A DNA stretch of 64,000 nt. Source: an uncultured Enterobacterales bacterium. GTDB lineage: Bacteria; Myxococcota_A; UBA796; CAJQPC01. Location: positions 3,228 to 67,227 of the forward strand of contig CAZSAT010000023.1 of the NCBI GenBank assembly GCA_964604675.1. The letters are read 5' to 3'. This document shows positions 1-64,000 of this stretch, in pieces (the stretch's first letter is position 1; the number at the start of each line of letters is the position of its first letter). A program made the translations under genes and the position numbers. Below the pieces are notes generated by a model. The model had not been told where the DNA came from. It saw nothing but the letters and a program-made list of their open reading frames with translations, and made no database searches.

Positions 1-476
1 TTGTTGCCGTCGCCCACGTAGGCGAGCTTCAGACCCTCCAGCCGGCCCTTCTTCTCACGGATGGTGAGCAGATCGGCGAGCACCTGGCAGGGGTGGAGCC
101 GATCGGACAGGCCGTTGATGACCGGCACCGTGGCGTGCTCCGCCAGGTCCACGAGATCGCTGTGCGCGAAGACCCGCGCCATGATGCCGTCGACGTAGCG
201 GCTGAGCACCTGGGCGGTGTCGGCGATGGTCTCACCACGGTGGAGCTGGATGTCGGTGGGACCGAGGTAGATCCCCTGGCCGCCAAGCTGGTAGATGCCG
301 GTCTGGAAGCTCACCCGGGTGCGCAGGGAGGGCTTCTGGAAGATCATCGCCAGGGTCTGCCCCGAACAGGCCTCCCGAAACGCGGCCGGATGAAGCTTCA
401 GATGACGGGCGAGGTCGAGGAGGTTGCGCAGCTCCTCCAGGGAGGTCTCGGCGAGACTGAGGAAGTGGCGAGCCAT
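1..476 (-). CDS. argF: Ornithine carbamoyltransferase, N-terminal part; runs off the window start
   Basis: Manual translation from ATG 476: [20 protein letters not shown]...[12 protein letters not shown]...[12 protein letters not shown]...YVGDGN, giving the carbamoyl-phosphate-binding SxRT and HPxQ motifs. Absent from the ORF track because there is no stop codon in the window. Confidence 0.9.
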
Positions 477-537
477 GGTGCCTCCAGACGCACCGTCCTA
501 TCCTGGTGGTAGCGTCGGGGCCGGCCGCGAGGTGCCC

Positions 538-729
538 ATGGAGATCACGCGTGAGCTCGTGCTCGAGTTCATCGAAGAGGACTCGAGCCTCTGGACCCTG
601 AAGCGGATCGAGATCGACGAGGTCATGCGGCTGTTGAAGGAGCTGCACCCGGGCGTCGAGGGCGAAGAAGAGCTCTTCGAGGCGCTCCTCGACGTGATGT
701 ACAAGACACGACCCACCGGTCCGATCTAG
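538..729 (+). CDS. Small acidic hypothetical protein (63 aa)
   Basis: ATG 538, typical GC3-rich codons, divergent from argF; no recognisable motif. Confidence 0.65.
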   Translation: MEITRELVLEFIEEDSSLWTLKRIEIDEVMRLLKELHPGVEGEEELFEALLDVMYKTRPTGPI

Positions 730-869
730 CTCGGCGCCGGCCCCAAGGGCACAGGCCGTCCCACGTCCACCGCGACGCCGGGCAGCCGTCGTAGCCCATG
801 GATGGGCCATCGAGCGCCGCGAGTCGGCCCTCACTGATAGACTTCGCAGCGCTGGTTGAGGATGCCCGC

Positions 870-2258
870 ATGAAGAAGTCCGAGAACATCCTGATCCTCG
901 GTCTGGGTGGACTCGGCCGGTACCTCGCCGGCCGCCTGTCCCACGAAGAACACCACGTCACCGTGATCGAACCCAACGCCGCCAAGATCCGGGCAGCCGA
1001 GGGGCAGCTCGACGCGCGGCTCATCTGTGGGGACGCCCTGGACTTCGACCGGTGGGCCGAGGCTGGCGCTGCAGAGATGGACTACGTCATCGCCGTCACC
1101 GACAACGACGCTGCGAACATCATGTCGGCGCTGATCGCGGAGCGCTTCGACATCGAACAGAAGATCGCCCGGGTGCGGTCGATGAAGGTCTGGGATCCCA
1201 GCGCCGTGCTGACCGCTGCCGACCTGAAGATCAACCTGGTGATCCGGCCGGAGGAGCTGGCTTCGCAGGAGATCGTGCACCTGTTGAAGACCCAGGCGGG
1301 CAACGTCCAGATCACCCTGGGCGGCGGCGACCTGCAGGTCGTTGCCACCCATGTGCACCGCACGTCTCGGTTGGCTCAGATGCGTGTGAAGGACATCTCC
1401 GACAAGCGCGACGAGTTCCCCTTCAAGGTCGTCTGCGTCGCCCGTGACATCGACACCTACATCCCCGGGGGTGACTTCACGATCCTGCCGGACGACCACG
1501 TGTTCGTGCTGGCGCACACCAGGGACATGGCGCGGCTGATGAAGCTCGCCGACGTGTCCGTGGCCCGAAGGCACGGCGTGCTCATCGTGGGCGGCGGGCT
1601 GATCGGGGCGCGGGTCGCGGAGCTGCTCGAGCCGCACTACACGGTGCGTCTGGTCGAGCGCGACGAGCATCGGGCCGAAGAACTGTGCTACCGGCTACGG
1701 CGCACCGAGGTACTGCATGGCGACGGGTCGGACTCGTCGGTGCTCCTCCAGGCGGGGCTCTTGAAGACCGACACCATCATCGCCACGACCGGCGACAACG
1801 AGGCCAACATCATGATCGGCGTGTTGGCCAAGCACCTGATCCAGACCCGGGCCGACGACGTTCAGGCCGCCATCGGGAAGACCATCGCGCTGGTCAAGCG
1901 AACGGACTACCTGGTGCTCGCGTCGGCCATGGGCGCCGACCTGGCGGTGAACCGGAAGATCCTGGCAGCCAACCACATCCTCCGGTACATCCGCCGCGGG
2001 CACGTCCTGTCTGTGGCCCACCTCCACGGCTGCGACGCAGAGCTGGTCGAGCTGCTGGCCGGCGCCGACTCGCCGATCACGCGCAGCCCCCTTCATGAGC
2101 TGACCCACCTCCGCGACCGAATCATGGTCGGCGCCCTGTACCGCGACGGCGCGTGGTCCGTGGCCGGAGGCGGCACGCAGATCCGGACTGGCGATCGGGT
2201 GGTGTGCATCTCGAGACCGGACGACCTCAGAGAGCTCCAGCGGTTGTTCCTCGCATGA
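870..2258 (+). CDS. trkA: Trk K+ uptake NAD-binding subunit
   Basis: Two RCK_N Rossmann motifs (ILGLGGLG, IVGGGLIG) alternating with RCK_C domains, directly upstream of trkH. Start chosen at ATG 870; ORF track gives 798. Confidence 0.93.
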   Translation: MKKSENILILGLGGLGRYLAGRLSHEEHHVTVIEPNAAKIRAAEGQLDARLICGDALDFDRWAEAGAAEMDYVIAVTDNDAANIMSALIAERFDIEQKIARVRSMKVWDPSAVLTAADLKINLVIRPEELASQEIVHLLKTQAGNVQITLGGGDLQVVATHVHRTSRLAQMRVKDISDKRDEFPFKVVCVARDIDTYIPGGDFTILPDDHVFVLAHTRDMARLMKLADVSVARRHGVLIVGGGLIGARVAELLEPHYTVRLVERDEHRAEELCYRLRRTEVLHGDGSDSSVLLQAGLLKTDTIIATTGDNEANIMIGVLAKHLIQTRADDVQAAIGKTIALVKRTDYLVLASAMGADLAVNRKILAANHILRYIRRGHVLSVAHLHGCDAELVELLAGADSPITRSPLHELTHLRDRIMVGALYRDGAWSVAGGGTQIRTGDRVVCISRPDDLRELQRLFLA

Positions 2259-2259
2259 G

Positions 2260-3750
2260 ATGCCCATGAGTGTGTGGCGGCATCCGTGGGTCAGGCGGGC
2301 GAGCTCGATCGCGTACGTGATGGGCGCGCTGCTGTCGGTGATCGCAGCGTCCATGCTGTTGCCCATCGTCGCCGCCACGATCTACGGCGAGGGAGATCTC
2401 GGGGCCCTCGTCACCGCGGCCGTGGCGATTGTCTCGATCGGCGGCCCGCTGTGGTGGTTCTTCCGCCGAGCGGACGACCTGACCCCACGCGATGCGGTGG
2501 TGGTCGCCGTGTTCGGGTGGGTCATCATCTCGGCGGTGTCCACGCTTCCGTTCCTCTTCTACGGAGCGATCCCATCGTTCACGGATGCCTTCTTCGAGAT
2601 GATGTCCGGGTACACGACGACCGGCTCGACCATCCTCACCGACGTCGAGGCCCTACCGAGAGGTCTGCTGCTCTGGCGCTCGGAGACCCACCTGCTCGGG
2701 GGCATGGGCTTCGTCACGCTCGCCATCCTGGTCCTTCCGCACGGCCTCGGCGGCCTGCGGCTGTTCCGAGCGGAGTCGAGCCCCGGGCAGGTCATCACGC
2801 GGGAACGGTTCCTGGCGCGGAACCGGGACGCGATCTACTGGCTGTGGGGGATCTACGTGGCGCTCAACGCCATGCAGGTGGTCTTGCTGTGCGCCGGGAG
2901 CATGTCCCTCTTCGACGCGCTGTGCCACGCCTTTGGAACGATCTCCACGTCGGGGTACTCGCCCTACAACGACAGCCTGGGCCACTTCGACAGCGCCTGG
3001 TTCGACTGGGTGACCATCGTGTTCATGGTGCTGGGTGGCGTCACCTTCACGCTGTTCTACTTCGCGCTCCAGGGCGAGTGGAGGCACCTCCGGATCAACA
3101 CGGAACTGCGCTGGTACGTCGGGTTCCTGGCCTTCTTCTGCGGTGCGGTGTCGCTGATTCTCTGGCACACGGGGACCTACGAAGAGCCGCTAGGAGCGCT
3201 GCGGTTCGGCACCTTCCACGTGGTCTCGCTCCTCACCACGACGGGATTCAGCACCGCCGACTACGAGCAGTGGCCCCAGTCGGCCCAGATGCTCCTCTAC
3301 GGGGTGTGCTTCATCGGGGCGTGTGCGGGCTCGACGGCCAGCGGCATCAAGATCGTGCACTTCGTGATCATCTTCCGGTTCATGGCGGCCGTGGTGAAGA
3401 AGCTCTTCTTCCAGCCACTCGCGGTGGTGTCGGTGCGGCTCAACCGGCAGCGCATCGACCCGATGCTGATCAACCTGGCGCTCTGCTACTTCGTCGTGAA
3501 CATCTTCATGGTGCTCGGCGGGGGCTGCGTGATGACGCTGCTCGACGACATGGACTTCACGTCCGCGATGAGCGCCGTCATCGCGACGCTGATGAACATC
3601 GGACCAGGCTTCGGCGAAGTGGGGCCGAGCAAGACCTTCGCCTTCATCTCCCCCGCGGGGAAGTGGTACCTCTCCTTCAACATGCTCGTGGGTCGGCTCG
3701 AGATGTTCTCTGCGCTGGTGCTCTTCTACCCCTCCTTCTGGCGCGCCTGA
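2260..3750 (+). CDS. trkH: Trk K+ uptake membrane subunit
   Basis: Multi-TM protein with filter motifs SGYTTTG, STSGY, TTTGF, NIGPG and C-terminal GRLE. Confidence 0.95.
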   Translation: MPMSVWRHPWVRRASSIAYVMGALLSVIAASMLLPIVAATIYGEGDLGALVTAAVAIVSIGGPLWWFFRRADDLTPRDAVVVAVFGWVIISAVSTLPFLFYGAIPSFTDAFFEMMSGYTTTGSTILTDVEALPRGLLLWRSETHLLGGMGFVTLAILVLPHGLGGLRLFRAESSPGQVITRERFLARNRDAIYWLWGIYVALNAMQVVLLCAGSMSLFDALCHAFGTISTSGYSPYNDSLGHFDSAWFDWVTIVFMVLGGVTFTLFYFALQGEWRHLRINTELRWYVGFLAFFCGAVSLILWHTGTYEEPLGALRFGTFHVVSLLTTTGFSTADYEQWPQSAQMLLYGVCFIGACAGSTASGIKIVHFVIIFRFMAAVVKKLFFQPLAVVSVRLNRQRIDPMLINLALCYFVVNIFMVLGGGCVMTLLDDMDFTSAMSAVIATLMNIGPGFGEVGPSKTFAFISPAGKWYLSFNMLVGRLEMFSALVLFYPSFWRA

Positions 3751-3751
3751 C

Positions 3752-5818
3752 TTGATCCTGTGGTTGGCCTGCAGCACCCCCGATGCGACCGACGCACTCC
3801 ACGCGCCGGAAGAGACCGCCGCGCCGGAGCCCTCGGGTGAGACGGGCGACACGGCGCTTCGCACCGATCTGACCGTCGCCGTCACGCTCGACGGCCAGCC
3901 GGTCGCCGACGTCGTCGTGATGCAAGCGGGCGCATCGAGCCACGTGACCACCGACGGCACCGGCGTCGCAGAGCTCACGCTCGACCCCGAGGTGCCCGGC
4001 GAGCGCTTCGTGGTCGCCTCGCACCCGGAAGCCCGGCAGGGCTGGGACTATGTGCCCTCGACGGGCGATCTGAGCCTGGCGCTCAGCCGCTACGACACCT
4101 CCGACAACGCCGACTACAGCTTCGATCCCCCCGGCGTCGACGGCACGCTGACGGGTTCGCCGACCACGGACTACTGCGGACATTGTCACAAGCCCTTCAT
4201 CGAGGAGTTCGTGACGTCGATGCACAACGATGCCGCCAGCGACGTGCAGGTGCAGGACCTCTACGCCGGCGTGGCCACCAGCCGCGACGAGGCCAGCTGC
4301 GAGAGCGTGGGGGGCGCCTGGCGGACGGGGCTCGAGCCTGGCACCAGGGCGGCGCTCGAGCGCTGCTACGTGGGTCACGGCGTGCTGCCCGATCTCAACG
4401 AGAGCTGTGGTGAGAGCACCCCCTGCGACGCGGTCGCCACCGCGTTTGGAGGTTGCGCCGACTGCCACGCCCCAGGCATCGACGGCGAGCTGGGGGGGCG
4501 TGACCTGCTGGAGGCCACCGGCACGTCCTTCGATCACGGCGTGCACTGCGACGTCTGCCACAAGGTCGAGTCGATCGACACCGACGGAGCACCGGGCGTG
4601 GGGGGGTGGTTGCGGCTGCTCCGGCCCTCCGAGAAGAGCCCCACCCCAGCGTTCGACTACCTCCCGCTGACCTTCTGCCCCTCGCACGACTCTCCGAACG
4701 TGCGCATGGGCTGCGTACAGCGCGACCACTTCCAGGAAGCCGGCTTCTGTGGAGGCTGCCACCAGCTCGATCAGGGCGCGCTCGTGCCGGGGGCCTCCCT
4801 CGACGAGGCTCGCTGGCCCGAGGGCACGCTCCCGGTGCACTCCACCTACGCCGAGTGGCTGGCCGGCCCCTACGCCGACGCGGCTGCGTGCCAGAGCTGC
4901 CACATGCCGCCGGCGCCCGAGCTGCAGAACTCGCTGGACCTCGGCGACTCGCTCGAGGGGGAGCCCGGCTACGTGAACGGTGTCGCCCGTGATCCCGGTA
5001 CGGTTCGACACCACTACTGGCCGGGCGCCTGGCATCCCGACAGCGCGTTGCTGGACCTCGCCGCGCAGGTGGAGGTGGAGGTGGAGCAGGGCGACGAACT
5101 GCTCGTCGCGGTCACCACCAAGAACATCGGCCCCGGGCACGCCCTGCCAACCGGCGAGCCCTTGCGACACCTCGTGCTCACGGTCTCCGCCGCGTGTGGC
5201 GGCGAGCCGCTCGAGGCGACCGGCGGCGACGTGGTGTGGGACGTCGGTGGTGGCGAGCGTCGGGCGGCCGGCGACGACTGGCAGATCTGGCCGGCCGCGG
5301 CCGTGGGCGATGTGCTCACCGTCGTGAGCGTGTCGGGTTGGCACGACTACACCGGGCACGGTCGCTTTGGCGACGGGAGCTTCAGCGAGGAGGAGCGCGG
5401 GCTGCCCGACGAGGACCTGGTGGGGTCGTCGACCATCACCTCGGTCGACGACGACGGACGCGTCGAGCTGGACGCCGAGCTGCCGGAAGGCGATGCGATC
5501 TACCGCAGCGAGGCCTGGTCGGCGCCGGCCGATGGCCAGACCAGCCTCGATCGCGCCGGCCAGCCTGGCTTCGCGTTCGCCCGCGTGCTCGTCGACGAGC
5601 AGGGCGAGCGCATGGTGCCGCACCATCGCGCCACGGACGTGGCGGTCGACAACCGCCTCTTGCCCATGCACGACTGGACGAGCGAGCACCGCTTCGAGGG
5701 CGGCTGCGACGATCCGTCGGTGGAGGCGGCGCTGCTCTACAGGAGGTGGCCATCGGCACTGGCCGAGCAGCGGGGGTGGGAGGCCACGGATCGCCTGATG
5801 GCGGTGGGGGTGAGGTGA
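3752..5818 (+). CDS. Pentaheme c-type cytochrome, putative lipoprotein (c554-like family)
   Basis: Five CxxCH motifs: CGHCH, CADCH, CDVCH, CGGCH, CQSCH. TTG start with MILWLAC N-terminus and a long C-terminal non-heme region. Confidence 0.85.
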   Translation: MILWLACSTPDATDALHAPEETAAPEPSGETGDTALRTDLTVAVTLDGQPVADVVVMQAGASSHVTTDGTGVAELTLDPEVPGERFVVASHPEARQGWDYVPSTGDLSLALSRYDTSDNADYSFDPPGVDGTLTGSPTTDYCGHCHKPFIEEFVTSMHNDAASDVQVQDLYAGVATSRDEASCESVGGAWRTGLEPGTRAALERCYVGHGVLPDLNESCGESTPCDAVATAFGGCADCHAPGIDGELGGRDLLEATGTSFDHGVHCDVCHKVESIDTDGAPGVGGWLRLLRPSEKSPTPAFDYLPLTFCPSHDSPNVRMGCVQRDHFQEAGFCGGCHQLDQGALVPGASLDEARWPEGTLPVHSTYAEWLAGPYADAAACQSCHMPPAPELQNSLDLGDSLEGEPGYVNGVARDPGTVRHHYWPGAWHPDSALLDLAAQVEVEVEQGDELLVAVTTKNIGPGHALPTGEPLRHLVLTVSAACGGEPLEATGGDVVWDVGGGERRAAGDDWQIWPAAAVGDVLTVVSVSGWHDYTGHGRFGDGSFSEEERGLPDEDLVGSSTITSVDDDGRVELDAELPEGDAIYRSEAWSAPADGQTSLDRAGQPGFAFARVLVDEQGERMVPHHRATDVAVDNRLLPMHDWTSEHRFEGGCDDPSVEAALLYRRWPSALAEQRGWEATDRLMAVGVR

Positions 5819-7170
5819 TGCCGTGGTGGTGGTGGTTCGCGTGCACGGAGCCGGACGCTCCGACCGAGTCGGTCGACACCGACGTGGTCGTCGACAGCCC
5901 CACCGTCGACTCGGACGCCGACGATCGGGCCTGGCTCGAGCAGCCGCCCGAGGCCGCCGACCTGGACGAAGACCCGGACGTCGTGCACGTCCAGCTGACC
6001 GCCGCGCCCTTCGTGCACGACATCGGCGGCGAAGCGGTCGAGGGCTACGCCTACTCCGGCAGCACACCGGGCCCCACCCTTCGAGGTGAGGTGGGCGACA
6101 CCTTGATCGTCGAGCTGCAGAACGACCTCCCGGACGCCACCACCATCCACTGGCACGGGCTCGAGGTGCCCTACGACATGGACGGCGTGACCTGGCAGCG
6201 GGACCCCGTGGCCGCTGGCGGGAGCTTCACGTACAGCTTCACCCTCACGAAGGCGGGCACCTATTGGTACCACCCCCACTTCGACTCCAACGAGCAGGTG
6301 AGCCGAGGCCTGTACGGGGTGCTGGTCGTCGAGGACCCGTCAGACCCGGCCCCGGCGCAGGAGCTGATCCTCGTGCTCGACGACTGGTTGCTGGCCGAGC
6401 TCGCCGACGACGAAGGGGTGCACGGCGACCACGGTCTGGAGGGTGTCTGGACCTCGAACGGGCAGATCTCGCCACGGTGGGAGGCGCCGGACGGGGTCAC
6501 ACGCGTGCGCATCCTCAACGCATCGAACGCTGGTTACGTGAAGCTCGCGTGGCCGTCGATGCGGGTGCTGGGCACCGAGCGCGGGATCGGTGGAGGCCTG
6601 ACCACGCCGGACTCGCTGGTGCTCGGACCCGGCGACCGAGCCGAAGCGGAGTGGCTCGGTGGGGACTTCCTCGTCGAGGATCATCCCTACTCCCTGCACG
6701 GCGGAGAGGCCTACGGCGAGGTGGCCGAGGTGCTGCTGGTCGAGGGAGCAGCGCTCGACGACGACGGCCTGGCCTGGCCCTTCCACGGCGAGGCGCCAAC
6801 TCCGGATCCAGGGCGAACCGACATCGTGTACGTCTTCTCGGGGGACGCCGGCGAGTGGTTCATCAACGGGGAGCAGTTCCCGGACGTGACCATCGAAGAG
6901 CTGATCCTCGGCGACGAGGTGGTCATCGAGGTGCGGAACCTGTCGCCGACTCGGCACCCCTTCCACCTGCACGGCCTGACCTTCGAGGTGCTCTCGAGCG
7001 CGGGCACGCCGCCCGCCTGGCGGTCGCGCCAGGACACTGTCGACGTCGGCGTGCACGAGGCCGTGCGGCTGCTCGTGACAGCGAACAACCCCGGCGACTG
7101 GATGACCCACTGCCACATCCTTCCCCACGCGGAGCAGGGCATGATGACCGTCTTGCGCGTGGCCGAGTAG
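5818..7170 (+). CDS. Multicopper oxidase, putative lipoprotein
   Basis: HWHG, WYHPH, HPFHLHG and HCHILPHAEQGM copper motifs; TGATG overlap with the upstream cytochrome; N-terminus MPWWWWFAC. Confidence 0.92.
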   Translation: MPWWWWFACTEPDAPTESVDTDVVVDSPTVDSDADDRAWLEQPPEAADLDEDPDVVHVQLTAAPFVHDIGGEAVEGYAYSGSTPGPTLRGEVGDTLIVELQNDLPDATTIHWHGLEVPYDMDGVTWQRDPVAAGGSFTYSFTLTKAGTYWYHPHFDSNEQVSRGLYGVLVVEDPSDPAPAQELILVLDDWLLAELADDEGVHGDHGLEGVWTSNGQISPRWEAPDGVTRVRILNASNAGYVKLAWPSMRVLGTERGIGGGLTTPDSLVLGPGDRAEAEWLGGDFLVEDHPYSLHGGEAYGEVAEVLLVEGAALDDDGLAWPFHGEAPTPDPGRTDIVYVFSGDAGEWFINGEQFPDVTIEELILGDEVVIEVRNLSPTRHPFHLHGLTFEVLSSAGTPPAWRSRQDTVDVGVHEAVRLLVTANNPGDWMTHCHILPHAEQGMMTVLRVAE

Positions 7171-7296
7171 CGTGCGTTCGGCCGGTAAGCGCTCCTTGAC
7201 GCGGGCCCGAGGGGGGCCCCCGTGGTACGGGCAGCACGCCCAGCGGCGCTCCTCCCCGCGCGCTTGGTTCAAGCGATCGTCTCCATCGGAGTCACC

Positions 7297-8415
7297 ATGC
7301 TGACCTTGCACCTCCTGGCGGTCCAGGCAGCCCCCGTCCGACTGGAGCTGCCGTCAGGTCCATCCGCCATGGCCCCCTCCTGGGCGGTCGACGGCGGCCG
7401 CCTCTGGCTGAGCTGGATCGAGCCGGGCGAGGAGGGTGGCCGGCTGCGCCTTGCGAGCTTCGATGGTCGCGGTTTCGGCGAGCCCGTGACGGTGGTCGAT
7501 CGGCAGGATCTGCTGACGAACTGGGCCGACTTCCCCAGCTTTGCCCGGGGAGGCGACGGACAACTCTACGGCTGGTATCCGAAGCTGATCGACCCCGCGA
7601 CGTACGCCTACGACGCGGTCCTGCTTCGCTCGCCCGACGGCCTGTCGTGGACGGAACTCGGGCCCCTCCATGCCGATGGCGTCCCGGCAGAGCACGGCTT
7701 CGTCTCGCTCGTGGCAGCCCCCGAGGGCGTGCGCGCCTGGTGGCTCGACGGCCGCGAGGTCTCCGGCGGCGGTGCCACGGCGCTGCGGACCAGGCTCGGC
7801 AACGGCCCCGAGGAGGTTGCCGATCCGAGGGTCTGCGACTGCTGCGGAACGGCAGCCGTGGAAGGTCTGGTGTTGTACCGGGACCGTTCCGACGAGGAGA
7901 TCCGCGACGTCGCCTGGGCCGCGCCCGGCGACGGTGGATGGTCGGGGGCCCCGCTCGCAGGGCAGGGTTGGACCATCGCCGGCTGTCCGGTGAACGGCCC
8001 CGCGCTGGCCGAAGGGCCCTCCGGCTACGCCGCAGCCTGGTACACGCAAGCCGAGGCCCCGACGGTGTGGAGCGCCATCGGCCCTGACCCAGCCACGTGG
8101 ACTCCGGTGCTGGTCGACTCGGAGACCAGAGGACGACGCCCATTGGGCCGCGTCGATGTCGCCTGGAAGGGCGATCGAGCAGTCGTCGCGTGGCTCCGCG
8201 AAGAGGGTGATCAGGCGGTGGTCCTCGTTCGGACCCTGTCGACCGCCACTGGACTCGGCCCCGAAGTGGAGGTGGGGCGCACGGCCGCCAACCGTTCCGC
8301 TGGGTTTCCTCGACTGGCCCTGCTGGGAGAGCATGTGTTCCTGGCGTGGACGGACGTGCAAGGCGACGAGGTGTCGCTGGCGCTCGCCCGTCTGGAACTC
8401 GACGAGCTCGACTGA
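7297..8415 (+). CDS. Secreted hypothetical protein, BNR/beta-propeller-like, with CxCC and GCP motifs
   Basis: Signal-like N-terminus, motifs NWADFP, VCDCCGT and WTIAGCPVNGP, repeated W-containing beta-strands. Fold and metal binding are inferred. Confidence 0.7.
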   Translation: MLTLHLLAVQAAPVRLELPSGPSAMAPSWAVDGGRLWLSWIEPGEEGGRLRLASFDGRGFGEPVTVVDRQDLLTNWADFPSFARGGDGQLYGWYPKLIDPATYAYDAVLLRSPDGLSWTELGPLHADGVPAEHGFVSLVAAPEGVRAWWLDGREVSGGGATALRTRLGNGPEEVADPRVCDCCGTAAVEGLVLYRDRSDEEIRDVAWAAPGDGGWSGAPLAGQGWTIAGCPVNGPALAEGPSGYAAAWYTQAEAPTVWSAIGPDPATWTPVLVDSETRGRRPLGRVDVAWKGDRAVVAWLREEGDQAVVLVRTLSTATGLGPEVEVGRTAANRSAGFPRLALLGEHVFLAWTDVQGDEVSLALARLELDELD

Positions 8416-8427
8416 GCGGAGGACGAC

Positions 8428-8931
8428 ATGAAGAAGGACCCCTCACGCCGCATGACGTGTGCGCGGATGGCTGCGCTGGTCACCCTCACCGGGTGCGGGC
8501 GGCGTCGGCGCGACGAGACCCCCGAGCAGGACGAGGACGACACGGGCTTCGGCGCCCCCATCACCGAGGGGGACACGGGCGGTCGCGCCGACACGGGAGG
8601 GGCTTCGACCGAGATCTTCTTCTCCTACGCCGACCACCCGGGTCTCAGCGAGCCGGACGGCTGGGCACTCGGGCACAACTCCACGGGGCTCGAGGTGCTG
8701 CTCCACAACGACCCTGACCAGGGGCTCTTCGCGAACTTTGGACTCTGCACGCACGAGTGGTGCCCCACCGAGTTCGATGCGAAGCTTCTGGAGCATGTGT
8801 GCGAGTGCCACGGTTCGCGCTTCGATCTGCACGGCGACGTGGTCATCGGCCCTGCGGCGACGCCGCTCACGCGGCCGGAGATCCGGGTCACGAAGGACGG
8901 CGTGTACGTCGAGCTCGGTTCCTGGGCCTGA
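8428..8931 (+). CDS. Stand-alone Rieske [2Fe-2S] protein, putative Tat lipoprotein
   Basis: Box 1 CTHEWC and box 2 CECHGSRF; SRR near the N-terminus and LTGC lipobox. Confidence 0.85.
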   Translation: MKKDPSRRMTCARMAALVTLTGCGRRRRDETPEQDEDDTGFGAPITEGDTGGRADTGGASTEIFFSYADHPGLSEPDGWALGHNSTGLEVLLHNDPDQGLFANFGLCTHEWCPTEFDAKLLEHVCECHGSRFDLHGDVVIGPAATPLTRPEIRVTKDGVYVELGSWA

Positions 8932-9007
8932 GCGTCGAGCGCGTCGACCACGGGTCGCACCTCGGTCGTCGACACCAGCGAGCAGAGCGTGGAGCCGACC
9001 TCGCCGC

Positions 9008-9439
9008 TCAGTGCTGGTAGGAGGGGTCGTCATCCCCGAAGGTCACGCGCAACCACGCCGAGACGTCTGCCAGCTCCTGACCTCCGTACCCACTCGACGC
9101 CATGCTCTCGGAGCCGGCGACGATCACGAACATCAGCGCCTCGTCGGTGTGCCCGGGGACGTGCGGCCTCGTGGTCGAGATCGACGTCGCCATTGACGAT
9201 CCAACTGACCGCGCCTTCGTCGTTGGCGTAGCCGTCGAGCTTGTGACCTCCAGGGCATGGGCCCGGAAGTAGCCGTCGTAGGTCCAGACGCTCGTCTCGG
9301 TGCCGTCCAGGATCTCGAGGTCGACCTCCGTGGCGGTCATCGACTGTTGGGTGACGGCCTCAGCCGGATCCTCGCCCGGCGCGTCGTAGAGATCCCAGTG
9401 GTTGGTTGTCGCCACCTCGGTGGCGGTGCAAGCGGGCAA
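9008..9439 (-). CDS. Hypothetical protein, probably carrying compensating frameshifts
   Basis: Coding-like codons at both ends, but 9165-9243 reads as typical codons only in another frame (KLDGYANDEGAVSWIVNGDVDLDHE). Start uncertain. Confidence 0.45.
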   Translation of the reverse strand: MPACTATEVATTNHWDLYDAPGEDPAEAVTQQSMTATEVDLEILDGTETSVWTYDGYFRAHALEVTSSTATPTTKARSVGSSMATSISTTRPHVPGHTDEALMFVIVAGSESMASSGYGGQELADVSAWLRVTFGDDDPSYQH

Positions 9440-9591
9440 GAAGTGCGGTCACGGTGGCTCCACGAGAAGCACCGCCAGCCAACGGCACGCTTGCACGGGC
9501 GGCTACATGGCGCCAACCCTGTCGACCGGGGGCGACACGCACCGAGGCTGCGCGACCCCAGCGTCGGGCGTCCACGCACCAGAGGGCGTCC

Positions 9592-10605
9592 TCAGAGGCA
9601 GTCGAGGTAGGCCGCGATGAAGTCGGCGTGGTCCTGCAAGGTCTCGTCGTGCGCGTCGGCGAACTTGTTGCCGCCGCCGTGGTAGATGCCCGTGCTCTCG
9701 CCGAGCACGGTCGAGGCGCTGACGCCCTCGGCGAGGGGCTTGGTGAGGAAGCTCGATGCGGTGGGGTTCGTGGTGTCGATGCCCCCCATGCCGATGACGT
9801 TGTACATCGTCAGCAGGCTCGATTCGGCCTCGTCCCCCGTCCAGGCATAGAAGGGGGTGCCCGGGTACTTCTCAGCCAGGTCTCCGCCTTCGTAGTGGCA
9901 CGACCAGCAGCGGCCGTGCCAGGCCCAGACCTTCTGCTCGAACAGCGCGGCCAGCGCGTCTTCGCTGCAGCCACCGACCGGTGACTCGACGTCCGGCATC
10001 TCGTCGTCGTCGCCGCCCGCCTCACAGGCGTCGTCGATGTCGCCACAGACCACGTCGTGGCACTCCGCCGACCAGGTGATCCACTCATGGAATCCCTCAT
10101 ACTCTGCCTCGATGACGTCCTCGGTGATGAGATCGCTGTCCGGTTCGGCCTGCAGGATCTGGGCGAGCACGGCACTGGCCTCGGGGTCATCGAGGTCGAC
10201 CACGCCCTGCTCGATCATGCAGGCCATGGACTCGCAGGGGGTGTCCTGCACATAGAGCGACAGGTCCACGCCGCTGACGTGGCATTGGTTGCAGGTGGAG
10301 GGGTGCTCGTCGGTGAGCAGGGGCTCGACGTAGCGCTCGTAGAGCTCGAGCTGCCCGTCGGCGGTGCACTCGGCATAGAGCGCGGCGTCGTCGCTGGCGC
10401 TGTCGCCCGTGTCCCCGACAGGACCGCCCGTGTCGCTCACGGCCGTCTCGCAGTCCGGGCTCCCAGCGCAGCCCTCGTCGTCGCAGTCGAAGTCCCCGTC
10501 GCGGTCGTTGTCGGCGGCGTCGGCGCACTCGCCAGCGGCGTCGCCCTCGTAGTCGGATGCGATCGGCGTGGGAGAGCAGGCGAGAAGCAGGCAGAGCATC
10601 CGCAT
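9592..10605 (-). CDS. Diheme c-type cytochrome lipoprotein
   Basis: CNQCH and CWSCH motifs, LLAC lipobox and an Asp/Cys-rich ECADAADNDRDGDFDCDDEGC segment. Confidence 0.8.
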   Translation of the reverse strand: MRMLCLLLACSPTPIASDYEGDAAGECADAADNDRDGDFDCDDEGCAGSPDCETAVSDTGGPVGDTGDSASDDAALYAECTADGQLELYERYVEPLLTDEHPSTCNQCHVSGVDLSLYVQDTPCESMACMIEQGVVDLDDPEASAVLAQILQAEPDSDLITEDVIEAEYEGFHEWITWSAECHDVVCGDIDDACEAGGDDDEMPDVESPVGGCSEDALAALFEQKVWAWHGRCWSCHYEGGDLAEKYPGTPFYAWTGDEAESSLLTMYNVIGMGGIDTTNPTASSFLTKPLAEGVSASTVLGESTGIYHGGGNKFADAHDETLQDHADFIAAYLDCL

Positions 10606-10654
10606 AGCCTACCTTCTCCTGCGCGATGCCGTCCCATCGACGAGCGGCGCAAGG

Positions 10655-10729
10655 TGACCCCAACGGGATTCGAACCCGTGTTGCCGGGATGAAAACCCGG
10701 TGTCCTGGACCTGACTAGACGATGGGGTC
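10655..10729 (-). tRNA. tRNA-Glu (TTC)
   Basis: Acceptor stem GACCCCA/TGGGGTC, anticodon arm CCGGG-TTTTCAT-CCCGG, T-loop GTTCGAATC; CCA not encoded. Confidence 0.96.
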
Positions 10730-10755
10730 TGAAGGAGCGCGCCGAGGGGACGGGG

Positions 10756-10828
10756 TGGGCCGCACAGGGCTCGAACCTGTGACCCTCGGCTTAAAAGGCC
10801 GGTGCTCTGCCAACTGAGCTAGCGGCCC
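10756..10828 (-). tRNA. tRNA-Lys (TTT)
   Basis: Acceptor stem GGGCCGC/GCGGCCC, D-arm GCTC/GAGC, anticodon loop CTTTTAA, GTTCGA T-loop; CCA not encoded. Confidence 0.96.
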
Positions 10829-10845
10829 CGAAGTCCTGATAACAA

Positions 10846-13325
<2,480 letters not shown>

Positions 13326-13385
13326 CCACCCACGCTTGCTCTGCCCCTCGGAGCATACCGCGAGCGATGACCGTTCAACGCACGC

Positions 13386-14261
13386 TCAGTCCTCGTTCCC
13401 CCGTGGGTGGGCGCTCGCGTGCACCGCGAGCAGCCGCTCTGCGCTCACGTGCGCGTAGCGCTGCGTCGTCGAGAGGGACGCATGGCCAAGCTGTTCCTGG
13501 ATAGCGCGCAGATCGGCTCCCCCTGCGAGCAAGTGGGTTGCACAGCTGTGGCGGAGGGCGTGCGGATGCACGCCGGCCACGCCATTGACCCGGCCGGCTT
13601 CGCGGGCGATCCGGTGGAGACTTCGGACTCCGAGCCTGGTACGCCAACGGTTCAGGAACAGGGCTTGCTCTGCCGATTCGCCTCGGGCCTCGAGCCAGAC
13701 CTGAAGCGCCTCGGCTGCCGGGTTTCCGAAGGGGACCTTGCGCTGTTTGCGCCGCTTTCCATGGCGTACGAGCACCAGGCGGTCGGCGAGATCCACGTCG
13801 TCCAGGTCGAGCCCGGCCAGCTCGGACACCCGGAGTCCCGCTCCGTAGGCGAGCTCCAGCGCCGCGCGGTTCCTGAGGGCAAACCAACCGCGCTGCGGTG
13901 GGCGCTCGACCACGCGAGCGCTCTCCTCGACCTGCAGGACGCGAACGACCCGGTGTGGGACCCGCGGGCCACGGAGCCGCTCCGCCGGAGAGGCCTCGAG
14001 CATGCCGCTGGAGACCGCCCATCGGTAGTAGGTCCGGTAGGCGGCGATGCGGCGCCGGGTGGTGGCCGGAGCGCCTCGGGGCAGCGACGCGAGGTGCGCG
14101 CGAAGCTGGCCAGTCGTCGCGTCCAGCCGGTCGACGCCCCGCTCCTCGAGCCACGTCGACAGCACCTCGAGCTCGTGGGAATAGGCTCGCAGCGTGTGCG
14201 CACTCGCCCCGCGCTCGGCGCGCAAGAAGGTCAGGAAACCGACGATGTCGCCCGTGCTCAC
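13386..14261 (-). CDS. xerC: Tyrosine recombinase XerC-like
   Basis: LAYGAGLRVSEL and HPHALRHSCATHLLAGGADLRAIQEQLGHASLSTTQRY carry the R, HxxR, H and Y catalytic residues; N-terminal SAHTLRAY; next to topA; GTG start 14261. Confidence 0.88.
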   Translation of the reverse strand: MSTGDIVGFLTFLRAERGASAHTLRAYSHELEVLSTWLEERGVDRLDATTGQLRAHLASLPRGAPATTRRRIAAYRTYYRWAVSSGMLEASPAERLRGPRVPHRVVRVLQVEESARVVERPPQRGWFALRNRAALELAYGAGLRVSELAGLDLDDVDLADRLVLVRHGKRRKQRKVPFGNPAAEALQVWLEARGESAEQALFLNRWRTRLGVRSLHRIAREAGRVNGVAGVHPHALRHSCATHLLAGGADLRAIQEQLGHASLSTTQRYAHVSAERLLAVHASAHPRGNED

Positions 14262-14336
14262 GACGACAAGTATAGGTCGCGGACCTTGCCGCGACGCGCG
14301 GAGTTGCCTAAGAACGCGCTCCACCCCCGGAGCACC

Positions 14337-17048
14337 ATGGGCAAGCCGCTCGTCATCGTCGAGTCCCCCGCCAAGGCCCGGACCATCGCCCGCTTCCTGG
14401 GCGGCGAGTTCGAGGTCGCCGCTTCCGTGGGGCACGTTCGCGACCTTCCCGAGAGCGCGAAGGACATCCCGGCGCGGTACCGCGACAAGAAGTGGGCCCG
14501 CACGGCCGTCGATGTCGAGAACGACTTCGCGCCCCTGTACGTCCTCACCGAGCGCGGACGCGAACAGGTCAAGAAGCTGAAGCCGCTCTTGTCGGCCGCG
14601 CCCGAGCTGCTGCTCGCCACGGATGAGGACCGCGAGGGTGAGGCGATCGCCTGGCACCTGGTCGAGGTGCTCAAGCCGAAGGTCCCCATCCGCCGCCTGG
14701 TCTTCCACGAGATCACCAAGCGCGCGATCGAACAGGCGCTCGACAACGCCCGGTCCCTGGACCAGAACCTGGTCAAGGCCCAGGAGACGCGCCGCATCGT
14801 CGATCGCTTGTTCGGCTACAACGTGTCGCCCGTGCTGTGGCGCAAGGTGCGGCCCAAGCTCTCGGCCGGGCGCGTCCAGTCCGTGGCCGTGCGTCTGGTC
14901 GTCGAGCGCGAGAGGGAGCGTCTCGCGTTCCACAGCGGCACGTGGTGGGACCTGGCAGGTCAACTCTCCGCAGACGACGAGGAGTTCCGCGCCAACGTGG
15001 TCGAGTTGGGCGGCCAGCGTGTCGCCACCGGGAGGGACTTCGACCCCGCCACGGGTGCCCTCAAGGCCGGCAGCAAGGCGCTGCTCCTCGACGAAGCGGC
15101 TGCGAAGTCCGTCGTGGCCCGGCTGGTCGGCCAGACCGGCAAGGTCACGCGCCGCGAAGCCAAGCCCTTCAAGGAACGCCCCGCGCCGCCCTTCACCACC
15201 TCCACCCTCCAACAGGAGGCCAACCGGAAGCTCCGATGGTCGGCGCGCCGGACGATGCAGGTCGCGCAGCGCCTGTACGAAAACGGCTGGATCACCTACA
15301 TGCGCACGGACTCCATGAGCCTCTCGGCGGAGGCCGTGGCGGCTGCCCGGAAGCTGGTCGAGCACGAGTTCGGATCCGACTACCTCCCGCCGAAGCCCCG
15401 CACCTACCGGACCAAGGCCAAGGGCGCGCAGGAGGCCCACGAGGCCATCCGGCCGGCCGGCGAGCGCTTTCGCGAGGCCGCGGACTGCCGCAAGGCGATG
15501 GGCGACGAAGCCGCACGGCTCTACGACGTGGTGCTGAAGCGCACGCTCGCCTGCCAGATGGCGGATGCGCGCGGCGAACGTGCCACCCTCGAGGTCACGG
15601 TCGACGATGCGCTGCTCCGCACGAGCGGCAAGACCTACCTCTTCGCCGGGTTCCGTCGGGTCTACGTGCGCGACATGGACGAGGAGGAGGCGTCCGACGC
15701 TCTCGCCGAGCGGGTGCTGCCAGCCCTGCAGCCCGGCGATGCCACCACTCTGGACGGTCTCGAGGCCGCATCCCACGACACGCAGCCGCCGTCTCGCCTG
15801 ACCGAGGCAAGCCTCGTCAAGCAGCTCGAGGCGCGAGGCATCGGTCGCCCGTCGACCTACGCCAGCATCATCGACACGATCCTCCGGCGTGGGTACGTCT
15901 TCAAGCGCGGCACCACGCTCATCCCGACCTGGACGGCCTTCGCCGTCACCCGGCTGATGGAGTCGCACTTCGAGGCCCTCGTCGACTACGACTTCACCGC
16001 GAAGCTCGAGAGCGGACTGGACGAGATTGCCGAGGGCCGCGCCGAACGCCTCGGCTACCTCACGGACTTCTACTCGGGCTCCGGTCGACACCCGGGCCTG
16101 GTGCCCCTCATCGAGCTCGCCCAGGCGAACGCGGACCCGCGAACGGTGTGCACCATCACCCTCGGCAAGAGCTCGGATGGCCACGACGTCGACGTCCGCG
16201 TCGGCCGATTCGGCCCCTTCGTCTCCTACGATGGCGCCACCCGCTCCCTGCCCGATGACATGGCGCCTGACGAGCTCTCGCTGGAGAAGGCGCTCGAGCT
16301 CGTGCTCAGCCAGCCCGATGGCCCTCGTGTGCTCGGCACCGACCCCGAGACCAAGCTCGAAGTCACGCTGCGCGACGGGCGCTTCGGCCCCTACGTGCAG
16401 CTCGGCGAGCAGCCCGAAGGCAAGAAGGCCCAGAAGCCGAAGCGAGCGAGTGTGCCCAAGGGCACGCCGCTGGAAGACGTCGACCTCGCCTCCGCCCTCA
16501 CCTGGCTCGCGCTGCCCCGCGTGGTCGGCGAGACACCGGAAGGGCAGGTCGTGCTGGCCAAGAACGGTCGGTTCGGCCCCTACATCGACGTGGAGGGACT
16601 CAAGGACGGGCGGCGGAGCCTGGGAGACGACCTGTCGCCCTACACGGTCACCCTGGCCGAGGCCATGGAGCTCCTCTCGAAGCCGAAGCAGCGGCGCGGC
16701 GTCAAGGTGCTGCGCGAGCTCGGAAAGGACGCCGAAGGACGAGGTATCGAGCTCCGCAGTGGTCGCTACGGCCCCTACATCACCGATGGAGAGACGAACG
16801 CCACGCTGAAGCGCGGCATGGACGCCGACGCCCTCACCCTGGAGGAGGCGAACGTCATGCTCCAGCACAAGCGCGACAACCCGAGCACGAAGCGAAAGAA
16901 GGCACCGGCCAAGAAGAAGACGGCGGCCAAGAAGAAGACGGCGGCCAAGAAGAAGGCACCGGCCAAGAAGAAGACCACGGCCAAGAAGACAGCAGCGAAG
17001 AAGGCCCCGAAGAAGAAGGCCACCGCGAAGGCCCCCTCGGACGCCTGA
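14337..17048 (+). CDS. topA: DNA topoisomerase I with repeat-type C-terminus and Lys-rich tail
   Basis: IVESPAKA, ATDEDREGE, SAGRVQS, ITYMRTDS, HEAIRP; repeated GRFGPY C-terminal units; AKKK tail; start ATG 14337. Confidence 0.97.
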   Translation: MGKPLVIVESPAKARTIARFLGGEFEVAASVGHVRDLPESAKDIPARYRDKKWARTAVDVENDFAPLYVLTERGREQVKKLKPLLSAAPELLLATDEDREGEAIAWHLVEVLKPKVPIRRLVFHEITKRAIEQALDNARSLDQNLVKAQETRRIVDRLFGYNVSPVLWRKVRPKLSAGRVQSVAVRLVVERERERLAFHSGTWWDLAGQLSADDEEFRANVVELGGQRVATGRDFDPATGALKAGSKALLLDEAAAKSVVARLVGQTGKVTRREAKPFKERPAPPFTTSTLQQEANRKLRWSARRTMQVAQRLYENGWITYMRTDSMSLSAEAVAAARKLVEHEFGSDYLPPKPRTYRTKAKGAQEAHEAIRPAGERFREAADCRKAMGDEAARLYDVVLKRTLACQMADARGERATLEVTVDDALLRTSGKTYLFAGFRRVYVRDMDEEEASDALAERVLPALQPGDATTLDGLEAASHDTQPPSRLTEASLVKQLEARGIGRPSTYASIIDTILRRGYVFKRGTTLIPTWTAFAVTRLMESHFEALVDYDFTAKLESGLDEIAEGRAERLGYLTDFYSGSGRHPGLVPLIELAQANADPRTVCTITLGKSSDGHDVDVRVGRFGPFVSYDGATRSLPDDMAPDELSLEKALELVLSQPDGPRVLGTDPETKLEVTLRDGRFGPYVQLGEQPEGKKAQKPKRASVPKGTPLEDVDLASALTWLALPRVVGETPEGQVVLAKNGRFGPYIDVEGLKDGRRSLGDDLSPYTVTLAEAMELLSKPKQRRGVKVLRELGKDAEGRGIELRSGRYGPYITDGETNATLKRGMDADALTLEEANVMLQHKRDNPSTKRKKAPAKKKTAAKKKTAAKKKAPAKKKTTAKKTAAKKAPKKKATAKAPSDA
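16896..16982 (+). repeat. About five copies of an 18-bp coding repeat (KKKTAA/KKKAPA) in the topA tail
   Basis: AAGAAGAAGACGGCGGCC-like units at 16911, 16929, 16947 and 16965, plus a partial unit at 16896. Confidence 0.9.
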
Positions 17049-17054
17049 GGCGCC

Positions 17055-17306
17055 TCAACCGAACAGCAGACGCCACTCCAGCGTGAGGAGGCGTGCCTGC
17101 TCCTCCTCGGACGGAGGCACCTCGAAGAGGAGTGCAGCGACCTCCCTTCGCAGGTGCGCCCCGCTCAACGGCTCCTCGGCGCCCTGCAACCGCACCGCCA
17201 GGGCATCGAGCGCGGCGTGGTCCAGGTGCCCGAGCTCCACGAGCGCGTGCAGCAGCTGCTGGGCTTCGGACGTGAGGGCCAGCGAGAGGTTCTCAGCAGA
17301 GCTCAT
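17055..17306 (-). CDS. Small protein resembling the C-terminal half of Smg/DUF494
   Basis: Directly downstream of dprA. LTSEAQQLLHALVELGHLD...LRREVAALLF resembles the Smg pattern by eye only. Confidence 0.55.
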   Translation of the reverse strand: MSSAENLSLALTSEAQQLLHALVELGHLDHAALDALAVRLQGAEEPLSGAHLRREVAALLFEVPPSEEEQARLLTLEWRLLFG

Positions 17307-18315
17307 ACCGGTGGTCGGCTAACCGACGGACTGTCCCGGTCAACTCGAGCAGGGACAGAACCGTTCGGGTGTCGCGACTCGGGAGCTCGAGCTCTCGGCT
17401 GAGCTGCGGTACCGACGCGGGACCGGCCGACAGGGTGCGGACCACGACGGCGGACGGCGAATCACGCACGGCGAGCAACGACAGCACGCTCGCCGGTGTC
17501 CGGTAGAGGCGAGCGCCACCCTCCAGCAGGTCGAGCACTCCGGCGGACGCTGGCGCATGGATCGGCCCGGGAACACCGAACACGGGCCGCCCGAGCTGCG
17601 CGGCGTGCCGCGCGGTGATCAGCGCGCCACTCCGGGTGGCAGCTTCGACGACGACCGTGGCCTCGCCGAGCGCCGCAAGCACGCGGTTCCGACGGGGAAA
17701 GGTGTGCCGCGATGGCGGGTCGCCCGGCGGCAACTTCACCGCAGTCTACAATGGGAGCGACCTCCGCAACAGCCCCTCGCGAGCCAGGCGCGCATGCAGC
17801 TTCCGTGCACCGTACGACGGCGCGTGGTCCAAGCCAGCGCCTAGCACCGCAATCGTTCCTCCAGCATCGAGTGCGCCCTCGTGCGCCGACGTGTCCACCC
17901 CCCGCGCGGCGCCGGAGACGAGCACGCCACCCGCCTGGGCGACCGCTCGGCCGAGGTCTCGCGCGACGCCCCGCCCGTACGACGTACACGCCCTCGAACC
18001 CACCACGGTGATCCCAGGCCGGTCGAGCAGATCCAGGCGACCGCGCAAGCACACGAGGGCGGGTGGGCTGGAGAGCTCCAGCAGGGACGCTGGGTAGCGA
18101 TCGTCGTCCACGGTCCACCACACGCCGTCGAAGGGCTGAGGGCAGGTGTCCGGCAAGCTGGCTACCAGACGAGGCGGCACGCCGTGCGCGAGCAAGATGC
18201 TCTCGGGTGCCTGCTCGAAGCCCTGGCGGCCGAGGAGGCTCAGGACGGGCCGAACGTCGAAACCACTGGACCACCGCGCTGCGGCGATCCAACGGGCGGG
18301 AATCTGGGAGGTCAC
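17293..18315 (-). pseudogene. dprA: DNA-processing protein DprA interrupted by an in-frame TAG (17746-17748)
   Basis: 5' part has VVGSRACT, VSGAARGVD and AVLGAG; 3' part has FPRRNR, VVVEAATRSGALITA and VPG. Both halves are in one frame, separated by RRSLPL*TAV. Confidence 0.8.
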
Positions 18316-18363
18316 GCTTCCATACCTTCTGGAAGCGGACGCGAACGGACCCGCTCTGTAGCG

Positions 18364-19437
18364 CTACTCGATGGTCATCGCCACGCGATCGCCCGCAACG
18401 ACTCGCCGCGCGGCGTCCGTGACGACGGCCGTGGCGTGATCTTCTTCGACCCGCACCACCACCACGCGACCAACGACCTGCTGAGGGATCTTGTCGTCCC
18501 AGCCATTGATGTCCACGCCTTCGTCGCGACGATGGATCGTGTAGAAGGTATCGCCGACCTGCACGCCGTCGCTCCGCCCAACATCGAGGAACACCGTGGC
18601 GGCGTCCGCCTCCAGGATGGCCAGCTGGTTCAGACGCTCCACCACCACGCCATCGAGATCGCCGCGCGGTGGAGTGACGCCAACCCGGGTCACGACCGGC
18701 ATGACCGGACCAACCAGATCGCCACGCTCGGCCTCGATGAACGAGGTGCGGATTTCCGCCGTTGCGACGTTGCCTTCCGTGTGCACGATCACGGCGTCGG
18801 CCACGATCTGGAACAGGTGCCCGTACTTCTTCCGCCGGGTCTCGGGGTGCTTGACCTTCTTGATTCGACGGAAGAGCTGCACGACGTCGCCGCACTCCAC
18901 ACCTTCGATGTCGTCGAGCTCGAGGTACACGAGGTCGAGCTCACCCAACCAGAGGTTGCCGGTCTTGGCACCATAGACAACGCCCAGGGTCTGGACCTCC
19001 TTCTTGTCGGCCAGGAAGCCAGGCGAGCTGAAGTCAGCTTGGGGCTTGCTGGTCTCGAAGCGCACGTCCGGACCGCACTCCGCCGGGGCGGTGTCGTAGT
19101 CGTAGCTCGCGACGATGTAGCCCTCGGGAACGCCACCATCCTCCAGGTCGACCCTCGGCGGCTCGAGCAACGTACCTGGCGTGAACCGGATGCGGTTGCC
19201 CGGGTAGATCCAGTGCGGGTTGGTGATGTAGTCGTTGATCGACCACAGCCGGGGCCAGTAGTACGGGTTGCCCAGGAACTTGTAGGAGATGTCCCACAAG
19301 GTGTCCCCGGCGGTGATGCCGTAGAACTCGGGCGGCGCCGAAGGCTCGGCGACGGTCGGTTCGGTCAGCGACAGCAGATCCTGGGCTGATGCAGTCGGGC
19401 CCATCGTGAGCCCCATCAGCACGCACAACTTCAGCAT
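18364..19437 (-). CDS. LysM peptidoglycan-binding protein, TsaP-like
   Basis: Signal peptide then LysM GDTLWDIS...WPRLW...NPHWIYPG; position upstream of dprA matches the known tsaP-dprA synteny. Confidence 0.8.
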   Translation of the reverse strand: MLKLCVLMGLTMGPTASAQDLLSLTEPTVAEPSAPPEFYGITAGDTLWDISYKFLGNPYYWPRLWSINDYITNPHWIYPGNRIRFTPGTLLEPPRVDLEDGGVPEGYIVASYDYDTAPAECGPDVRFETSKPQADFSSPGFLADKKEVQTLGVVYGAKTGNLWLGELDLVYLELDDIEGVECGDVVQLFRRIKKVKHPETRRKKYGHLFQIVADAVIVHTEGNVATAEIRTSFIEAERGDLVGPVMPVVTRVGVTPPRGDLDGVVVERLNQLAILEADAATVFLDVGRSDGVQVGDTFYTIHRRDEGVDINGWDDKIPQQVVGRVVVVRVEEDHATAVVTDAARRVVAGDRVAMTIE

Positions 19438-19463
19438 GGGCTCTCCAAGAGTCCTCAGCGGCC

Positions 19464-19492
19464 ATCATGCTCCGTGAGGCCGCCAGAGTCAA
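19464..19492 (-). promoter_or_regulatory. Sigma70-type promoter for LysM-dprA-smg
   Basis: TTGACT-17 nt-CATGAT on the minus strand, about 27 nt upstream of ATG 19437. Confidence 0.55.
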
Positions 19493-19501
19493 TGTGGGCG
19501 C

Positions 19502-19849
19502 TCAGCAGCCCTCGCGGCCGTAGTCGTCGGAGTGCCGGACGACGTCGTCCAGGTGCGGCGTCGAGACCTCGTAGACCTCGCAGTCGGTGACCGCGGTCAT
19601 GCGATGACGGGCTCCCGGCGCGATGTGCCGCGCCTCGCCGGGGCCCAGTCGATGCAACACGAGCTCACCGTCCACACCGGACAGCTCCAGGTCCATCGTC
19701 CCGGTCGCCACGCGAACGGTCTCCTCCTTCACCTCGTGGTGCTGGAGGCTGAGCCGGTGGCCAGCCTTGATGTACAGGACCTTGCCTACGTAGTCGTGGG
19801 TCTCCGCCCAGATCTCTTCGTGCCCCCAGGGCTTGTCGACGCGCCGCAC
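19502..19849 (-). CDS. Cupin (mannose-6-phosphate isomerase-like) protein
   Basis: KPWGHEE, LSLQHHEVKEE and HRMTA, EVSTP motifs. Confidence 0.8.
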   Translation of the reverse strand: MRRVDKPWGHEEIWAETHDYVGKVLYIKAGHRLSLQHHEVKEETVRVATGTMDLELSGVDGELVLHRLGPGEARHIAPGARHRMTAVTDCEVYEVSTPHLDDVVRHSDDYGREGC

Positions 19850-20508
19850 TATTGGACCTCGGTCACCATCAAGTCGGACTGACCGAGGGACTCGCCCAGC
19901 TCCAGAGCAGCCTTCTCGGCCGCTCCCTTGGTTCCATAAGGCCCGATCCGCACGCGATACCAGGTCTGACCCTTCACGAAGGCTTCGATCCTGTAGGCGC
20001 TGTGATCCTGCTCACGGAGCGCAACCACGCGAGCCTCGGCCTCATCGAGGGTTGGAAATGCGGCCACCTGGACCGCCCACCCATCGGTGGGAACGCCGTC
20101 GCCGGGCACTGGAGGTACCGGGGCCGTCTCGACGGGCGCTTCGACGAGCGCCACCACGGGGACCTCGTCGACAGGCTCCACCACGTCGGGCACGACGACC
20201 TCGAGCTCAGCGGCCTTGAGCTGGTCGGGGAAGCTCAGGGTGCCGGCCTGGGCGGTGGGCAGCTCCGCGGCCGCCGCCTCTTCGACCCGCGCGAGCAGAT
20301 CCGCCAGGCTGTCTGCCTGCTCGGCACCGCCCACCAACGTGGCCACGGGTGCAACCGGCACCTCGATGGCGCCCTGGCGCTTTCCGACCGTCAGCCCCAC
20401 GAAGAACGCGAGCGCGGCCAGGAAGAGGGTCGTGGTTCCCAGCGCGGCCAGGTGGCCTTGGGTGAGCCAGTACTGGCCGGGACCTCGAAGTCGTGACGCT
20501 TCTCTCAT
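19849..20508 (-). CDS. SPOR-domain membrane protein
   Basis: N-terminal TM helix; C-terminal WAVQVAAF...WYRVRIGPY...A SPOR domain. Confidence 0.85.
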   Translation of the reverse strand: MREASRLRGPGQYWLTQGHLAALGTTTLFLAALAFFVGLTVGKRQGAIEVPVAPVATLVGGAEQADSLADLLARVEEAAAAELPTAQAGTLSFPDQLKAAELEVVVPDVVEPVDEVPVVALVEAPVETAPVPPVPGDGVPTDGWAVQVAAFPTLDEAEARVVALREQDHSAYRIEAFVKGQTWYRVRIGPYGTKGAAEKAALELGESLGQSDLMVTEVQ

Positions 20509-20529
20509 CCCATGCAGTATAAGGCGATC

Positions 20530-20868
20530 TCAGTCGTCTTGACACGACAAGAGATCTGCCGGGATCCACGATCCCGGCTCGTCGCTCAGCTTGAAGGCCT
20601 CGAGCCGGTGGTCCACCACCTCGGCAAGCCACGCCTCTTCGACGGTGCGGCGCGCGGCCTCCAGGCGACTCACGACCTGCGAGCGCTCACCGCCCACCAC
20701 GGCAAAGCCGATGACCAGCCGATCCAGTCGATCGGCCTCGCCCACCTCGGCGCCCGCCAGGTCCAGCCGCGCCACACACCCGAAGACGCGAGCGCGCAGT
20801 GCGCGCTTGTCCTTCAGGGAGCGCGCCTGACGCACGCGGAAGCTCAACCGGAGCGCTCCGACCCACAT
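20530..20868 (-). CDS. DUF503 (YlxP-like) protein
   Basis: MWVGALRL...SLKDKR...AEVG motif, immediately downstream of infB. Confidence 0.8.
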   Translation of the reverse strand: MWVGALRLSFRVRQARSLKDKRALRARVFGCVARLDLAGAEVGEADRLDRLVIGFAVVGGERSQVVSRLEAARRTVEEAWLAEVVDHRLEAFKLSDEPGSWIPADLLSCQDD

Positions 20869-20870
20869 GA

Positions 20871-23558
20871 TCAGGCCGTGCGAGCGACGGCCTCGACGAT
20901 GAAGGTCTCCACGACGTCGCCTTCCTTGACGTCGTGGAAGTTCTCCAGCCCGAGACCACACTCGTACCCGCTCTGGACTTCCTTGGCGTCGTTCTTGAAG
21001 CGCTTCAGCGAGGCGAGCTTGCCTTCCCAGACGATCACGCCGTCGCGCACGAGGCGGGCCTGGTTGTTTCGACCGAGCTGGCCGTCGGTGACCATGCAAC
21101 CGGCCACCGCGCCGATCTTCGGAATGTGGAAGACCTTGCGCACCTCGGCGGACCCCTGGTGGCGCTCGACGTACTCGGGCTCCAAGAGACCGACGAGGGC
21201 GTTCTTCACGTCGTCGAGGAGCTCGTAGATGACCTTGTAGCCGCGCACTTCGACGCCGGCCGCCTCGGCCGCCCTTCGGGCCTTCGCGTCCGGGCGCACG
21301 TTGAAGCCGAAGCAGATGGCGCCGTTGGCGCTGGCCAGCGTGATGTCGGATTCGACGATGGCACCCACGCCGCTGTGAAGCACGCGGATCTCAGCGCCTT
21401 CCACCTCGAGCTTCTCGAGCGACCCCTTGAGGGCCTCCAGCGAGCCCTGGACATCGGACTTCAGGATGATGAGGAGCTTCTTGATCTCCTCGGCCGCCTG
21501 CTGCTTGAAGAGATCCTGCAGGGTGAGCTTGCGACCGTTGTTGAGCGCGGCGACCCGCGCGATCTCCGCACGGTGCTCGGCCAGCTGCTTGGCATCCTTG
21601 TCGCTCCCCACCACGACGAAGTTGTCGCCCGCTGCGGGCACCTCGTTCATGCCGAAGATCTCCACGGGCGTGGACGGACCAGCGCTCTTGATCTTCTTGC
21701 CGCGGTGATCGACCATGGCGCGAACCCGGCCATAGGCGTTGCCCAACACGATCGGCTGGCCACGCTCGAGCGTGCCCTTCTCCACGAGGATGGTGGCGAC
21801 CGCACCCTTGCCCTTCTCGAGGCGCGCCTCGAGCACGGTGCCCTCAGCGTGGCGCTCCGCATTGGCGGTGTACTCCTCGAGCTCGGCCACGAGGAGCACG
21901 GCGTCGAGCAGGGCGTCGAGACCCGTGCCCTTGAGCGCAGAGACGTCGACCATCATGGTCTCGCCACCGTATTCCTCGGGGACCAGCCCGAACTCCATGA
22001 GCTTCTGCCGAATCTCGCCCGGGTTGACACCCGGCTTGTCGCACTTGTTGACGGCGACGACGATGGGCACGTCGGCCGCCTTGGCGTGGTTGATCGACTC
22101 GATGGTCTGCGGCATGACGCCATCGTCCGCAGCCACCACGAGGATGACGATGTCGGTGGCGCCGGCGCCCCGAGCCCGCATCTCGGTGAAGGCTTCGTGA
22201 CCCGGGGTGTCGAGGAAGGTGACCAGCTGGCCCTTCCGGTCGACCTGGTAGGCGCCGATGTGCTGGGTGATCCCGCCGGCCTCACCCGCAGCCACCTTGG
22301 CATTGCGGATGGAGTCCAACAGCGTCGTCTTTCCGTGGTCCACGTGACCCATCACCGTGACCACCGGCGGGCGGGACGATCCGCCCTCCTCCTCGCTGGC
22401 ATCGTCCACCGAGATGAGGTGGTCGTCCTCCTGGAAGCCGACGTTCACCACCTCGTACTCGAACTCGGTCGCCACGAGCTGGGCAGTTTCGAGATCGAGC
22501 TGCTCGTTGACCGTGGCCATCACGCCCATGCCCATGAGGTGACGGATGAGCTCGTTCGCCTTCTTGCCCATCTCGTGGGCAAGCTGGCCGACCGAGACCG
22601 AGTTGTCGATCATCACCTTGCGCTTCTGCGCCTTCGGCGGCGGCGAGGCCTTCTTCGGTCCGCTGCGCTTGCCCTTCCTGCGGCGACGGCTACCCGGGTA
22701 GTCGTCCATGAAGGCTTCGACGCGGGTGCGCCGGTTCCGGCGGGCGGGAGGTCGACCCCGACCCGCGGGCTTGCGCCGATCTTCGGTCTTGGTGGCGTCG
22801 TTGCCGGGCGTACCGGGTTGGGCAGCAGGCTTTGCCCACCGATCCTGCGGCTTCTCCTGGTTCGCGTTGGCGCGGGCGGCGCTCGCGCGCGGGTTGGAGG
22901 GATCCCAGCCATCAGGGGCCTGGATGACCGCCTTTCCGAGACCCGGCAGCTTGGGGCGCGCGCTCTTCACCGGTTCCTTGGGAGCTCCGAACGAGGGCAA
23001 CGACGGCATGGCCGGCGCAGCCTCCTCGACAGGGGCCGCCTCGACGAGCTCCGCTTCCACGGGCGCGGCTTCCGCCTCCGGTGCGGTCTCGGGGGCCGCC
23101 TCGGCTTCGACGGGCGGCGCGGCCTCGACCGAGGGCTTGGCGGTGGTCTGCGCAGGCTCGACGACGACCTGGGCCTCTTCCGCCCCCGGCTCGGGCGCGG
23201 GAGCGACTTCGACCGGCTCCGGAGCAGCCTCGACAGGCTCCGCCGCTTCGACGACCGGCTCCGGCGTGGGGGGCTGCTCGACGACCGGCACAGCCTCCTC
23301 GACGGGGCCCGGCACCGGCTCGACGGCTTCGGCGACGATCGGCTCCACCGTGGGCTTGGCGGGCGCGACGGCGCGACGGGTCGCGCCCATCGCACCGAGC
23401 TTCGGCTTTTCAGGTGCCTTGCGACGCCGACGGATCACGCCCTTCGCGACGCGGGTGTCGGTCTTCGGACCGCTCGACCCCGCCTCGGGGGCTTCGCCGC
23501 GCGTACGGCGTGGCACGGACGTGCGCTCGATGCGATCGAGGAGGTCTTTCTTGGACAT
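20871..23558 (-). CDS. infB: Translation initiation factor IF-2
   Basis: [32 protein letters not shown]; Pro/Glu/Ala-rich N-terminal linker; start ATG 23558. Confidence 0.98.
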
Positions 23559-23678
23559 GCTTTCCAGGTTCTGCAGGCGGAGCCGGCAGCTTGGCGGGAC
23601 CGTGGGTCCGTGCCGATGGCGACGATGCACACCGCACCACGCCCGGCGAGGACGGCCTCGCGAGAGGACCGTGCCGGC

Positions 23679-24245
23679 TTAACGCAGTTCTGAGAAGCGG
23701 CGCAACTCCCGCAAAACTGCTGCTCCCGGCTTTCCTGGAAGGATCGCGAGGGCCGACCGGGGGCCTTTCCCCACATGGGCCCCCAGCCGCTCCGAGTTCC
23801 AGTCGAGTGGAACGGCCAGTCGCTCCCCCGAGCGCCGCTCGAGGTCGGCGGCCAGGCGCGGTGATGCGTCGGCCGCGAGCAGGACAGCGAGGGCGCCGTC
23901 CGCGAGGGCCAGCCGCACGCGGTCCTTGCCACCGTGGAGGCAGCCGCTGCGCGCTGCGAGCGAGAGCGCATCGGCGAGGGCCTTGGCGTTGGCAGCCCGA
24001 ATTCGCTCCAGGAGCCCATCGGTGCGCACGGCACGCCGGAAGGCTCGGGTCAGCATGCGAGGCTTCTTCTCGAGCTGTTCGATCACCGATCGCTTCGGCG
24101 TGACCCAGGCTCCGCGGCCTGGAAGGCGCGCACGGTAGTCGACGTGCACGAGCCCGTCCGGTGCGACCACGAGGCGCACCAGATCCGCCGGCGCCCCACG
24201 CTCGCGGGTCACCACACAGCTGCGCTCGGGCACGTGCGCGCCCAC
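23679..24245 (-). CDS. YlxR/DUF448 domain fused to an L7Ae-like domain
   Basis: PERSCV...GRGAWV (YlxR) followed by LSLAARSG...G...V...AADAS (L7Ae-like); located between nusA and infB. Confidence 0.8.
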   Translation of the reverse strand: MGAHVPERSCVVTRERGAPADLVRLVVAPDGLVHVDYRARLPGRGAWVTPKRSVIEQLEKKPRMLTRAFRRAVRTDGLLERIRAANAKALADALSLAARSGCLHGGKDRVRLALADGALAVLLAADASPRLAADLERRSGERLAVPLDWNSERLGAHVGKGPRSALAILPGKPGAAVLRELRRFSELR

Positions 24246-24255
24246 CGAGTCGCCC

Positions 24256-25629
24256 TCAGCCCTCGGGAGGCAGATCCCCGTCAGCCTCCGGCGGCAACGC
24301 GTCGAGCACCGGCAGGTCTTCGTCCGCCTCGGGCGGGAGATCGTCCGCCATTTCCTCGGCCAGACGCTTCCGCTCGGCCTCTTCGAGGATGAGCTGCTCC
24401 AGCAACGAGTCGGCCAGCTCGATCACCTTCGTGGCGACGTCCTCTTCGATGTCGAGGATGTTGGACACCTCGTAGGTATCGGCATCCGCGAGCTCACGCG
24501 CGCTGCGCAGGCCGTGGCGGATCAGCATCTCGACGGCGTCCTCGTCCAGACCGTCTACCCGGGACAGTTCCACGCGAGCCTGCTCGTTGATCTCCTGGTG
24601 CCTGGACTCCGAGAAGATGTCGATCTTCCAGCCGGTGAGCTGAGCGGCGAGCCGCACGTTCTGGCCCCGACGGCCGATCGCCTTGCTGAGCTGGTCGTCC
24701 GGGACGATCAGCTCCATGCAGTGCGTGTGCTCGTCGATGTAGACGCGCGTCACCTTGGCCGGCGCGATGCCGTGCACGATGAAGCGGGCCGGGTCCGGGT
24801 GGAAGGGGATGATGTCGATGGCCTCACCGCGCAGCTCCTGCACCACCGCCTGGACGCGGGAGCCCTTGAGACCGACACAGGCGCCGACCGGATCGACGTC
24901 GCTGTCGGTGCTGGAGACCGCGATCTTGGCGCGGAAGCCCGGCTCGCGGGCACAGGCCTCGATGCGCACGATCCCCTCGTAGATCTCGGGGACCTCGAGC
25001 TCGAACAGCTTCATGAGCAGCCCGGGGTGGCTCCGGGAGAGCACCACCTGTGGCGACTTGGACGCCCGGGTGATGTCGAGCACGTACGCCTGGATGCGAT
25101 CACCCTGCCGGTAGGTCTCCGTGGGGACCTGCTCTCGGCGGGGGAGGATGGCCTCGGCCCGGCCGAGGTCGACCACGATGTTGCCCTTCTCGAAGCGCCG
25201 GACGATGCCCGTGATGAGCTCACCCTTCCGATCACGGAACTCCTGGAAGGTCATCTCGCGCTCGGCGTCGCGGACCTTCTGGATGATCACCTGCTTGGCG
25301 GTCTGCGCCGCGATGCGACCCAGGATCTCGATGTTCATCTTCACGCCGAGCGAATCGCCGAGCTCGCAGTCGGGGTCGAGCTCCCGAGCTTCGTCGATGA
25401 CCAGCTCGGTCTCCTCGTCCTCGATCTCGTCGACGACGGTCTTGAACTCGAAGAGCTCGACCTCGCCCAGCTCCTCGTTGTACTGGGCCTCGATGTCGCG
25501 CTCCATGCCGTAGCGCTTGCGCGCCGCGGCCTCCATCGCGGACTCGAGGACCTCGATGACGGCGTCGCGGGGGATGTTCTTCTCGCGGTGGACCACGTCG
25601 ATCAGACGGGCGAGATCGGAGGAGATCAT
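24256..25629 (-). CDS. nusA: Transcription factor NusA
   Basis: [47 protein letters not shown]; start ATG 25629. Confidence 0.98.
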
Positions 25630-26150
25630 GAGGTGGGCTCCTTGGCTACGACACGCGGAGGGGGAGCCTCCGCGAGTTGGCGATAGGTCTCGAGGTCGAG
25701 CACCAGCGCGGCACGCTCGATGGCGTCCCAGCGGATGCGGTGGGTCTGTCCGTCCACGTCGATGAGCACGTGGTCGTCTTCCGTGCCCAGCAGCACGCCC
25801 CGGTAGCGACGTCGGGCCTCGTCGGGTGCGAGCCTGAGGCGGGCCGGGAAGCCGGCGAAGCGGGCGAAGTCCTCGAGCATCATCAGCGGACGGTCGATGC
25901 CCGGCGAGCTGACCTCGAGGTTGTAGGCGCCGTCGATCGGATCTTCGACATCGAGCACCGGCGACAGGGCGTGGCTGGCTGCCGCGCACTCCTGCACCCC
26001 GACCCCTCCGGGCTTGTCGATGCTGACGCGCAGCACGCGACGACCATGGTCGGTGGTGAGCTCGACCGCCACCAGCTCGAGCTCCAGCCGCTCCAACGAA
26101 GGAGTCAGCAGGCGGTACAGCTCGAGCTCCTGCAGGCGGTTGGCGGTCAC
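25626..26150 (-). CDS. rimP: Ribosome maturation factor RimP
   Basis: LRVSID...C...[20 protein letters not shown]; GTG 26150 preceded by GAGGA. Confidence 0.93.
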
Positions 26151-26165
26151 GGGTCCTCGGCAGAG

Positions 26166-26199
26166 AAAAAAAGGAGCCGCCCGGACGGGCCGCTCCTTT
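26166..26199 (-). terminator. Intrinsic terminator / possible attenuator just upstream of rimP
   Basis: Minus strand AAAGGAGCGGCCC-GTCC-GGGCGGCTCC followed by a run of about 7 T. Confidence 0.75.
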
Positions 26200-26260
26200 G
26201 GTAAGTCGCGTCGTTGACGGTCCACCTAACGGCGCGTCGATGCGTCGGCAAGGCTGCCGG

Positions 26261-27121
26261 CTACTGCTTGAGCAGCTCCTTGGCTTCCGCGGCCGCCTTG
26301 GTCTTGGGGTAGCGCGCGATGACGTCCTCCCAGAAGAGGCGTGCCTCCATGCTCTTGCCGAGCTTCGCGAAGCACTCGCCCTGCCGGACCATGGCCCAGC
26401 TCGCCCAGGGCGAATCGGCATGGCTGCTGACGACGTCCTCGAAGCGCAAGATGGCTTGCTGGTAGCCCCCCTCGTTGAACCAGCTCTCGGCGAGTCGGTA
26501 CCTGGCTTCCGGCACGAGCTCCGCCTCGGCGTCGGCCTCGACGAGGCGTTCCAGGATGGCGCGAGCCGCCCGCGGGCGGTTCTCACGGAGGTGCGAACGC
26601 GCGAGCTCCATCAACTCGTCGGGCGTGCCGCCGGTCTCGACCTCCTCCTCGCCCTGGTCGGCCTGTTCGTCGACCCCTCCCCCGTCCTCTGCCGCGCTCC
26701 CGGTGTCCGAGCCGCCAGGCTCCTCCTCCAGCTCGGGCGGATCGGCCGGCTCCAAGCCGAGGTTCTCCTCCAGTGCCCCGGCGCGAAGCTCCAGCCACGT
26801 GAGTCGGAAGTCGGCGTCGTCTCGGAAGCTGGTGCCGGTGCCCAGTCCATCGTCCAGCTCGTGCTGGAGGAGCTCGACTTGACCGCGCAGCCGACGGACC
26901 TCGAGCACGACCTGGTCGAAGCTCTCGAGGCTGGCAGCGTCCTGCTCGGACTGGTAGCGCAACACCTCTTCGAGTTGGTCGACCTGCCGCTCGAGGCTGC
27001 TCGCGCGCATCTCGGTCTGCTCACCACGCTGGCGTGCCAGCGCGATCTCGCGCTGAAGGCCATCGCTGGCGCTCTGTCCGGTCCGGTCCAACACGCAGGA
27101 CAAGGTGAGAAGCGTCCACAT
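26261..27121 (-). CDS. cpoB: CpoB/YbgF-like TPR protein, putative lipoprotein
   Basis: N-terminal coiled coil, C-terminal TPRs ([23 protein letters not shown]), downstream of pal. Confidence 0.85.
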
Positions 27122-27849
27122 CAGCGCTGCAACTCCAGCTCGACCCGCCGGTTCTTGGACCAGGCGGCTTCGTCGTGACCGCCGACCAGCGGACGCTCCT
27201 CGCCGTAGCTCACCGCCTCGATGCGGCTGGGGCTCACCCCGCGCCGCACGAGGGCGCTCTTCACCGCCTCCGCCCGCCGGTTGCCCAGGGCGATGTTGTA
27301 GGTCGTGGTGCCACGCTCGTCGCAGTGCCCCTCGAGGCGAACGTCACCGCGCACGTCGGCCAGGCACGCCGCCAGCTCGGCCACCTGGCGGTTCGACTCG
27401 GTGGTCAATGTGGACGCGTCGAACTCGAAGTAGATCGTGGCCGATTCGCAGGGCTTGCGTGCAGGGGTCGTGTTGAGCGCTCGCACGATGAGACCAGACC
27501 GGAGCACCGAGCGCTCGCCCCCCGGGTTCATCACGGTCACGTCGACGGCGCCGGATGGAAGCCCCGGAGCGGTGACCCGCGCCGTGTTGCCGTCGAGCAC
27601 GGTGACCGAGACGGCCTCGCGCTCGTCGAAGAACACCCGCATGCCGTCGGCGAACTCCGATCCGTACAGCATGGCATCGAAGCCCTGATCGGCCTTCGCG
27701 GAGGCGGGGTCGATCGAGATGAGCTGGAGCATCACCTCGGGCCCCTGGATGTCCAAGGTGTCGTCGGGGGGCGGGTCCTGCCGGCACTTGGAGGCCGTCA
27801 ACATCGGCACCAACAAGAGCACCAGGGACCAGCGCGTCGTTCGCTTCAT
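27121..27849 (-). CDS. pal: Pal/OmpA-family lipoprotein with an inserted IPT/TIG-like domain
   Basis: IYFEFDAS...EGHCDERGTTTYNIALGNRRA...SYGEERP...NRRVE; preceded by ISIDPAS...DVTVMNPGG Ig-like segment; SKC lipobox. Confidence 0.8.
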   Translation of the reverse strand: MKRTTRWSLVLLLVPMLTASKCRQDPPPDDTLDIQGPEVMLQLISIDPASAKADQGFDAMLYGSEFADGMRVFFDEREAVSVTVLDGNTARVTAPGLPSGAVDVTVMNPGGERSVLRSGLIVRALNTTPARKPCESATIYFEFDASTLTTESNRQVAELAACLADVRGDVRLEGHCDERGTTTYNIALGNRRAEAVKSALVRRGVSPSRIEAVSYGEERPLVGGHDEAAWSKNRRVELELQR

Positions 27850-27894
27850 CGGGATTCGCTCCAGCCTTCGTCGTAGGCCAGAAGTCTTGCCGTG

Positions 27895-29154
27895 TCAAGG
27901 GTCTTCTGGCTGCAGACCCTCGGACTGCAAGCGCTCGAGGGGCGATTCCTCTTCCGGCGCGTAGAACCAGGCCGCCTCCGACGCCGAGATCCAGCCGAGC
28001 TCCGCCGCCGTCCGGTGCCCGATGCGCACCTCGCGCAGCTCCGAAGCCTCGCGCTCGGCCGTGCGCGACAAGGGGATGTCGACCGCCATCAACTCGGCAT
28101 ACCTCTGCGGGTAGAGCGGCCGGACGAAGGGCTCGACGTAGCCCTCGGGGTAGGTCGCGTGGAAGCTGGCTTCGTCGTACTTGTCGCTCGCGCCGAGGGT
28201 GTGCCCGAGCTCGTGCGCGATCGTGACCAGGGCGTAGGCCGGGTTCCACTCCTCGGCGCTCACCCACGCCACGGCCAGGCGGCCCTTCTCGGAGCCGCGC
28301 GAGTGCGAGGCCACGTCGCCACCTTGCGGTGTGAACACCACGAACACGCGGACATCGAAGTTGTCCGGGGAGAGTCCCTGATCACGGAGGAGGCCGTTCC
28401 AGTACCGGGGGTAGAGCACGCTGCGCCACAGCAGCGTGAGGGTGCCCTCCGCCTCGTGGAGCTTCGGAGGCGTCGGGAGGAAGTCCTCGGGTCCGTAGGT
28501 GCGCAGCTCCATGAACTCCCGCTCCGCTCCCACGTACCGGCTGTACTCGAGGTCGTACCAGGCCTTGACGTCTCGCCAGGACGGTCCCGCGAAGCCGTCG
28601 GTCACGCGTCCGTTGAGCTGGCGCACGAGCTGGTGCCGACGCATGTCGCCGGGGGCGTACTGGAAGAGCCCGACGAGCACCGTGCCCCCGTCGAGGGCCC
28701 GCGCGTCCTGGCGGAGGTGCTCGACGACCTGCTGCAGGAACACCACGAACCCCAGCACCAGGAGGAGCTGGCGCACCCTCGTGGTACGCGTGCGGCCGAC
28801 GTGCTCGCGGTGATGCGCGGGGCAGAGCCGGGCGCCCCGCGCTTCGAGCCGACAGCGGCTGCAGAGGGCCGTGGTGCAGACCGAACAGGCATCGATGGCG
28901 TACTCCGCCGAGTGAGCGGGGCAGAACAGCTCGCCTTGCTCGAACTCTCGCACCACGACGACGCCAGCGCCCGCGGCACGCAGTCGGTCGACGGTGTCCA
29001 CCGCCGCGACGGTGTCGTCGGTCAGCCGCAGCACCATGGGAAGCTCCTTCCGCTCGGGCACGGCACGCCGAGGGAGGAGCTCCCTGAGGTCGTCCGCGTC
29101 TTCCGGAAGGGAGATCAAGACGATGCGGTAGCGGACACCGCCCGGCGTGCTCAC
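27895..29154 (-). CDS. Membrane protein with a B-box-like Cys/His cluster and HExxH zinc-protease motif
   Basis: CPAH...CSVC...CSRC...CPAH, one TM helix, TIAHELGHTLG. Confidence 0.7.
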   Translation of the reverse strand: MSTPGGVRYRIVLISLPEDADDLRELLPRRAVPERKELPMVLRLTDDTVAAVDTVDRLRAAGAGVVVVREFEQGELFCPAHSAEYAIDACSVCTTALCSRCRLEARGARLCPAHHREHVGRTRTTRVRQLLLVLGFVVFLQQVVEHLRQDARALDGGTVLVGLFQYAPGDMRRHQLVRQLNGRVTDGFAGPSWRDVKAWYDLEYSRYVGAEREFMELRTYGPEDFLPTPPKLHEAEGTLTLLWRSVLYPRYWNGLLRDQGLSPDNFDVRVFVVFTPQGGDVASHSRGSEKGRLAVAWVSAEEWNPAYALVTIAHELGHTLGASDKYDEASFHATYPEGYVEPFVRPLYPQRYAELMAVDIPLSRTAEREASELREVRIGHRTAAELGWISASEAAWFYAPEEESPLERLQSEGLQPEDP

Positions 29155-29188
29155 GGCTCCACCTCGGTCATCAACCTATCATCGGCCC

Positions 29189-30511
29189 ATGACCGCCCGG
29201 CTTTCGTCGTTGTGGCTTCCGGCAGCGTGCGTCGCCGGGGCGACCATCGCCTGCACAGCGCTCGATCCGCGCACCGACAACCAGGCCTTCGTCGCGGTCG
29301 TGCTGGTGTGGGCGGCGCTGGCGTGCGGGGCGGCGTGGACGGTCCGGCAGGCGTCGGCCGTGCCGCGCTGGACCCTGGTCGCGGCCGTCGCCCTCCGCGC
29401 GATCGCGCTGGGCCTGCCCCTGACCTTGAGCGACGACGTCTTCCGGTACTTGTGGGAGGGGCAGGTGCAGGTCGCCGGCCACAACCCCTTCCTCTACGCC
29501 CCCGAAGCGTCCGAGCTGGCCGCTCTCCGCGATGGGATCTGGGAGCAGGTGAACCACAAGGGGGTGTCGACGATCTACCCCCCCCTGGCCCTGCACCTCT
29601 TCACGCTCGTGTCGGCGCTGGCCTACGTCCCGCTCACGTGGAAGATCGTCGCGGGTCTGGCAGACCTGGCCCTGCTCCACCAGCTGGGCCGTCTGGTTCG
29701 CGCGCGCTCAGGCCGCGCCTGGGCCATCGTGGCGTACGCACTCCACCCCCTGCCCGTGCTCGAGTCGGCAGGGAGCGGGCACCTCGAGCCGCTCGCGCTG
29801 CTCGCCCTCGTGGTCGGCTTGCGCCTCTGGGACGCCGGGCGGGTACGGGGGGCGTGGCTCGCGCTCGCGGTGGGAGCGGGCATCAAGATCCTCCCCGCGG
29901 TGGCCGGCGTGTCGATGCTCCGTCGCGTGCGGGCCGACACGGCCGTCGGCGCGCTTGGCGGAGGGCTCCTCCTGGGCTTGGCGACCCTCCCCTTCCTGGC
30001 CGCCGGTCCGACCCTCCTCCGCGGCTTCGGCACCTACTACGAGAGCTGGGCCTTCAATGCGGCGCTCTTCCCGTGGATCCAGACCGTGGCGGGCGACGCC
30101 GCCCGGCCGGTCGCCGTCGGAGTCGGGGCCTTGGCTTGCGCCATCGCGACGCTCCGGCTCCGGGACCCTGCGCGTCTGGCCTTGTTCGTCGGGGGGGCGC
30201 TGGTCCTGCTCTCGCCCGTGGTCCACCCCTGGTACGTGCTGTGGGCGCTGGTGCCGGCCCTCTGCGTCGGCGCGTGGCCCTGGCTGGTCCTGGCCAGCAC
30301 CACCTTGTCGGCGTACCTTGTCCTGGGAACCCTGGACCCCACCACGGGTGCCTGGACCGAAGCCGGATGGGTGCGATGGCTCGAATACCCTCCCATGGCG
30401 CTCGCCGGCCTCTGGTGGTGGCGACGCCGGACGAAGCCTTGGAGCGCGCCGGGATCCGCGCCGGGCGGTGGCTCGTCGTCGTTCCCGACGCCACGCGCTG
30501 CCTCGACCTAG
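29189..30511 (+). CDS. GT87-like polytopic glycosyltransferase
   Basis: LSDDVFRYLWEG, TIYPP, GHLEP, VHPWY motifs and many TM helices. Confidence 0.75.
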   Translation: MTARLSSLWLPAACVAGATIACTALDPRTDNQAFVAVVLVWAALACGAAWTVRQASAVPRWTLVAAVALRAIALGLPLTLSDDVFRYLWEGQVQVAGHNPFLYAPEASELAALRDGIWEQVNHKGVSTIYPPLALHLFTLVSALAYVPLTWKIVAGLADLALLHQLGRLVRARSGRAWAIVAYALHPLPVLESAGSGHLEPLALLALVVGLRLWDAGRVRGAWLALAVGAGIKILPAVAGVSMLRRVRADTAVGALGGGLLLGLATLPFLAAGPTLLRGFGTYYESWAFNAALFPWIQTVAGDAARPVAVGVGALACAIATLRLRDPARLALFVGGALVLLSPVVHPWYVLWALVPALCVGAWPWLVLASTTLSAYLVLGTLDPTTGAWTEAGWVRWLEYPPMALAGLWWWRRRTKPWSAPGSAPGGGSSSFPTPRAAST

Positions 30512-31497
30512 GCGCCGCGCTCGCTGCGCTCCGCCCCCGACTGGGCGCGAGCGTCGAGGTGCTGGTCGGCCTCGGTCTCCACCGGCCGACGTCCCCCGCG
30601 GAACGAGCGACGCTGGCTAAGAGCGTGGACTGGCCGATCCTCGACCACGACCTCGACGACGTGGTCGACCTCGACCAGGTGGACGGCGTCCCTCTCCAGG
30701 TCACGCGGCGGGTGGCGGAGGCTGAGCGGGTGCTCACGGTCGGCGTGGTGGAGCTGCACCAATACGCCGGCTTCTCCGGCGGCCACAAGGGGGTGGTCGT
30801 GGGGTGTGGGGGACGCGACACCCTGGCGGCGCTCCACCGCCGAGACCTCGTGTGTGACCCCCGTGTCGAGGTCGGGCGCCTCAGCCAGAACCCCTTCCGA
30901 GACGCCATCGACGCCCTGGGGGAGCGCCTCGGAACGGTGGAGAGCGCCTTGCAGGCCCTCCCGGACGGACGCTGGGTCGCGGGCCCACCCATCGCCGCCC
31001 ACCGAGCGGCGGCCGAGGCTCAAGACGTGTGGACGCCCGTGTCCAAGGACTACGACAGCGTGCTCCTGCGGGTGCCGACCGCCAAGGCCGCGAACGCCTA
31101 CCAGGCCAGCCGGGCAGCGACCTACCTCGGGCTGAGCCCCGCGCCCCCCCTGCGCCCCGGCGCGCACCTCGTGGTCGACGCCGCCTGCCCGGAAGGCGTG
31201 GGCCGAGGCGCGGGCGAGCAAGCCTTCGCGGCCCTGCTCGGTAGCACCCGCCCCCCCTGGGGCCAGCTCCTCTCCGGCTCCGCGGCACGAGGCGCCGGCC
31301 TCCAGCGGGCCTGGATGCTGGCGCGGCTGGCCAGGCGGTTCCGGCTGACCTTCGCCGGATGCCAGACCGCGGCCGAGCTCCGCTCCTTTGGCCTGGACGC
31401 CACCGAGGAGCCCGCCGAGCAGGTGGCCGGAGAGCGTGCCCTCCAGGTGCCCGCGCCCTTCGTCAGCTTGCCCCAGCGGGCCGTCGCCAGCTCGTGA
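30415..31497 (+). CDS. LarA-superfamily (lactate racemase-like) protein
   Basis: VVVPDATR, GLGLHRP, ELHQYAGFSGGHK, ALH match LarA His/Lys positions. Start is GTG 30415 or ATG 30376, overlapping the GT87 3' end. Confidence 0.75.
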   Translation: MVATPDEALERAGIRAGRWLVVVPDATRCLDLGAALAALRPRLGASVEVLVGLGLHRPTSPAERATLAKSVDWPILDHDLDDVVDLDQVDGVPLQVTRRVAEAERVLTVGVVELHQYAGFSGGHKGVVVGCGGRDTLAALHRRDLVCDPRVEVGRLSQNPFRDAIDALGERLGTVESALQALPDGRWVAGPPIAAHRAAAEAQDVWTPVSKDYDSVLLRVPTAKAANAYQASRAATYLGLSPAPPLRPGAHLVVDAACPEGVGRGAGEQAFAALLGSTRPPWGQLLSGSAARGAGLQRAWMLARLARRFRLTFAGCQTAAELRSFGLDATEEPAEQVAGERALQVPAPFVSLPQRAVASS

Positions 31498-32926
31498 GGG
31501 TGCCGAACCCGACGTACGCGAAGCCGAGCACGAACAGGAGCTGAAACGGAAAGGCGAGGTAGTACCCGTTGGCCACGGCCAATCCAACCCCCCACGCGTG
31601 GTACGCGGCAAGCACCAGCTCCAGGCCCGGCGTCCAGTCGCGCACGGCCAGGTAGCGTCGAGCGCCTCGCTGCCGACCGACGGATCCGGTCTTCGGTGTG
31701 CGGACGAAGGGCGTGACGCGTCCGCCCAGCGCCTCGGCCACGGCGCGGCTCTGGTTCACACCCATCCCGATGCCGACCAGCATGACCATGGGCACCATCG
31801 CGAGGCTGCTCCACCAGTCCCGTTGGAGCGCGCGCTCCGCGGTGACATAGAAGACCGCGACCGACACGGTGGCCAGCGCAAACGCCAGCGCGTCCATCCA
31901 GCCGGCCCACACGCCTTCCCAGCGGTAGCGCACCAGCAGGGACGGCGGCACGAGCAGCGCAAGCACCGTCATCAAGGGGTAGGCCACGTTCGCGCAGAGG
32001 TGTGCCACGGCTTCGGTCTTGACCGGGAGCGGCAGGTCTGCGCGCAGCAGACGGGGAAGGAGCTTCCGCGCCGTCTGGATGGACCCCTTCGCCCAACGGT
32101 GCTGCTGGGTCTTGAAGTCGGCCATGGTCACCGGCAGCTCCGCAGGCGCCGTGACGTCGGGCAGGTACACGAAGGACCAGCCCGCGAGCTGTGCCCGGTA
32201 GCTCAGGTCGAGATCCTCGGTGAGGGTGTCGTGTTGCCAGCCACCGGCGTCGTCGATGCACCGCCGTCGCCAGACGCCCGCAGTTCCGTTGAAGTTGAAG
32301 AAGCGGCCGGTGCGATGCCGCGCGGTGTGTTCGACCACGAAGTGCCCGTCGAGCAGCACGGCCTGGGTGCGCGTGAGCAGCGACAGGTCCCGGTTGAGGT
32401 GGTCCCAGCGAGCCTGCACCATCCCCACCGCGGGATCCGCGAAGGACGGCACCGTGGACCGAAGGAAGCTTCGTGGCGGCAGGAAGTCGGCGTCGAAGAC
32501 CGCGACGAGGCCCCCGCGGGCCTGCTCGAGCCCGGCAGCCAGCGCGCCCGACTTGTAGCCGACCCGCTCGGTCCTGCGGATCCACTGCACGTCGAGCCCC
32601 GCGGCCCGGTGCCGCTCGACAGCCGCGAGCGAGAGCGCTTCCGAGCCATCGTCGCTGTCGTCGAGGACCTGCACCTGGAGGCGCTCGGTGGGCCAGTCGA
32701 GCCCGCAGACGGCGTCGATGAGCCGCACGACGACCTCGCCTTCGTTGAAGACGGGCAGCTGGACCGTCACGGTCGGCAAGTCGCGCTCGCCCGTCGGCGG
32801 CGCAAGGCGGCTGCCCCGGCTGCGAAGGAAGAGGGCGGTGAGGTGGTACCGGTGGATCCCCAGCCCGGCCAGGATGGTCAGGATGCCTGCGTAGGCGACG
32901 AGGACGGCGGCTTCGGCGAGGGTCAT
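31463..32926 (-). CDS. GT2 (cellulose-synthase-like) glycosyltransferase
   Basis: QLPVFNE, DDSDD, GYKSGAL, FDADF, TEDLD, QQHRWAKG; N- and C-terminal TM helices. Confidence 0.92.
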   Translation of the reverse strand: MTLAEAAVLVAYAGILTILAGLGIHRYHLTALFLRSRGSRLAPPTGERDLPTVTVQLPVFNEGEVVVRLIDAVCGLDWPTERLQVQVLDDSDDGSEALSLAAVERHRAAGLDVQWIRRTERVGYKSGALAAGLEQARGGLVAVFDADFLPPRSFLRSTVPSFADPAVGMVQARWDHLNRDLSLLTRTQAVLLDGHFVVEHTARHRTGRFFNFNGTAGVWRRRCIDDAGGWQHDTLTEDLDLSYRAQLAGWSFVYLPDVTAPAELPVTMADFKTQQHRWAKGSIQTARKLLPRLLRADLPLPVKTEAVAHLCANVAYPLMTVLALLVPPSLLVRYRWEGVWAGWMDALAFALATVSVAVFYVTAERALQRDWWSSLAMVPMVMLVGIGMGVNQSRAVAEALGGRVTPFVRTPKTGSVGRQRGARRYLAVRDWTPGLELVLAAYHAWGVGLAVANGYYLAFPFQLLFVLGFAYVGFGTLTSWRRPAGAS

Positions 32927-33059
32927 CGACAAGGGCTCGACCTTAGCTTGTCGCGCGCACAACGGCACCGCTGTAAGCTGTGGTTGGCACCTGCCCGGTG
33001 CGTGCTTCGGTCGTTGTCATTGCGTCTCCTCCGTGCTGATCCCTCGGATCGATCTCTCG

Positions 33060-33200
33060 TCGTGGTGTGCATGCCCTCTCGCAGGGAAGCCTGAAGCGGC
33101 GACATCGGACCCCCCTGATTCATTCGGGAGGAGTCCGACAGGACCACGCGGCCAGGGCGGGGCCACCGCCCGCTCCCCGGTGAAAGGGGGGCGGGCTACC
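33060..33200. ncRNA. Candidate structured RNA or regulatory element between divergent genes
   Basis: Hairpins CGGAC-CCCCCTGA-TTCAT-TCGGGAGG-A-GTCCG and GCCCGCTCCCC-GGTGAAA-GGGGGGCGGGC (33168-33196); family not recognised. Confidence 0.35.
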
Positions 33201-33229
33201 CCACGTCCCGGAGAGCACACGGAGCCTCC

Positions 33230-34231
33230 ATGTTCGGAATCGCCCTCTGGGCCTGCGCCGCGCGCCAAGCCGCGTGGGATCACAGCGCGCACCTCCCCAG
33301 CCCAGCCCTTCAGGCCGTGTTCGCGTCGGTCGAACCCGAGGTGCTCTTCGCCGAGGCGGTCGACCGCCGCGAAGCCGGCGACCTGGAAGGCTCCGTCGCC
33401 CGCCTCGCCTGGCTGCTGCACGAGGGCGACGAGTCGGCCGCCACGCTCTACCAGATCGGGATCGCATTCGAGGGCGCCGAGGACTTCGACCAGGCGTTGC
33501 TCGTCTACGAGGACTTGTTGCGGGCTCACGACGACGCAGACGTCCGTCGGGACGCTGGGTTTCGCCGCGCGGTGGTGCTCGACCAGCTCGGGGAGAGCCG
33601 GCAGGCGCTCCACCAGCTGAAGAAGGTGCGCCCGCCCAGCGACGGCTTCGACACCCACGACCGGGCGACCTACGATCTGCAGCGCGGGGTCGTGCTCGCC
33701 GATGCCGGCAAGGAAGCGCGGGCGCGGGAGGCGCTGGAAGCAGCGCTGGCCATCGCCGAGGGACGGGACGATCTCACCTGGATGGCAGGCCGCGGCTGGG
33801 CCGCGCTGCTCGACATGGAGCTCCGCAGCGCGGCCGCCTTGAGCCTGGACGGTTCGGAGAAGCGCGTCACGGAACGCTTCGTCACGCGACGGGAACACCT
33901 CGCGACCGCCACCTCGATCCTCGTGGACCGCCTGGTGCCCCTGGAGGAACCCACCTGGCTGCTCCATGCGCTGCTCGGGCTGGGCGATGCGAGCGTGGCG
34001 CTCCACCGGGATCTGCTGGCGTCCACCGTCCCCAGGCGGCTCACGGCCGAGCAGGCCGGCATCTACCAGGAGCTCCTGCGCGAACAGGCCGCAGGCTTCC
34101 TCGCCGACGGCTGGCGCTGCTACGACGAGGGCGCCGCCCTCGCGGGACGTCTCCACCTGGACAACCGCTACGCCCGTCTGCTGCGCGAACGACGGGACGC
34201 GCTCGACCTCACGGCCGCCACGTCCCCGTGA
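33230..34231 (+). CDS. TPR-like hypothetical protein, putative lipoprotein
   Basis: MFGIALWAC N-terminus; helical TPR-like segments (ATLYQIGIAFE...FDQALLVYE). Confidence 0.7.
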   Translation: MFGIALWACAARQAAWDHSAHLPSPALQAVFASVEPEVLFAEAVDRREAGDLEGSVARLAWLLHEGDESAATLYQIGIAFEGAEDFDQALLVYEDLLRAHDDADVRRDAGFRRAVVLDQLGESRQALHQLKKVRPPSDGFDTHDRATYDLQRGVVLADAGKEARAREALEAALAIAEGRDDLTWMAGRGWAALLDMELRSAAALSLDGSEKRVTERFVTRREHLATATSILVDRLVPLEEPTWLLHALLGLGDASVALHRDLLASTVPRRLTAEQAGIYQELLREQAAGFLADGWRCYDEGAALAGRLHLDNRYARLLRERRDALDLTAATSP

Positions 34232-34237
34232 GCGCAC

Positions 34238-35362
34238 TCAGTCGATGGAGCGCGAGAAGAAGGTCGGGATGTCGTAGTCGTCGCTGTTGAGGTCGAAGCC
34301 GCTCGACATCGACTCCGGCGTGCGACCACGGCGCTGCGGACCGCGGCCACCGTTCGCGACCATCTGCACCACGCGACGCTCGACGGCCGGCTGCGTGGCA
34401 CGCGCCTGCTCCTCGAAGCCCGTGGCGATGACGGTCACGCGCGCCTCATCTTCCATGCTCTCGTCGTACACGAGCCCCCAGATGACGTGGGCGTCCTCGT
34501 GGGCCTCTTCCTGGATGAGCGAGCTGGCCTCGTGCACCTCGTACAGGGTGAGGTCAGCGTTGCCCGTGACGTTGATCAGCACGCTGGTGGCTCCGGCGAT
34601 GCTCACGTCGTCCAAGAGCGGCGACGAGATCGCCTTCTGCGCGGCATCCACACACTTGTGGTCACCGTTCGCGGTGCCGATGCCCATCATCGCCACGCCC
34701 TTGTTCGCCATGATCGTGCGGACATCGGCGAAGTCGACGTTGATCTGACCGCTGTCGTTGATGAGATCGCTCACGCCCTTGACGGCCTGCAGCAGCACCT
34801 CGTCTGCCATGCGGAAGGCCTCCTTGAGCGTGGTGCGCTCCGTGGCCATCGAAAGCAGGCGCTGGTTCGGGATGGTGATGAGGGTGTCGACCACGCTCTT
34901 CAGGTTCTCGACGCCGTGGTCGCCTTGCTTCCGGCGGCGCTTCCCTTCGAAGAAGAACGGACGCGTCACCACACCCACCGTCAACGCACCGATCTCCTTG
35001 CAGATCTGGGCGATGACCGGCGCAGCTCCGGTGCCCGTGCCGCCACCCATGCCCGCGGTCACGAACACCATGTCGGCACCGACGAGCAGCTCGGCGAGGC
35101 GCTCGCGGTCCTCGAGCGCGCTCTCGCGGCCCATGTCCGGGTTCGAGCCCGCACCGAGCCCCTTGGTCAGCTGCGTGCCCAGCTGGAAACGGCGAGGCGC
35201 CAGGCTCTTGGCGAGGTCCTGGGCGTCGGTGTTCACGGCGATGAACTCCACGCCCTTCAGGCCGTTGGCGATCATCGTGTTGACGGCGTTGTTACCGCCG
35301 CCGCCGACGCCGATCACCTTGATGCGTGCGCCCATCAGCTCGTTTTCGATCATCTCGATCAT
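34238..35362 (-). CDS. ftsZ: Cell division protein FtsZ
   Basis: [28 protein letters not shown]-terminal DIPTF. Confidence 0.98.
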
Positions 35363-35418
35363 GGGGGGACCTCGGGGAGTTTCTTGTGGGGCTTGTGGAG
35401 AGAGCCGGGGAGCTCGGC

Positions 35419-36165
35419 TCAGGTGGGAAGCGGGGTGACGATGGCGCGGTCGATCAGATCGAGGTCGACGCGCGTCGGTGTCTGGAGATCGAGCCCAGAC
35501 GCCACGAGCCTGTCGAGGCGCTCCAGGCGCTTTGCGGGGTCCAGGAGGCCGAGGTGGACGGCACTGCCCGAACGAAGTCGGAGGGTGAAGCCCAGATCGG
35601 CATCGAAGGCCAGCTCGCTCACGTCCTCGGCGGCGAGGCTGGCGTGACCGTCCAGCGCATGGAGCAGCGCAACCGCCTCGATCACCACCCGTTGGCCCAC
35701 GCTGGCGTGTTCGTGCACGAGCCGCCCGTCGAGGCCCGTGAGCACGGGCAGATCCAGATCGCTGGCGTGGGCACGCGCGAAGACCTGACCGAGCGTCGAG
35801 ACACGGAAGAGTCCGTCTTCGACCAGCAGCAGCATGGCCTGTTGGTGCTCGACGACACGGATCTCCACCCGACCCTGCAGATCCCGGCGCACCTCGGAGC
35901 TGGCGACCCAAGGGTGACGGTCGACTGCCGCGACGGCGCCGTTGAGGTCGAGCGCAGTGAGCGGCTGGCCAGGACGGATGTCGGCGAGGTGACGAAGCGA
36001 GGTGTCGGACGCGTGCTGAGCGCCGACGACCTCGACCGACGCGACGCGCGGCACCGCCTCGGCCAGCGCATCGCGCTGCCAGGCGGCCAGGGCGACCCCC
36101 CCCGCGACCACCAGGACCACGGGGAGCTTCGCCTGCGCGTGCATGACCGACCACATCTGCTTCAC
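35419..36165 (-). CDS. ftsQ: Cell division protein FtsQ/DivIB
   Basis: TM helix, POTRA (VEVVG...[11 protein letters not shown]...IRVVEH), C-terminal DL motif; position ddl-ftsQ-ftsZ. Confidence 0.85.
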
Positions 36166-36227
36166 CTGCCGCTTCAGCTCCAGCGCCCGAGACGGGCGCC
36201 GGGAGGCGCTTCAACCGCTACCAGGTG

Positions 36228-36257
36228 ATTGTAAGAAGCCCGCTCAACTCTTGACAA
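36228..36257 (-). promoter_or_regulatory. Internal sigma70-type promoter for ftsQ-ftsZ
   Basis: TTGTCA-18 nt-TACAAT in an AT-rich patch between ddl and ftsQ. Confidence 0.55.
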
Positions 36258-36348
36258 GTAAATAGGTCGCTTTTTTGTGACAGGCCCCGAAAGACGACGC
36301 CGTCGGGCGTTCAGTGGGATCGGAGCAAGGATCCTTGCCGATGACGCG

Positions 36349-37272
36349 TCAACCGTCGTGGGGCGCGAGATGGAGCCTGGCCCGGAGCAACAGCCCATCG
36401 ACGAGGCTGTCGAAGTCGACGCCGACGGCCTGCGCCGCCATGGGCGAGAGGCTGGTGGCCGTCATGCCGGGAATGGTGTTGATCTCCAGGAACCAGGGCA
36501 CGCCCTGGGCGTCCACGATGAAGTCGGCCCGCGCGATGCCCGAGAGCCCCAGGGTCTGGTAGGCGGTCACCGCACCGGCTCGAGCCAGCCGAGCCGTGTC
36601 CTCCGGCAGCATCGCCGGGACCACGTAGCGGGTCGCTCCCTTGGTGTACTTGGCCTCGAAGTCGAAGAACCCCGACTCCGGAACGATGGCGACCACAGGG
36701 AGCGCGCGCCCGTCGAGCACGGCGACCGTGATCTCGTCGCCGGCGATGCGCTGCTCCAGCAGGACGGTGTCGTCGAGCTCGCCAAGCTCGACCAGGGCAC
36801 GCTCGAGGCCGGCCTCGTCGTCGACCATCGCGATGCCGAGGGTCGAGCCCCCACACGGCGTCTTGGCGACGACGGGCAGCCCGATGTGGGGCAGGCCGTC
36901 ACCGCGCCTCCACACCGCGTCCGCCGGCATCGCGATGTCGGTGTCGGCGAGGAGCCGCTTGGTGGTGACCTTGTCCATCGCGACCGCGGACTCCTTGGGA
37001 CCGGAGCCGGTGTACGGAATGCGCATCACCTCCAACAGGCCCTGCACGCAGCCGTCTTCGCCAAAGGCGCCGTGGAGGGCGATCCAGACCGCGCGGGCGC
37101 CCGACGCGACCAGCTGCGCCGGTAGATCGGGCCCGACGTCGATGCCCACGACGTCCCAGCCCTTGCGCTCCAGCGCGCCGAGCACCGCAGCCCCCGACTC
37201 CAAGCTCACGCCCCGCTCGCTCGACAGGCCGCCCATCAAGACCGCCACGGGCCAGTCACGTTGTACCTGCAT
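36349..37272 (-). CDS. ddl: D-alanine--D-alanine ligase
   Basis: GGLSSERGVS, LHGAFGEDG, FDFEAKY, EINTIPGMT. Confidence 0.96.
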   Translation of the reverse strand: MQVQRDWPVAVLMGGLSSERGVSLESGAAVLGALERKGWDVVGIDVGPDLPAQLVASGARAVWIALHGAFGEDGCVQGLLEVMRIPYTGSGPKESAVAMDKVTTKRLLADTDIAMPADAVWRRGDGLPHIGLPVVAKTPCGGSTLGIAMVDDEAGLERALVELGELDDTVLLEQRIAGDEITVAVLDGRALPVVAIVPESGFFDFEAKYTKGATRYVVPAMLPEDTARLARAGAVTAYQTLGLSGIARADFIVDAQGVPWFLEINTIPGMTATSLSPMAAQAVGVDFDSLVDGLLLRARLHLAPHDG

Positions 37273-38099
37273 CAGCTCCTCCCGACGGGTCGACGCTCGA
37301 CCTCGAGCTCGACCCCACTGACCGTCTTCACGCGGTCCTTGATCATCTTCACCAGCAGCCTGTGATCCGCCGAGCTGCCCCCACCGAGGTGCACGAGCGC
37401 GTTCGGCTCCCGCTCCCCCACGCGCAGCTGCCGAAGCCTCACGCCACAGAGGCCCGCCTCGGCGATGGCCCGGGCAGCCGTCACGTGCTCCGAGTCCTTC
37501 ATCAAGCGCCCCGGCAGGCCTTCGGCTTCTCCGCGCCGCGCCTGCCGAGCCTCAGCGTAGTCGCCGAGCCCCACCATGGGCCGGAGCGCCAGGCGAAGGG
37601 AGGTCGCCACCCGGTTGGCGGAGGCCTGCTTCGCCCACGAAAAGACCGACCCTCGCAAGGCCCTCACAGCGACCGGCGCGACGTGGCCCGCGCGCCAGGC
37701 CGAGGCCACCGTCCCCGCACGGCCGGCGAGCGCCTCGACACCCGCCAGCCCTTCCGCTTCGGCCCAGCAAGCGAACACGCTCGCGCCCACTTCGGTGCCG
37801 ACGTCGACCATGAGCCCATCACGGGTCATCCCGCGGGCCGCTCCCCCGAGCGCCATCCACGCCCCCCCGAGCCCGCCGTCCAACACCCAGTCGGGTGCCG
37901 CCGACCAGGGTCGGAGCGGCACGTCAGCGGCGCTGGCCAGCCTCGCGGCCTCGCCAGCCGCCGCTTCGGTCTCTGCCAGGAGCCAGAGATCGATCGGCCC
38001 GCCGAGGCGGAGGGTGGTGTGCCGCGCCGCGGGCTCGCCGGCGCGCACGACCAGGTCGGGCACCTCTTCCAACGCTGCGACGAAGGCGTCTTCGATCAT
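37272..38099 (-). CDS. Degenerate MurB-like protein, likely not catalytic
   Basis: In the murB slot with HTTLRLGGP, GL.GVE.L.G..GTV and C-terminal GVELEVE. GxGSN, MNAG and SAGSxFKNP cannot be found. Confidence 0.75.
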   Translation of the reverse strand: MIEDAFVAALEEVPDLVVRAGEPAARHTTLRLGGPIDLWLLAETEAAAGEAARLASAADVPLRPWSAAPDWVLDGGLGGAWMALGGAARGMTRDGLMVDVGTEVGASVFACWAEAEGLAGVEALAGRAGTVASAWRAGHVAPVAVRALRGSVFSWAKQASANRVATSLRLALRPMVGLGDYAEARQARRGEAEGLPGRLMKDSEHVTAARAIAEAGLCGVRLRQLRVGEREPNALVHLGGGSSADHRLLVKMIKDRVKTVSGVELEVERRPVGRS

Positions 38100-39472
38100 G
38101 AATCGAGCGCCGAGAGCAGGCGTTCGCAGAGGGTGTTCACGTGGCCGGCGCCGAGCGTGATCACCAGATCACCAGGTCGCTGCTCACGCACCAGCCAAGC
38201 GAGCGCGCCATCGAGATCGTCGCACTCCGAGACCCCCCTGTGGCCGTGCGCCCGCAGCCCGTCGGCGAGCGCGGCGTGATCGACCCCCGCGATCGGCTCC
38301 TCCCCCGCCGCATAGACAGGACAGACCAACACCTCGTCGGCAGCGTTGAAGGCCCGGCAGAAGTCCGCCTGCAGGTCGCGCACTCGGCTGTAGCGGTGGG
38401 GCTGGAACACCGCGACCACCCGGCGTTCCGGGAAGCCCTCACGGGCGGCCGTCAGGGTCGCCGAGATCTCCACGGGATGGTGCCCGTAGTCGTCGACCAC
38501 GAGCACATCGGCGACCTCGCCACGCACCGTGAAGCGGCGCTGCACGCCCGTGAACCCCGACAGGCCATCGCGGATGGTGTGGAAGGGGATGTCGAGCTCC
38601 AGGGCCGTGGCGACCGCGGCCAGCGCGTTCTGCACGTTGTGCTGGCCGGGCATGCCCAGCTCGATCACGCCCAGCCGCTCGCCGAGGCGATGCACCTCGA
38701 ACGACGTGGCCAGACCGTCGGCGCGGAGCTCGGCGGCGCGCACCTCGGCCTGGCGACTCAGCCCGTAGGTGACCACCTTCTTTCGGAGGCGGGGCAGCAG
38801 GTCCTGCACGACGGGATGATCGAGGCAGGCGACCGTGAATCCGTAGAACGGCACCTTGTTTCCGAAGGCCGCGAAGGTGTCGGTGAGGGCCTCGAAGCTG
38901 CCGTAGTGGTCGAGGTGTTCCGGGTCGACGTTGGTGACGATGGCGATGGTGGGCGCGAGCAGCATGAAGCTGCCGTCGCTCTCGTCGGCTTCGGCCACCA
39001 GGAACTCGCCGCGACCGAGCCGCGCGTTGCTGCCGATGGCATCCAGGATGCCGCCGATCACCACCGTCGGGTCCAGGTCCGCGCGGGCCAGGACCGTGGC
39101 GAGCATCGACGTGGTGGTGGTCTTGCCATGGGTACCGGCGACCGCGATTCCGGACTTCACCCGCATCAGCTCGGCGAGCATCTCCGCCCTCGGAATCACC
39201 GGGACGTGGGCTTCGTGCGCCGCTCGGATCTCGGGGTTTTCCTCGGAGACGGCGGTGGACTTCACCACCACGTCCGCAGAGCCCAGGTTGCCGGGCTCGT
39301 GCCCGATGTGCACCTCGGCACCCAAGCGCCGCAGACGCTGCACGGCCGCCCCCGCCTTGAGGTCGCTCCCGGTGACCGAGTACCCCAGGTTGAGCAGCAC
39401 CTCGGCGATGCCACACATGCCGGAGCCGCCGATACCGACGAAGTGGATCTGGCCGACCTTGCCACGAAACAT
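38096..39472 (-). CDS. murC: UDP-N-acetylmuramate--L-alanine ligase
   Basis: HFVGIGGSGM, GTHGKTTTT, EADESD, DDYGHHP, FQPHRYSR. Confidence 0.97.
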   Translation of the reverse strand: MFRGKVGQIHFVGIGGSGMCGIAEVLLNLGYSVTGSDLKAGAAVQRLRRLGAEVHIGHEPGNLGSADVVVKSTAVSEENPEIRAAHEAHVPVIPRAEMLAELMRVKSGIAVAGTHGKTTTTSMLATVLARADLDPTVVIGGILDAIGSNARLGRGEFLVAEADESDGSFMLLAPTIAIVTNVDPEHLDHYGSFEALTDTFAAFGNKVPFYGFTVACLDHPVVQDLLPRLRKKVVTYGLSRQAEVRAAELRADGLATSFEVHRLGERLGVIELGMPGQHNVQNALAAVATALELDIPFHTIRDGLSGFTGVQRRFTVRGEVADVLVVDDYGHHPVEISATLTAAREGFPERRVVAVFQPHRYSRVRDLQADFCRAFNAADEVLVCPVYAAGEEPIAGVDHAALADGLRAHGHRGVSECDDLDGALAWLVREQRPGDLVITLGAGHVNTLCERLLSALDS

Positions 39473-40623
39473 CAGGCGCTCCGGAGGGCCTCGGGCAGCG
39501 GGGCCGCCGAGAAGCTGGGGCGCCGTGCTCGGCTGGACGCGGCGGCCACGTTCAGCAGCGCGCCGATGGAGAAGAGGTGGCACATCAAGGCGGACGGCCC
39601 GTAGCTCATGAAGGGCAGCACGAGGCCCTTCGGCGGCAACACGCCCATCTCGACCCCAAGGTTCAAGGCAGCCTGGATGCCGATGAGCGCGGTGAGCGCG
39701 CCGGCGACCAGGGTTCCGAAGAGGTCCGGCGCGCGACGCGAGATGGCCAGTCCCCGCCAGCAGAGGGCCGCGTACAGTCCGAGGAGCACGAGCACGCCGA
39801 CGAGGCCTGCCTCCTCGGCGAACACAGCGCCGACGAAGTCGGTCCACGGCTCGGGGAGGAACAGGTGCTTGGCCTGCCCTTCCCCGAGACCTGCCCCGGT
39901 GAGCCCGCCGTTGGAGAAGGCGATCATCGACTGGATCACATGGTAGCCGGTGCCCGCCGGATCGGCCCACGGGTCGATGAAGCTCATGACCCGCTTCATG
40001 CGGTACGAGAACAGCAGGACCAGAGGGATGCCCGCCGCCACGCCGAGCGCCACGAGCCCGCCGACCCAACGCAGCGGGAGTCCTGCGAGGAAGAGCACCA
40101 GGCCGGCGGTCAGGGCCAAGAGCACCGTGGTGCCGAAGTCCGGCTCGAGGAGGGTGAGCACCATGAGCGGCGCCGGGATGAGCAGGGCGGGCACCATCAC
40201 ACGCTTCAGGTCGGTGAGCGCGCCGGCGCGACGGGACAGGAAGTCCGCCATGCAGACGACCAGGGCCAGCTTCGCGAACTCCGAAGGCTGCACGTGCACG
40301 CCTGCCATCCCGATCCAGCGCGAGGCGCCGTTGGCGGAGTGGCTGATGCCGGGGACGAAGCAGAAGCTCAGGCCGAGCATACAGAGCGCATAGAACGCCC
40401 AGGCCCCCTCTCGTAGCCACCGGTACGGCATCCATGCCAGGCCGCACGCGCCGGCAACGCCCACGGCCACGCCGAAGGCCTGCCGCTTCACGTAGTAGAG
40501 GCTGTCGCCGCTCCAATCCAGCGCCGTCGGACCGCTGGCCGACTGCACCATGAGCAGACCCAGCACCAGCAAGGCTGCCACCAGGCCGATCAGGACCCCA
40601 TCACGCTTGTTGGGCACACTCAT
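39472..40623 (-). CDS. ftsW: SEDS protein FtsW
   Basis: NGASRW, QPSEFAK, LEPDFGT, LPEPWTDF, PFMSYG. Confidence 0.95.
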   Translation of the reverse strand: MSVPNKRDGVLIGLVAALLVLGLLMVQSASGPTALDWSGDSLYYVKRQAFGVAVGVAGACGLAWMPYRWLREGAWAFYALCMLGLSFCFVPGISHSANGASRWIGMAGVHVQPSEFAKLALVVCMADFLSRRAGALTDLKRVMVPALLIPAPLMVLTLLEPDFGTTVLLALTAGLVLFLAGLPLRWVGGLVALGVAAGIPLVLLFSYRMKRVMSFIDPWADPAGTGYHVIQSMIAFSNGGLTGAGLGEGQAKHLFLPEPWTDFVGAVFAEEAGLVGVLVLLGLYAALCWRGLAISRRAPDLFGTLVAGALTALIGIQAALNLGVEMGVLPPKGLVLPFMSYGPSALMCHLFSIGALLNVAAASSRARRPSFSAAPLPEALRSA

Positions 40624-41900
40624 CGTGCTCTCTCCTGTGCGAGCCGCGCGAACTCGCGTCCGCGGTGCTCGAAGTTCTCGAACTCGTCGAAGCTGGAGCA
40701 GCCGGGGCTCAGCAACACCTCGTCGCCAGGACGGGCCACGCTCGACGCCACGGCCACCGCATCCTCCAGGCTCCGGGCGCGAAGCGGCGACAGCGTGGCC
40801 AGCTGCTCGGCAATCAGCTCGCCTGCCCCGCCGAAGCAGATGACGGCGCGCGCACTGCGCTCCAGCGCCGCCTTCAACACCCCGAAGTCGCTGCCTTCCT
40901 TGGCCTGCCCACCGAGCAACACGACAGCGGGCCGCGCGAGGCCAGCCAGGGCCGCCTCGGTGCTGGCCAGGTTCGTGGCCTTGGAGTCGTTGACGAAGCG
41001 CACGCCGCCGTGCTCGGCCACCAACTCGAGGCGATGAGGCAGCCCGACGAGCCGCCCGGCGTCCAGCTCGTCGATGGACGCACCCACACCCTGGGCGAGC
41101 AGGGCCGAGACCCCGGCGTTCCACTGGTTGATGCTCCCCTCCACCGCGGAGACGTCGAGCTCGCCATGGTCGAAGCGTGCCATGCCCTGGTCGACCTGCA
41201 CGCCGGGCAACGCATCGAGCCACCGCCGCTCCCCACCGCGTCCAGCCGAAGCCGCGAGGAGCCGGGGGTCGTGGGGCATGCAGGCCCAGCCCTCGTTCGG
41301 GAGCGCGTCGAAGAGGCGGCACTTGTGCTCGGCGTAGACTTCCATCGTGCCGTGGCGGCCGAGATGATCCATGCTGAGGTTGAGCACCGCGGCCACGCTC
41401 GCCGTGAAGCTCCCGGGCAGCTCGAGCTGGTAGGAGGAGACCTCGACGACGAGCACGTCGTAGTCCCCGCCGACCGCCTCCGAGAGCGGAGTGCCCAGGT
41501 TGCCTCCCGCGAAGACCCGCCGACCGGCCTGCGTCAGGAACTGGGCCGTGTAGCTGGTCACCGTGGACTTGCCGTTGGTGCCTGTCACGGCGACGGTCGG
41601 AACGTGCGGAAGCAGGCGCGCCGCGAAGCCGAGCTCACCGACCACGTCGACGCCCGCAGCACGCGCCAATGCGACAGGGGGCGCCGCAGCGGGCACTCCG
41701 GGGGAGACCACGACGACATGTGCGTCGACCAGATCGGCATCCCGGTGCCCACCGAACACGTTCTCGACACCATCGAGCGGCGTCGCCTCGGGGTTCCGGT
41801 CGGTGAGCACCACCCGCGCACCGAGCGACGCAGCGAGCGACGCGGCGGCCCGACCGGAGCGACCGGCCCCGAGGACGGTGACCTGGCGATCCGCCAACAT
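40620..41900 (-). CDS. murD: UDP-MurNAc-L-Ala--D-Glu ligase
   Basis: GAGRSG, VSPGV, GTNGKST, EVSSYQL, NDSKATN, SPGCSSFDEF. Confidence 0.96.
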   Translation of the reverse strand: MLADRQVTVLGAGRSGRAAASLAASLGARVVLTDRNPEATPLDGVENVFGGHRDADLVDAHVVVVSPGVPAAAPPVALARAAGVDVVGELGFAARLLPHVPTVAVTGTNGKSTVTSYTAQFLTQAGRRVFAGGNLGTPLSEAVGGDYDVLVVEVSSYQLELPGSFTASVAAVLNLSMDHLGRHGTMEVYAEHKCRLFDALPNEGWACMPHDPRLLAASAGRGGERRWLDALPGVQVDQGMARFDHGELDVSAVEGSINQWNAGVSALLAQGVGASIDELDAGRLVGLPHRLELVAEHGGVRFVNDSKATNLASTEAALAGLARPAVVLLGGQAKEGSDFGVLKAALERSARAVICFGGAGELIAEQLATLSPLRARSLEDAVAVASSVARPGDEVLLSPGCSSFDEFENFEHRGREFARLAQERAR

Positions 41901-43000
41901 CAGCGCAGCTTCAGGGTCGACAGGGCGACCAGTGCGAGGAGGATGCTGATGATCCAGAACCGCACGATGATCTTGGGCTCCGACCAGCCCTGCTTCTCGT
42001 AGTGGTGATGGATGGGCGCCATGGCGAAGATGCGCTTGCCGCGCAGCTTGTAGCTGCCCACCTGGAGGATGACCGAGAGCGCCTCCATCACGAAGACGCC
42101 GCCGATCACCGCGAGCAGCAGCTCGTGATGGGTCAGCAAGGCGAGCGAGCCGAGCACGCCGCCGAGCGCCAGGGAGCCCACGTCGCCCATGAAGATCTGC
42201 GCAGGGTAGGCGTTGTACCAGAGGAACCCGAGGCCAGCACCGACCAGGCACATCGCCAGGATGGTCAGCTCGCTGGCACCGTCGACGTAGGGAACCGACA
42301 GGTAGTCGGCAAAGCCCACGTGCCCTGCCACGTACGCGAGGATGCCGTAGCAGACGGCGGAGGTCATCACGGGCCCGATCGCCAACCCGTCGAGGCCATC
42401 GGTGAGGTTCACGGCGTTCGAGGCGCCGACGAGCAGGAAGAGCACGAAGAGCACCCAGATCCAGACGTAGGGGCCCGAGAAGTCGAGCACGATCTCCTTG
42501 AGAAACGGCAGCGGCACGATGGGTTCGATCACGCCGGCGTACCAGCCCCACCCGAAGGCGCCCCCGCCGATGAGGACCTGGAACAGGATCTTCATGCGTC
42601 CGGCCAGGCCGTCGGAGCTGCGCTCCATGACCTTCTTCCAGTCGTCGTAGAATCCGATGGCGCCGTAGCCGACCAGCACGAACAGCGCGATCCAGACCAC
42701 CGGCTGATCGAGCCGGCACCACATCAGGGCCGACAGGGTGATGCCGACCAACATCGGGACACCGCCCATCGTGGGCGTTCCCGCCTTGTTCAGCAGGTGG
42801 CTGTCGGGCCCGTCGGTGCGGATGATCTGCTCCATCCGCTGCCTCTGCATCCAGCGGATGAACGCCGGGTAGAGCAGGTAGCAGAAGCCGAGCGCGGTGA
42901 TCAGCGCCCAGGCCGTGCGAAACGAGACGTACCGGAAGACGTTGAAGGCACCGAAGGCGCCCCCAGACTCCGAGAGCGGAACGAGCAGGTGGTAGAGCAT
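41900..43000 (-). CDS. mraY: Phospho-MurNAc-pentapeptide transferase
   Basis: KAGTPTMGG, NAVNLTDGLDGLA, FMGDVGS, APIHHH. Confidence 0.98.
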   Translation of the reverse strand: MLYHLLVPLSESGGAFGAFNVFRYVSFRTAWALITALGFCYLLYPAFIRWMQRQRMEQIIRTDGPDSHLLNKAGTPTMGGVPMLVGITLSALMWCRLDQPVVWIALFVLVGYGAIGFYDDWKKVMERSSDGLAGRMKILFQVLIGGGAFGWGWYAGVIEPIVPLPFLKEIVLDFSGPYVWIWVLFVLFLLVGASNAVNLTDGLDGLAIGPVMTSAVCYGILAYVAGHVGFADYLSVPYVDGASELTILAMCLVGAGLGFLWYNAYPAQIFMGDVGSLALGGVLGSLALLTHHELLLAVIGGVFVMEALSVILQVGSYKLRGKRIFAMAPIHHHYEKQGWSEPKIIVRFWIISILLALVALSTLKLR

Positions 43001-44347
43001 CTAGTCTCCCAGCCCTTGCAGGACTCGTTCCATACGCGTCCCCCGGCTTCCTTTCACGAGCACCACGTCACCCGGACGGAGCATGGGCGCTACCCGTTCA
43101 CCGAGCCTGGCCGCGTCCTCGGCGACCACGACCGGCACGCTCGCGTAGGCGGCCGCGGCGCTCATCCGTGCACCGGCGAGCCCGAGCAGGTCGACGCCCA
43201 GGCGGCTCGCAAGCTCGACCGCCTCGCGGTGTGCCGGGGCCTCGGCATCGCCCAGCTCGAGCATGTCCCCCAACAGCGCGATGCGGCGACCACCCGTGGC
43301 CTGGAGAAGGGTCTGGAGCGCCGCGGCGAGGCTGGCGGGGTTGGCGTTGTAGGCGTCGTTGACCACCGTGATGCCGCCGCGCCGCTCGACCCGCATGCGC
43401 ATCCCGACAGGCGAGTAGCGCGCCAGACCTGCAGCGATCTCGTGCGCTGGGATGCCCAGCACGTGGCCGACGGCAACGGCGGCGAGCGCGTCGAGAGCGA
43501 GGTGGTGTCCAGGCGCCGCGACGGTGGCGCACACGGCGCCTCCGGGCGTCGACACCTCCACCTCCGTGCTCAGCGAGGCCCCGTCGACGTGGGCCTTCAG
43601 CAACTGCACGTCGCATCCCTGCTCGGATCCGTAGCGCAGCACGCCAACGCCAGCAGGGACCGGCATCGCGGCCACGAAGGGGTCGTCCATGTTCACGAGC
43701 ACGGTGTCGCCCGGCCGCGAACCGTCGAACAGCTCCTGCTTGCACGCCGCGACGCCAGCCAAGGTCCCCGTGCCCTGGAGGTGCGCTGCCGAGACGTTGG
43801 TGATCAAGCGCACGCTGGGCGCGCAGAGATCCTGCAGTCGAGCGATCTCGCCCGGCGCGCTCATGCCCATCTCGAGCACCCAGGCCGCTGCGCCCGTCGG
43901 GGCAGCGAGCACGGAGAGCGGAAGCCCGATGTGGTTGTTCAGGTTGCCGGCCGTTCCGTGCACGACCCCGAGCGACGACAGCACCGGCTCGATCATGGCT
44001 CGCGTGGTCGTCTTGCCCGCGCTGCCCGTGATGCCGACGACCGGCCCTTGGAAGCGCGCGCGGCGCCAGGCGCTCGCCATCTGCAGGGCGTCGAGCGTGT
44101 CGTCGACCACCACGAGGCCCGCGGACCAGTCGTCCGGGGCGTGCTCGGCGATCACGCCCGCGACGCCCGCCGCGCCGGCCTGGTCCAGGAAGTCGTGGCC
44201 GTCGAAGCGCTCGCCCCGCAGAGCCAGGAACCAGTCTCCAGCTCCAAGCCGGCGCGTGTCGGTGACCAACGCACCGACGCCACCCTCGCCGGCCGCACGT
44301 CCCCCGGTGGCGACGGCCCAGCCAGCCGCGTCCAACCGGCAGCTCAC
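43001..44347 (-). CDS. murF: UDP-MurNAc-tripeptide--D-Ala-D-Ala ligase
   Basis: DTR, RGERFDGH, GSAGKTTT, NNHIG, DAYNANP, GDMLELG, KGSRG. Confidence 0.96.
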   Translation of the reverse strand: MSCRLDAAGWAVATGGRAAGEGGVGALVTDTRRLGAGDWFLALRGERFDGHDFLDQAGAAGVAGVIAEHAPDDWSAGLVVVDDTLDALQMASAWRRARFQGPVVGITGSAGKTTTRAMIEPVLSSLGVVHGTAGNLNNHIGLPLSVLAAPTGAAAWVLEMGMSAPGEIARLQDLCAPSVRLITNVSAAHLQGTGTLAGVAACKQELFDGSRPGDTVLVNMDDPFVAAMPVPAGVGVLRYGSEQGCDVQLLKAHVDGASLSTEVEVSTPGGAVCATVAAPGHHLALDALAAVAVGHVLGIPAHEIAAGLARYSPVGMRMRVERRGGITVVNDAYNANPASLAAALQTLLQATGGRRIALLGDMLELGDAEAPAHREAVELASRLGVDLLGLAGARMSAAAAYASVPVVVAEDAARLGERVAPMLRPGDVVLVKGSRGTRMERVLQGLGD

Positions 44348-45780
44348 GCGACCTCCAGGGCGCGGGCAGCGACCGTCCGGTCGTCGAAGGGGTGCTTCAC
44401 ACCAGCGATCTCCTGGTAGGTCTCGTGCCCCTTTCCGGCCAGGAGCACCACATCTCCGGGGCGCGCGAGCTTCAGAGCCTCCGCGATCGCCTCCGCCCGG
44501 TCCTCGATCACGATCGCGTCGGAACGCAGTCCGGGCCTCAGATCTTCGAGGATCGCGCCGGGGGACTCGCCCCGCGGGTTGTCCGACGTGGCGACCACGA
44601 TCTCGGCCTCGGACGCCGCCCGCGCCATGAGCTCCCGCTTGCCGCGGTCGCGATCACCCCCGCAACCGAACACGACGATGCGCCGCCCCCGCGCCAGCTC
44701 CTCCAGCCCACTGAGGACAACCCTCAGGGCGTCGGGGGTGTGGGCATAGTCGACCAGGACATGGAACCCTCGCGCACACGGCACCGGCTCGAGACGTCCC
44801 GGGATGGCCTCCAGAGAGGCGATGCCCTCGACGACGTGTTCCGGGTCCAGATCGAGCGCGAGCGCAGCGCCGGCCGCAGCCAGGGCGTTGGCTACGTTGT
44901 GCCGACCGACCAGCTTCAGCTCCAGGGGCAGCGAGCCGCGCGGCGTCTTGATCCGTCCGCGAGCGCCGTCGAGCCCGAGCACCAGACGCTCCGGACAGAG
45001 GTGGCCACGCGTCAAGCCGAAGCCCCACCTGCGCACATCGCCCCTTCGCGGGGCGACCTCGTCGACCGCCACGTCCTCCACGTTCACGACTGCGGTTCCC
45101 CCGGGTGCCACGAGCTCGACGAAGAGCCGGCGCTTCGCGGCGGCGTAGGCCGCCATGTTCCCATGCACGTCGAGGTGATCCCGACTCAAGTTCGTGAAGA
45201 CCGCGACGTCGAAGGAGGTGGCATCGACCCGGCGGGACGAAAGGCCAATGCTCGACACCTCCGCCGACACGACCTGGCAGCCAGCCTCGTGCATCTCGCG
45301 CAGCAGCCCTTGCCAGACCGGGGCTGGCGGGCTCGTGTAGCTCGCGGGCCGGCGAGCTCCGAGGACGCGGTGACCGGTCGTTCCGATCACGCCCGCGGGG
45401 GTCCCCGCGCGCCGGAGCACCGCCTCCAAGAGCAGGCTCACCGTGGTCTTGCCGTTGGTGCCGGTGATGCCGACCACGCGCAAGGCGGCCGACGGGTCGC
45501 CGTTCAGGGCCGCCGCCAGGCGAGCCAGGGCCAAGCGGCTGTCGTCGACCACGATGCAGGCCACGTCGTCCGGCACCGCCACGAGCCGCTCCGACACCAC
45601 GGCCGCAGCGGGAACCGACGAGGCATAGTCGTGGCCGTCGACGCGGCCGCCGCGCACCGCGACGAAGATCGCAGAGCGATCCGCATCCCGCGAGTCTTCG
45701 GTGACACGCAGGACCTCGACATCGGTCGGGCCGTGGACGGAGCGCGGCTCGACCCGCGGGAGCAGGTCCGTGAGGCGCAT
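44344..45780 (-). CDS. murE: UDP-MurNAc-dipeptide--meso-DAP ligase
   Basis: GTNGKTT, EVSS, DYAHTPD, GCGGDRD, DNPR (DAP-type motif), GKGHE. Confidence 0.97.
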   Translation of the reverse strand: MRLTDLLPRVEPRSVHGPTDVEVLRVTEDSRDADRSAIFVAVRGGRVDGHDYASSVPAAAVVSERLVAVPDDVACIVVDDSRLALARLAAALNGDPSAALRVVGITGTNGKTTVSLLLEAVLRRAGTPAGVIGTTGHRVLGARRPASYTSPPAPVWQGLLREMHEAGCQVVSAEVSSIGLSSRRVDATSFDVAVFTNLSRDHLDVHGNMAAYAAAKRRLFVELVAPGGTAVVNVEDVAVDEVAPRRGDVRRWGFGLTRGHLCPERLVLGLDGARGRIKTPRGSLPLELKLVGRHNVANALAAAGAALALDLDPEHVVEGIASLEAIPGRLEPVPCARGFHVLVDYAHTPDALRVVLSGLEELARGRRIVVFGCGGDRDRGKRELMARAASEAEIVVATSDNPRGESPGAILEDLRPGLRSDAIVIEDRAEAIAEALKLARPGDVVLLAGKGHETYQEIAGVKHPFDDRTVAARALEVA

Positions 45781-46126
45781 GGCTGGGGAGGCCGGGGGAG
45801 GGTGAGAGGGAGGATGGGGTAGAGAGGGGCGCCCCTCCACCTACTGCCAGGGAGTCAGTAGGGATGGAAGTCTTGGCGTGCTGGCGAAGAGGCGCCTCTG
45901 AACGGGGAAGGGGGCGAGCCGCCGAGAGAAGCTGCGTCGTCAGGGTCAGCAGCGAATTCGACACGTAGGGTCCAGCGGGCAACAGCTCGAGCGTTCTGCT
46001 GCGACACGTCCGTGCAGAGGTCCTGGGAGGCAGGGCCGGACTTCTGCAAGGTCCACGTGGCGGGGGATGCCACGCGGATCGTGCCGCGGTGACGCGGACT
46101 CCTCTCGGCGCTCGTGAAGCGAAGGT

Positions 46127-48169
46127 TCATTGGAAGCGGATCTCCACGCGCTCGCCAGCGGCGAGCGGGGTTCCCGCAGGGGGACGTTGTTCGGACGCCA
46201 CTCCGGAGCCGGCGAGCGCGAGCTCGAAGCCGGCGCCATCCAGCGTGGCGAGGGTGTCGCGCATGGAGAGCCCGGTCAGGTCGGGCAGGCGCAGGAGGCC
46301 TTCGGGCGTCCACGCCAGCTCGGGCGCCACGACGGGAACCTCCTCGACGAGCTCGCGCGCAACGGGCGCATCGACCTCGCCCTCCTCGAGCACCTGCGGG
46401 ACGCCGAGGTAGCGCATCACCTCGGTGGTGATCTCGGCGAAGGCGGGGCCAGCCACCGTGCCGCCGTAGCGGCTGCCCTTCCGAGGCGTGTCAGCCGTGA
46501 CGACGATCACGACCTGGGGATCGTCGACCGGCGCCACACCGATGAAGGACGCCATCCGTGCAGTCGGCGAATAGCGACCGTCCACCACCTTCTGCGCCGT
46601 CCCGGTCTTGCCGCCCGCCCTGTAGCCGGGGGTCTTGATCCGTTGGCCGGTTCCGCCTTCTTCCATGACCGAGCCGAGCATGCCGATCACCGTGTCCGCC
46701 ACGGTCTCGTCGAGCACACGTTCGACCACCCGCGGCTCGTGGCGCTCGCTGACGTGGCCGGCCCGGTCCCGGATCTCCTTGACGATCAGCGGCTGCAGGC
46801 GCTCACCGCCGTTCGCCAGGGTGCCGGTCGCGACGGCGAGCTGCAGCGCCGTCGAGGTCATGCCCTGGCCGTAGGACGTGGTGGCCAGCTCGATGGGCTT
46901 GATGCGCGAGGCCGCCCGGAGGGTGCCGCCCTGCTCGCGCGGAAGACCGATGCCGGTCGGAGCCCCGAAGCCGAAGCTTCGCAAGCCCTCGAGGGTGACC
47001 TCGGCGCCGAGCTCGAGGGCGAGCTTCGCGGAGCAGATGTTGGACGAGTACTTCAGCACCTCGCCCACGTTGAGCATCTTGTGCGGGTGGTCGTCATGGA
47101 TCGTGCGCCGACCGACGCGCCACGCGCCGCCCTCGCAGTCCATCATCGTGTCCGCCTGGACCAGCTCCTCCTGCAGCGCCAGCGCCACCACGAACGGTTT
47201 CAGCACCGAGCCCGGCTCGTAGGTCTCCGCGACCGCGTAGTTCTTGAGGCTGTCGAGGTCCGCCGCCCGATCGTTGAGGTTGAGCGTGGGGCGACTGGCC
47301 ATGGCCAGCACCTCGAAGGTGTCGACGTCCAGCACCACCGCCGTGGCCGCCAGCGGCTCCGATCGCTCCATGATGCCGTCGAGCGCGTCCTCCACGACCT
47401 GCTGCACGTAGCGGTCGAGCGTGAGCACCACGGTGTCGCCGGACTGGGCCCGCCGGAAGAACCCGAGGTCGGTCGAGAGCGCACGTCCGCGCCGGTCGCG
47501 CTGCATCACCACCTTGTAGGTCGCGCCGCGAAGGGTCTCCTCCTGGGAGCGCTCGACGCCCTCCTGGCCGCGACCGTCCCAGCTCACCAGACCAAGGACC
47601 TGGGCGGCGAGCGACCGTCCCGGGTAGAACCGCGCCGGAATGTCGCGCGTGAACAGCACGCCCGCGTCCTCGATGGCCGCAATGGCCGCGAGGTGATCCG
47701 GATCGACCTGACGGGCGAGCGGCACCTCGACCTTGCCGCTCCGAGAGAGGCGGTCGGCGAGCACGTGCTCGGGAGTGTCGACGTAGGGCGCAAGGCGAGC
47801 CGCGAGCTCATCTGGGCCGAGGGCGGGCAGCTTCTGCGACAGGCGCTTCGGGTTGGCGTAGAGCGCTGGCATGTCCACGGTGGTGGCCAGCGGCGCCCCG
47901 TCGCGGGCGAGCACCTCGCCGCGGGGGGCGGTGATCAGCTCGGCCTCCGTGAACTGGTCGGCCGCCTTCTGGGCCAGGCGGTCGTCGGGCATCAGCATCA
48001 GCGGCACGGCGCGGAAGGCCAGGATGACGTAGCTGACGACCACCAGCACGACGACGAGCAGAGCGCGATCCCGAGCTTGATCCACACACGCCCGCGACTC
48101 GGCCTCGTGGACCTCCGGCGGGGGCGGGAACGGCGACCAACGCCGTGGCTCGAGCTCGATGCGCTTCAT
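46127..48169 (-). CDS. ftsI: Class B PBP FtsI with PASTA domain
   Basis: TM helix, EPGSVLK (SxxK), SSN, KTGTAQK, C-terminal PASTA. Confidence 0.95.
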   Translation of the reverse strand: MKRIELEPRRWSPFPPPPEVHEAESRACVDQARDRALLVVVLVVVSYVILAFRAVPLMLMPDDRLAQKAADQFTEAELITAPRGEVLARDGAPLATTVDMPALYANPKRLSQKLPALGPDELAARLAPYVDTPEHVLADRLSRSGKVEVPLARQVDPDHLAAIAAIEDAGVLFTRDIPARFYPGRSLAAQVLGLVSWDGRGQEGVERSQEETLRGATYKVVMQRDRRGRALSTDLGFFRRAQSGDTVVLTLDRYVQQVVEDALDGIMERSEPLAATAVVLDVDTFEVLAMASRPTLNLNDRAADLDSLKNYAVAETYEPGSVLKPFVVALALQEELVQADTMMDCEGGAWRVGRRTIHDDHPHKMLNVGEVLKYSSNICSAKLALELGAEVTLEGLRSFGFGAPTGIGLPREQGGTLRAASRIKPIELATTSYGQGMTSTALQLAVATGTLANGGERLQPLIVKEIRDRAGHVSERHEPRVVERVLDETVADTVIGMLGSVMEEGGTGQRIKTPGYRAGGKTGTAQKVVDGRYSPTARMASFIGVAPVDDPQVVIVVTADTPRKGSRYGGTVAGPAFAEITTEVMRYLGVPQVLEEGEVDAPVARELVEEVPVVAPELAWTPEGLLRLPDLTGLSMRDTLATLDGAGFELALAGSGVASEQRPPAGTPLAAGERVEIRFQ

Positions 48170-48492
48170 GGGCGGATCACGTCCACCACGGCGACGCCCG
48201 CCACCAGACCCAGGCTTCCGGCCGACGACTTGAGCGCGGCGAGGTCCTTGCGCGCAGCGAGCTCGAGCGCGAGACGGTCATGCTCGACGTTCAGCTGCTC
48301 GAGCTGGGCGAGGCTCGCGTCGAGGGCGCTGGCGGAGTCGCGCACGTCGACGCGGCTCCACACGTAGAACATCAGCGCGAAGACGAGCATCGCGAAGATC
48401 GTGGCGTAGCGAGCCAACACCGGGATCTGGAGCCCCAACAGGAGCGGGCCGCGACGCAGATCGAGTGTGGAGACGCCGTCGAAGACCTTCAT
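48166..48492 (-). CDS. ftsL: Cell division protein FtsL-like
   Basis: Short cytoplasmic part, one TM helix and a leucine-rich coiled coil, between rsmH and ftsI. Confidence 0.75.
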   Translation of the reverse strand: MKVFDGVSTLDLRRGPLLLGLQIPVLARYATIFAMLVFALMFYVWSRVDVRDSASALDASLAQLEQLNVEHDRLALELAARKDLAALKSSAGSLGLVAGVAVVDVIRP

Positions 48493-49397
48493 GTTGCACT
48501 CCTGTCCAGGGCGAGTCCCCGCAGACGCGCCGAGCGGGCGCGTGGGTTGCCATCGGTGGCGGTGATGGGCTTGCGGGTCAGCAGCCGCGCGACCGGCGGC
48601 GTGACCGGCTGACCGTAGGCATCGCGGGGGGTGCCGACGCCCGCCAGCTCGCGGAACGTGGACTTCACGAGCCGATCGTCCAAGCTCATGAAGCTGATGA
48701 TGGCCACACGTCCCTGCTCGACCAGGACCTGCGGAAGCGTGGCCAGGAGCGCGCTGAGTTCCTCGAATTCGTGGTTCACCGCGATCCGAAGCGCCTGGAA
48801 GGTCTTCGTTGCAGGATGGGCCCGCTTCCACGGACCGCCCCGAGCACCGGCGACCACCTCCGCCAGGTGCAGCGTGTCCCGGAACGGGCGCTCCGCCACG
48901 ATCTGGCGAGCGATCCGACGACTCTGCCGCTCGTCGCCGTACCGCCAGATGATGTCGGCGAGCTCCTCCTCGGTCACCCGGTCGATGAGTTCCGCAGCGG
49001 TCTCGGGCAGGTCGGGACCCATGCGCATGTCGAGCGGGCCAGCCTTCTGGAAGCTGAAGCCGCGATCCGCCACGTCCAGCTGGGGGCTCGACACGCCCAG
49101 GTCGGCCACGAGGCCGTCCACACGCTCGATGCCCAGGGTGTCCAGGTGCTGCCGGATCGCGCCGAAGCTCCCCCGCACGGCCGTGAACGCCGAGCCGAAG
49201 GGCGCCAGTCGCTCGCCGGCCGCTCGCAACGCACCGGGATCGCGATCGATCCCGATCACGCGGCAGTCGGCCGCCCGGAGCAACAACTCGCTGTGCCCGC
49301 CCCCACCGAGGGTGCAGTCCACGTAGATCCCGCCGTCGAGGGGCGCGAGCAGGCCGACCGCCTCGGACCCGAGCACGGTGACGTGGTGGAAGGTCAC
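48489..49397 (-). CDS. rsmH: 16S rRNA m4C1402 methyltransferase
   Basis: HVTVL, DCTLGGGGHS, DLGVSSPQ, RGFSF, PLDMRM, FQALRIAVN, RARSARLR. Confidence 0.97.
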   Translation of the reverse strand: MTFHHVTVLGSEAVGLLAPLDGGIYVDCTLGGGGHSELLLRAADCRVIGIDRDPGALRAAGERLAPFGSAFTAVRGSFGAIRQHLDTLGIERVDGLVADLGVSSPQLDVADRGFSFQKAGPLDMRMGPDLPETAAELIDRVTEEELADIIWRYGDERQSRRIARQIVAERPFRDTLHLAEVVAGARGGPWKRAHPATKTFQALRIAVNHEFEELSALLATLPQVLVEQGRVAIISFMSLDDRLVKSTFRELAGVGTPRDAYGQPVTPPVARLLTRKPITATDGNPRARSARLRGLALDRSAT

Positions 49398-49398
49398 C

Positions 49399-49824
49399 TC
49401 ATCGAGCCGTGCGGCGAGACGCCAGGACGTGCCGGCGGCGCTCCTGCCAGCGCTCAGCATCCCAGAGCTCGATGAACTCGAGCATCGTGTGGAGGACCAC
49501 CTCACGCCGAAGCCCAGCCTCCTCGCGGAGCCCCTCGGGGATGCGCATCCGCCCCTGGCTGTCGACCTTGCAGTCCTCGGCGCAGGCGAGGAAGGCATGC
49601 TGGAGCTCGATGCTGCGTGGATCGAACGGGTCGAGTTCGCGGATGGGCCCTTCCACACAACGCTCGAAGTCCTCCGGGCTGTAGGCCCGGATCGCACCGT
49701 CGTAGGATGTGAGCACCAAGCCTTGTACATCTCCGCCGTCCTCATCCTTCCGCAAACGCGCGGGCAGAGCGATCCGCCCTTTTTCATCCAACTTGACCGT
49801 GACCTGGCAGCGTCGGGTCCTCAC
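49399..49824 (-). CDS. mraZ: Transcriptional regulator MraZ
   Basis: DEKGRI and DSQGRM AbrB-like motifs, ELWD, first gene of the dcw cluster. Confidence 0.92.
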   Translation of the reverse strand: MRTRRCQVTVKLDEKGRIALPARLRKDEDGGDVQGLVLTSYDGAIRAYSPEDFERCVEGPIRELDPFDPRSIELQHAFLACAEDCKVDSQGRMRIPEGLREEAGLRREVVLHTMLEFIELWDAERWQERRRHVLASRRTAR

Positions 49825-49849
49825 CCTTCCTCGGGGCTGGGGAGACAGA

Positions 49850-49906
49850 TTCCACGAGACTCCCCTTTCCTCCCTTACTCCGCAACTCTACTCCACGCTC
49901 CTCCCC
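49850..49906 (-). promoter_or_regulatory. MraZ-type direct-repeat operator
   Basis: Boxes GGGGAG-4-GTGGAG and AGGGAG-4-GGGGAG-4-GTGGAA at a 10-bp period upstream of mraZ, like the GTGG(A/T)G repeats described for Bacillus MraZ. Confidence 0.65.
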
Positions 49907-49924
49907 TGGGAAACAGCTTCGAGC

Positions 49925-50099
49925 GATCCGCGCCAGAAAGTCTGCAAGCCACTGAAATCACATCGGATCGCCCGATCGCCATCCGATCGCTGGGGCCCCT
50001 CCAGCAAGGATCCTTGGGGGCGCGCGATCGCGCGCGATCGCATGGGGCACAGGCCCCGGATCGCCCGGATCGCATGACGTCCAGCGATCCCGGGCGATC
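49925..50099. repeat. Cluster of 11 GATC sites
   Basis: GATC at 49925, 49966, 49974, 49985, 50009, 50026, 50036, 50059, 50068, 50086 and 50096; tandem CGCGCGATCG x2. Confidence 0.9.
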
Positions 50100-50105
50100 T
50101 GGCCG

Positions 50106-50153
50106 GTGGAGCGCCGTGGAGCGGGCCAGGACCGGCGGTGGCGCGCCGTGGAG
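50106..50153 (+). promoter_or_regulatory. Second set of GTGGAG boxes facing smpB
   Basis: GTGGAG at 50106, 50116 and 50148, GTGGCG at 50138; two 10-bp-spaced pairs. Confidence 0.5.
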
Positions 50154-50188
50154 TGAGCGGTCGCGACCACGGGTTAGCGGGAGCGACG

Positions 50189-50650
50189 ATGTCGGACGCC
50201 AAGCACCGGACCGTGGCCCGAAACCGGAAGGCCACCTTCACCTTCGAGATCCTGGACCGTTTCGAGGCCGGGCTCGTCCTGCAGGGGTCCGAGGTGAAGA
50301 GCCTCCGGGCCGGCAAGGCCAATCTGCAGCAGGCGTACGTGCGTCTGGAGCACGGCGAGGCCTGGCTCATCGGCGCGAACATCGCGCAGTACCCCCAGGC
50401 CGGCCCGCACAACAACCACGAGCCGGAACGTCCGCGCAAGCTCCTGCTCAAGGAACGCGAGCTGACCCGGCTGGATCGCTCGGTCCGGGAGAAGGGCCTC
50501 ACGCTGGTTCCCATGGAGCTGTACTTCTCCGGGGCCTGGGCGAAGCTGTCGTTCGGGCTGGGCCGCGGCAAGAAGTTGCACGACAAGCGCCAGACCGTGA
50601 AGGACCGCGACGCGAAGCGCGAGATGGACCGGGCGCGGCGCGGACGCTGA
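50189..50650 (+). CDS. smpB: SsrA-binding protein
   Basis: NRKA, EAGLVLQGSEVKSLR, RKLLL, GKKLHDKR. Confidence 0.97.
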   Translation: MSDAKHRTVARNRKATFTFEILDRFEAGLVLQGSEVKSLRAGKANLQQAYVRLEHGEAWLIGANIAQYPQAGPHNNHEPERPRKLLLKERELTRLDRSVREKGLTLVPMELYFSGAWAKLSFGLGRGKKLHDKRQTVKDRDAKREMDRARRGR

Positions 50651-50671
50651 GCACGGGCTATAGCGCGGCCG

Positions 50672-52009
50672 ATGAAGCCCTCCATGAAGACGCCGCTGCT
50701 GGCGCTCGCAGGCCTCGCCGCGGTCGCTGCCCTCGGGCTCGCCGCCGCCGGCCAGTCCTTCGCCTCCATCCTCGCCGGCATCGCAGCTGGCACTGCAGCG
50801 TCGCTGGCTTTCATGGCGGGCGCCCCGCTCGCCGGGGTCGCCTGCGCGAGCCTGCTCGGCGCCGCGGTGTCCGCCTACCTCGCTCTGCAGCACCACACCG
50901 CCCTCCAGGGCGGCGCAAGCTTCTGCAACGTCGACGAGGTCATCAACTGTGACCTGGTCAACACGAGCGTGTACTCGGAGGTCGGAGGCATCCCGATCGC
51001 GCTGTTCGGCTTCGCCTTCTACCTGGCCATCGCGCTGGTCGCGCTCGCAGGCCACCTCCAAGCTGGCAAGCACGGGCATGCGGCCGGACTCGTGGTCGCT
51101 GGCGGGCTCGTGGCGTGTGCGTACGCAGCGTTCCTGATCTGGGCCAGCGCCACCTTGGGCGCCGTGTGCCTGTTCTGCGTCGCCACGTACATCGTCGACG
51201 CGCTGGTCCTGCTGGGCGGCTGGTGGGCCCTGGCCGGCGACACCTCACACATCGGCAACGCCCTGGTCGGCAAGGACGGCTCGCTCGGAAGGGCCATCAC
51301 CGTGGGCGTGGTGGCGCTCATCGTGGCCACCGTGGGCTACCGAAGCCTGGGCGACGGCGGCGTGTCCGAGGCCGCGGCCATGGGTGATCTGAGCCAACTC
51401 TATGCACTCCCCGGCGGTGACGTCGTCGTTCGCGGCGACGAACCGGTGTGGGGCAAGCCGGGAGCGAAGTGGACCCTGGTGGAGTGGGTCGACTACGAGT
51501 GCCCCTACTGCGCGCGCGCGGCCGGCCAGGTGAAGGACCTGGTCGCCAAGCACCCGGATCTGAAGGTCGTGCACAAGCACTACCCGCTCTCCAACAGCTG
51601 CAACCCGAACGTGTCGAACGCCATGCACGAGCACGCCTGCAACGCCGCAGTGGCGGCGGTCTGCGCGCAGGATCAAGGGCGCTTCTGGGAGCTCAACGAG
51701 CTCATGTTCAAGAACCAGAAGTACCTTGGCCCCGAGGACATCGCGTTCATGGCCGAGCAGGTCGGGCTCGACACGGAAGCGCTCGCCGCGTGCATGGCGG
51801 AGCCCGAGGCCAAGGCCACGGTCGACGCCGACATCACCGATGGCAGCACCGCCGACATCCACAGCACGCCGACCCTGGCGCTGCTGGGTGTGCACCCGGA
51901 CGGCGCCATCATCGTCACGAAGGGGACCGAGGCACTGGACCTGTTGCTGTCTGCGGCCGAGTCGGGGGCGGAGTTCCCGCCTCGCAAGCCGGACAGCCAT
52001 GGGCACTGA
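50672..52009 (+). CDS. VKOR-family membrane protein fused to a DsbA/thioredoxin domain
   Basis: SFC...NCDLV..S..S and CLFC (VKOR), then YECPYC and HSTPT (DsbA-like). Confidence 0.88.
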   Translation: MKPSMKTPLLALAGLAAVAALGLAAAGQSFASILAGIAAGTAASLAFMAGAPLAGVACASLLGAAVSAYLALQHHTALQGGASFCNVDEVINCDLVNTSVYSEVGGIPIALFGFAFYLAIALVALAGHLQAGKHGHAAGLVVAGGLVACAYAAFLIWASATLGAVCLFCVATYIVDALVLLGGWWALAGDTSHIGNALVGKDGSLGRAITVGVVALIVATVGYRSLGDGGVSEAAAMGDLSQLYALPGGDVVVRGDEPVWGKPGAKWTLVEWVDYECPYCARAAGQVKDLVAKHPDLKVVHKHYPLSNSCNPNVSNAMHEHACNAAVAAVCAQDQGRFWELNELMFKNQKYLGPEDIAFMAEQVGLDTEALAACMAEPEAKATVDADITDGSTADIHSTPTLALLGVHPDGAIIVTKGTEALDLLLSAAESGAEFPPRKPDSHGH

Positions 52010-52850
52010 GGTGAACGCGTGGGTCGAGCTCCGCCTCGTGCTCGACCGGACACGCTTTCCCCTCGCCTCCCAGGCGGCCTTCGAAGCCGGCGCGCTCGGC
52101 GTGGAAGAAGCGCCCGCGCCCGGCGAGGTGCCAGCCTTCCGTCAGCCCTGGGACACCCACGAGCCGCCGGCCAGCCCTACCTGCACCCTGAAGGCCTGGT
52201 TCACCCCTGAGCAGGCGCCCCTCGCCCACGCCACCCTCGCCGCCTGGGGTGAGGTTGCGCGAGCCAGGATTCACGAGACCGACTGGGCCGACGCGTGGAG
52301 GCAGCACCACCATCCCGTGGTGGTGTCGGACCGACTGACCGTCTCGCCGCCGTGGACCGCCCAGGCCGGCGACCTGGTGATTCCGCCCGGAAACGCGTTC
52401 GGCACCGGCGACCACGCGACCACGTTTGCGTGCCTGCGCGCGATCGAAGAGCTGTCGTCCGAGGCCGCCAGCTGCCTCGACGTCGGCTGCGGCTCCGGCG
52501 TGCTGGCGCTTGCCGCAGCCCGGGCCGGCCTCACCGCCCATGGCGTCGACATCGACCCCGACTCGGTCCGCGCTGCAAGGGCGAACGCCCTGCTGAACGG
52601 GCTCGACGCCACCTTCGACGAGCGAGCGCTCGGGAGCCTTCAACCGGCCGATCTGGTCGTGGCGAACCTCTACGCGGAGGTCCTCACGGACATGGCCCCA
52701 CAGCTCCGGCGGCTCACCCGGAAGCACCTCGCCCTGGCTGGGATCCTCGCCGATCGCGCGCAGGCGCTCATCGCGGCACTGGCCCCCATGCGCGTCGTGG
52801 TCCGGGAGCAGGACGGCGAGTGGGTCCACCTGCGGTTGGTGCCGGCGTGA
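51999..52850 (+). CDS. prmA: Ribosomal protein L11 methyltransferase
   Basis: DWADAW, AFGTGDHATT, DVGCGSGVL, VVANL, AGIL. Confidence 0.9.
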   Translation: MGTEVNAWVELRLVLDRTRFPLASQAAFEAGALGVEEAPAPGEVPAFRQPWDTHEPPASPTCTLKAWFTPEQAPLAHATLAAWGEVARARIHETDWADAWRQHHHPVVVSDRLTVSPPWTAQAGDLVIPPGNAFGTGDHATTFACLRAIEELSSEAASCLDVGCGSGVLALAAARAGLTAHGVDIDPDSVRAARANALLNGLDATFDERALGSLQPADLVVANLYAEVLTDMAPQLRRLTRKHLALAGILADRAQALIAALAPMRVVVREQDGEWVHLRLVPA

Positions 52851-53521
52851 GACGCTACCCGGTCCAAGCGCTCGGGAAGATCGGTGACCGCCTGACGCTG
52901 GACGCCACAGCGTCGCATCACTGCCTCGTGGTCTGCGTCACGCCGCGCGGAACCCGGGTGATGGTCTATGGCGAGGGCACCCAAGCGGAAGCCGAGCTGG
53001 TGGACGTCGAGCACGGTCGGGCCGTGCTGGAGCAGAGAACGGATCCTGTGGCGCAGGAGGCATCGACCGAGCGGGTGGTGGTCGTGGGCCTGACGCGGAA
53101 GCCCGCCCTGGAGAGGATCCTGCGCATGGGCACCGAGCTGGGCGCGACCGTCTTCCGCGTGTTCGTGGCGCGTCGTTCGGTGGCCAGGGGCCTGCATCCC
53201 GAACGCTGGCAACGGATCGCAGCGAGCTCGGCTCAGCAGTGCGGCCGGGCCGATGTCCCGGAGGTGTGTACCTTTGGCTCCCTGCAGGAGGCGCTCGCCG
53301 ACCTACCCGACCTCCCACGATTCGTGCTCGCGCCGGGCGCGCCGACCTGGCACCCCGAGCAGGCGTCGGGCGTCCTGATGACCGGGCCCGAAGGCGGGCT
53401 GCACGGCGACGAGCTGGCGCTGGCGTTGGCGGAGCGCTTCACGCACGCCGGTCTCGGAGGCTCGACCCTGCGAGCGGACACCGCCGTGGTGGCCGCGCTG
53501 GCGCGCCTCCCTATTCCGTGA
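52847..53521 (+). CDS. rsmE: 16S rRNA m3U1498 methyltransferase
   Basis: TELG, QQCGR, GPEGG, LRADTA; follows prmA with GTGA overlap. Confidence 0.88.
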   Translation: MRRYPVQALGKIGDRLTLDATASHHCLVVCVTPRGTRVMVYGEGTQAEAELVDVEHGRAVLEQRTDPVAQEASTERVVVVGLTRKPALERILRMGTELGATVFRVFVARRSVARGLHPERWQRIAASSAQQCGRADVPEVCTFGSLQEALADLPDLPRFVLAPGAPTWHPEQASGVLMTGPEGGLHGDELALALAERFTHAGLGGSTLRADTAVVAALARLPIP

Positions 53522-53852
53522 GGTAGGCGTTGGCGGTGATGGTCTGGCCCGCGAAGAAGCCGTCGTTGGTGCGGTCGGTGGCCGAGGCCGAGAAGTTCAA
53601 GGGCGAGCCGTACTCGGCCAGCTTGTAGTTGTCCTTGCCCTCATCCCAGACAGGGTTGTCGGCAGTGGTGAAGGACGCCTTCTTGCCGCTCATGTTGCTG
53701 GTGCCGTGGAGCACGGCCTCCCGGGCACGGATGTTGGCGTTCTGAGCACCCCAGGTGACCTGGAAGAGGTGCCAGGTGCCCATGATGAGCACGACGACAC
53801 CGAAGAGCGAGAGCGACGTCTCGATGGCCGCCTGCCCTCGGCGACCCCTCAC
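53511..53852 (-). CDS. TadE-like minor pilin
   Basis: RRG|QAAIE prepilin motif with E at +5, then a hydrophobic helix; GTG start 53852. Confidence 0.75.
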   Translation of the reverse strand: MRGRRGQAAIETSLSLFGVVVLIMGTWHLFQVTWGAQNANIRAREAVLHGTSNMSGKKASFTTADNPVWDEGKDNYKLAEYGSPLNFSASATDRTNDGFFAGQTITANAYLTE

Positions 53853-53853
53853 C

Positions 53854-54957
53854 TCAGTGCATGAACATGGCGGTCGCCTCAGCACCGATCACCTCCGTGA
53901 GCGCGGACGACGGGTTCCAATCCGCCGGACGTGCATTCCATTCGTTCTTGCCAGCGAGCCGGGCCCGGTAGTTGGCGAACATCGCCTCCTCCGGGGCCTC
54001 GAGACCAAAGCTCGTGTAGTACGGCGACTCGCGGTTGTTGCCAGCGCCGTACTCCGAGCCGAAGATGCGGCGAATGGCGGTGGGGCCCACGGAGCCGTCG
54101 AAGGGCTTCGCGATGCCCACGGCCGTGATGTTGTCGTCTTGACCACCATCGGAGGAGCTGCCGAAGTAGCCGCCGTCGTTACCGCTGGAGGAGTAGGCGA
54201 TGTCCAGGTACCGGTTGGCTGGCGTGGCCTTCGCGTAGGAGGCGATCCAGATGTCCGGGTTGGTGTCGTCCTTGTAGTACCAGCTGTTGACGTAGTAGTC
54301 GATGCTCGGCACCACGCCGGACGGGCAGCAGCTCACTCCACAGGGGCAATAGAGCATCACCGGGTAGTTGAACTTGGTCTGGCTCTCGCGGACGTAGTTC
54401 GCGATGGTCGGGTACTGACCCCCGTAAGGGCCGACGGTCGTGTAGTTGCCGGAGCGCGACGCACTCGTGTTCACGCCCTCGAACATGTGGCCCTTCTGGC
54501 CGAGGTTGGCGATGTTGGCCTCGAGGGTGGCCTTGCCGGCCGACACTGCAGGTGACACCGTGAGGCCGTAGTGCGCGCGCAAGACGAAGAGCAGCGCGAC
54601 CTGGTCGAGCACCTCCTGGCAGATCTGGATGATCTGCTCGGGGATTGGGCCCTGGTTCACGCACTCGCAGTAGTACCCGTCCCAGTAGCCCTGCTCCGGC
54701 TGCGTGAGGATCTCCCGGCACTCCTTGACCACGTCCAAGATGTCCTGGTTGTAGGTGACGAGGTCGTTCAGCTCCTGCGCCTCCTTGTAGGCGCCCGCGT
54801 AGGCCGACAGGTCCACGGCGTTCTGCATGCGGATGCGGTCGTTGACGAGGATGCCCATGTTCGTGGCCAGGGCCATGAAGATGACCAGGGTGAACAAGAC
54901 CAGGCCCACGAGCACCGCCGCCTGGCCGCTGCGGCGCAGACCGCGCAGTCGAGCCAT
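53854..54957 (-). CDS. TadG-like pilin with a Cys-rich C-terminal domain
   Basis: RSG|QAAVL, hydrophobic helix, QNAVDLSAYAGA motif, CEC and CPCGVSCC clusters. Confidence 0.8.
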   Translation of the reverse strand: MARLRGLRRSGQAAVLVGLVLFTLVIFMALATNMGILVNDRIRMQNAVDLSAYAGAYKEAQELNDLVTYNQDILDVVKECREILTQPEQGYWDGYYCECVNQGPIPEQIIQICQEVLDQVALLFVLRAHYGLTVSPAVSAGKATLEANIANLGQKGHMFEGVNTSASRSGNYTTVGPYGGQYPTIANYVRESQTKFNYPVMLYCPCGVSCCPSGVVPSIDYYVNSWYYKDDTNPDIWIASYAKATPANRYLDIAYSSSGNDGGYFGSSSDGGQDDNITAVGIAKPFDGSVGPTAIRRIFGSEYGAGNNRESPYYTSFGLEAPEEAMFANYRARLAGKNEWNARPADWNPSSALTEVIGAEATAMFMH

Positions 54958-55421
54958 CACTGGCACCCCCCGTTCTCAGCGAGGCAGTTGTCGCTGTGCA
55001 AGGCGGCGAGCGAGTCGCTCTTGAGCTCGTAGTAGCTCTCGTTCCGACCGAGCACGACCTCCATCTCGACGTCCATGTTCGTGCTTCCGCCCATCTCCAT
55101 CAGGTCCTTGAAGAAGGGCGTCTCGGCTTCCCAGGAAAGCTTGCTCTTGACGGAGCTCTGCTCGACCGTGTTCTGGATTCCTTTCGATCCGCCGCTGGAC
55201 TGTGAGGTCACGTTGCCGGTCATCAGCTGGGTCATGGCCGCATCCGGGGACGCTTCGTCCGCCTGGACGGCGCGGGCACCGACGAACGTGATGTAGTTCG
55301 TGTAGTGGATCGCCCCGAAGTAGTAGCTGTACTCGATGACGGCGAAGAGCATTCCGAAGATGACCGGGATCATCAACGCCAGCTCAGTGGCGGACTGGCC
55401 TCGGCGGTTTCGGCGTGTCAT
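54957..55421 (-). CDS. TadE-like minor pilin
   Basis: RRG|QSATELALMIP...GARA; TGATG overlap with the TadG-like gene. Confidence 0.82.
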   Translation of the reverse strand: MTRRNRRGQSATELALMIPVIFGMLFAVIEYSYYFGAIHYTNYITFVGARAVQADEASPDAAMTQLMTGNVTSQSSGGSKGIQNTVEQSSVKSKLSWEAETPFFKDLMEMGGSTNMDVEMEVVLGRNESYYELKSDSLAALHSDNCLAENGGCQ

Positions 55422-55445
55422 GGGCTGCTCCACACACACGTTACC

Positions 55446-55461
55446 AGCAAGAAGCGCGCCT
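55446..55461 (-). promoter_or_regulatory. Sigma54-type -24/-12 promoter for the Tad pilin genes
   Basis: AGGCGCG-CTTC-TTGCT with GG-N10-GC spacing, about 25 nt upstream of ATG 55421; GGAG SD present. Confidence 0.55.
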
Positions 55462-55550
55462 ACCACAAGGTACCGATGTCACGGGGATTTCATCGGCGCG
55501 GGACGCCGCTGCCCCGCAGGATCGGGACATTCGCGCCCCATCGGGACGCC

Positions 55551-58085
55551 TCAGTCGCGGCGGCGCCAGGCGAGCAGGCCGGCGACCACCAGGAGCACGC
55601 CGCCACTTCGCCGCAGCGGCGCCGTGGCACAGCCGAGCCCACCACCCTCGGTCGTGGTCTCGACGACCTCGGTGAACTGGGTGTACAGCTCGCCGGACGG
55701 GTACACCGCCACCTCGGCGAAGTCCCAGGCCTGGTTCCCGTCTTCGTCCTGGGCGACCACGTAGAAGCTGTAGACCTTGCCATCGGAGCCACTGGGCAAC
55801 TCGGGCGCGGTCCACGTCACCGTGGGCGCCGTGGGATCATCGATCGAGCCACCATCGGAGTCGAGCGACCAGGCGTACGACAGGTCCTGACCATCCGCGT
55901 CGAACACCAGGATGGAGAGCTGGATGCTCTCGGACTCTTCCACGGCGGTCTGTTCGGCCACGATGCCGCCGATGATCTCGGGCTCGGAGTCGATCTCCGT
56001 GCAGCCATCGTCCTGGACGCCGTTGCAGTCGTTGTCGAGCCCGTCGCAGATCTCGTCGGCAGCCGGATGCACGTCCGGGTTCTCGTCGTCGCAGTCGTTG
56101 TTGACGTCGGCGTAGCCATCGCCGTCGTCGTCGTAGAGCGAGGTGCCCTCATCGACCACGCCGTCGCAGTCGTTGTCCTTGCTGTCACCGTCCTCGGGGG
56201 CCGAGGGGTAGATGTCGCTGTCGAAGTCGTTGCAGTCGCCGTCGAGCTCGGTGGACCGGTCGCCGTCGTCGTCGTGACCGACCGTCGTCTCGTCGATGAT
56301 GTTGTCGCAGTCGTTGTCGAAGCCGTCGTAGATCTCGGCCGCCTCTGGGTAGGTGTACAGGTACTGATCGTCGCAGTCGTACCAGTCGTCCGTGCTGGCA
56401 TCGCCAAACCCGTCACCGTCGTCGTCCGCGTCGGCACCCGTGCCGTAGACGATCACCGACACCGACGCGTAGCCGCTGGTCTCTTCGTCGTCGGTGGCGG
56501 TGACGAGCAAGGTGTCGACACCGGGCTCGTAGTCCGACATGTCGATCTCGACCTGCATCCGGCCGTTCTCGGAGGTGGGGATGCAGTCCGCGACCTTGAT
56601 GCCCAGCTCGATCGTGCTCTTGACCTTGCAGGTGAGGCTGTCGACGGGCTGGTCCGGGTCGGTGACGGTGAGATCGAGCACGAGTGGGTCCGACGTGCCG
56701 TGCACGTAGCCGGGCTCCGGACTGTGGATGACGACGGTCGGCGGCTCGTTGTTCGGATCCTCACCGACGTTGCCCTGCAGGGACACCGCGAGATCCGGGT
56801 TGTCGACATCTGCGGACAGCACCGAGAGCGTGCACCGAGCCTCGCGATCGTCGGTGGGTGTGAAGGCCACCTCGATCAAGGTGCTCGTGTCGGCCGGGAG
56901 GATGGCGCCGTCCTCATAGGCCTCCACGACGACGTACGCTTCGTCGCAGTCGGCCGACAAGGTGGGCGCGAGCAGCCCGAGATCCGCATCGCCGGTGTTC
57001 TCCACCGAGATGTAGCCACGGGACTCCTCGCCAGGCCACCAGTGCCCGAAGTCCAGGGTGCGCGGGAGCACGCTGGCCTTGCCGGTGCCGAAATGACCCT
57101 GGCCGTAGAGGTAGACGACCTCGCGCTCGCGCGTGAGATCGCCCCAGTAGGCAGGCTCGAAGGAGCCATCGGAGCTCGCCGCACCGGTGTCGTCGGACCC
57201 TGAGGTCTCCTGCTGGGTGTGGGAGTCGATGATGAGAGAGCCGTAGGTGTCGCCGAGGTTGAAGGGCGAGAAGGACACGGTGAGATCGATCGAACAGCCC
57301 GACTCGAGCACGAACTCGACCTGGTCATCGGCCAGGCTCTGCTCCTCTTCCTCCTCTTCCTCCTCCGGTTCCGTCTCCTCTTCCTCCGCGCCGAAGTTGC
57401 CCTGGAGGCCGACGCTGACGGTCTCGTTCACAGGATCGTTGGTGAAGAGGAACAGCTCCCCCTGATCGCCGACCGAGTCGGCTTCGGGCGCGTAGAGGAC
57501 GAAGACCTCCTCGGAGTCCCCGGGAGCGATCTCGAGGCCTTCGGGGTCGTTCACGACCTGGAACGCGGAGGACCCGGCGTAGAACGCCTGATCGATGGAC
57601 AGGGCGCCGGCGCCTGCGTTGGCGATGCTGAAGAACTGCGTGTCGTTGCCCGGGTAGTTCACCTCGCCGAAGTCCATGCAGATGTTGGGGGCATCGGCCG
57701 CGCAGGCATCGGAGACGGAGCTCACGGCGATCTGCGCGACGCCGCCGCCACCGGTGTCGGCGATCTTCGCGTCCGCTTCCGCTGCACCCGTGTCGCCGGC
57801 ATCCGACGAGTCCGCCGGACAGACCACCGAGCTCGCGTCGTAGCCGACGGTGAAGGAGTCGGTGTGGCCCGCCCCGAGCTCGACGGTGCGAACGCCGAGA
57901 GCGAGATCGCCCTTGTTCGTGAGCGTGAACGAACGGGTGGCAGCGTCGCCGTACTCCACTTCGCCGAACTCGAGCCACTGCGAGGAGACCGACATGTCCG
58001 GGTAGTCCAGGTACTGGACCTCGGTGGTGGTCTTGTCACAGCCCGCGAGCGCGAGGAGTGCGAGCAGGATGGGCTTGCGGCGCAT
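55551..58085 (-). CDS. Large surface protein: lipobox, Ig-like (choice-of-anchor D-like) domains, 3 MopE-type repeats, MYXO-CTERM-like tail
   Basis: LAGC lipobox; LEFGEV...TLTNKG-type Ig units; three DDDGDG..DC.D....P.A.E..D..DNDC repeats (~56010-56430); C-terminal GGGLGCATAP + TM + RRRD. Confidence 0.8.
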   Translation of the reverse strand: MRRKPILLALLALAGCDKTTTEVQYLDYPDMSVSSQWLEFGEVEYGDAATRSFTLTNKGDLALGVRTVELGAGHTDSFTVGYDASSVVCPADSSDAGDTGAAEADAKIADTGGGGVAQIAVSSVSDACAADAPNICMDFGEVNYPGNDTQFFSIANAGAGALSIDQAFYAGSSAFQVVNDPEGLEIAPGDSEEVFVLYAPEADSVGDQGELFLFTNDPVNETVSVGLQGNFGAEEEETEPEEEEEEEEQSLADDQVEFVLESGCSIDLTVSFSPFNLGDTYGSLIIDSHTQQETSGSDDTGAASSDGSFEPAYWGDLTREREVVYLYGQGHFGTGKASVLPRTLDFGHWWPGEESRGYISVENTGDADLGLLAPTLSADCDEAYVVVEAYEDGAILPADTSTLIEVAFTPTDDREARCTLSVLSADVDNPDLAVSLQGNVGEDPNNEPPTVVIHSPEPGYVHGTSDPLVLDLTVTDPDQPVDSLTCKVKSTIELGIKVADCIPTSENGRMQVEIDMSDYEPGVDTLLVTATDDEETSGYASVSVIVYGTGADADDDGDGFGDASTDDWYDCDDQYLYTYPEAAEIYDGFDNDCDNIIDETTVGHDDDGDRSTELDGDCNDFDSDIYPSAPEDGDSKDNDCDGVVDEGTSLYDDDGDGYADVNNDCDDENPDVHPAADEICDGLDNDCNGVQDDGCTEIDSEPEIIGGIVAEQTAVEESESIQLSILVFDADGQDLSYAWSLDSDGGSIDDPTAPTVTWTAPELPSGSDGKVYSFYVVAQDEDGNQAWDFAEVAVYPSGELYTQFTEVVETTTEGGGLGCATAPLRRSGGVLLVVAGLLAWRRRD

Positions 58086-58150
58086 GGTGTCTCCGAACGC
58101 TGGACGCGAAGGTCCGAGCGCTCGGCATCATAGCGCGGTCGCGCGCGGGT

Positions 58151-58759
58151 CTAAAGGAGGTGCCCGCTCTTGTCGCGCTTGGTCGCCAGGTAGTCCACGT
58201 TGTGCGGGTTCGGGGAGATCCGCAGCGGGATGGTCCCGTCGACCGCGATGCCGTAGCGTTGCACTCCCAGCACCTTCGAGGGGTTGTTCGTCAACAGCCG
58301 GATCGAGGCGACGCCGAGCGCCTTCAACATCTCCGCGGCCACGGCATAGTCGCGGAGATCGTCGCGGAAGCCGAGGGCGCGGTTGGCCTCGACGGTGTCG
58401 AGGCCCTGCTCCTGGAGCGCATAGGCGCGGATCTTGTTGACCAGGCCGATGCCACGGCCTTCCTGCGGGAGGTACAGCACCGCACCGCAGTCGCTCCGGC
58501 CCACGTGTTGAAGCGCCGCCTCGAGCTGCTCGCGGCAGTCACAACGAAGGCTGCCCATCAGGTCGCCCGTGAAGCAGGCGCTGTGCAGGCGGACAGGCAC
58601 CGACTCGGCGCCATCCAGCTCGCCGCGCACCACCGCTCCGAGCTCTTCGCCATCGGGCCCGGTGAACGCCACGAACCGGAACGAGCCGAAGCGCGAAGGC
58701 AGCTCGGCGATGCCGGCGATGCGAACCCCCGCAGACGAGGCGAGGCGCGAATGCTCCAT
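58151..58759 (-). CDS. ribA: GTP cyclohydrolase II, stand-alone
   Basis: RLHSACFTGD...RCDC, QEGRGIGL, LLTNNP, YLATKRDKSGH. Confidence 0.93.
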   Translation of the reverse strand: MEHSRLASSAGVRIAGIAELPSRFGSFRFVAFTGPDGEELGAVVRGELDGAESVPVRLHSACFTGDLMGSLRCDCREQLEAALQHVGRSDCGAVLYLPQEGRGIGLVNKIRAYALQEQGLDTVEANRALGFRDDLRDYAVAAEMLKALGVASIRLLTNNPSKVLGVQRYGIAVDGTIPLRISPNPHNVDYLATKRDKSGHLL

Positions 58760-58863
58760 GTGTCCTCCAGCGACTGCCGGAGCAGTCGCGTGGGCTGTAC
58801 GCCCTTCTCGGTCAGACCGACGGCCACGCGAATGTGCCGGTTGCGGCATCCTATAGCCGCGAA

Positions 58864-58886
58864 CAGCCCCCCGGGCAGGGGGGCTG
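58864..58886 (-). terminator. Hairpin downstream of the HU gene
   Basis: CAGCCCCCC-5 nt-GGGGGGCTG 9-bp stem, 11 nt after the stop codon; no U tract. Confidence 0.55.
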
Positions 58887-58896
58887 CACCACAAGC

Positions 58897-59172
58897 TCAG
58901 TCATTCAGGGCGTGCTTGAAGCCCTTGCCCGCGCGGAAGATCGGGATCCGGCAAGCGGCCACATCCATCTTCGCCCGCGTCTTGGGGTTCTGACCCTCGA
59001 AGGCCTTGCGGTGCGAGATCTGGAAGGTTCCGAAGTCGCTGATGGTCACCTTCTCCTCTTCGACCAGGGCCGCCCGGATCTCTTCGGTGAGGATGTTGAT
59101 GCACTCAGCCGCGCGCACCTTCGGCAGGTTGGCGCGCTCTGCGAGACGAGCGGTGAGATCGGCCTTGTTCAT
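58897..59172 (-). CDS. HU/IHF-family DNA-binding protein
   Basis: MNKADL...V.I.DFGTF...G.NPKT...P.F.AGK.FK. Confidence 0.95.
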   Translation of the reverse strand: MNKADLTARLAERANLPKVRAAECINILTEEIRAALVEEEKVTISDFGTFQISHRKAFEGQNPKTRAKMDVAACRIPIFRAGKGFKHALND

Positions 59173-59247
59173 GTCTTCGTTCCAGGGGTTGGCGCGAGGT
59201 TTGGAAACGTGAGTCCTTCACGTTGCGGGGTGTTTCCCTGCGCAGCC

Positions 59248-59276
59248 AAGGTAGCGAGGCTTTTCCCGTCAATCAA
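59248..59276 (-). promoter_or_regulatory. Possible sigma70-type promoter for HU
   Basis: TTGATT-17 nt-TACCTT. Confidence 0.4.
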
Positions 59277-59390
59277 CCGGTTCGTCAAGGGAGAGGAGGA
59301 TTATCGGGAGCGCCACTGCGCGTGAATGCCGACCACGAGCCCGATCGGAGCAAGATGTAAGAAATGCAAATAGTGAACGGGCCGACCAGA

Positions 59391-60467
59391 TCAGCGCCGC
59401 GTCGCACCCGGGCGCCAGGCCGGAGCGGCCGAATCGTCGAGCAACGGCGAACGCAGCCAGCCGCCTCGAACCTGCAAGACCCGCTTCAAGCAACGCATCG
59501 AGACTGGCAGCTCCCCCGGCTGCTCACCATCGACATCGAGCAACGGCGGAGCACCTGCGTGCACGGAGGCGTCGAGACGGCGAACCTGGACGCGCACGAC
59601 CCCAGGAATCTTCGCGAGGCTGCCCTCATAGAGCCGCCACCCATGCGCCGCGAGACGGTGCGGCGGCAGGGGCGGAAGCACGGTCAGGTCGAACAGCCCA
59701 TCGTGCAACGTTCCCCCGCGTCCCACGAACATGCCGCCCCCGCAGTAGGCGCCGTTGGCCACGAAGGCGCTCATCAGGCGACCCGACCACGAGCCTGCCT
59801 GGCCTGCGGCGTCCTCCCAGGTCAACGAGACCTCGGGCGGCTCGTAGCTGCCGAGCGCCCCGACCGTGGCCTTCAGGAAGGTTGCGCGGCCGCCGAGTCG
59901 CTTCGACGACGCGTTCGCGCGCCGCACCACCTCGCCGTTGGCGCCGAACCCAGCCACGTTCAGGAAGACACGTTCGCGAACCTGCCCGCCCTCTTCATGA
60001 CGAAGGTGACCGACATCGGTGCGTAGGGTCATGCCGGTTGCAGCGATCCAGAAGGCCTCCTGGAGGGTGCCGGGCGCCAGCAGGCTACGAGAGAGATCGG
60101 AGCCGGTGCCCACGGGGATCAAGCTCAGCACGACCTTCGGGTCGAGGGGACGGTCCCCCTCGAAGAGTCCGTTGACGACCTCGTTGCACGTGCCGTCACC
60201 GCCGACGGACGCCACGAGGTCGGCGCCCGCCGCAACCGCCCTGGCCGCCAGCTCGGAGGCGTGTCCAGGCCCCTCGGTGACCCACACCTCGCCCGTCGCG
60301 AAGCAACGCGACATCGTCTGCTTGACCCGCTCCAAGAGACGACCGCCCTCGCCGGCCTTGGCGCGCGGGTTGAGGATGCACACGATCTGCTCGCTCTCGT
60401 TCCGCATGCGGCGAGCCGGATCCAGATCCGAGGGCGAGGGAACCTTGTAGCGGTACGGGTCGGACAC
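59391..60467 (-). CDS. Diacylglycerol/lipid kinase family protein (YegS/BmrU-like)
   Basis: LNPRA, GGDGTCNEVVNG, PVGTGSD, FLNVAGFG, VANG.Y.GGG, DVDGE. Confidence 0.9.
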   Translation of the reverse strand: MSDPYRYKVPSPSDLDPARRMRNESEQIVCILNPRAKAGEGGRLLERVKQTMSRCFATGEVWVTEGPGHASELAARAVAAGADLVASVGGDGTCNEVVNGLFEGDRPLDPKVVLSLIPVGTGSDLSRSLLAPGTLQEAFWIAATGMTLRTDVGHLRHEEGGQVRERVFLNVAGFGANGEVVRRANASSKRLGGRATFLKATVGALGSYEPPEVSLTWEDAAGQAGSWSGRLMSAFVANGAYCGGGMFVGRGGTLHDGLFDLTVLPPLPPHRLAAHGWRLYEGSLAKIPGVVRVQVRRLDASVHAGAPPLLDVDGEQPGELPVSMRCLKRVLQVRGGWLRSPLLDDSAAPAWRPGATRR

Positions 60468-60504
60468 ACCGCCGCCTATCGCGTGGCTGGTTCCGGAGCC
60501 CAGA

Positions 60505-60593
60505 GCAGCAAGGCCCGGTCACGAGGACCGGGCCTTGGTTGCGGCGAGGTCAGCGGAGGGAACTCCCAACCGGACCAGGTCTCGCGTCTCCGC
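60505..60593 (-). ncRNA. Candidate sigma54-dependent small RNA (~90 nt)
   Basis: The predicted +1 of the sigma54 promoter falls on GCGGAG, which can pair with CTCCGC 35 nt later. It ends in a perfect 12-bp hairpin CAAGGCCCGGTC-5 nt-GACCGGGCCTTG (60509-60537). No convincing ORF. Confidence 0.5.
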
Positions 60594-60603
60594 ACGAAAG
60601 ATA

Positions 60604-60619
60604 TGCAAGGTCGATGCCA
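60604..60619 (-). promoter_or_regulatory. Sigma54 -24/-12 promoter
   Basis: TGGCATC-GACC-TTGCA, near-consensus with exact GG-N10-GC spacing. AT-rich tract upstream; inverted repeat CGACAT-2-ATGTCG at 60708-60721. Confidence 0.7.
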
Positions 60620-60736
60620 AGCTCGGAAAAACCCGCGTATCCACCTGAATTTATAGCGAATACCGTTGACTGTCCGAAGCGAACCGGCGCGTTTGAGCGC
60701 GAAACCACGACATCCATGTCGCGATCGTGAGCAAGC

Positions 60737-61447
60737 TTACGAATCAGCGACCGACAAGGCGTCGGCGAGCAGATCGCTGACGGCCCACGGGCGCTCCTCA
60801 GGGTGAAGGTGACGGCCGCCTTCGATCACGCGCAAGCGTGCACCCGGAGCACCATCAATCGCCTCCAAGACAGGATCGATCGGGTACAGCGGATCGGCAT
60901 CGCCCCACAAGGCCACCACGCCGTCCAGCGAGATGTGGCCCTCGTCGAGCCAGTCGGGAAGTTCGCGCAGCCATCGGGCAGCTCCGGAACGCGACACCCG
61001 GCTGCCCAGGACCGGGTCCGTGAGCATGGCAACGGTGTCGCGGTCCATGACGTAGGGATTGGCCACGGCACGTCGCAAGCCGGCCGATGAGCGCAGCCAC
61101 GCTTGAAACGCGGTAGGCCGGAGCAGCTCAGAGAGGGCGAACTGGGGGATCGATGCGAGAGCGGCGGCGAACGGGTCGAGCCGCGCGATCGGACCGTTCG
61201 TGATCACACGCGTGACGCCTTCGAGCGACAGGACCAGTGGCACGGCGAGCCCATGTCCGAAGACGGCGGAGGCGCCGGAGCGCTCAACCTCGGCTCGGAG
61301 CGCCTCGAGGGCCGCAGGGAGCCCATCGTTCGCCACCGGCGCCAGCCCCACGAGGCGCACATCGGCACCTTCCAGACGAGCTTGAACGCCGCGGAACAAT
61401 GCCGGAGAGAAAGGCGGGCCGGCAACGCAGAGAATCGGAGCGCTCAT
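60737..61447 (-). CDS. Alpha/beta-hydrolase-fold protein lacking the nucleophile Ser
   Basis: FGHGLA where GxSxG is expected; C-terminal LWGDAD...IEGGRHLHPEERP. Confidence 0.7.
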   Translation of the reverse strand: MSAPILCVAGPPFSPALFRGVQARLEGADVRLVGLAPVANDGLPAALEALRAEVERSGASAVFGHGLAVPLVLSLEGVTRVITNGPIARLDPFAAALASIPQFALSELLRPTAFQAWLRSSAGLRRAVANPYVMDRDTVAMLTDPVLGSRVSRSGAARWLRELPDWLDEGHISLDGVVALWGDADPLYPIDPVLEAIDGAPGARLRVIEGGRHLHPEERPWAVSDLLADALSVADS

Positions 61448-61965
61448 GCGTCCCCTTGTTCGATGGCGGGAAGTCGCCAGCCCCCGGAGAGCGTGACCTC
61501 GGCAGCCGCCCGGTCGCCAACGAGGCCAGTCAGCCGCAGGTTCTCGACCCGAAGCTGCTCGTTCATGGCAGCCGCGAGGATCTCCCGAAGCCTCAGGGCG
61601 CGATCGCCATCGGTCACCGCCAGAACGCCGCGCGGGAAGCTGAGGCAGACACAGGGCGTCAGGGCGGCGATCGTTGTGGATCGACGTTGGCCGTCCATCA
61701 CGCCGACGAGCCCGAAGAGCGCGGTGCGCTCCAGCGACGCGACCTGTTCCTGGCTCCCGTTCGGACGCGTTCGTGTGACGCGCGCACGTCCATCGACGAG
61801 CAGGAAGAACGACGACGAGGCTGCTCCCTCGCGACAGATGGCCTGACCTGGGTGGAAGCTCAGCCGCGCCGCGCCACTGGCGAGACGGTCCCGTTCCCGC
61901 TCGGGCAGCATCCCCAGGAGCGGGTGAGCGTCCACCGGGGCGCGGATCTCGGTCGGTTCGGTCAC
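61444..61965 (-). CDS. Stand-alone cyclic-nucleotide-binding domain protein with a divergent pocket
   Basis: HPLL, F.PGQ.I.REG, FFLLVDG, FGLVGVMDGQRRSTT (GL instead of GE). Confidence 0.75.
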   Translation of the reverse strand: MTEPTEIRAPVDAHPLLGMLPERERDRLASGAARLSFHPGQAICREGAASSSFFLLVDGRARVTRTRPNGSQEQVASLERTALFGLVGVMDGQRRSTTIAALTPCVCLSFPRGVLAVTDGDRALRLREILAAAMNEQLRVENLRLTGLVGDRAAAEVTLSGGWRLPAIEQGDA

Positions 61966-62005
61966 CCCCTCCCCTACCGCAGCGCGTCCCTCGGCGCATC
62001 GCGTC

Positions 62006-62539
62006 TCAAAGGCGCCGGAACCAGTCCAGCAGGGTGCGCGGGTCGCGCTGCCGGCGCCGCGGCGGCACGCGCACACCGGCCGGCTGGAGCGCTGCCCGAC
62101 CAATGCGAGCCTCGACACCACGAATGCGCTCGCAGAGCCCTCGACCCAGCTCTCCCAGGAGCCACTCGGCAACAGGGTCCCCGTCGTCGCGCAGCGAAGC
62201 GTAGCTGTCGCGCGAGAGGCGCCAGCAGGAAAGCCCGTCCTCGGCAACGGCACTCGCCGATCGCGGCCGTCCGTCCACGAGCCCCATCTCGCCGACCATG
62301 TCGCCCCGGTACAGTCGAGCCAAGGCGACGCTGTCCATCCTCCCCGAATGCAGCACGAGCACGCTCCCTCGCCGGATCAGGTACGCGGCGTCGGGGTCGT
62401 CTCCTGCCGCGAAGACCACCGCCTGCGGTTCAAAGCTGACCTCGACGGTGTGCTCGATCAGACGATGCAGCTCGGAACGACCGAGCGATCGGGCCGCAGG
62501 AAAGGCCCGCAGGAACTCGCGAAACGAGGGGTGCGCCAC
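62006..62539 (-). CDS. Stand-alone cyclic-nucleotide-binding domain protein
   Basis: VF.AGD..D.AYLI.RG.V, GEMGLVDGRPRSASA canonical phosphate-binding cassette; no HTH. Confidence 0.85.
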   Translation of the reverse strand: MAHPSFREFLRAFPAARSLGRSELHRLIEHTVEVSFEPQAVVFAAGDDPDAAYLIRRGSVLVLHSGRMDSVALARLYRGDMVGEMGLVDGRPRSASAVAEDGLSCWRLSRDSYASLRDDGDPVAEWLLGELGRGLCERIRGVEARIGRAALQPAGVRVPPRRRQRDPRTLLDWFRRL

Positions 62540-62613
62540 CAGCCCATCCTAACGCTGGATGCCTACCGACTCGCAGATTACAGAAGGAGCATCGGCTTCA
62601 GGTACGAGGGACC

Positions 62614-63924
62614 GTGTACGACCTGCTCATCGAAGACGCCACAATCGTCAGCGGACGAGGCCGGCAAGTTGCCGACATCGCCATCAAGAAGGGCCGGATC
62701 GTGTACGTGGGCGCCAGGCCCGCTGGACGGGCCCGTACGCGCATCAACGCCATCGGCAAGTTCGTCATGCCGGGGGTCATCGACACCCACGTGCACTTCC
62801 GTGATCCGGGCCACGCCCAGAAAGAGACCTGGGAGACCGGGAGCCGTGCAGCCGCGTCCTCGGGCGTGACCACGGTCCTGGACATGCCGAACACCAAGCC
62901 GCCCACCATCAAGCGGAAGGCCCTTCGCTCCAAGCGGAAGCGGGCAGCCGCGAACAGCAGGGTGAACTTCGGTCTGTGGGCGGGCGCGACCGCCGACAAC
63001 ATCGACGATCTCAACGCCATGGTCGACGATGGCGCCTGCGGCATCAAGATCTTCATGGGCAACTCGACGGGCACGCTCATGGTGCCCCCCGAGGCGCTCC
63101 AGAGGATCTTCGAGGAGACGCGCGGGCTGATCGGCGTACACGCCGAAGACGAGGAGGAACTGCGCCGGGCGGCGTCCGAGTACCAGGACATCGAGAACCC
63201 GCAACACCACCTGATGCGCCCCGAGAGCGCGGCCGTCGCGGCGGTGAGGCGCCTGATCGAGCTCGTTCGTGCCACGGAACGTCACGTGCACGTCTGCCAC
63301 CTCTCCACCGCGGAGGAGGTACACCTGCTCGACCCGATCGGAGGAAGGCTGCCCATCACGGTGGAGGTGTGCCCGCACCACCTGTTCTTGTCGGTGGAGA
63401 GCCACGGCGAGCTCGGAAACCGCGTGAAGTGCAACCCCCCGGTGCGTCCGGAGTTGGACCGGCGTTCCCTCTGGACAGCGGTCAAGCGCGGTCGGATCGA
63501 CACGATCGGCTCGGATCATGCGCCCCACACGCTCGAGGAAAAGAAATCCAGCTACTGGGAGGCCCCGAGCGGCATCCCGGGCGTCGAGACCACCTTCCCG
63601 CTCATCATGGGTGCGGTGCAGCACGGAAAGCTGAGCCTGGAACGGATGGTGGACCTCCTGAGCGAACGCCCGGCACAGATCTTCGGGCTCAAGAAGAAGG
63701 GCCGCATCGAAGCCGGCGCCGATGCCGACCTCGTGCTCTTCACAGAAGGCCAGGCCCACCGCCTGACCAACGCCGATCTGCTCTGCCAGGTCGGCTGGTC
63801 GCCCTACGTCGGCCGTGAGGTGGCCCCGAAGCCCGACCTCGTGCTGGTCGGAGGCAACATCATCGCGCGCAGCGGCGTGATCGTCGACGATGAGGTCCGG
63901 GGCACGGAGGTCCGCCCCACCTGA
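62614..63924 (+). CDS. pyrC: Dihydroorotase (multifunctional-complex type) / cyclic amidohydrolase
   Basis: DTHVHFRDPG, DMPNT, KIFMG, HAED, HLST, CPHHL, KCNPP, SDHAPH. Confidence 0.88.
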   Translation: MYDLLIEDATIVSGRGRQVADIAIKKGRIVYVGARPAGRARTRINAIGKFVMPGVIDTHVHFRDPGHAQKETWETGSRAAASSGVTTVLDMPNTKPPTIKRKALRSKRKRAAANSRVNFGLWAGATADNIDDLNAMVDDGACGIKIFMGNSTGTLMVPPEALQRIFEETRGLIGVHAEDEEELRRAASEYQDIENPQHHLMRPESAAVAAVRRLIELVRATERHVHVCHLSTAEEVHLLDPIGGRLPITVEVCPHHLFLSVESHGELGNRVKCNPPVRPELDRRSLWTAVKRGRIDTIGSDHAPHTLEEKKSSYWEAPSGIPGVETTFPLIMGAVQHGKLSLERMVDLLSERPAQIFGLKKKGRIEAGADADLVLFTEGQAHRLTNADLLCQVGWSPYVGREVAPKPDLVLVGGNIIARSGVIVDDEVRGTEVRPT

Positions 63925-64000
63925 GCGCCCCGACGGCCCGTCCGTTCGCGCCCGCCTCGAGGATTGAGGGACACCGGACCGCCGGGGCAGGACTCAGTTG

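Follow-up and report, generated by a model that had tools for sequence, protein, structure and literature searches.

We report that a gene for a putative pentahaem c-type cytochrome overlaps the gene for a putative three-domain multicopper oxidase (MCO) in a 64,000-nucleotide stretch of Myxococcota DNA (the window), and that the two form a recurrent pair. That cytochrome and MCO act as a physical unit is strongly supported. Because the pair recurs and is fused in several lineages, its haems probably pass electrons to copper, and on to O2, outside the cytoplasm. On balance, we lean towards reading it as a dedicated extracytoplasmic electron-transfer unit at the envelope, running from haem to type-1 (T1) copper to O2. 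A dedicated cytochrome-to-MCO pair at the envelope had been put forward in the original prediction, made from the sequence alone; it is supported by co-occurrence, by an MCO clade exclusive to the cytochrome and by fusions in at least three lineages.

The MCO gene lies directly downstream of the cytochrome gene in 53 of 65 related genome loci, and the flanking genes differ. A start/stop overlap is present in 50 of the 53 loci in which the MCO start could be placed (ATGA or GTGA in 44, TGATG in six). Among 401 genomes of the phylum, 44 MCO matches showed at least 45% identity: 39 lie right behind the cytochrome and five at a contig edge, so that every clade member with visible context (39/39) adjoins a cytochrome. 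MCOs below 45% identity in the same genomes never adjoined such a cytochrome. The pair was found in about one-tenth of the sampled Myxococcota. In the MCO tree, 56 paired sequences formed one clade (SH-aLRT 100), apart from 22 unpaired Myxococcota MCOs. The pairing is thus not local chance. These counts complete the co-occurrence check suggested with the original prediction, for which grouping of the MCO with ordinary stand-alone enzymes would have been an adverse sign; the clade is instead found only behind this cytochrome. ORF clustering of 52 paired loci revealed no third conserved partner (porin, quinol dehydrogenase or chaperone), and no electron donor is encoded with the pair, which counts against a haem-fed oxidase.

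The cytochrome is less exclusive. In the phylum sample, about half of the family stands without an adjoining MCO; such unpaired copies are dispersed over the tree, and one genome has them alongside paired ones, which argues that the cytochrome also works without the MCO. In one clade of MCO-less homologues, an FtrD-like (PF10080) lipoprotein and a CSGC lipoprotein stand in the place of the MCO.

The two modules also occur as single polypeptides. Three proteins of 1139-1150 aa (P0244, P0246, P0260) consist of the cytochrome and, after a linker of about 20 residues without a second lipobox, Cu-oxidase_3 and Cu-oxidase_2. Frameshift or gene-call artefacts were ruled out, since five DNA records show single ORFs (L111, L112, L061, G111 and L039, the last a complete chromosome). 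Neither the leader nor the tether of the MCO is present at the junctions, the linkers vary between fusions, and the fusions occupy three separate tree positions: fusion of cytochrome and MCO arose independently at least three times. In the AlphaFold2 (AF2) model of P0244 both modules were well folded (pLDDT 85, pTM 0.66), with disorder between them limited to residues 723-729.

Table 1. Position of the features of the cytochrome-MCO pair in the window.
Feature	Residues	Position	Strand	Remarks
Pentahaem c-type cytochrome lipoprotein gene (putative)	1-688	3752-5818	+	688 aa; TTG start, TGA stop
Cytochrome leader MILWLA and lipobox Cys7	1-7	3752-3772	+	Cys7 codon TGC 3770-3772; ultra-short, uncharged; Cys kept in homologues
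Cytochrome tether	~8-37	3773-3862	+	Disordered, acidic, Pro-rich; variable low-complexity columns in alignment A1
N-terminal beta-sandwich, transthyretin/CarboxypepD_reg-like	38-111	3863-4084	+	AF2 strands E38-E111, pLDDT >90
Haem motif 1, CGHCH	142-146	4175-4189	+	Invariant in A1
Haem motif 2, CADCH	235-239	4454-4468	+	Invariant in A1
Haem motif 3, CDVCH	266-270	4547-4561	+	Invariant in A1
Haem motif 4, CGGCH	333-337	4748-4762	+	Invariant in A1
Haem motif 5, CQSCH	380-384	4889-4903	+	Followed by M385; invariant in A1
C-terminal beta-rich region	421-688	5012-5815	+	c552-like Ig-like domain and extra beta structure (AF2 secondary structure)
GPGHALPTGEPLR motif	460-472	5129-5167	+	In C-terminal beta-rich region; HAxPTGxPxR aligns to 5ze8
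Stop/start overlap GTGATG		5815-5820	+	Cytochrome TGA 5816-5818; MCO ATG 5818 or in-frame GTG 5815
Three-domain MCO lipoprotein gene (putative)	1-450	5818-7170 (or from GTG 5815)	+	450 aa from ATG 5818
MCO leader MPWWWWFA and lipobox Cys9	1-9	5818-5844	+	Cys9 codon TGC 5842-5844; ultra-short; lipobox also in relatives' MCO partners
Copper motif HWH	H111, H113	6148-6156	+	
Copper motif HPH	H152, H154	6271-6279	+	
Copper motif HPFHLH	H380, H383, H385	6955-6972	+	H380, T1 ligand
Copper motif HCHILPHAEQGM	H431, C432, H433, H437, M442	7108-7143	+	C432 and H437, T1 ligands; M442, axial

The original prediction had described a TGATG overlap, five CxxCH motifs in the first product, a full copper set with Met as the T1 axial ligand and no RR motif in the second, and had called both products putative lipoproteins. 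All of this held on closer inspection. The overlap lies at 5816-5820, where the A of the cytochrome TGA is the first base of the MCO ATG (position 5818); a start at GTG 5815 would give a 4-nt GTGA overlap, the form that most relatives have. All five haem motifs fall within the first gene and are conserved in homologues. Four or more CxxCH motifs occur in just 13 of 4821 coding-like ORFs of the genome; because they are so rare, and because the motifs and copper ligands are conserved in homologues, the features described are not a chance product.

The N-termini, MILWLAC in the cytochrome and MPWWWWFAC in the MCO, contain no K or R, and thus no RR motif. They depart from the canonical lipoprotein signal (basic n-region, hydrophobic core, Cys at about 15-35) and place the Cys at residues 7 and 9, each within a lipobox of the Sec/SPase II kind (PROSITE PS51257 type; W-L-A-C and W-F-A-C). 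A longer cytochrome N-terminus was ruled out: upstream of the TTG the frame is open for 52 codons, but these hold no ATG, GTG or TTG and no hydrophobic or signal-like stretch, and so the short leader stands. Ultra-short lipobox leaders are common in this genome (343 of 4821 ORFs, versus 0.4% at internal Met). Moreover, nearly all cytochrome homologues, and the MCO partners too, retain the lipobox Cys, which supports lipoprotein status at the family level. Both proteins would have to be exported via leaders of 6-8 residues, a point against an envelope unit.

The cytochrome belongs to a large family: over 900 matches to the window protein, at about 50% identity, are every one named "hypothetical", and 301 cluster representatives were found at E ≤ 1e-30. 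No Pfam or NCBIfam model matched it up to its cut-off. A Foldseek search retrieved Thermochromatium tepidum c552 (PDB 5ze8; E 2.8e-11, target-normalised TM 0.64), and the profile of alignment A1 matched 5ze8 at E 3.5e-10 and 17% identity, in a collinear alignment that takes in haem motifs 1, 2/3 and 5, the residues H158 and H421, and the H463 motif (H-A-x-P-T-G-x-P-x-R). Judged by profile and model, this so far unannotated cytochrome belongs, as a remote member, to the PHC-fold pentahaem family, by which we mean c552, Geobacter ExtKL/MccSep and GSU2801, the cable-bacteria sPHC and lPHC, and PtdA. Like these, it has a helical cap (residues 141-384 of the AF2 model) that bears five CxxCH motifs and is followed by beta structure with an Ig-like sandwich and the H-A-x-P-T-G motif. 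Unlike them, it has a predicted lipoprotein anchor, an N-terminal transthyretin-like domain, an enlarged C-terminal beta region and an MCO as partner, and it probably lacks a Sec/Cys active site. Residues 1-35 were modelled with pLDDT <50, and the N-terminal domain retrieved SusC NTE and carboxypeptidase transthyretin-like domains in Foldseek. Five non-motif histidines (H144, H158, H421, H463 and H646) are invariant in A1, a number that would match five bis-His haems. Six more Cys are conserved beyond the haem motifs and probably form three disulfides; as an even set, they would leave no lone Cys or Sec as a haem ligand. A precedent for a PHC cytochrome with an O2-reducing partner comes from cable bacteria: their lPHC forms one protein with a truncated haemoglobin, and a role as periplasmic terminal oxidase has been proposed for it (PMC11976967; bioRxiv 10.64898/2026.01.20.700514). 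Some PHC relatives are catalytic enzymes and not wires, MccSep being one, and this counts against a wire role.

The MCO was matched by Cu-oxidase_3 (PF07732; E 3.5e-34, 117.8 bits, cut-off 21) and Cu-oxidase_2 (PF07731; E 2.7e-33, 115.1 bits, cut-off 20.4), and aligned over residues 55-448 with the laccases 9cpm and 2xu9 (E ~1e-50 to 1e-48). An acidic tether of about 45 residues directly follows Cys9. All 12 copper ligands are present, in the HxH, HxH, HxxHxH, HCHxxxHxxxxM pattern of the three-domain laccase/CueO superfamily, and are 96-100% conserved across the MCO clade. With the Thermus thermophilus MCO (2xu9) and CueO-type enzymes the protein thus shares the three-cupredoxin fold, the copper motifs and the Met axial T1 ligand, aligning over its full length with E ~1e-48. 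It differs from them in its lipoprotein-type leader in place of a Tat leader, in its separate clade always behind the cytochrome gene, and in lacking the Met-rich hairpin over T1, a region deleted relative to 2xu9. We tried this missing lid as a marker of the paired clade and rejected it, because most unpaired Myxococcota MCOs lack it too.

All together, these data suggest the following mechanism. Both proteins would be exported and anchored by their lipidated N-terminal Cys, on flexible tethers, to the same membrane face, and translational coupling would keep them in a fixed ratio. The PHC-fold cytochrome would serve as a haem wire that takes electrons from a donor, for which periplasmic carriers, Fe(II)/Mn(II) or other extracellular reductants are candidates, and would hand them to the T1 copper of its dedicated MCO; the trinuclear copper centre would then reduce O2 to water. 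The net result would be an MCO-built cytochrome c:O2 oxidoreductase. We infer that the unfused proteins dock with each other, that electrons flow from haem to T1 copper to O2, and that the pair acts in the periplasm or at the outer membrane. Transfer from low-potential haems to T1 copper and O2 is downhill and is established MCO chemistry, and the homology of the cytochrome to the low-potential pentahaem c552 fits this direction. MCOs are usually treated as stand-alone enzymes fed by small substrates and normally need no protein donor, which counts against a dedicated one; nevertheless, that one MCO clade always follows a five-haem cytochrome, and has repeatedly become fused with it, implies just such a donor.

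If electrons do flow this way, the pair would be a new design of oxygen reductase outside the cytoplasmic membrane, with possible uses in electron disposal, O2 scavenging or the oxidation of extracellular reductants. A wider proposal, about which we are slightly more doubtful than confident, is that an extracytoplasmic terminal oxidase of a class not recognised before exists in Myxococcota: a multihaem cytochrome-MCO, lipid-anchored and in some cases single-chain, that would need no haem-copper centre to bring electrons from donors in the envelope or outside the cell to O2. It would be the copper-based counterpart of the proposed cable-bacteria PHC-truncated haemoglobin oxidase, its cytochrome module being re-used with other partners such as FtrD-like lipoproteins. 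The pairing gives a large unannotated cytochrome family its first functional context, and the natural fusions offer a ready single-chain system for multihaem-to-copper electron transfer and bio-electrocatalysis. Cultured Enhygromyxa salina carries the pair, which is therefore directly testable.

The pair is a variant of the known cytochrome-tethered copper enzymes, itself new. Our literature search returned no description of an MCO-pentahaem pair, of Enhygromyxa MCOs or of MCO-cytochrome fusions. The three-domain NirKs of Ralstonia pickettii and Pseudoalteromonas haloplanktis are copper nitrite reductases tethered to a cytochrome c. There, too, a cupredoxin enzyme is linked to a c-type haem domain that feeds the T1 site, in fused and separate-partner forms; however, NirK carries one haem, C-terminal to a two-domain trimeric nitrite reductase, whereas here a five-haem PHC stands N-terminal to, or in the gene before, a three-domain MCO that would reduce O2. 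The MCO scored just 33 bits with the copper nitrite reductase equivalog (TIGR02376, cut-off 296.3). In Nitrosomonas europaea, ncgABC-nirK encodes mono- and dihaem cytochromes together with a two-domain MCO and has a link to nitrite tolerance; it likewise places a blue copper oxidase gene in one operon with c-type cytochrome genes, but its families are unrelated to those of the present pair. Linkage of MCO and cytochrome c genes, with a joint role in metal redox, was also proposed for mofA-mofB-mofC of Leptothrix and for OmpB with GSU1397 in Geobacter (PMC5566968). Those clusters share the gene arrangement and the proposed envelope role; they differ, by the description in that study, in their large MofA/OmpB-type MCOs, an additional chaperone gene and a MofC-type cytochrome that has a periplasmic binding domain, and no fusions were reported for them.

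These metal-linked clusters bear on the strongest competing explanation, which we nonetheless consider unlikely: the MCO would be a catalytic Fe(II)/Mn(II) oxidase, as are Fet3p, MofA and MnxG, and the cytochrome an accessory that brings electrons from metal or mineral to T1, or an electron buffer. The purpose would then be metal acquisition, detoxification or mineral formation, and not O2 reduction as such. Besides the precedent of mof and OmpB, the absence of the Met-rich Cu(I) lid is consistent with this idea, as is the replacement of the MCO by FtrD-like and CSGC lipoproteins in one clade, PF10080 being associated with Ftr1/P19 iron-uptake clusters. However, the 52 paired loci show no recurrent gene for an iron or manganese transporter, a porin or a siderophore, no metal-binding signature was found, and the genome of the window lacks the FtrD-like partner. 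Metal oxidation overlaps with the haem-to-copper-to-O2 unit that we prefer, because the electron path is identical.

Quite improbable is a copper-homeostasis module, in which the MCO would be a cuprous oxidase of the CueO/CuoA-C type and the cytochrome, for example, a cupric reductase for copper loading or an electron sink. The best NCBIfam matches of the MCO are indeed CopA/PcoA (TIGR01480) and CueO (NF008205), but at 150.6 and 141.4 bits they fall far below the cut-offs of 478.95 and 525, and the two CueO traits, a Tat leader and a Met-rich insert covering T1, are both missing. A CopA-type Cu-ATPase gene lies directly upstream in one locus (L017) and nearby in two others (L001, L006), and a YHS-domain protein is encoded upstream of the fusion in L111; however, copper genes are sporadic, near just ~6 of ~80 loci, and no gene for CueR, Cus or a copper chaperone consistently accompanies the pair.

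We strongly doubt that the cytochrome has enzymatic activity of its own, in which a catalytic haem of MccSep/ExtKL or NrfA type would oxidise a small substrate and the MCO would merely re-oxidise the cytochrome. Its relative MccSep is a polysulfide reductase (bioRxiv 10.1101/2025.11.18.688581), one study lists the PHCs of cable bacteria as potential catalysts (PMC11976967), and stand-alone copies occur. Against this, the cytochrome had no ExtKL/MccSep family match in NCBIfam at E up to 0.1, its extra Cys would leave no lone Cys or Sec for a haem, and its invariant histidines fit five bis-His haems. Finally, we give practically no credence to functionally unlinked operon neighbours: 4-nt overlaps are common in high-GC operons and the pair also abuts trkA-trkH in the window, but the MCO clade is exclusive to the cytochrome, the flanks vary, and the independent fusions contradict it.

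In the window, the cytochrome start comes 1 nt after the stop of trkH, and a scan for promoters and terminators gave no signal above shuffled expectation. Downstream of the pair lie genes for a 397-aa protein, a Rieske protein and a dihaem cytochrome, which are not conserved beside the pair; one other locus (L025) has the 397-aa protein nearby. The genome of the window encodes two haem-copper oxidases, and the MCO pair is thus not its main oxidase.

The pentahaem cytochrome gene and the multicopper oxidase (MCO) gene of the window make up a real, conserved and uncharacterised two-component redox module, which is sometimes found as a single chain. The original observation is borne out in all its details: the first ORF carries five CxxCH motifs (residues 142, 235, 266, 333 and 380), the second, with Pfam Cu-oxidase_3 and Cu-oxidase_2 domains, has the full set of MCO copper ligands (H111, H113, H152, H154, H380, H383, H385, H431, C432, H433, H437 and M442), and the N-termini, MILWLAC and MPWWWWFAC, both end in AC. 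The TGATG overlap was also recovered, the cytochrome TGA (5816-5818) sharing nucleotide 5818 with the MCO ATG; a GTG at 5815, in frame with the MCO, would as an alternative start create a GTGA overlap. Upstream of the cytochrome TTG the frame is open, with neither a start codon nor a signal-like sequence. Window G+C is ~69%.

Gaps of 1 nt separate trkA from trkH (2258/2260) and trkH from the cytochrome gene (3750/3752), and therefore the pair may be co-transcribed with the trkA-trkH K+ uptake system in this genome; none of the other loci searched with the window's trkA and trkH showed this linkage. Downstream lie a 397-aa protein, a stand-alone Rieske lipoprotein and a dihaem cytochrome lipoprotein, followed by two tRNA genes that end the co-directional block containing the pair. 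These three protein genes are not kept beside the pair in relatives, where a single locus (L025) has a nearby homologue of the 397-aa protein.

Features of the window, of its genome (G000) and of related loci (L-numbers)
Feature	Coordinates	Strand	Remark
trkA	window 798-2258	+	
trkH	window 2260-3750	+	
Cytochrome ORF	window 3752-5818	+	688 aa, TTG start; begins 1 nt past trkH
MCO ORF	window 5818-7170	+	450 aa
397-aa protein	window 7222-8415	+	no family match
Rieske lipoprotein	window 8428-8931	+	PF00355, 7.5e-7
Dihaem cytochrome lipoprotein	window 9592-10605	-	opposite strand
tRNA-Glu(TTC)	window 10653-10729	-	
tRNA-Lys(TTT)	window 10754-10828	-	
Second five-haem ORF	G000:C7:40200-41660	+	486 aa, Pro-Ser repeat N-terminus
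MCO-less cytochrome locus, FtrD-like partner	L029:8213-9592		
MCO-less cytochrome locus, FtrD-like partner	L049:8123-9488		
MCO-less cytochrome locus, FtrD-like partner	L033:2056-3432		
MCO-less cytochrome locus, FtrD-like partner	L054:7980-9290		
CopA-type Cu-ATPase	L017:3869-5989		directly upstream of cytochrome
CopA-type Cu-ATPase	L001:829-3246		near cytochrome
Lipoprotein with two YHS/TRASH-like copper-binding repeats	L111:491-1081		ahead of fusion gene

Co-occurrence across genomes had been named as a check on the idea of a dedicated pair, and the pair does recur. Look-ups in three different genomes showed the MCO gene overlapping the cytochrome gene within unrelated flanks. Genome loci whose downstream sequence reached 1.5 kb or more numbered 65, and in 53 of them the cytochrome gene was directly followed by the MCO gene; the MCO start overlapped the cytochrome stop in 50 of 53 loci with a placeable lipobox start (44 by 4 nt, 6 by 1 nt). 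Enhygromyxa salina DSM 15201, with the pair at about 29.7-33.2 kb of NZ_JMCC02000027.1, and Nannocystaceae ST9 are among the carriers. In 401 genomes sampled evenly across the phylum, the cytochrome was present in 77. Forty-four MCO matches in this sample reached 45% identity, 39 of them right behind a same-strand cytochrome gene and the other 5 beginning at a contig edge; no MCO of lower identity was adjacent to a cytochrome. No third gene family recurred beside the pair at 52 paired loci.

The pair also exists as natural fusions. In three cluster representatives (P0244, P0246 and P0260; 1139-1150 aa), Cu-oxidase_3 and Cu-oxidase_2 come after the cytochrome, the junction consisting of the usual cytochrome C-terminus, a linker of ~20 residues and the first MCO strand, with no second leader or acidic tether. 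Fusions were confirmed on DNA as single ORFs at L111, L112 (the same contig as G339:C253), L039 (complete chromosome OW818691.1) and L061, and in genome G111. The three representatives occupy separate, well-supported places in the cytochrome tree, so fusion arose at least three times. In an AlphaFold2 model of P0244 both modules folded confidently (pLDDT 85.3, pTM 0.66), with disorder between them only at residues 723-729.

In fold and ligands the window MCO is an ordinary three-domain enzyme. Among solved structures, the laccase of Thermus (2xu9) and relatives lie nearest (~1e-48 to 1e-50), with a weaker match to CueO (~1e-29). The outcome that it might cluster with ordinary CueO was not seen: it scores below the CueO and CopA cut-offs, and 56 paired MCOs form one clade (SH-aLRT 100) that leaves 22 unpaired Myxococcota MCOs outside. 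It has neither a Tat leader nor a Met-rich hairpin over the type-1 (T1) copper, and this hairpin is likewise missing from most unpaired Myxococcota MCOs. Seven residues (H202, W211, D273, D330, P331, T358 and E371; window 6421-6930) are at least 90% conserved in the cytochrome-paired clade and different in unpaired MCOs, which makes them candidates for docking or relay.

No Pfam or NCBIfam model matched the cytochrome at cut-off. It has more than 900 homologues of ~690 aa and ~50% identity; none is named, and Myxococcota supply nearly all of them, with Enhygromyxa salina and an isolate of the Nannocystaceae among the sources. When 1.84 billion cluster representatives were searched with a profile, 301 matched at E ≤ 1e-30. 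The AlphaFold2 model (pLDDT 82) begins with a disordered tether and continues with a transthyretin-like beta-sandwich, then a helical haem domain and finally a large beta region. Structurally it comes closest to cytochrome c552 of Thermochromatium tepidum, a low-potential pentahaem protein (5ze8, E 2.8e-11). The family profile also matches c552 in sequence (E 3.5e-10), in an alignment that runs collinearly through the haem motifs, through two distal His positions and through an HAxPTGxPxR motif. Cytochrome c552 belongs to the pentahaem cytochrome (PHC) family together with Geobacter ExtKL/MccSep and GSU2801, cable-bacteria sPHC/lPHC and PtdA (PMC11976967; bioRxiv 10.1101/2025.11.18.688581; bioRxiv 10.1101/2023.11.21.568154). 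Five invariant non-motif histidines (H144, H158, H421, H463 and H646) and an even set of six extra conserved cysteines would be consistent with bis-His ligation of all five haems and with three disulfides. A second five-haem ORF of the window's genome is a very distant relative of the cytochrome (E 4e-4 over residues 364-478). In further long relatives, P0267, P0274 and P0276 (1132-1342 aa) and P0327 (1532 aa), the cytochrome module is joined to non-MCO regions, such as Temptin_C plus CarboxypepD_reg in P0327; others have unannotated C-terminal extensions.

The lipobox Cys is kept in homologues of both the cytochrome and the MCO, behind leaders that are partly canonical and partly equally short, so the suggestion that both are lipoproteins holds as a prediction at family level. 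Such short leaders are common in the window's genome, an assembly of 238 contigs and 7.49 Mb. There, 343 of the 4821 coding-like ORFs start with M followed by 4-9 uncharged (hydrophobic) residues and [AGS]-C, with an L-L-A-C consensus and the Cys at residues 7-12, as against 168 with classic K/R-bearing lipobox leaders. Of internal Met positions only 0.4% show the pattern, and for 179 of the 343 ORFs no upstream extension of the frame is possible. Examples in the window are 3752-3772, 5818-5844 and the dihaem cytochrome gene.

All together, exclusive pairing, coupled translation, shared predicted anchoring and repeated fusion show that the cytochrome and the MCO act as one unit. In MCOs, electrons enter at the T1 copper and O2 is reduced at the trinuclear centre. 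Because of this chemistry, and because every copper ligand is conserved and the nearest characterised cytochrome relative is described as low-potential, we infer that electrons would flow downhill from haem to T1 copper to O2. No co-conserved donor gene was found beside the pair; the genome has 13 ORFs with at least four haem motifs. The pair would be an auxiliary extracytoplasmic oxidase beside the two haem-copper oxidases of this genome.

That a haem domain supplies electrons to a type-1 copper enzyme is a known theme; the pentahaem-MCO version is new here. The nearest functional analogues include cytochrome c-tethered NirK and ncgABC of Nitrosomonas. Others are the cable-bacteria PHC-truncated haemoglobin, a proposed periplasmic oxidase (PMC11976967; bioRxiv 10.64898/2026.01.20.700514), and clusters of MCO and cytochrome genes, mofABC and OmpB among them (PMC5566968). 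In no analogue do a PHC pentahaem module and a three-domain MCO occur together. Full-text searches turned up no publication that describes the pair or its fused form.

The cytochrome family extends beyond the pair: in the phylum sample, roughly half of the cytochrome matches have no MCO next to them. These unpaired copies occur at scattered places in the tree, and one genome holds copies of both kinds. In one clade of MCO-less homologues, an FtrD-like (PF10080) lipoprotein and a ~225-aa CSGC lipoprotein take the place of the MCO, which suggests that the module can work with other partners, possibly related to iron. Two leads point to metals, this FtrD-like clade and the Cu-ATPase or YHS genes near a few loci; the copper link is sporadic, and neither lead is general among the loci. 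The copper genes include CopA-type Cu-ATPases at two loci and, ahead of one fusion gene, a lipoprotein with YHS/TRASH-like repeats.

Follow-up and report, generated by a model that had tools for sequence, protein, structure and literature searches.

Why would a dcw cluster keep, in the slot between murC and ddl, an intact gene whose product has lost the flavin loops and catalytic residues of MurB? The question is raised by an open reading frame at positions 37272..38099 (reverse strand, 275 amino acids plus stop) of a 64,000-nucleotide stretch of DNA that was analysed as a whole and is here called the window. The source is a metagenome-assembled genome (MAG) of an uncultured myxobacterium, in 238 contigs with an estimated contamination of 1.28%; the order and class named below are myxobacterial. 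In the list of open reading frames the gene, a dead MurB paralogue that we call pseudo-murB, is preceded by murC (38096..39472, reverse strand, 458 amino acids), whose start abuts ftsW, and followed by ddl (36349..37272, reverse strand, 307 amino acids). The murC stop overlaps the pseudo-murB start in an ATGA (38096..38099, reverse strand) and the pseudo-murB stop overlaps the ddl start in a TGATG (37270..37274, reverse strand). Both the ORF call and the junction letters agree with the initial annotation, which had described a full-length frame coupled to its two neighbors. Across related loci of identical synteny, murC is 62-73% and ddl 56-69% identical; an NTGA overlap joins murC to pseudo-murB in 22 of 28 related loci, and a candidate ddl start overlaps the pseudo-murB stop by 1, 4 or 8 nt in 23 of 30. 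A murC-pseudo-murB fusion, as suggested by very long open frames, was rejected: murC and pseudo-murB do not share a reading frame, and such long open stretches result from high GC.

That the protein belongs to the MurB family is seen at the level of both sequence and fold. A Pfam search of the window protein returned MurB_C alone (37.2 bits, cut-off 27) and did not detect FAD_binding_4 (PF01565), and all NCBIfam MurB equivalogs tried, NF010480 among them, scored far under their cut-offs (best 54.1 bits versus 259; TIGR00179 26.7 bits versus 144.5). The top PDB sequence match was the MurB structure 4pyt, aligned over the full length (E = 7e-13). The AF2 model (pLDDT 91.9) retrieved the same structure as the top Foldseek match with a TM score of 0.80, and the top 18 structures were all MurB. 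Compared with the type II (short) MurB enzymes (EC 1.3.1.98; PDB 4PYT, 3TX1, 1HSK, 2GQT), pseudo-MurB is homologous over its full length, has the same three-domain fold (TM 0.70-0.80), sits in the same slot between murC and ddl, and shares HTTxRxGGP, DGGxxG, GTV, AGLxG, NLGG and a C-terminal Gly. In contrast to them, it lacks the GxGSN and GGAxxMNAG flavin loops and the catalytic Arg segment, has Arg in place of the catalytic Ser, belongs to a family in which the catalytic Glu is not kept, and is accompanied by a separate canonical MurB in the window genome. The window protein is thus a MurB by homology, three-domain fold and dcw position, but it fails the equivalog cut-offs as well as the flavin-loop and catalytic-residue criteria.

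We located these losses by aligning the window protein with the canonical MurB of its own genome and 113 others, taking the catalytic columns to be those of E. coli Arg159, Ser229 and Glu325 (S. aureus Arg188, Ser238 and Glu308). Domain 1 (residues 1-87; 37839..38099, reverse strand) retains the N-terminal H27-T-T-L-R31-L-G33-G34-P, and its GxGSN flavin loop has become W65-S-A-A-P69 (nt 37893-37907). Domain 2 (residues 88-189; 37533..37838, reverse strand), formerly the second flavin-binding subdomain and now the least constrained part of the protein, reads A128-GTVASAWRAGH139 (nt 37683-37718) in place of PGTVGGAVxMNAG, with a six-residue deletion; WSAAP and AGTVASAWRAGH are thus the readings of the two flavin loops. 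The YR segment with the catalytic Arg is deleted in the window protein, as it is in 97-98% of the pseudo-MurB family. In domain 3 (residues 190-275; 37275..37532, reverse strand), which used to bind the substrate and is under the strongest constraint, the catalytic-Ser loop CGSxFxNP reads P196-G-R198-L-M-K-D202-S (nt 37491-37517), with R198 replacing the Ser at a position that varies across the family. The window protein does have a Glu, E268 (nt 37296-37298), in the catalytic-Glu column, where Arg is the commonest residue of the family (46%). Measured against the 114 canonical MurBs, the initial annotation had correctly read all three replaced motifs (GxGSN, PGTVGGAVxMNAG and the catalytic-Ser loop). 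Its further statement that only HTT.R.GGP and the C-terminal ELEVE remain went too far: HTT.R.GGP is kept, but the DGGxxG, GTV, AGLxG and NLGG positions survive too.

A comparison of 126 pseudo and 114 canonical sequences gave the same pattern for the whole family. Eleven positions that are invariant in the canonical set (G55, G57, N59, G122, N128, G130, Y164, R165, F216, H247 and E284), together with G123 (99%), are not kept in the pseudo set, in which DGGxxG, GTV, AGLxG and NLGG are the surviving core positions. Conservation peculiar to the pseudo family is limited to a few positions (R223, P232, R256, G85 and L222), and its family-specific conserved stretches in domain 3 are G219-V-R221-L-R223, E231-P232-N233 (nt 37401-37445) and R256. 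The window copy itself departs from some family-conserved residues (A83 for Arg, A132 for Gly and H237 for Asn) and is neutral (pI 7.0) in a family that is basic (median pI 10, median net charge +7).

The initial annotation had reasoned that another murB, an alternative reductase or a salvage route must exist, and a search for a second murB found one. A canonical murB lies on another contig of the window genome (G000:C19:42837-43631, reverse strand), scores 191.8 bits against TIGR00179 (cut-off 144.5) and carries the full set of motifs, namely GNGSN, PGTVGGAVVMNAG, YR, CGSTFTNP, KHAN and PEV. Judged by these motifs, it is this gene that supplies the MurB chemistry in the window genome. The tree of such canonical second copies follows the families of the order.

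The two-copy state is not peculiar to this genome. In a first sample of the order (41 genomes from seven families and 25 genera), 37 genomes had the divergent copy and 37 had a canonical copy above the cut-off, and both were present in most of the roughly 120 genomes that made up a larger sample of that order. The divergent copy adjoins ddl in all 29 related loci fetched, with murC on the opposite side wherever the contig extends that far, and all 25 genera of the first sample have it in this slot. Families f8, f9, f10 and f12, which belong to other orders of the class, likewise have a motif-less copy after murC and a canonical copy elsewhere, and the majority of the orders in the class outside the one sampled first carry a degenerate dcw copy. 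Among the class genomes, those with a canonical dcw murB have that single copy, and those with a degenerate dcw copy have a canonical murB elsewhere in nearly every carrier checked. In the seven class genomes whose sole MurB_C match lies in the dcw cluster that copy is canonical, and six of the seven loci extend to murC. Outside the class but within the same phylum, 86 of 90 genomes had one match, nearly all of them strong. One genome (G109, 91% complete) yielded no canonical copy, and another genome of its genus carries one. G059, a candidate for a genome with the pseudo copy only, was rejected as such because it encodes a long MurB resembling type I, which had escaped the pseudo profile. A scan of contigs with family-specific patterns found the pseudo form in MAGs only and in no cultured carrier, and a query with a family f12 copy returned metagenome proteins only. 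The dcw murB of the Nannocystaceae (Nannocystis, Plesiocystis and Enhygromyxa) is canonical.

In the phylogenetic tree, the pseudo copies of at least four orders form a superclade (support 99/97). This superclade groups, on a 99/93-supported branch, with canonical MurBs that are encoded in the dcw cluster of members of this class. In family f10, the degenerate copy of G043 is sister to the canonical copy of G048 (support 86/94), and by this placement family f10 is a separate, younger degeneration. Some class lineages, including family f8, have mini forms that are about 100 residues shorter, with the whole of domain 2 gone and domains 1 and 3 kept; this pattern shows the middle flavin subdomain to be dispensable. 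These data bear on whether the protein might still be an enzyme, either as a reductase whose cofactor is arranged differently or through a newly acquired activity towards a related substrate. The full MurB fold predicted at high confidence, the Glu of the window copy in the catalytic-Glu column and a weak FAD_binding_4 score in 11 of 32 family members would all fit such an activity. Nevertheless, we consider it very improbable, given that the family has no conserved substitute active site (across its members, the flavin loops and the columns of the catalytic Arg, Ser and Glu either vary or are missing), that relatives without the entire middle domain cannot bind FAD in the manner of MurB, and that the known reaction is covered by a canonical MurB in almost all of the carrier genomes checked.

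Is the gene then simply decaying? The pseudo-murB frame runs intact, uninterrupted by stops, in over 100 genomes, and dN/dS between close pairs is 0.08-0.18, as compared with 0.17 for canonical murB in the sole close pair with both copies scorable. Between the window copy and two close relatives, dN/dS is 0.24 for pseudo-murB, 0.16-0.17 for ddl and 0.10 for murC. Internal stops flagged in some family f3 copies (as one TGA) were rejected, as the three flagged copies that were checked all proved to have terminal stops that had been read through. Neutral decay or frameshifting of the orthologs, which the initial annotation had named as grounds for giving up its proposal, is contradicted by the intact frames and by dN/dS values that show purifying selection. 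A decaying pseudogene, or an artefact of assembly or binning in which the canonical copy comes from a contaminant genome, has next to no probability in our view: the source is a MAG in 238 contigs, as such an error would suppose, but its contamination estimate is low, dN/dS is well under 1 among the many intact frames, and the canonical second copy recurs in 37 of 41 relatives with a tree that tracks the families of the order. Taken together, three marks of a pseudoenzyme are seen here, namely homology to an enzyme without its catalytic and cofactor residues, purifying selection on a foldable ORF, and a catalytic function supplied by another gene.

The constraint is unevenly distributed, with dN/dS of 0.07-0.39 in domain 1, 0.17-0.44 in domain 2 and 0.02-0.24 in domain 3. 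Domain 3 being the substrate-binding domain of MurB, its strong constraint could mean that a remodelled cleft still binds a UDP-sugar such as UDP-MurNAc or EP-UDP-GlcNAc. The protein would then be less a scaffold than a carrier that delivers substrate to MurC, or a sensor that regulates the pathway according to the amount of precursor. The family-specific positions map to two strands and one loop, those bearing the canonical CGSxFxNP, GGA and KHAN, where the new R223 and R256 stand beside the retained R221, and the strongly basic character of the family would suit such a ligand. However, Y164, R165, K234, N218 and H247, which are 96-100% conserved in canonical MurB, are not kept, and the window copy is not basic, so we regard a ligand-binding protein as unlikely.

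It could also be argued that the ORF is kept only for the passage of ribosomes from murC to ddl through the coupled codons, its constraint reflecting the avoidance of a misfolded, toxic product made in abundance. The start/stop overlaps are conserved on both sides, and pseudo-MurB evolves faster than its neighbors, with 26-46% identity across the order versus 56-73% for MurC and Ddl. The shrinkage by about 100 residues in some lineages is likewise what would be expected of a product under minimisation. Against this, the constraint is concentrated in domain 3, where dN/dS falls to 0.02-0.09, and a few residues are conserved across orders specifically in the pseudo family. The pseudo copy has also been kept in at least four orders of the superclade, and in G043 after a separate loss of catalysis, while outright deletion is almost never seen even though direct coupling of murC to ddl is feasible, as natural MurC-Ddl fusions show (PMC10214165). 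It therefore seems quite unlikely that the gene is a mere filler of the operon.

Rather, since a working murB elsewhere does the chemistry, the dcw copy probably has a second, non-enzymatic job. We consider it probable that the window ORF encodes a MurB-derived pseudoenzyme that arose, at its original locus, from the ancestral dcw murB and whose likeliest role is that of a structural or adaptor subunit for MurC and/or Ddl. A scaffolding or regulatory role agrees with all of the observations above and is the reading that we infer and prefer from these sequence comparisons. Under this scenario, an ancestor of the class would have acquired another functional murB, unlinked to the dcw cluster and found on contig C19 in the window genome. 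The dcw copy would then have shed its ability to bind flavin along with the catalytic Arg, Ser and Glu. The dead dcw copy would have been retained as a folded protein, co-produced with MurC and Ddl through the overlapping start and stop codons. It would work non-catalytically in the cytoplasmic synthesis of peptidoglycan precursors, presumably with domains 1 and 3 binding MurC and/or Ddl, and this adaptor role may already have been held by the ancestral dcw MurB and not be provided by the unlinked copy. More tentatively, it is possible that dcw MurB has a second, non-enzymatic function separable from catalysis, such as nucleating a MurC-MurB-Ddl assembly, and that once a lineage gains another murB the dcw copy may lose its chemistry but not be lost, as would have happened at least twice in this class. 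If so, the dead copies would outline, most clearly in the mini forms with two domains, the smallest structural module of a cytoplasmic Mur complex that has long been suspected.

There are parallels for enzyme folds of the peptidoglycan pathway that persist, without catalysis, as regulators or adaptors of other enzymes of the pathway. In mycobacteria, CwlM is an inactive amidase homologue that activates MurA, and EnvC and NlpD have degenerate LytM domains that activate amidases. Pseudo-MurB differs from these proteins in its fold and pathway step, and a comparable role for it is hypothetical. A literature search found no published description of a MurB pseudoenzyme or of a dead dcw MurB. MurB has been found to co-localise with Mur ligases, and Mur proteins associate in other bacteria (PMC10214165, PMC6420597). 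Natural fusions of MurC with MurB in Verrucomicrobia and of MurC with Ddl in Chlamydiae and Firmicutes (PMC10214165) link these proteins physically and in fixed stoichiometry; in the window, the link is the start/stop-coupled translation of murC, pseudo-murB and ddl. Unlike in the fusions, the products here are three separate polypeptides, the MurB part is catalytically dead, and a physical association would be putative.

MurB is usually viewed as a plain essential enzyme with a single function and as an antibiotic target, whereas here a whole class keeps a dead copy under selection, which argues that the protein itself, beyond its activity, matters in the dcw context and makes the debated cytoplasmic Mur complex directly testable. 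The natural series from full-length dead copies to two-domain mini forms may map the parts needed for the non-catalytic role. The annotation of the dcw copy as murB is wrong in these genomes, and pathway reconstructions need the unlinked copy; at JGI, relatives of the dcw pseudo copy are labelled 'UDP-N-acetylmuramate dehydrogenase'.

The MurB homolog of the window's dcw cluster (window 37272-38099, minus strand) is encoded by an uninterrupted ORF of 275 codons which, as the initial annotation had proposed, is coupled to both of its neighbors: its ATG overlaps the murC stop codon (ATGA) and its TGA the ddl start codon (TGATG). The protein is a clear MurB homolog, yet a very divergent one. Pfam detected MurB_C, the C-terminal domain, at 37.2 bits but not FAD_binding_4, and all NCBIfam MurB equivalogs scored far under their cut-offs (at best 54 against 259; TIGR00179, 26.7 against 144.5). 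The closest solved structure is the MurB 4pyt, which aligns end to end (E = 7e−13). An AlphaFold2 model computed from a 32-sequence family alignment (pLDDT 91.9, pTM 0.84) predicts a well-folded, MurB-shaped protein, and the top 18 Foldseek matches of this model in the PDB were all MurB (best 4pyt, TM 0.80, 21% identity). The motifs originally read as lost are indeed replaced in alignments with canonical MurBs: GxGSN reads W65-SAAP69, PGTVGGAVxMNAG reads A128-GTVASAWRAGH139 with a 6-residue deletion, and CGSxFxNP reads P196-G-R198-LMK-D202-S, with an arginine at the position of the catalytic serine. Further, the YR segment harboring the catalytic arginine is deleted, while the catalytic glutamate column holds E268.

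This pattern extends across the family, as a comparison of 126 pseudo-MurB and 114 canonical sequences revealed. Eleven columns are 100% conserved in the canonical proteins (G55, G57, N59, G122, N128, G130, Y164, R165, F216, H247 and E284) and G123 is 99% conserved, but all 12 are variable or deleted in the pseudo sequences. Both groups share a structural core composed of R31, G33, G34, D74, G76, G79, G101, G129, L217, G219, R221, G239, D245, G262 and G273. Five positions are conserved in the pseudo family alone, namely R223 (canonical G), P232 (canonical A), R256, G85 and L222, and R223, P232 and L222 lie on the two strands of domain 3 (residues 190-275) that bear the canonical GGA and KHAN motifs. 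When 1.84 billion cluster representatives were searched with a profile, at least 100 of the 150 best matches proved to be motif-less. FAD_binding_4 is weakly recognized in 11 of 32 family members, which fits a remnant fold. The family is also strongly basic, its median pI being 10.0 and its median net charge +7 where canonical MurB has values of 7.2 and 0, and basic C-terminal tails occur among its members; the window copy, which is neutral (pI 7.0), is an exception.

The initial annotation had predicted that another murB, an alternative reductase or a salvage route must exist, and a whole-genome search located a canonical copy on a different contig, C19 (positions 42837-43631, minus strand; TIGR00179 191.8 bits, cut-off 144.5). 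This protein has both Pfam domains and every motif intact (LGNGSN, GVPGTVGGAVVMNAG, AYRH, PSCGSTFTNP, EKHANF and TPEV), and its gene has no cell-wall genes as neighbors. It is unlikely to be a contaminant given that the estimated contamination of the window MAG is 1.28%, that the same kind of second copy was found in 37 of 41 relatives, and that its tree tracks the families of the order. In a maximum-likelihood tree, the working murBs outside dcw sort into at least three groups: a type-II clade that covers most of the order's families, including the window's own; a separate clade in family f12 of another order (L162-L170, L176); and a long, type-I-like clade in f2, a family within the order (L059, L062, L064), and in f8, f9 and f10 of other orders (L168-L182). 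These different kinds imply repeated replacement of the catalytic gene, with the dead copy retained throughout. In the window cluster (34238-43000), murG is absent between ftsW and murC and ftsA between ftsQ and ftsZ. A murG lies on contig C58 (3353-4408; TIGR01133 253 bits, cut-off 250.25), and across the whole genome the best FtsA candidate scored 43 bits, short of the TIGR01174 cut-off.

Within the order (41 genomes sampled, seven families, 25 genera), the window protein has a match in 37 genomes. This match adjoins ddl in all 29 related loci fetched, with murC on the opposite side wherever the contig extends there; an NTGA overlap with murC is present in 22 of 28 loci, and a candidate ddl start overlaps the pseudo-murB stop by 1, 4 or 8 nt in 23 of 30. 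The dead copy evolves fast, since it is just 26-46% identical to the window's across related loci, compared with 62-73% for MurC, 56-69% for Ddl and 44-69% for type-II second MurB copies. Neutral decay, for which a check across relatives had been suggested, was not what we found: with no internal stops in any match and dN/dS of 0.08-0.24, the gene is not drifting. Close species pairs (dS 0.28-0.67) gave 0.08-0.18, against 0.17 for canonical murB in the single such pair with both copies scorable, and comparison of the window gene with two close relatives from metagenomes, 70-72% identical and of the same synteny, gave 0.24, against 0.16-0.17 for ddl and 0.10 for murC. By domain, constraint is tightest in domain 3, which once bound the substrate (dN/dS 0.02-0.24), and loosest in the middle domain (residues 88-189, formerly the second flavin-binding subdomain; 0.17-0.44). 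This difference between domains weakens the explanation that the ORF is an operon filler kept for translational coupling only.

Other orders of the class also have a motif-less MurB-like gene right after murC along with a canonical copy elsewhere in the genome. Where the dcw cluster holds the sole MurB_C match, that match is a canonical MurB in all seven such genomes, and six of these loci extend to murC (G044, G048, G051, G058, G060, G066); the two arrangements are complementary. Four f8 genomes encode mini pseudo-MurBs (G045, L191; G052, L189; G072, L185; G073, L183) in which the whole middle domain (window residues about 88-195) is absent and domain 1 (residues 1-87) is joined straight to domain 3, with the G(I/V)RLRG and DPN motifs and a basic C-terminal tail retained; G057 (L187, f8) has a partial deletion only. 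Residual enzyme activity is unlikely given these mini forms and the variable pocket.

The pseudo copies of the order are united with those of f8, f9 and f12 in the tree (support 99/97), and with the tree rooted among other phyla they group with those canonical MurBs of the class that reside in dcw (99/93). This grouping fits descent in place, although the deep placement is uncertain owing to long branches. The dcw copy of G043 (f10; L154/L184) is partly degenerate (GEGAG, MGAG, no YR, Ser to Gly, HGN) and sister (86/94) to the canonical dcw murB that is the only copy in G048 (L159), from another f10 genus. G043 also has an additional type-I-like murB, and the case looks like a second, younger and independent instance of the loss of catalysis.

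The pseudo-MurB is a conserved, foldable and catalytically disabled MurB derivative that is co-translated with MurC and Ddl while the real reductase is encoded elsewhere, and we infer a non-catalytic role. The carriers found are all MAGs or genome assemblies, and none of the literature searched describes a dead MurB. We favor the hypothesis that it may serve as a structural or adaptor part of the cytoplasmic precursor machinery because the murC-ddl junction has almost always kept the gene, constraint falls on domains 1 and 3 with the flavin subdomain dispensable, and catalysis passed to another gene at least twice while the protein was kept. MurC-MurB and MurC-Ddl fusions and co-localization of MurB with Mur ligases, documented in other bacteria (PMC10214165, PMC6420597), also argue for such a role. 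The close rival to this structural or adaptor role is that of a sensor or carrier that would bind a UDP-sugar.

Beyond this class, a single MurB_C match is present in 86 of 90 genomes sampled from the phylum, and nearly all of these matches are strong. Named records assign the window's lineage to uncultured Myxococcota. The dcw murB is canonical in the Nannocystaceae, and in Nannocystis, Plesiocystis and Enhygromyxa (L118, L133-L137 and other Nannocystaceae loci) it follows murC; no ddl was found after it within the fetched flank. In other classes of the phylum, G175 has a weak sole MurB_C match (C3:7768-8016, 29 bits) and G165 a weak one (C15:7065-7289, 53 bits) beside a strong one, and these may be further cases of dead MurBs.

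Follow-up and report, generated by a model that had tools for sequence, protein, structure and literature searches.

The intergenic region described here probably carries an independent small RNA gene. The non-coding product, about 90-100 nt long, would be transcribed by means of sigma-54 and in dependence on an enhancer; from the DNA and its relatives we assign this reading a probability of roughly 0.7. The window, that is the whole stretch of DNA that was analysed, comprises 64 kb with a GC content of 69% (68.9% overall), is present in two subsurface-metagenome assemblies, and encodes proteins with matches in MAGs labelled Myxococcota. The conserved feature as such is real. A first-pass annotation had proposed a sigma-54-dependent small RNA gene at this place, and the proposal is supported, as the proposed promoter, enhancer, bend site, RNA, and terminator are conserved as a unit in 24 loci. 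The elements are located between an alpha/beta-hydrolase-like gene and the gene of a lipid kinase, which are separated by 269 bp. They are listed here together with the adjacent genes:

60739-60737, minus strand: stop codon of the alpha/beta-hydrolase-like gene upstream of the RNA
60708..60721, minus strand: palindrome CGACATGGATGTCG (CGACAT-GG-ATGTCG), read in the sequence; candidate upstream activator site (UAS), presumed to bind an enhancer-binding protein (bEBP)
60626..60662, minus strand: AT-rich spacer tract, which contains the IHF-like site
60638..60650, minus strand: IHF-consensus-like site ATTCAGGTGGATA, presumed bend site
60604..60619, minus strand: sigma-54 promoter TGGCATCGACCTTGCA (TGGCAT-CGACC-TTGCA, with -24 GG and -12 GC)
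60497..60593, minus strand: predicted non-coding RNA of about 90-100 nt
60583..60594, minus strand: SL1, tentative small hairpin at the 5' end (UGCG-GAGA-CGCG; purine-rich loop GAGA), from hand alignment A3
60548..60576, minus strand: P2, tentative central hairpin GGUC-CGG ... CCG-CU-GACC with a C-rich apical region
60541..60549, minus strand: conserved motif CCUCGCCGC (CCUCACCGC in most relatives), candidate seed; its columns are (near-)invariant in alignments A2 and A3
60509..60537, minus strand: P3, 12-bp GC-rich hairpin CAAGGCCCGGTC-CTCGT-GACCGGGCCTTG with a perfect stem, presumed intrinsic terminator
60497..60508, minus strand: conserved pyrimidine-rich tail CUGCUCUGGGCU, family form UUCUUUCUCUGGGG
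59391..60467, minus strand: lipid kinase of the DAGK/YegS family, GTG start codon at 60467; Pfam DAGK_cat and YegS_C, NCBIfam lipid kinase families
58897-59172, minus strand: HU/IHF-family gene, the second gene after the RNA

The promoter pattern TGGCAY-N5-TTGCW has one match in 64 kb if both strands are considered, with 0.04 matches expected; 4 of 100 shuffles gave a match. This unique match is the near-consensus sigma-54 box noticed in the first pass, and the box is kept in every locus. A loss of the -24/-12 element in relatives, which had been named beforehand as speaking against the small RNA gene, did not occur: GG-N10-GC is retained in 24 of 24 loci and the exact TGGCAY-N5-TTGCW in 13 of them, and the invariant GG and GC persist in variants like TGGTAC..TTGCT, TGGCAC..GTGCT, and TGGCCC..TTGCT. 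The nucleotide G60593 lies 12 nt downstream of the C in the -12 GC, and the RNA would start at about this position (+/- 2 nt). The 10 nt that separate this predicted +1 from the -12 box are unconserved. Of the 21 loci tabulated, nearly all have a conserved G(C/U)GGAGA motif starting 0-2 nt from +1. Sequence conservation in the relatives is resumed at the site that had been predicted as +1 (60593 in the window).

Upstream of the -24 box, the inverted repeat CGACAT-GG-ATGTCG reported earlier is present at 60721-60708, and the window contains no second perfect CGACA-N4-TGTCG. Across the family, the consensus reads CCACGACA-N4-TGTCGTGG, followed by TTT; its core GAC-N6-GTC is kept in 24 of 24 loci. 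The distance between the centre of the palindrome and the -24 GG is 96.5 bp in the window and 94.5-98.5 bp in 20 of 21 loci measured, corresponding to a spacer of 87-91 bp between palindrome and promoter, the sequence of which is unconserved. In the L213/L214 lineage (2766-2871), the spacer is 78 bp long and the distance from the centre is 85.5 bp, which is shorter by about 10-11 bp, i.e. one helical turn. The bases were lost downstream of the IHF-like motif and upstream of the -24 box, and the helical phase was preserved. Activator sites of sigma-54 promoters are expected about 80-150 bp upstream and in dependence on helical phase, and the distances observed fall into this range. A fixed distance that preserves phase over an unconserved spacer is what one expects of an activator site acting by looping, rather than of a mere terminator. 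In the window, 15 nt separate the palindrome from the preceding stop codon, which ends the upstream gene, and TTT follows the palindrome, so that it possibly doubles as the terminator of that gene; in L010 and L011, its distance to the closest ORF upstream is 80-246 nt. The earlier interpretation as an enhancer is in line with the retention of both the sequence and the distance to the -24 box in relatives, with protein binding being presumed. For the presumed activator, the operator sequence CCACGACATGGATGTCGTGG is proposed.

The spacer also contains the AT-rich tract to which the first reading had drawn attention: positions 60662-60626 have a GC content of 40.5%, compared with 68.9% for the window. 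Within this tract, ATTCAGGTGGATA agrees with the IHF consensus WATCAR-N4-TTR at 7 of 9 specified positions. The best match to this consensus in the 75 bp upstream of the promoter was determined for all 24 loci and compared with shuffled spacers. In 12 of the 24 loci the match has its first base at -31/-30 relative to TGGC and the orientation of the promoter, and it is perfect (9/9) in L006 and L215. The mean best score was 7.08, whereas the shuffles gave 6.24 +/- 0.13 with a maximum of 6.58 in 200; scores of at least 8 were reached by 7 loci versus 0.85 expected. The proposed bend site may thus correspond to this IHF-like motif, which occupies a fixed position in 12 loci and is more strongly represented than in shuffled spacers. 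Such a bend site is common, though not required, at sigma-54 promoters.

The relatives were collected as loci encoding homologues of the kinase, from one-genome-per-species contigs and public assemblies; among them, L010 is located on the complete chromosome OZ245034.1. All loci with a kinase at least 41% identical to that of the window and with upstream DNA available, which amount to 24 distinct Myxococcota sequences with kinase identities of 41-81%, contain the module on the kinase strand and in the same order: palindrome, spacer, -24/-12 box, and an RNA-like block closed by a GC-rich hairpin with a pyrimidine tail behind it. The profile built from this block detected all 25 syntenic loci at E < 1e-11 and nothing else convincing in about 1.3 Mb of sequence, with one RNA copy per locus. 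The module was not found in the more distant kinase loci of Myxococcaceae, Anaeromyxobacteraceae (Anaeromyxobacter), and Desulfobacterota. A scan of metagenomes with a DNA pattern for the RNA core yielded no further members: 119 of 120 matches were chance GC-rich hairpins, and the one real match duplicated L001. One of the chance matches, L085 (metagenome contig JAABUN010011634.1), contains more than 20 copies of an unrelated short GC-rich hairpin repeat.

The family profile matches the predicted RNA of the window with an nhmmer envelope of 60595-60497 (E = 4e-15). The 3' end of this RNA would be located 8-12 nt past the hairpin; if 8 nt are assumed, the predicted length varies between 81 and 103 nt across the loci. 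The 99-nt stretch beginning at 60593 folds with -49.5 kcal/mol (z = -2.93), which is better than 200 of 200 shuffles. That there is no plausible ORF, as had been stated, was borne out: no conserved ORF was found in the RNA region, the indels in relatives are not multiples of three, and the mechanical ORFs 60519-60644 and 60550-60717 begin upstream of the predicted start site. The Rfam comparison suggested in the first pass for the unannotated RNA yielded no family; with the covariance models of Rfam 15 there was no match in the RNA region at gathering thresholds, and at permissive thresholds the best hit reached 19.3 bits versus a threshold of 80 and covered the hairpin alone. The RNA family is thus absent from Rfam 15, and family, operator, and clade are undescribed in Rfam or in the literature found, whereas the kind of system is known.

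Only P3 is a firmly established helix of this RNA. The perfect 12-bp hairpin that had been described about 85 nt after +1 is present at 60537-60509, ending at +85. In the relatives, 96.4% of the alignment cells are paired and compensatory changes occur in 7 of 12 pairs; for example, an A-U pair of the window is a G-C pair in L201, the closest relative (kinase 81% identical). Covariation in relatives had been named as a check in the first-pass annotation, and the terminator hairpin does covary. In the lower-GC relatives L202 and L205, the hairpin is followed by a canonical U-run (UUUUUUUCUCUU and UUAUUUUUU, respectively), which supports the role of P3 as a terminator. The window has no U-run after P3, the tail being CUGCUCUG, and a terminator consensus scan did not call this hairpin.

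The helices SL1 and P2 are tentative, because A3 is a hand alignment which was fitted to the structure (with N as gap character) and because RNAalifold, applied to a MAFFT alignment and to the hand alignment, recovers the terminator alone and neither SL1 nor P2. On A3, 3 of 5 pairs of SL1 change on both sides and 77.7% of the cells are paired; the loop is extended in relatives to GAGA-N-GA, with the forms GAGA, GAAA, and GAGA-N3-5-GA. P2 is conserved in sequence and belongs to the MFE fold of most relatives, with almost no covariation on A3. Taken as a whole, the structure scores higher on A3 than any of 500 shuffles or of the slid controls, a result that has to be read in view of the fitting of this alignment to the structure. 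The GCGGAG/CTCCGC stem, at whose first G the RNA had been proposed to begin, can be formed in the window but is not conserved among the relatives: L201 retains 4 bp only, and L001 and L004 have none. Tentatively, the local GCG-GAGA-CGC hairpin seems to be the better supported of the two structures.

The 5' end of the RNA consists of a conserved purine-rich segment, GCGGAGACGCGAGAC, which is able to form the small GAGA-loop hairpin. In every member, this segment is complementary to the tail behind the terminal hairpin, and a closure of the molecule by this pairing appears in several MFE folds. Pairings identified by eye are GAGAGAGA with UCUUUCUC, GAGAUGAG with CUCACUC, and GAGAAAC with GUUUCUU. 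The tail may thus pair with the 5' GGAGA segment according to these folds; a test of cognate versus non-cognate duplexes for this long-range pairing was not significant (p = 0.09).

Three stretches that are partly unpaired and most conserved were considered as candidate seeds: GGAGACGC(R)AGA at the 5' end, the C-run, and the motif CCUC(A/G)CCGC. The motif CCUCGCCGC is predicted to be partly single-stranded, with a mean unpaired probability of about 0.4-0.6, and the conserved 5' GGAGACGC and CCUCACCGC are moderately unpaired by prediction. Duplex predictions against the start regions of the neighbouring genes gave large energies, which are uninformative in GC-rich sequence. A function as a CsrA sponge was rejected: just one or two GGA motifs exist and no repeat array, and the suggested CsrA binding found no support. 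Among public RNA runs, none was found to contain the sequence of the window or of L009; the runs available for L010, whose type is unrecorded (two long-contig assemblies and one short low-depth contig set), contain no transcript ends.

The minus-strand gene order in the window begins with two cNMP-binding proteins, followed by the alpha/beta-hydrolase-like protein, the RNA, and the lipid kinase, whose start codon lies 41 nt past the terminal hairpin and which may receive read-through transcription from the RNA promoter. Further downstream, an HU/IHF-family protein, GTP cyclohydrolase II (ribA), and a large protein with Cys-rich repeats are encoded. The latter (55551-58085, minus strand) has 844 aa, an N-terminal lipoprotein-like signal, and many D-x-D-C-D/N-Cys repeats; its orthologues give Cu-binding_MopE matches, and it is found downstream of ribA in all relatives, with TadE/Tad genes behind it. 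The HU/IHF-family gene, for which IHF alpha is the best NCBIfam match, below cut-off, remains the second gene after the RNA in each of the syntenic loci and thus in all close relatives. A functional link of this gene to the IHF-like site of the promoter is only a guess. Signatures of enhancer-binding proteins (GAFTGA, ESELFG, and GESGTGK/Walker A) were detected in none of the six frames of the 64-kb window; consequently, the activator of the RNA promoter should be encoded elsewhere.

This arrangement gives room for a different interpretation, which had already been offered for the lipid kinase gene as the alternative in the first pass: under the control of sigma-54, the transcript could serve as a cis-acting 5' leader or attenuator for the operon that follows, comprising the lipid kinase and possibly HU and ribA, with the hairpin as a conditional terminator that governs read-through. 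The next gene is on the same strand as the RNA in all loci, and the gap between hairpin and start codon, which spans 17-103 nt, is 17-41 nt in several loci (17 nt in L215, 26 nt in L208). Moreover, no sigma-70-type promoter was called in the region, the RNA-kinase-HU-ribA neighbourhood is highly syntenic among the relatives, and the window tail contains few U, so that termination may leak. However, the downstream gene depends on the clade, while RNA and promoter remain unchanged. The lipid kinase directly follows the RNA in 16 distinct loci; a GNAT acetyltransferase takes this position in L004 (3316-3963), L005, and L007; an FAD-linked oxidase and then a 4Fe-4S protein do so in L010, L011, and L015, where about 3 kb more lie between these genes and the kinase. 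For the other members of the L008-L016 group, the module has the same distance upstream of the kinase, and an FAD-linked oxidase is presumably present, judging from this position. This finding weakens the attenuated leader proposed for the lipid kinase, as the downstream gene is not always a kinase, and it speaks for an independent small RNA rather than for a leader specific to the kinase. Likewise, a conserved alternative antiterminator pairing was not found, and the terminators of the lower-GC relatives L202 and L205 are strong and canonical. In many loci, a TAT(A/G)NN-, GATAGG-, or TTAAAG-like hexamer precedes the kinase start by 5-8 nt (60475-60480, minus strand, in the window; also in L206, L209, L002, L001, and L208). 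It could be a -10 box, in which case the kinase may be expressed as a leaderless mRNA from its own promoter between hairpin and start codon. Owing to the same-strand gene and the short gaps of 17-41 nt, a leader role or read-through keeps some probability; on balance we regard a leader as unlikely.

Compared with known leaders of the riboswitch or attenuator type, the element shares a structured, conserved RNA and a terminator-like hairpin directly upstream of a same-strand gene; it differs by the varying downstream families, by the failure to find a conserved alternative pairing, and by the lack of an Rfam match.

The closest known parallel to a small RNA gene of this design is Pxr of Myxococcus, which has a sigma-54 promoter with an enhancer region, a length of 108 nt, and three stem-loops, and whose GC-rich last stem contains a conserved segment needed for accumulation; myxobacteria have been reported to lack Hfq (PMC5568312, PMC5684412). 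Both RNAs belong to the same phylum and to Hfq-less organisms, combine a sigma-54 promoter with an upstream enhancer region, measure about 100 nt (by prediction in the new RNA) with several predicted stem-loops, and occupy a conserved intergenic position. With respect to the three-stem-loop design, the new RNA agrees in its promoter, and three hairpins can be drawn, of which the last one alone is established.

Could the new RNA be a divergent homologue of Pxr, so that the origin of the Pxr family would predate the Cystobacterineae? In addition to the common promoter with upstream enhancer, the length, the multiple stem-loops, and a C-rich loop, both have a last stem with the conserved core CCCGG(U)/(A)CCGGG and a tail of the form UUCUUUU..GGG, as far as the primer-derived Pxr fragments show. 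In Myxococcus xanthus the GNAT gene pxrA directly follows pxr (PMC11928866), which resembles the GNAT gene behind the RNA in L004, L005, and L007; pxrA was, however, reported in Myxococcus only (PMC11928866), and CCCGG hairpins are common by chance, as is evident from the 119 of 120 unrelated matches of the metagenome scan. For a direct comparison with nhmmer, pxr was rebuilt from the published primer table except for 14 nt. The family profile scored about 3 bits on the Pxr fragments, confined to the 3' arm of the terminator, and nothing on the near-complete Pxr. An identity with Pxr was thus rejected at the level of sequence profiles (nhmmer at most 3 bits, terminator arm only), given a Pxr sequence lacking 14 nt. 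Furthermore, the neighbours differ: Pxr is flanked by the activator gene pxrR/nla19 and by pxrA or an NADH dehydrogenase gene, whereas the new RNA is flanked by the alpha/beta-hydrolase-like gene and the lipid kinase and lacks an adjacent gene for an enhancer-binding protein. Finally, Pxr occurs in Myxococcus xanthus and other Cystobacterineae, whereas the new RNA occurs in uncultured Myxococcota and its module was not found in the kinase loci of Myxococcaceae and Anaeromyxobacter. Homology is therefore very improbable in our view, and the new RNA, which resembles Pxr in promoter architecture, was not filed as Pxr.

That the motifs co-occur by chance without a functional RNA, with the palindrome being merely the terminator of the upstream gene, might be argued from its place directly behind a stop codon and in front of TTT and from the ease with which GC-rich genomes fold, but this is effectively refuted by conservation, since an ordered module with fixed spacing recurs in 24 loci although the kinases there share no more than 41-81% identity with that of the window, and since the palindrome of L010 and L011 is 80-246 nt away from any upstream ORF.

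Other bacteria possess small RNA genes of comparable design. GlmY and GlmZ of Enterobacteria have a sigma-54 promoter, upstream sites for the activator GlrR/QseF, and IHF sites, and act via RapZ and glmS. The new RNA shares with them the sigma-54 promoter and, as candidate sites, those for an activator and for IHF; sequence and structure are unrelated, and the phylum is a different one. Qrr1-5 of Vibrio and CrcZ, CrcY, and NrsZ of Pseudomonas depend on sigma-54 and on the enhancer-binding protein of a two-component system (LuxO, CbrB, and NtrC); CrcZ also involves IHF. These RNAs are Hfq- or Crc-dependent and often occur in multiple copies, whereas the new RNA is present as a single copy per locus and showed no sequence similarity to them in the Rfam search.

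For the preferred reading of an independent, sigma-54-dependent small RNA gene, we infer the following mode of action from the conserved order and spacing of the elements. A dimeric enhancer-binding protein would bind to CCACGACA-N4-TGTCGTGG, the centre of which precedes the -24 GG by about 96 bp, and a protein of the IHF/HU type would bend the AT-rich spacer at the WATCAR-N4-TTR-like site about 31 bp upstream of -24. The bend would enable the activator to contact the closed complex at TGGCAT-N5-TTGCA, and transcription would begin near G60593; as at sigma-54 promoters in general, it would require RpoN and the hydrolysis of ATP by the enhancer-binding protein. The resulting RNA would consist of the purine-rich 5' segment, the central C-rich hairpin, the CCUC(A/G)CCGC motif, the covarying GC-rich terminator, and the pyrimidine tail. 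Most likely it would act in trans, base-pairing via a conserved, partly unpaired segment; partial read-through into the downstream gene is possible in addition.

A more far-reaching idea, which is decidedly speculative and which we consider rather improbable, is that the RNA represents a second Pxr-like, sigma-54-gated RNA of a broad and largely uncultured branch of Myxococcota, which either is anciently related to Pxr or arose independently of it. This RNA would have a dedicated enhancer-binding protein and a molecule closed by pairing of the 5' purine segment with the tail, and would perhaps control a lifestyle or an envelope/lipid programme in the way in which Pxr gates development.

The number of known sigma-54-dependent small RNAs is small (Qrr, GlmY/Z, CrcZ/Y, NrsZ, and Pxr), and each of them is located at a key regulatory decision point. 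Myxococcota have dozens of enhancer-binding proteins, most of which are without a known target. With the present locus, a complete, phylogenetically footprinted unit of presumed enhancer, IHF-like site, promoter, and RNA is now defined in uncultured lineages, and the precise operator sequence offers a handle on the cognate activator and its regulon. The loci moreover constitute a new RNA family for Rfam and a basis of comparison for the origin of Pxr-type regulators in bacteria without Hfq.

Two further findings concern RNA genes elsewhere in the window. A 6S RNA gene was identified at 32985-33167 on the plus strand with 55.8 bits, a score exceeding the threshold of Rfam. Two tRNA genes lie side by side at 10655-10828 on the minus strand.
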